The notes under the pieces: model-generated
Database searches by the model: none
The model's input: the letters and a program-made list of their open reading frames with translations, nothing else
What the model was told of the DNA's origin: nothing
Program-made: the position numbers and the translations under genes
Shown here: positions 1 to 6,064 of the stretch, piece by piece
How the letters are laid out: each line of letters opens with the position of its first letter
Numbering within the stretch: position 1 is the stretch's first letter
NCBI GenBank assembly: GCA_038826135.1
Contig: JAWBON010000072.1
Span: 1-6,064, forward strand
Direction of reading: 5' to 3'
From: Candidatus Odinarchaeota archaeon
Lineage (GTDB): Archaea; Asgardarchaeota; Odinarchaeia; Odinarchaeales; Odinarchaeaceae
DNA length: 6,064 nt

Positions 1-1
1 T

Positions 2-274
2 AAACTCGTAGTTTACTTAGACCTCAGGAGAAGAGGATACGTGGTAAGACCAGGGCTTAAGTTTGGAGCAGACTTCGCCGTATATGAACACGGGCCTGGC
101 ATAGACCACTCCCCGTTCCTAGTTCACGTTACCCCCAGTTCAGCTAAAATCCCGCCTATTGAAATGGTTCGGGCGGGTAGACTTGCTACAACAGTCCGTA
201 AAAAATTTATTATAGCCACCATTAAACAGGGAAAAGAGGCTAGGTACTATGCTTTCTCATGGTTTAAACCATAA
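2..274 (+). CDS. endA: tRNA-intron (splicing) endonuclease, catalytic subunit, C-terminal part; the gene starts upstream of the window
   Basis: The frame is open from nt 2: KLVVYLDLRRRGYVVRPGLKFGADFAVYEHGPGIDHSPFLVHV...TTVRKKFIIA...YYAFSWFKP. This matches the archaeal EndA catalytic domain. The Tyr (DFAVY), His (IDHSP) and Lys (VRKK) triad residues are all present. The GTG at 41 in the ORF track is an internal Val. Confidence 0.95.
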   Translation, partial: KLVVYLDLRRRGYVVRPGLKFGADFAVYEHGPGIDHSPFLVHVTPSSAKIPPIEMVRAGRLATTVRKKFIIATIKQGKEARYYAFSWFKP

Positions 275-285
275 CACTAAAATTA

Positions 286-342
286 GAACTTCTATAAATA
301 TATGATAACGTAACTTAAACTTTAAACTAATTGACGGTGTGG
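286..342 (+). promoter_or_regulatory. Putative archaeal TATA box (TATAAATA, 293-300) and SD-like GGTGTGG (336-342) for the 347..1775 gene cluster
   Basis: The TATA-like octamer lies about 47-54 nt upstream of ATG347. This fits a start site near 323-325 with a short leader containing the GGTG motif. Confidence 0.5.
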
Positions 343-346
343 TATA

Positions 347-643
347 ATGAGTTTAAATAATGAGGATGTTAAAAATTTTATTAAAGCAGCCTGGAGTTCT
401 CCTTCTATAATAGTTAAAACACCCGACTACTTATACATACTAAAAAAAGAAGGGGATAAATGGACTGAATTATCATATACATTCGGGGATAAGCGTGCGG
501 AGAGGAGAAGCTTAAACGCAGATGACGCTCTACTATACTTAATAGAGGAATTAACTAAAAGTTTAGTTCAATATTCAAATAGTCTGAAGGAGCATATTAT
601 AGTGGATAACAGTAAACTTAATGAGATTCTAGAAAGCGTTTGA
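347..643 (+). CDS. Hypothetical protein (98 aa), predicted short beta-meander followed by helices
   Basis: ATG start with a good SD-like motif, and it fills the gap between endA and the next gene. No family recognised. Confidence 0.75.
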   Translation: MSLNNEDVKNFIKAAWSSPSIIVKTPDYLYILKKEGDKWTELSYTFGDKRAERRSLNADDALLYLIEELTKSLVQYSNSLKEHIIVDNSKLNEILESV

Positions 644-676
644 ATATTTCATATGCAAGATTAGGTTGAAGAATCT

Positions 677-1369
677 ATGGTTGAACATTGCCCTAAATGC
701 GGTTTAACAGCTAAACCCGGCGACAAGTACTGTAGGTATTGCGGTTCGGAGATGGCTTCTAAAGAGGAGTTAGATGATCTGTTAACAGAGGAGCTTAGAA
801 GAAAACTTGTTCTAAAAGGTAAGCTATCTAATCTGAGAGATGAGAAAAACAAATATTTGGATGAGCTTAAGATTTTAGAAGATGATTTAAATAACGGTAG
901 AGGGTCTTTAATCGATGTGGAGAAGAGACTCCGTTATTTAAAACAGCAAATTTCAAATATTAAAGATGAGGAGAGGAGAATAAATCTTAAAGATGTTAAA
1001 ATGCCGTATGAAGAGATAATTGAGGAGAAAAATAGAGTGAGTGAACAGATTGAAAAATTAGATAAGCTTCTTGAAAGCGGTAAGATAGATGAGAGAAACT
1101 ACCATGAGTTAAGAGATGAATTTTCCAGTAAAATTAATACAATAAATAAGAATTTTGAAGAGATAAAATTAAAGATGAAGAGAATCTATGTTGGTTTAAA
1201 AGAGGCTGTAAAAAGGCATGAAAAGGAACTTGAAATATTAACAGCTAGATATGAAATAGGACAGTTAGATAAAGATAGTTACAGTAAAAAAGAGAGGGAG
1301 CTGAGAAATAAAATAAGTGATTATAAACTCTGTTTAGAGGCTTTAAAAAAAGAGCCTCTGATAATCTAA
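677..1369 (+). CDS. Zinc-ribbon + CdvA-like coiled-coil (helical hairpin repeat) protein, 230 aa
   Basis: N-terminal CPKCG-x9-CRYCG ribbon (C5, C8, C19, C22), followed by a K/E/L-rich coiled coil with three hairpin turns (G74, G135, G195). GGTTGA lies upstream of the ATG. The CDS is certain; the CdvA-like assignment rests on remembered motif similarity. Confidence 0.8.
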   Translation: MVEHCPKCGLTAKPGDKYCRYCGSEMASKEELDDLLTEELRRKLVLKGKLSNLRDEKNKYLDELKILEDDLNNGRGSLIDVEKRLRYLKQQISNIKDEERRINLKDVKMPYEEIIEEKNRVSEQIEKLDKLLESGKIDERNYHELRDEFSSKINTINKNFEEIKLKMKRIYVGLKEAVKRHEKELEILTARYEIGQLDKDSYSKKERELRNKISDYKLCLEALKKEPLII

Positions 1370-1397
1370 TAAACAGGTTTTAAAAACGGTGTGTTGT

Positions 1398-1775
1398 ATG
1401 AGTTTTAAAAAACCTATTTCAAACAACCAAAAAGTTGAGGAGACCCAGAGACCTATTTATAAAAAGTGTTCGCCTGAATGCAATCTATTCAGATGCTCAC
1501 AGAGAGCTTTAACAATACGATACGACAGAGGTAAAAAAATAGTCTGGTGTAATTTTGTACCAGGAGGGGATTATTGTCAGGGAGCTAACTGCAACTATTC
1601 TATCTGCTCTCAGCATAAATTAAGAGCGGAGAACATGTGTGGGCTTTACACTCAGAGAAATAAGCGTTTAGATGATGAGCGGGAAATCTCAGAGGAGGAT
1701 AAGATTTTGAGCAAACAAGTTCAGTTGAAAAGTAAGGTTTTGAAGAGAATCAAGAATCTTTCAGAACTAGAGTGA
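1398..1775 (+). CDS. Cys-rich putative metal-binding protein (~125 aa) with a charged C-terminal tail
   Basis: Eight Cys: CSPEC, RC, WC, CQGANC, ICSQH, MC. ATG1398, preceded by GGTGTG, is preferred over GTG1389. The core resembles small conserved TACK hypothetical proteins as I remember them. Confidence 0.75.
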   Translation: MSFKKPISNNQKVEETQRPIYKKCSPECNLFRCSQRALTIRYDRGKKIVWCNFVPGGDYCQGANCNYSICSQHKLRAENMCGLYTQRNKRLDDEREISEEDKILSKQVQLKSKVLKRIKNLSELE

Positions 1776-1991
1776 TTAGAATACGCTTCTTCGCCATTTC
1801 TCGGCCTGCCTTTCCTTTTTAAGAGATTTTTTAATTAATTTATAGTGCTCCTCGCACACGTACACTTTATTCAGTCTATCGGCTTCAACATCTAACTTAG
1901 CTTTTTTCGCGTCAGATAAGCTTAAACTGCGAACAGCCTGTTTCGAACAGCCTTTAACACTGCAATTTACGCCCTTGTTTACTTTACCCAT
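1776..1991 (-). CDS. Small basic C2CH-type zinc-binding protein (~71 aa), conserved-archaeal-hypothetical-like
   Basis: C-x4-C (CSVKGC), a 30-residue spacer, then C-x2-H (CEEH) and a K/R-rich C-terminal helix. AGGTG SD lies upstream of ATG1991; the track uses TTG1994. Confidence 0.8.
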   Translation of the reverse strand: MGKVNKGVNCSVKGCSKQAVRSLSLSDAKKAKLDVEADRLNKVYVCEEHYKLIKKSLKKERQAEKWRRSVF

Positions 1992-1999
1992 CAAAACAC

Positions 2000-2662
2000 C
2001 TACCTTCCGATTATATTATGTATTTTTTCTAATAAGTCAGTCTTCCAATTCAAAAAATTCAAAGCATACTTCTGAGCGTCTTCACTTATTAAACTCTGCT
2101 CATCAGAATATTTTCTAAGCGATTCTAACAAGGAACCCATTGAAATAAGAAGAGGATCAAATTTCTCAGCGCTGAATATTTTATATAATATCTCTCGGGC
2201 ATTCGCCACAGGCAAATATATTTCTCTAATCGCAGTTTTATGTAATAAATTATACAGAGCTATATCTAATAGTTTAACCACGTCAATATATTTAATAATT
2301 ATAGACTTGTTCTCAGCTTTTAATTTCTCTGAGAGTACTCTAATCCCCTCCATTTTCTCACTGTAAAATCGTTCTAGTAACGGTTCATCATCACAGTATA
2401 GTTCAAAAACAACTTTATCATTTTGTTGACCGACCGTAATTTTAACTATAACCCGCTGGTTTTCAACCATCTTAGATAATGCAGCTACCTCCATTAACGG
2501 CGTAGCGGTTTTTTTAAAAAATATTAGCTTAGATTTCACGGAGTTGAATATGTAATATAATATATTAAATGAGAGGAAAATATCATCTAAGAGGGGGGCG
2601 ACGCTCCCCTGTTTAACATGCATCCCACGTGTAAAACCAGCTAATTCGTCTTCAATACTCAT
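2000..2662 (-). CDS. Hypothetical soluble protein (220 aa)
   Basis: Long ORF starting 9 nt after the ClC stop and ending a few nt before the Zn-finger gene. No confident family. Confidence 0.8.
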   Translation of the reverse strand: MSIEDELAGFTRGMHVKQGSVAPLLDDIFLSFNILYYIFNSVKSKLIFFKKTATPLMEVAALSKMVENQRVIVKITVGQQNDKVVFELYCDDEPLLERFYSEKMEGIRVLSEKLKAENKSIIIKYIDVVKLLDIALYNLLHKTAIREIYLPVANAREILYKIFSAEKFDPLLISMGSLLESLRKYSDEQSLISEDAQKYALNFLNWKTDLLEKIHNIIGR

Positions 2663-2671
2663 ACAACCAGC

Positions 2672-4348
2672 TCATAAATTCATAATCTTCTCTATATCTT
2701 TATGTGTAACGGTTCCTAATATTTTTTTAGGATACTTCGGATCCACAACAGGTAGAATATCGATGTTTGATATAATTAATTTATGAAGCGCTTCTTTAGC
2801 ATTCTCATCCGGGGTTATTGTAGTAAATTTTCTTGAACAGATTTCAGCTATTTTAATATTTGATTTTAATTCTTCAGGAACAGATAAACCCGCTCTTTTA
2901 TCTATGACGCCTATAAGATCATCGTTATCATCCACGACTGGGAAAAACATTTCTTCAGAATCCCTTATTAATTCCTCGAATCCTCTAATAGTTAAATTAC
3001 CTTGGATCCGCGTAAAACTCGCACTCATAATCTTTCTAACATTTATATGAGAGAATATATCTCGTAATATTTCAGGGATATGCGAATACGAGTATGTTCT
3101 ATCAATCATCTGATTTTCATAAATTGACCACTTACCTGAAATAATATACGCTACAAGCGAGGCTAATATGGCTGGCGCTAAAACAGTGTAACTGGCCGTC
3201 ATCTCAGACACTATTATTATTGAGGCGATGGGTGTTTTAGCTATAGCTGCTATAAAAGAACCCATGCCGCATACTACAAGTATACCAGGTTGAAGCATCA
3301 GTGAAGGGAGAGTTTGCTGTAAAATTATTGCAAACAAGCCTCCTATGAGGCCTCCTATAACAAGAGACGGCGCGAAGTCCCCGCCACTGTTCCCAGAAGT
3401 TACTGTGAAAGATGTTGAAAACATTTTCATCACTATAAAAACAGCTAATATTTGAAGCGGTAACTCGTTATTAATAACTGATTGAATATACCCGTACCCT
3501 GTTCCCACAGCGTAAGGGAATAATATAAAGCATAATGCGATGAAAACCATGCCCAGCGCCGGCTTCAATTTAAAACTAATTCGAATAGCTGTGAAAACTT
3601 TATTCTTTAAGGTCCGAAATAGTGCGGAGAATACGATGCCGGCTAAACCGCAGATGACACCGAGAATAATGAAGAATGGCAGTTCACTAGGTATAAAAAA
3701 GTACACCGGTGTGTTGAAGAGAGTGGACCAGCCTAAAAAACTACAATATAAACCGTATGATATAAAAGTTGCCACTATACACGGTATAAACGCCTCCACT
3801 TCATAGTCTCTAAGGTATAATACCTCGATTATGAAAAAAGCCGCGCCGAACGGGCTTTTAAAAACAGCTGCTAAACACGCAGCGGCTCCGGTTAACATTA
3901 AAAGTTCTCTATCCCTCCGAGTTAATTTGAATCTGCTAGCTATATATGAAGCGAAGCCCCCGCCGATCTGAGCTGCAGGTCCTTCTTTACCTACACTTCC
4001 ACCGATTCCGATCGTGAAAGCGGAGGCTATTATTTTAAGTACTGGAACCCTACGTCGCACACTACTCCTATTATGAAAGGCTCCTATAATAGCGTCTAAC
4101 CCAGATCCGCATACTTCAGGGCTTAAAGTATATGTTACATACCCCATCAGTAAGGCTCCTATGACTGCTATGAAAGGTAGGAGAGTGTACATGGAAAACG
4201 AAAAATTAAATGAGCTGAAAAAATCCGGTTCACCTGGAGCTTTTACAATGTTAAAACCTCCTATTAAACGTAAAAATATGAATGAAAAAAGATCTGATAA
4301 AAAAGTTAAAGTTAGAGCGGAAACACCCCCTACAACCCCCATTATCAC
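2672..4348 (-). CDS. ClC-family chloride channel/transporter with a C-terminal CBS pair; the true start may lie further upstream
   Basis: ClC signature motifs GSGLD, GKEGP (gating Glu), FIIEV, GGDFAP and SIYENQ (central Tyr) are present with many hydrophobic helices. The C-terminus has a CBS pair (FPVVDDNDDLIGVI; LPVVD...ILGTVTHKDI). Confidence 0.95.
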   Translation of the reverse strand: MIMGVVGGVSALTLTFLSDLFSFIFLRLIGGFNIVKAPGEPDFFSSFNFSFSMYTLLPFIAVIGALLMGYVTYTLSPEVCGSGLDAIIGAFHNRSSVRRRVPVLKIIASAFTIGIGGSVGKEGPAAQIGGGFASYIASRFKLTRRDRELLMLTGAAACLAAVFKSPFGAAFFIIEVLYLRDYEVEAFIPCIVATFISYGLYCSFLGWSTLFNTPVYFFIPSELPFFIILGVICGLAGIVFSALFRTLKNKVFTAIRISFKLKPALGMVFIALCFILFPYAVGTGYGYIQSVINNELPLQILAVFIVMKMFSTSFTVTSGNSGGDFAPSLVIGGLIGGLFAIILQQTLPSLMLQPGILVVCGMGSFIAAIAKTPIASIIIVSEMTASYTVLAPAILASLVAYIISGKWSIYENQMIDRTYSYSHIPEILRDIFSHINVRKIMSASFTRIQGNLTIRGFEELIRDSEEMFFPVVDDNDDLIGVIDKRAGLSVPEELKSNIKIAEICSRKFTTITPDENAKEALHKLIISNIDILPVVDPKYPKKILGTVTHKDIEKIMNL

Positions 4349-4445
4349 AGTTAGCCCTATTATTTTCCTAGCTTTAACCTTAAACCTTAAGGCGTCAAAA
4401 AAACGTCTCGTAGTTCAACCTCCATAAGTATCTTTCAACCACCAT

Positions 4446-4625
4446 ATTATTAAAAATTAATTAAATAAATTTTTTCAAAAAATATTCATTAAAATAAAGC
4501 TTTGAGAATTCAATGATTTATTTAAATATAAACTTAAAAACAGTATTATACTAATTTTGAACTAATTAACATAGTATTAGAAGCTACACAACTATTCTAA
4601 TAAAAATACATCTGAAGGTTGTTTA
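4446..4625. promoter_or_regulatory. AT-rich divergent promoter region between the ClC operon and the methyltransferase
   Basis: Very low GC. The minus strand has a BRE/TATA-like GAAAAAA-TTTATTTA at about 4476-4462. The plus strand has TTTAAATATA at 4521-4530. Several inverted repeats are present, and GAAGGTTG lies upstream of ATG4626. Confidence 0.55.
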
Positions 4626-5222
4626 ATGATCAGCTGGTATGATGAAGCGATAATTAGGATTAAAAAACTCTGCAAAGACAGTAATCCTTTGATACTAGAG
4701 GTTGGAGCGGGCTTAGGGCATTTTACATTTAAAATTAAAGGTTATTTTAAAGAGGGGCGGGTGGTTTCAATAGATATAAACCCGGATAACTTAAAACAGG
4801 TATTTTTAAAAAATAGTTTACACGCTAACACGGTTGATTGGCTGATTGCCGACGGTGGAAGCACCCCCTTCAGGAGCCGTGTGTTTAACATAGTAGCAAG
4901 CTCTTTTTCTCTCCAATACTGGGTTAACCCTTTAAAAGTGTTTGATGAAATATCCAGGTTAATAGAATCTGTTGGAAGGTTTCTAATCACGGATCTACGG
5001 AAAGATATGAAGAAAATAACAATTAAGAGAGTAGCGGAATTATCAGCTTTAAATAATCCTGGTGTTTCTCCCGAGGAGGTTGAGAGATTTCTAAATTTAA
5101 GACTAGTGAATTGCTACACACCCCAGCAAATTACGAGAATAGCTAAAAAAAGCCGGCTGAGAAGCTGGAGAGTAACTAGCCGGGAATACGGATTTTACTT
5201 TGAATCCCTGCCAGCTTCTTGA
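4626..5222 (+). CDS. Class I SAM-dependent methyltransferase (substrate unknown)
   Basis: Motif I ILEVGAGLG, acidic post-I VVSIDIN, IADG, FNIVASSFSLQYW and the terminal-strand motif DEISRLI..VGRFLITD. Confidence 0.92.
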   Translation: MISWYDEAIIRIKKLCKDSNPLILEVGAGLGHFTFKIKGYFKEGRVVSIDINPDNLKQVFLKNSLHANTVDWLIADGGSTPFRSRVFNIVASSFSLQYWVNPLKVFDEISRLIESVGRFLITDLRKDMKKITIKRVAELSALNNPGVSPEEVERFLNLRLVNCYTPQQITRIAKKSRLRSWRVTSREYGFYFESLPAS

Positions 5223-5240
5223 ATAATTCTAGGGTTACTA

Positions 5241-5341
5241 TGGTGGGCGGGGAGGGTCTTGAACCCTCGACCTGCGGAGCCTATTAACTTCAGCTTCTCC
5301 GCGTTGTAAGCGCGGCATCATAACCCCTAGACCACCCGCCC
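5241..5341 (-). tRNA. tRNA-Val(UAC), CCA encoded, with a 25-nt intron in the variable region (5296-5272)
   Basis: Minus-strand sequence GGGCGGG TG GTCT AGGGGTTA TGAT G CCGCG CT-TAC-AA CGCGG AG [AAGCTGAAGTTAATAGGCTCCGCAG] GTC GAGGG TTCAAGA CCCTC CCCGCCC A CCA. The acceptor stem (7 bp), anticodon stem (5 bp) and T stem (5 bp) are perfect, and the discriminator is A73. Removing 25 nt gives a standard 76-nt tRNA. Confidence 0.95.
5272..5296 (-). other. Non-canonical tRNA intron (position 45/46) with a relaxed BHB splicing motif
   Basis: The central helix is G40-C41-G42-G43 paired with intron CCGC. The bulges are AG|A and AG|G, and the intron helix is AGCT/GGCT closing a 10-nt loop. Confidence 0.85.
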
Positions 5342-5379
5342 GTTAAAGATAAATGGAATGATTATTTTAAGCATACGTT

Positions 5380-5394
5380 TATTAAAATTTTTCC
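5380..5394 (-). promoter_or_regulatory. Putative BRE + TATA promoter of the tRNA-Val gene (GGAAAAA-TTTTAATA)
   Basis: A purine-rich BRE directly precedes a TATA-like octamer about 39-46 nt upstream of tRNA G1, just after the MBL stop codon. Confidence 0.6.
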
Positions 5395-5401
5395 AGCGAA
5401 T

Positions 5402-6064
5402 TTAATAGACTTCTCCAAGCATATTACATATAATCGAAATATCTTTATTACCATCATAGCTTATATCCATATGCCCTGGCAGAATATATTTCACATCTAA
5501 TTTAGATAACCGCTTAACAGAGTCACTTAACTGTGAGATGTTACCTGAAGGCAGGTCAACTCTACCGAATGACCCGCCGGCGAAAACGGTGTCGCCTGAG
5601 ATTAACAGTTTCTTATCCTCTTCGTAAAGACAGATGCTGCCCATCGTATGCCCTGGTGTGTGAATAACTCTAAAAGTATAAGGTTTAACCTTGATAAGCT
5701 GCCCGTCTTTAAGCGGAGTGTTAACCTTCACAGGTTTAAAAGAGGCCCCGAACATGTCTAGCAGCATCATAACTCTATCAGCTCTTTCAAGAAAAGGAGC
5801 TTCAGCTTCGAAAACACTAACATCCGGGTTGAATTCTTCAAGTAAACGGTTTAATCCCCCGCAATGATCAAAGTGGATGTGAGATAGAATAACGTTAACA
5901 ATTCTATCTGCGTTTAAACCGAGGCTTTTTATCCGACTGTAAAGATAATTTATGTTAACACCTGTTCCGCAGTCAACCATTATAAGTTCATCTTCACCAA
6001 TAAGATAACAGTTCGAATCATATAAAACACCGGGAATAAAGTAAAGATAATCTAGAACCTTCAT
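5402..6064 (-). CDS. MBL-fold metallo-hydrolase (glyoxalase II-like)
   Basis: HxHxDH motif (SHIHFDHCGG), HTPGHT, ISGD and LPGH metal ligands. The ATG falls at the window edge, so the start may extend further. Confidence 0.93.
   Translation of the reverse strand: MKVLDYLYFIPGVLYDSNCYLIGEDELIMVDCGTGVNINYLYSRIKSLGLNADRIVNVILSHIHFDHCGGLNRLLEEFNPDVSVFEAEAPFLERADRVMMLLDMFGASFKPVKVNTPLKDGQLIKVKPYTFRVIHTPGHTMGSICLYEEDKKLLISGDTVFAGGSFGRVDLPSGNISQLSDSVKRLSKLDVKYILPGHMDISYDGNKDISIICNMLGEVY

Follow-up and report, generated by a model that had tools for sequence, protein, structure and literature searches.

A zinc-ribbon protein with a CdvA-type coiled-coil domain and a conserved partner gene in Odinarchaeia and other Asgard archaea

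The window analysed here is an entire contig of 6,064 bp (C72) from an Odinarchaeial genome of 1.26 Mb that is 93 % complete. The nearest named relative of the source genome is Candidatus Odinarchaeum yellowstonii LCB_4, in which the gene order is the same throughout the window. We focused on a gene, P0001, that encodes a protein with an N-terminal zinc ribbon followed by three helical hairpins. Its orthologue in LCB_4 (OdinLCB4_001365) is 68 % identical, and orthologues in other Odinarchaeia are 57-73 % identical. P0001 lies between two small genes, and the start of the downstream one was set at the ATG at position 1398 from its alignment. The features discussed below are as follows:

347..643, + strand: upstream partner gene, encoding a 98-aa Asgard-specific protein (alignment A4)
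677..1369 including the stop codon, + strand: P0001 gene, encoding the zinc-ribbon/three-hairpin protein of 230 aa; the sole long open reading frame here
689..742, + strand: zinc ribbon CPKC-x10-CRYC (C5, C8, C19, C22), from Pfam, alignment A1 and the structural model
788..979, + strand: hairpin 1 (residues 38-101, turn at G74), a unit absent from CdvA, from the model and hhalign
1001..1363, + strand: CdvA-type three-helix coiled-coil domain (residues 109-229), comprising hairpins 2 and 3 with turns at G135 and G195
1398..1775, + strand: gene for a downstream 125-aa protein with 8 conserved cysteines (alignment A5)

The four cysteines of P0001 follow a CxxC-x10-CxxC pattern that is invariant among the Odinarchaeial orthologues (A1). 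Pfam Zn_Ribbon_1 matched the protein at 24.8 bits, borderline against its cut-off of 25, and Zn_ribbon_3 and DZR also matched this region. In an AlphaFold2 model of P0001 built on the family alignment (pLDDT 86.5, pTM 0.69), residues 1-26 are predicted to form a four-cysteine zinc ribbon with short beta elements, and the rest of the protein is all-helical. The predicted helices (38-72/78-101 and 110-133/139-193/199-224) make up three hairpins, arranged as one free hairpin and then two hairpins that have a long central helix in common. P0001 also gave weak matches to many coiled-coil families, including SMC and ASRP (NCBIfam), OEP, DUF1664 and others. The matches to SMC, ASRP and Rad50 (NCBIfam, at most 29.7 bits against cut-offs of 300-1000) were discounted as background from coiled-coil sequence.

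An initial annotation of this DNA, made from the sequence alone, had described three alignable segments in the helical part, and its segments (residues 62-92, 123-153 and 183-213), turn glycines (G74, G135 and G195, at nt 896, 1079 and 1259) and spacing (61 and 60 residues) proved to be exact. When P0001 was compared with itself, the best ungapped diagonals fell at offsets of 60, 121 and 61; the top diagonal scored 54; composition shuffles gave 37.4 +/- 6.1, and a score of 54 was reached by 5 of 500. We split the alignment of 25 family members into its three units and compared the resulting sub-profiles with hhalign. Hairpin 1 matched hairpin 3 (93.6 %, E 2e-7), as did hairpin 2 (91.9 %, E 7e-7), and the match between hairpins 1 and 2 (65.8 %, E 6e-5) was weakly above six reversed-sequence controls, which gave 4-45 % and E values from 2e-4 to 1e-2. 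In each hairpin-hairpin alignment the turn glycine occupied the identical column. Because the sub-profile matches beat the reversed controls and the turn glycine is co-aligned, the repeat exceeds a generic coiled-coil background, a level at which the initial annotation had allowed that the signal might disappear. These profile comparisons indicate that the three hairpins are homologous to each other.

In the ESCRT-based division of Crenarchaeota, CdvA is the scaffold that acts first. The hairpins had been likened to its coiled-coil domain at the outset, and this likeness stood at the level of the domain, in the family profile, hhalign and the structural model, but not at the level of the single sequence. 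P0001 alone gave no Pfam CdvA or SHOCT match at E <= 1, and a scan of the whole genome with PF18822, the Pfam CdvA family, gave no match on the P0001 gene. Sub-threshold PF18822 matches were found in 11 of the 25 family members, the best at 27.1 bits (E 4.4e-6); the gathering cut-off of 30 bits was reached by neither P0001 nor its relatives, which scored at most 27.1 bits. The matches were in one fixed register: nearly all of those that we inspected began at hairpin 2 with profile positions 2-4 and extended to positions ~86-109. The closest relative of P0001 with such a match is the Odinarchaeial protein P0006 (47 % identity).

We searched the profile of the 25 family members against 177,635 PDB sequences. 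The best match was CdvA of S. islandicus (9s9g_A and 9s9h, E 1.1e-5), aligned to 9s9g without gaps over 103 residues, with both turn motifs matched. Designed coiled coils and GCN4 came after CdvA at E 4e-4 and worse. A3, a profile limited to the helical part of the family, matched an independent PF18822-bearing protein, P0123, over 112 columns in hhalign (94.5 %, E 8e-8). P0123 has a Glu/Pro/Ala-rich tail and is like the Bathyarchaeota CdvA-like type of Makarova et al. The turn motifs, L..L....G/E-I..e.Y, are 60 residues apart in both CdvA (I100/I160) and P0001 (I137/L197), as the initial annotation had stated, and their positions are conserved in the family (L128 in 24, Y142 in 23 and G195 in 22 of 25 members). 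A feature search of the ESM Atlas returned Asgard zinc-ribbon clusters and one Bathyarchaeota cluster with PF18822 in 16 % of its members, and every row of a fold search of the same resource with P0001 had a TM below 0.5.

Structural comparison of the P0001 model with VIA-align also ranked CdvA first (9s9g_L, Z 12.3); on 9s9i_A, model residues 109-229 superposed on chain residues 72-193 with Z 11.4 and an rmsd of 1.8 A over 113 residues. Foldseek aligned the model with CdvA over 115 columns (rmsd 2.5 A, E 0.09). The sequence and structure alignments are in one register, in which the P0001 residue number equals the CdvA residue number plus 37. Because Z values of ~12-13 for helical models can come from common arrangements and are not decisive alone, the case for CdvA depends on the agreement of the independent sequence and structure searches. 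With sequence profiles and predicted structure both matching CdvA ~72-193, residues 109-229 of P0001 are a true CdvA-type three-helix coiled coil, homologous to the CdvA domain. The initial annotation had foreseen that no significant profile or structural similarity to CdvA might emerge; family profile and model both rank CdvA first. It had also taken the third hairpin to be the added one and to be degenerate, and here the data led elsewhere: the pair equivalent to CdvA is made up of hairpins 2 and 3, the extra unit is the first hairpin (38-101), and the third is not degenerate.

CdvA (arCOG04054; PF18822; S. islandicus structures 9s9g, 9s9h and 9s9i; Drobnic et al. PNAS 2026, PMC12818579) is the closest known system. 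Both proteins are soluble and carry a globular head at the N-terminus, but the heads differ. In P0001 a zinc ribbon occupies the place of the PRC barrel, as initially proposed, together with the extra homologous hairpin, and P0001 gave no Pfam match to PRC. CdvA continues into a flexible C-terminal linker and a CdvB-binding E3B peptide, whereas P0001 ends six residues past helix 199-224. CdvA lies by ESCRT-III/Vps4 genes and P0001 does not; no ESCRT gene is present in the window, as had been noted from the sequence, or within 10 kb in the closed Odinarchaeial genome. The P0001 family occurs in Asgard archaea and CdvA in TACK archaea. Lacking the PRC barrel, the ESCRT-III-binding tail and cdv/ESCRT neighbours, P0001 is not a CdvA orthologue.

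The filament contacts of CdvA also differ from what the P0001 family could offer. Six hydrophobic residues of CdvA (A90, L94, I100, I149, M153 and I156) make head-to-tail contacts (PMC12818579), and its PRC barrel, which P0001 does not have, makes lateral ones. The P0001 equivalents of the six are K127, L131, I137, E186, A190 and E193. Across the family, L131, I137 and A190 are kept hydrophobic, whereas the other three contacts are conserved K/E positions (K/R at 127, E at 186 and 193). Because these three positions carry conserved charges, any head-to-tail contact would be partly electrostatic, unlike the purely hydrophobic one of CdvA, and a CdvA-like longitudinal contact would be possible only in such an altered form.

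The hairpins also resemble the steadiness box (SB) of ESCRT-I. Makarova et al. treated the hairpin of CdvA as the equivalent of this box and listed many Asgard SB proteins (PMC11188069), which are predicted to bind ESCRT-I (PMC11188069; preprint 10.1101/2023.07.25.550441). In the VIA-align ranking, steadiness boxes of Vps23 came next after CdvA (2caz_A, 2f6m_C and 2f66_A; Z 9.5-9.8, a single hairpin each). P0001 residues 108-165 and 164-226 superposed on the yeast Vps23 steadiness box at an rmsd of 1.3-2.1 A over 58-65 residues, a size at which helical hairpins are common. Hairpins 2 and 3 are probably built from the hairpin module that also makes up the ESCRT-I steadiness box. The steadiness box of the ESCRT-I headpiece (Vps23/Vps28/Vps37) is one hairpin of this size and shape, whereas P0001 has three in tandem. 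Unlike ESCRT-I and Asgard SB proteins, P0001 is without a PH domain, UEV, Vps28-type domain or ESCRT neighbourhood. Like P0001, Asgard SB proteins such as Znr_CC_PH_SB (cog.011556) join zinc ribbons to a coiled coil and an SB-like hairpin, but Znr_CC_PH_SB has a PH domain between the ribbons and the SB, for which P0001 at 230 aa is too short. A 435-aa Asgard paralogue matches hairpins 2-3 only and carries several zinc ribbons but gave no PH match; its assignment to Znr_CC_PH_SB is unsupported.

Single hairpins of P0001 are similar to two further families. The turn motif L..L...G.I.e.eY...e..L is common to P0001, GvpG (PF05120) and SHOCT (PF09851), and the GvpG and SHOCT matches span one hairpin of ~30-40 residues only. 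GvpG matched P0001 at 22.8 bits over residues 116-149 only (cut-off 30.6) and a single hairpin of P0006 at 31.2 bits against the same cut-off, and matches were obtained in 15 of the 25 family members. Neither the window nor the retrieved loci showed gas-vesicle genes. The resemblance of each turn to SHOCT, suggested initially, was seen at sub-threshold level only: 5 of 25 relatives matched below threshold (best E 0.0022; for example 16.3 bits), none of them reaching the cut-off of 27 bits, and P0001 was without a match as described above.

To define the range of the family we ran an exhaustive phmmer search over 1.84 billion representatives, which found 99 proteins, ~35 of them full-length relatives of 220-300 aa. 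The named relatives come from Odinarchaeia, Promethearchaeota, Freyarchaeota, Helarchaeota, Hodarchaeota and the 'Asgard group', and carry no annotation beyond hypothetical or zinc-ribbon protein, or are spuriously labelled SbcC or SMC ATPases. A word-indexed search with the family alignment, in which only the 8000 candidates with most words in common with it were scored, gave few matches. Of the 201 Asgard genomes sampled, 178 had a match to the A3 profile at a threshold of E <= 1e-5, as had 79 of the 86 of high quality. A 2022 domain survey reported CdvA_alpha/beta domains and CdvA homologues to be missing from Asgard archaea (PMC8970359). There is an asCOG named 'CdvA' (cog.004117), which may be the same family as P0001. 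The initial term 'repurposed CdvA' implies descent from CdvA, and here we depart from it; the evidence fits a separate Asgard-wide family with an ancient CdvA/steadiness-box hairpin module.

The architecture of P0001 matches that of arCOG03733, an uncharacterised TACK family outside cdv loci with an N-terminal zinc ribbon, a coiled-coil stretch and a CdvA-like domain (PMC10936438), a likeness judged from the published description. The 32 members listed for arCOG03733 belong to Thermoproteales, Bathyarchaeota, Korarchaeum, Archaeoglobales and unclassified Crenarchaeota, with no Asgard archaea among them (Makarova et al., PMC10936438). The partner of arCOG03733 is arCOG03734, a paralogue that has no ribbon, whereas the neighbours of P0001 are an unrelated 98-aa alpha/beta protein and an 8-Cys protein.

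The genes around P0001 are conserved. The order BacA/VTT - PhoU_div - EndA - ~100-aa gene - P0001-type gene recurs across loci in Odinarchaeia, in one Promethearchaeota MAG and in one other Asgard MAG. The partner protein (98 aa in the window) has an alpha-beta4-alpha arrangement and the motif ALLYLIEELTK, and is 36-69 % identical across Odinarchaeia, Promethearchaeota, Freyarchaeota and others (A4). We found 86 homologues, all annotated 'hypothetical'; the named ones are all Asgard except one record labelled Bathyarchaeota. Partner matches were present in 142 of 201 Asgard genomes. By comparing the printed coordinates of both genome-wide profile searches, we counted at least 65 genomes in eight genome families in which the partner and hairpin genes lie within ~4 kb on one contig. 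The two are mostly directly adjacent on the same strand; in one genome family they are divergent, and in another a single ~1-kb gene lies between them (Band_7 at locus L011). Several genome families have the hairpin protein with no partner detected; the reverse holds for one, f17.

When the model of the partner (pLDDT 78) was used in fold searches, nothing matched clearly (best Z 6.0, Foldseek E >= 0.06). Because this model shows no sign of a PH domain or a PRC barrel, the idea of a 'split CdvA' or 'split Znr_PH_CC_SB' is unsupported. Prediction of a complex between P0001 and its 98-aa neighbour scored 0.00, which is no verdict for or against binding. The downstream protein, with 8 invariant cysteines (A5), is conserved in Odinarchaeia and at one Promethearchaeota locus, and matched no Pfam or NCBIfam family. 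The hairpin gene and the ~100-aa gene are a conserved pair, which forms a trio with the 8-Cys gene in Odinarchaeia and Promethearchaeota.

On one Odinarchaeial contig, the orthologous slot is filled by a 524-aa protein that carries a HerA/DUF87 P-loop ATPase where P0001 has its zinc ribbon; its hairpin domain is 47 % identical. Further HerA fusions, more divergent, were seen in the same genus at a second locus and in a different Odinarchaeial genome. The head domain of the hairpin module is exchangeable, being a zinc ribbon in P0001, a HerA/FtsK-type P-loop ATPase at the Odinarchaeial orthologous locus and a PRC barrel in CdvA. At L011, a separate HerA-like gene is found 2.4 kb downstream of the hairpin gene. 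We considered its coiled-coil tail as CdvA-like and rejected this (hhalign 0.3 %).

From these comparisons we infer that P0001 probably represents, in Odinarchaeia, a family of soluble scaffolds or adaptors that extends across the Asgard archaea. By analogy with CdvA and the ESCRT-I headpiece, the hairpin domain would serve as an oligomerisation surface, and members may assemble with themselves, as homo-oligomers or filaments, or with paralogues such as the HerA fusion, as hetero-oligomers. The link to a target would come from the zinc ribbon and perhaps also from the ~100-aa and 8-Cys neighbours. A bolder version, which we regard as rather doubtful, is that Asgard archaea have in this family a near-universal, ESCRT-unlinked counterpart of CdvA that would polymerise or template assemblies with the ~100-aa partner and, in some lineages, with a fused HerA/FtsK-type motor.

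P0001 could instead be an ESCRT-I-type adaptor, with one or more of its steadiness-box-like hairpins docking in the Asgard ESCRT-I/II headpiece (Vps23, Vps28, SB-bearing Vps22) and its ribbon recognising cargo or ubiquitin; the same docking has been proposed for other Asgard SB-containing proteins (Makarova et al. 2024, PMC11188069). The superposition of hairpins 2 and 3, each on the yeast steadiness box, and the published equation and binding prediction described above are consistent with this. The hairpin family and Snf7 are both near-universal in Asgard archaea, which might also be counted in its favour; however, because both are near-universal, their co-occurrence is uninformative. The sole genome family without Snf7 (0 of 5 genomes) is mostly without the hairpin protein too (1 of 5), a marginal observation, and five genomes have the hairpin family and no Snf7 match, although all five are incomplete. 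The genomic data argue against an ESCRT-I adaptor. The hairpin gene lay beside ESCRT genes in none of the seven distinct loci inspected, with none seen in Freyarchaeota, Promethearchaeota or other loci, and the Snf7 genes of the closed Odinarchaeial genome are ~790 kb from the hairpin gene. Pfam Vps23_core (PF09454) had no match anywhere in the source genome at E <= 10, and the best match of P0001 is to the whole two-hairpin CdvA domain and not to a single SB. We therefore consider an ESCRT-I adaptor unlikely.

It is likewise improbable, in our judgement, that the protein belongs to a DNA-handling or chromosome-segregation device in which the hairpin domain tethers a HerA/FtsK-type translocase, fused or separate by lineage, and the ribbon binds nucleic acid. 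The HerA fusion in the orthologous slot, the paralogous fusions and the separate HerA-like gene at L011 all point in this direction, and Metallosphaera CdvA filaments are reportedly stabilised by DNA, according to a report cited in PMC12818579. However, HerA fusions were seen in Odinarchaeia only, the C-terminus of the L011 neighbour is not CdvA-like, no nucleic-acid-binding domain was identified in P0001, and zinc ribbons of its type are functionally promiscuous.

It is very improbable that P0001 is a generic zinc-ribbon coiled coil whose likeness to CdvA, SB, GvpG and SHOCT reflects convergent, composition-biased helix-turn-helix hairpins and not common descent: the weak matches to many coiled-coil families, the wide spread of the turn motif among GvpG and SHOCT matches and the Z of 8-9 reached with many helical proteins that are unrelated would suit it, but CdvA tops two independent searches (profile and structure) in the same register over 103-123 residues with both turns, the forward repeat signal beats its reversed controls, a second PF18822 protein is matched by hhalign, and L128, Y142 and G195 are strongly conserved.

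For the preferred reading, a family of scaffold or adaptor proteins, our claim is modest, as earlier papers describe both this type of domain and its combination with a zinc ribbon in TACK archaea. To this we add a partner gene that is conserved, the exchange of the head for HerA and, for the first time, a match to a CdvA structure determined by experiment. About nine in ten of the Asgard genomes sampled encode a complete CdvA-type domain of two hairpins, as against its published absence from Asgard archaea. The CdvA hairpin module and the eukaryotic ESCRT-I steadiness box are considered to be of common ancestry. The P0001 family bears on how the CdvA/SB module diversified before eukaryogenesis, and it is a target for questions of membrane, division or DNA organisation in Asgard archaea.

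The hairpin gene, which encodes the zinc ribbon and three helical hairpins of P0001 (230 aa), lies among several small genes of the window:
347-643, plus strand: 98-aa protein of an Asgard-specific family without annotation, tightly linked to the hairpin gene
1398-1775, plus strand: 125-aa protein, eight invariant cysteines, basic helix at the C-terminus
1776-1994, minus strand: 72-aa protein rich in lysine, in which a C..C...C..H-like pattern occurs
2000-2662, minus strand: 220-aa protein matching NCBIfam NF045535 (Sel_Asgard, putative selenocysteine system protein)

The family of the 98-aa protein comprises 86 homologues, with matches in 142 of the 201 sampled Asgard genomes. Its predicted fold is alpha-beta4-alpha, and a structural search with the model returned no clear match (top Z 6.0). 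In Odin genomes and Promethearchaeota the hairpin gene is followed downstream by the conserved eight-cysteine gene, for whose product no Pfam or NCBIfam family was found. The 72-aa protein has a weak THAP match (E 0.075), and a gene of 70-71 aa is called in the syntenic position at three odinarchaeial loci (L005, L006 and L013). Syntenic conservation across Odin genomes was also found for the 220-aa protein, whose NF045535 match falls slightly short of the cut-off (117.9 bits vs 132). Separately, a candidate tRNA-Val with a non-canonical intron was proposed from sequence at 5241-5341; ARAGORN reported no tRNA over the whole window, a result still compatible with an intron-bearing archaeal tRNA.

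At other Asgard loci, the three-hairpin CdvA-like domain of the P0001 type is fused to the C-terminus of a HerA/DUF87-type P-loop ATPase, or the hairpin gene has a Band_7/SPFH gene nearby:
L013:718-2292: HerA/DUF87-type fusion on an Odinarchaeia contig
L007:6001-7485: further HerA/DUF87-type fusion
L015:1351-2799: further HerA/DUF87-type fusion
L008:4491-5408: Band_7/SPFH gene adjoining the hairpin gene, Freyarchaeial locus
L011:4007-4891: Band_7/SPFH gene adjoining the hairpin gene, another Asgard locus
L005:17947-18903: Band_7 protein carrying a fused zinc ribbon, encoded in Odin LCB_4 at 7 kb from the hairpin gene

The gene order in L013 is EndA, a 99-aa gene, the HerA fusion and the eight-cysteine gene, and the slot of the fusion is orthologous to that of the zinc-ribbon gene in the window.

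A longer paralogue was also found:
L014:702-2006, minus strand: 435-aa paralogue, genome G011

This protein has several zinc ribbons, placed at both termini and internally, and its coiled coil matches the Asgard-wide family profile in hairpins 2-3 only. No PH domain was detected in it.

Beyond these proteins, the family profile matches the cytoplasmic domain of OST1/ribophorin I from Ca. Prometheoarchaeum (PDB 8whn, E 4.2e-4). Superposition of hairpin 3 on this structure covers 68 residues at an rmsd of 1.7 A, with a Z score of 9.3. Because of this profile match and superposition, the same hairpin module as in the P0001 family may be located on the cytoplasmic side of an Asgard oligosaccharyltransferase subunit.

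Follow-up and report, generated by a model that had tools for sequence, protein, structure and literature searches.

The closest described systems are the non-canonical introns of archaeal tRNA genes. Position 45/46 is among the listed non-canonical intron sites of Crenarchaeota, where introns carry BHB motifs or the HBh' motif described there and are removed by (alpha-beta)2 EndA (reviewed in PMC4090602). The tRNA-Thr(GGU) gene of Caldiarchaeum subterraneum has a 45/46 intron (PMC3293823). Among Asgard archaea, introns occur in 92-95% of the tRNA genes of Atabeyarchaeia and Freyarchaeia (three complete genomes), often at non-canonical sites, and the tRNA-Val(TAC) gene of Atabeyarchaeia-1 (569375-569482) contains a 33-nt variable-region intron (569421-569453) called by tRNAscan-SE (Valentin-Alvarado 2024, PMC11291895, Supplementary Data 4, row 16). 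A 2026 census of 90 Asgard genomes describes a wealth of intervening sequences at non-canonical sites, the variable region among them, with an enrichment at BHB-type boundaries, and two EndA paralogues; its main text leaves Odinarchaeia unnamed, and for none of the newly identified sequences does it present splicing as demonstrated in an Asgard cell (bioRxiv 10.64898/2026.10.13.758758).

The locus analysed here, summarized in Table 1, can be compared with these systems. The window, a 6,064-nt stretch of DNA, is the entire contig C72 of an Odinarchaeum metagenome-assembled genome (G000; 1.26 Mb, 93% complete), and its DNA occurs in hot-spring metagenomes. It holds a tRNA-Val(UAC) gene interrupted by 25 nt. 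The gene shares the intron position of Caldiarchaeum tRNA-Thr(GGU), while isotype and phylum differ. With the Atabeyarchaeia-1 gene it shares an Asgard host, the isoacceptor, a single short variable-region intron and the HBh' anatomy; mapped here in G017, whose coordinates match the published ones, the Atabeyarchaeia-1 intron lies at 44/45, has all four central-helix pairs and lacks an outer helix. The two differ in intron length (33 versus 25 nt), position (44/45 versus 45/46) and the exon nucleotides that are paired (39-42 versus 40-43), differences that may reflect either an independent gain or a shift of the intron. The intron-rich Asgard genes of the preprint likewise have non-canonical variable-region introns in common with Odinarchaeum, which as far as the preprint's main text allows comparison is set apart by about 1.6 introns per gene and by the variable region as its main non-canonical site.

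Table 1. Features of the window, with the elements of the tRNA-Val(UAC) intron in 5' to 3' order
Feature	Position	Strand	Basis or remark
EndA catalytic (alpha) subunit gene, 3' half	2-274	+	PF01974, E 1.7e-29
CLC channel with CBS domains	2672-4348		
Class I methyltransferase	4626-5222		
tRNA-Val(UAC) gene, exons and insert	5341-5241	-	Rfam and ARAGORN
5' exon, tRNA positions 1-45	5297-5341	-	identical in G001 and G002
Anticodon UAC	5308-5306	-	within 5' exon
G40-G43, exon strand of central helix	5302-5299	-	followed by A44-G45, which open the first bulge
Intron at 45/46, 25 nt	5272-5296	-	register scan, shuffle null, orthologous introns
Intron: first-bulge A		-	
Intron: AGCU	5295-5292	-	pairs with GGCU (intron stem)
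Intron: 10-nt loop		-	
Intron: GGCU	5281-5278	-	pairs with AGCU (intron stem)
Intron: CCGC	5277-5274	-	pairs with G40-G43 (central helix)
Intron: second-bulge AG		-	
3' exon, tRNA positions 46-76	5241-5271	-	CCA genomically encoded
Putative archaeal promoter, BRE-like purine-rich run then TATA-like box	5378-5396	-	about 37-46 nt upstream of G1
Metallo-beta-lactamase-fold hydrolase	5402-6064		

The reading favoured here, with a probability of roughly 0.94, is that the tRNA-Val(UAC) gene is functional and carries at 45/46 a short intron that is spliced in cis. Rfam scores the locus at 54.2 bits as a minus-strand tRNA (5341-5244) and places the insert in the variable region, and ARAGORN reads the spliced 76-mer as tRNA-Val(tac) with all four stems and a 5-nt variable loop, bearing out the preliminary description, which had proposed a 25-nt insert at 45/46 whose excision restores a canonical 76-nt tRNA. 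Its warning that automated annotation may miss or mis-call the gene holds for ARAGORN: without introns, the program recognises no tRNA in the unspliced 101-mer, in intron mode it finds Val(tac) with a 27-nt intron wrongly set at position 38, and at a lowered threshold its output is mostly noise. The default miss and the misplaced intron mean that the genome could seem to be without a GUA reader, even though some 4,800 GTA codons in the long ORFs of G000 require one. This gene is the sole Val(UAC) copy in the assembly, other BLAST matches of the mature sequence being the GAC and CAC paralogues, and within that assembly it is not a silent duplicate of an intact gene, the outcome named beforehand as damaging. 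The insert is no assembly artefact, because a contig from an independent study (run X3) spans the whole gene with the insert (window 4992-5426). Contigs from two runs labelled metatranscriptomic, probably DNA, and from two DNA runs have neither a joint nor left-out letters at the insert and have no bearing on splicing. At 25 nt and with no such Rfam match, the insert is not a group I or II self-splicing intron or a homing-endonuclease intron.

The insert is organised as a splicing motif. The central helix G40-C41-G42-G43/CCGC has four of four Watson-Crick pairs in G000 and sits two nt from each cut, as it does in the further Odinarchaeum genomes G001 and G002, where a C to U change opposite G40 leaves three Watson-Crick pairs and a G-U. 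The intron stem AGCU/GGCU has three Watson-Crick pairs and one G-U, and the 3-nt bulge at the 5' site is closed by an intron helix h' of 4, 4 and 3 bp in the three species. The outer exon helix h has none of its five pairs in any of them, which sets the junction apart from the strict hBHBh' form; because this helix is absent, the junction belongs to the relaxed HBh' class of archaeal EndA-type motifs, with the 4-bp central helix, 3-nt bulge and 4-bp intron stem counted just as the preliminary description had them.

The register is chosen by this geometry. Because AG flanks both ends of the insert, excisions at 43/44, 44/45 and 45/46 yield an identical mature sequence in G000; only the 45/46 register forms the full central helix and intron stem, and a parser that tries all motif-bounded excisions ranks it first. 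Both the equivalence created by the repeat and the choice of 45/46 had been anticipated, the slipped bulge considered below had not. Among 20,000 shuffles of the insert, an equally good motif arises at a frequency of 0.0003 and a looser one (four pairs and a 3-bp stem) at 0.002, allowing any register within +/-3 and using a criterion set after the motif was seen. In G001 the intron ends in AA, which breaks the repeat; of the three registers, 45/46 alone leads to a single product shared by all three species.

Conservation points in the same direction. The exons of G001 and G002 are identical to those of G000 over 76/76 nt, while the flanking DNA of G000 and G001 is only about 74% identical. The orthologous introns measure 21 nt (G001) and 20 nt (G002), with diverged loops and a retained motif, and the G001 intron stem carries a two-sided change from U-G to G-C. 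A BRE/TATA-like motif lies upstream of the gene in all three genomes among adjacent bases that differ, conservation that suggests a promoter. Gene order around the locus is the same in G001, and the flanks contain no inserted element. The Val(UAC) gene was not found in G003, a 130-contig draft of a further Odinarchaeum genome, so that three orthologues are compared. The intron is conserved and almost certainly spliced out.

Three other explanations together account for only a few chances in a hundred. The largest share, still very small, falls to splicing at other cuts, either through a slipped bulge, with a 21-nt excision, or in one of the sequence-equivalent registers. The intron starts with AAG and the bulge can slide, A44-G45 pairing with intron CU in a 6-bp helix that is nearly isoenergetic (-31.5 versus -32.0 kcal/mol); the slipped register keeps a 4/4 central helix and comes second in the parse. 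At 70 C, ViennaRNA prefers the slipped helix, with pair probabilities of 0.70/0.46 compared with 0.16-0.40 for the intron stem. In G000 the exact HBh' fold makes up the smaller part of the computed ensemble, and in the congeners the central helix is likewise a minority fold (0.36 and 0.09), all in models that leave out tertiary contacts and enzyme binding. The precursor as a whole is no more stable than its shuffles (z -1.63) and its MFE structure is not a cloverleaf; folding energy alone therefore does not discriminate. What speaks against the slip is its product, a tRNA with a non-canonical variable region and a cloverleaf score of 34.1 rather than 41.4, and a second 'bulge' that is base-paired. 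Since the slipped cut would leave a variable region of 9 nt, the enzyme would have to choose the 4-bp geometry. The 43/44 and 44/45 registers lack the intron stem and would alter the mature sequence in G001.

Somewhat less probable again is retention of the insert as an unusually long variable arm in a class II-like tRNA-Val. The long arm of class II tRNAs is a conserved feature of about 11-20 nt in Leu and Ser (Sec) tRNAs and is compatible with the anticodon stem. A cloverleaf with an extra-arm hairpin is indeed close in energy to the HBh' fold (-34.1 versus -32.0 kcal/mol at 37 C, -11.2 versus -12.1 at 70 C). Yet the retained variable region would be 30 nt long, against about 13-17 in the spliced Leu and Ser tRNAs of G000, in a tRNA of Val isotype, and the insert varies from 20 to 25 nt across congeners with identical exons. 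The conserved 3' end of the insert can pair with anticodon-stem sequence and keeps that stem from forming (pair probability 0.02-0.12 in the G000 precursor), a competition that a class II arm does not show. Moreover, Val(GAC) of G000 has a normal short loop, as do the Val tRNAs of eight other Asgard families. Least probable of all is a silent gene, either a pseudogene or the scar of an integration, with a different tRNA decoding GUA. A second Val(UAC) copy could be missing from an assembly that is 93% complete, but exons kept without a change in three species beneath a conserved promoter-like motif, flanks without an inserted element, and the single-contig genome G002, whose one UAC match is the orthologue of the interrupted gene, all argue against it.

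For the favoured reading, a spliced intron at 45/46, we infer transcription, cleavage, ligation and the exact cut sites from the known pathway. The precursor would refold locally, with the intron CCGC displacing the 5' strand of the anticodon stem and pairing with G40-G43. A44, G45 and the first intron A would then bulge out above the 4-bp intron stem, while the unpaired AG and G46 would form the second, loop-like site of the HBh' motif. An (alpha-beta)2 EndA would cut after G45 and after the last intron G, its CSL lysine supporting the use of relaxed substrates, and RtcB would ligate the exons, allowing the product to refold into a normal cloverleaf that reads GUA codons. In every test run, the mechanism put forward in the preliminary description (EndA-type, HBh', 45/46, canonical product) agrees with the results.

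The enzymes for such a pathway are present. All four Odinarchaeum genomes encode two EndA paralogues. The alpha subunit aligns with Aeropyrum pernix EndA (3p1z; E 6e-42 for the G001 protein) without gaps across the Crenarchaea-specific loop (CSL), and CSL Lys44 is retained, in G000 as well; with this loop and its lysine, EndA is able to cleave relaxed motifs (PMC3241643). The second paralogue is without the catalytic His motif and non-catalytic. RtcB is encoded in G000. The host is thus predicted to encode a broad-specificity (alpha-beta)2 EndA with the CSL lysine along with RtcB, and EndA is the presumed processing enzyme of this intron. The EndA fragment in the window is 93% and 89% identical to proteins of the Odinarchaeia MAGs RPA3 and J65_bin.29, and the 5' half of its gene lies on contig C48. 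The position of this gene 5 kb from the tRNA is no evidence of a special link.

The intron is one of many in this genome. Among the 43 tRNA genes found in G000 (Asn, Cys and initiator Met were not recovered), 37 are interrupted (86%) and six are intron-free; a hand count gives about 68 introns, or about 1.6 per gene. The automatic parser over-splits single introns when unpenalised, so a penalty was applied in a second parse of the ambiguous genes, which were also inspected by hand. Twenty class I genes carry variable-region introns, nine at 45/46 (Val-TAC, Val-CAC, Ala-GGC, two Glu, two Pro, Ile-TAT and Met), six at 46/47, three at 43/44 and two at 48/49, making the variable region the main non-canonical intron site. 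Congeners share these introns, with diverging loops. At 45/46 the intron strand tracks its own exon in 34 of 36 pairs, against a host-swap mean of 21.8 (3 of 100,000 permutations, nine paralogues), and over all variable-region introns 72 of 80 central pairs form, against a mean of 38.6, in a test that is partly circular, since the motif guided the choice of boundaries, and that treats non-independent paralogues. These counts show that the central-helix motif is the rule for variable-region inserts in G000. The survey of other tRNAs and Val orthologues proposed at the outset has in this way strengthened the case for the intron, with a motif kept by congeners, and removed its claim to rarity: a variable-loop intron had been called notable, whereas 45/46 is a standard site, an Asgard Val(TAC) case is published and nearly half of the genes here have such introns. 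The feature is real but ordinary, as its position and intron-rich Asgard tRNA genes are already in print and most genes here are interrupted; what the locus adds is one non-canonical tRNA intron and a corrected annotation.

Val genes elsewhere in the Asgard archaea present a mixed picture. Inserts at 45/46 occur in Val(GAC) of family f2, of the same order, with only two of four central pairs, and in all three Val anticodons of family f16, with two to four central pairs and long intron stems; family f13 has its Val insert at 44/45. The Val genes recovered from f5, f6, f8, f9, f12, f21, f22 and f28 have no insert and a normal short loop. The phylum-wide pattern search behind these cases misses Val genes with anticodon-arm introns and under-samples intron-rich families, and frequencies are not derivable from it.

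The tRNA-Val(CAC) gene (G000:C42:8027-8148, plus strand) has two stacked 45/46 introns of 23 and 23 nt, and its orthologues L027, L139 and L157 have pairs of 24 and 22, 20 and 21, and 21 and 22 nt. The central helix of the downstream intron pairs with the CCGC of the upstream one, and both helices have four of four pairs in the four genomes; the downstream intron is therefore cuttable only while the upstream intron is present. Nested, ordered introns are already known in archaea (PMC3978253). The genes for tRNA-His (C66, 37/38) and tRNA-Leu(TAG) (C75) may be similarly stacked, less clearly.

Whether Odinarchaeum is a further intron-rich Asgard lineage in its own right is an evenly balanced question. 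The proposal joins the share of interrupted genes and the number of introns per gene to a variable region (43/44 to 48/49) that is the main non-canonical hot spot and to stacked introns with a forced removal order, as in Val(CAC) across four genomes, and no such description was found in the literature consulted. Seen in context, the locus indicates that Odinarchaeum, like Atabeyarchaeia and Jordiarchaeia, needs a broad-specificity EndA to mature most tRNAs, a dependence relevant to how tRNAs were spliced before eukaryotes confined the process mostly to 37/38. If the proposal is true, the Val(UAC) intron offers the simplest substrate for studying how an Asgard EndA chooses its register on a slippery HBh' motif that competes with the anticodon stem. 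More attention is due to the lineage-level pattern and to the stacked Val(CAC) introns than to the single Val(UAC) locus.

Several further observations concern the window and the genome. Within the EndA alpha gene, contigs C48 and C72 have an overlap of about 125 nt, so the two are neighbours in the genome. Positions 347-2662 hold five ORFs (98, 230, 128, 72 and 220 aa) without a confident Pfam family, the 230-aa one having a zinc ribbon at its N terminus and a long stretch that resembles a coiled coil; positions 347-2662 are syntenic with G001. The protein genes of the window have no inserts of at least 10 nt relative to G001, a comparison in which an intron common to both species would not show. 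A SCARNA7 match in Rfam falls in AT-rich intergenic DNA and is due to chance (21 bits against a 65-bit cut-off), and a sigma-70 promoter scan was set aside as inapplicable to an archaeon. The RtcB gene (G000:C16:2586-5357, plus strand) is a 995-codon open frame whose Pfam match breaks off after model position 50 and resumes about 470 codons later, a pattern that suggests an intein.

Other tRNAs are unusual as well. A tRNA-Ile with anticodon UAU (G000:C68:3104-3250, minus strand) occurs in all four Odinarchaeum genomes and in G005, of the same order. G000 yielded no Ile2(CAU) gene, and TiaS (PF08489) was not found in these five genomes but was detected in four of four control archaea. AUA is the commonest Ile codon in G000, with about 15,000 occurrences. 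Ile(UAU) without TiaS is known for Nanoarchaeum and Korarchaeum, and no literature report of it in Asgard archaea was found. The tRNA-Phe(GAA) gene (G000:C11:1828-1930, minus strand) has a 29-nt variable-region insert that is kept in four genomes; at the register that restores the tRNA it has one of four central pairs, and an alternative 6-bp helix with one mismatch is possible. Finally, tRNA-Gly(TCC) and tRNA-Gly(CCC) (G000:C104:1683-1777 and C45:637-755) have an A52-C62 mismatch in the T-stem once their 53/54 introns are removed, and in Gly(CCC) this mismatch is present in G001 and G002 too.
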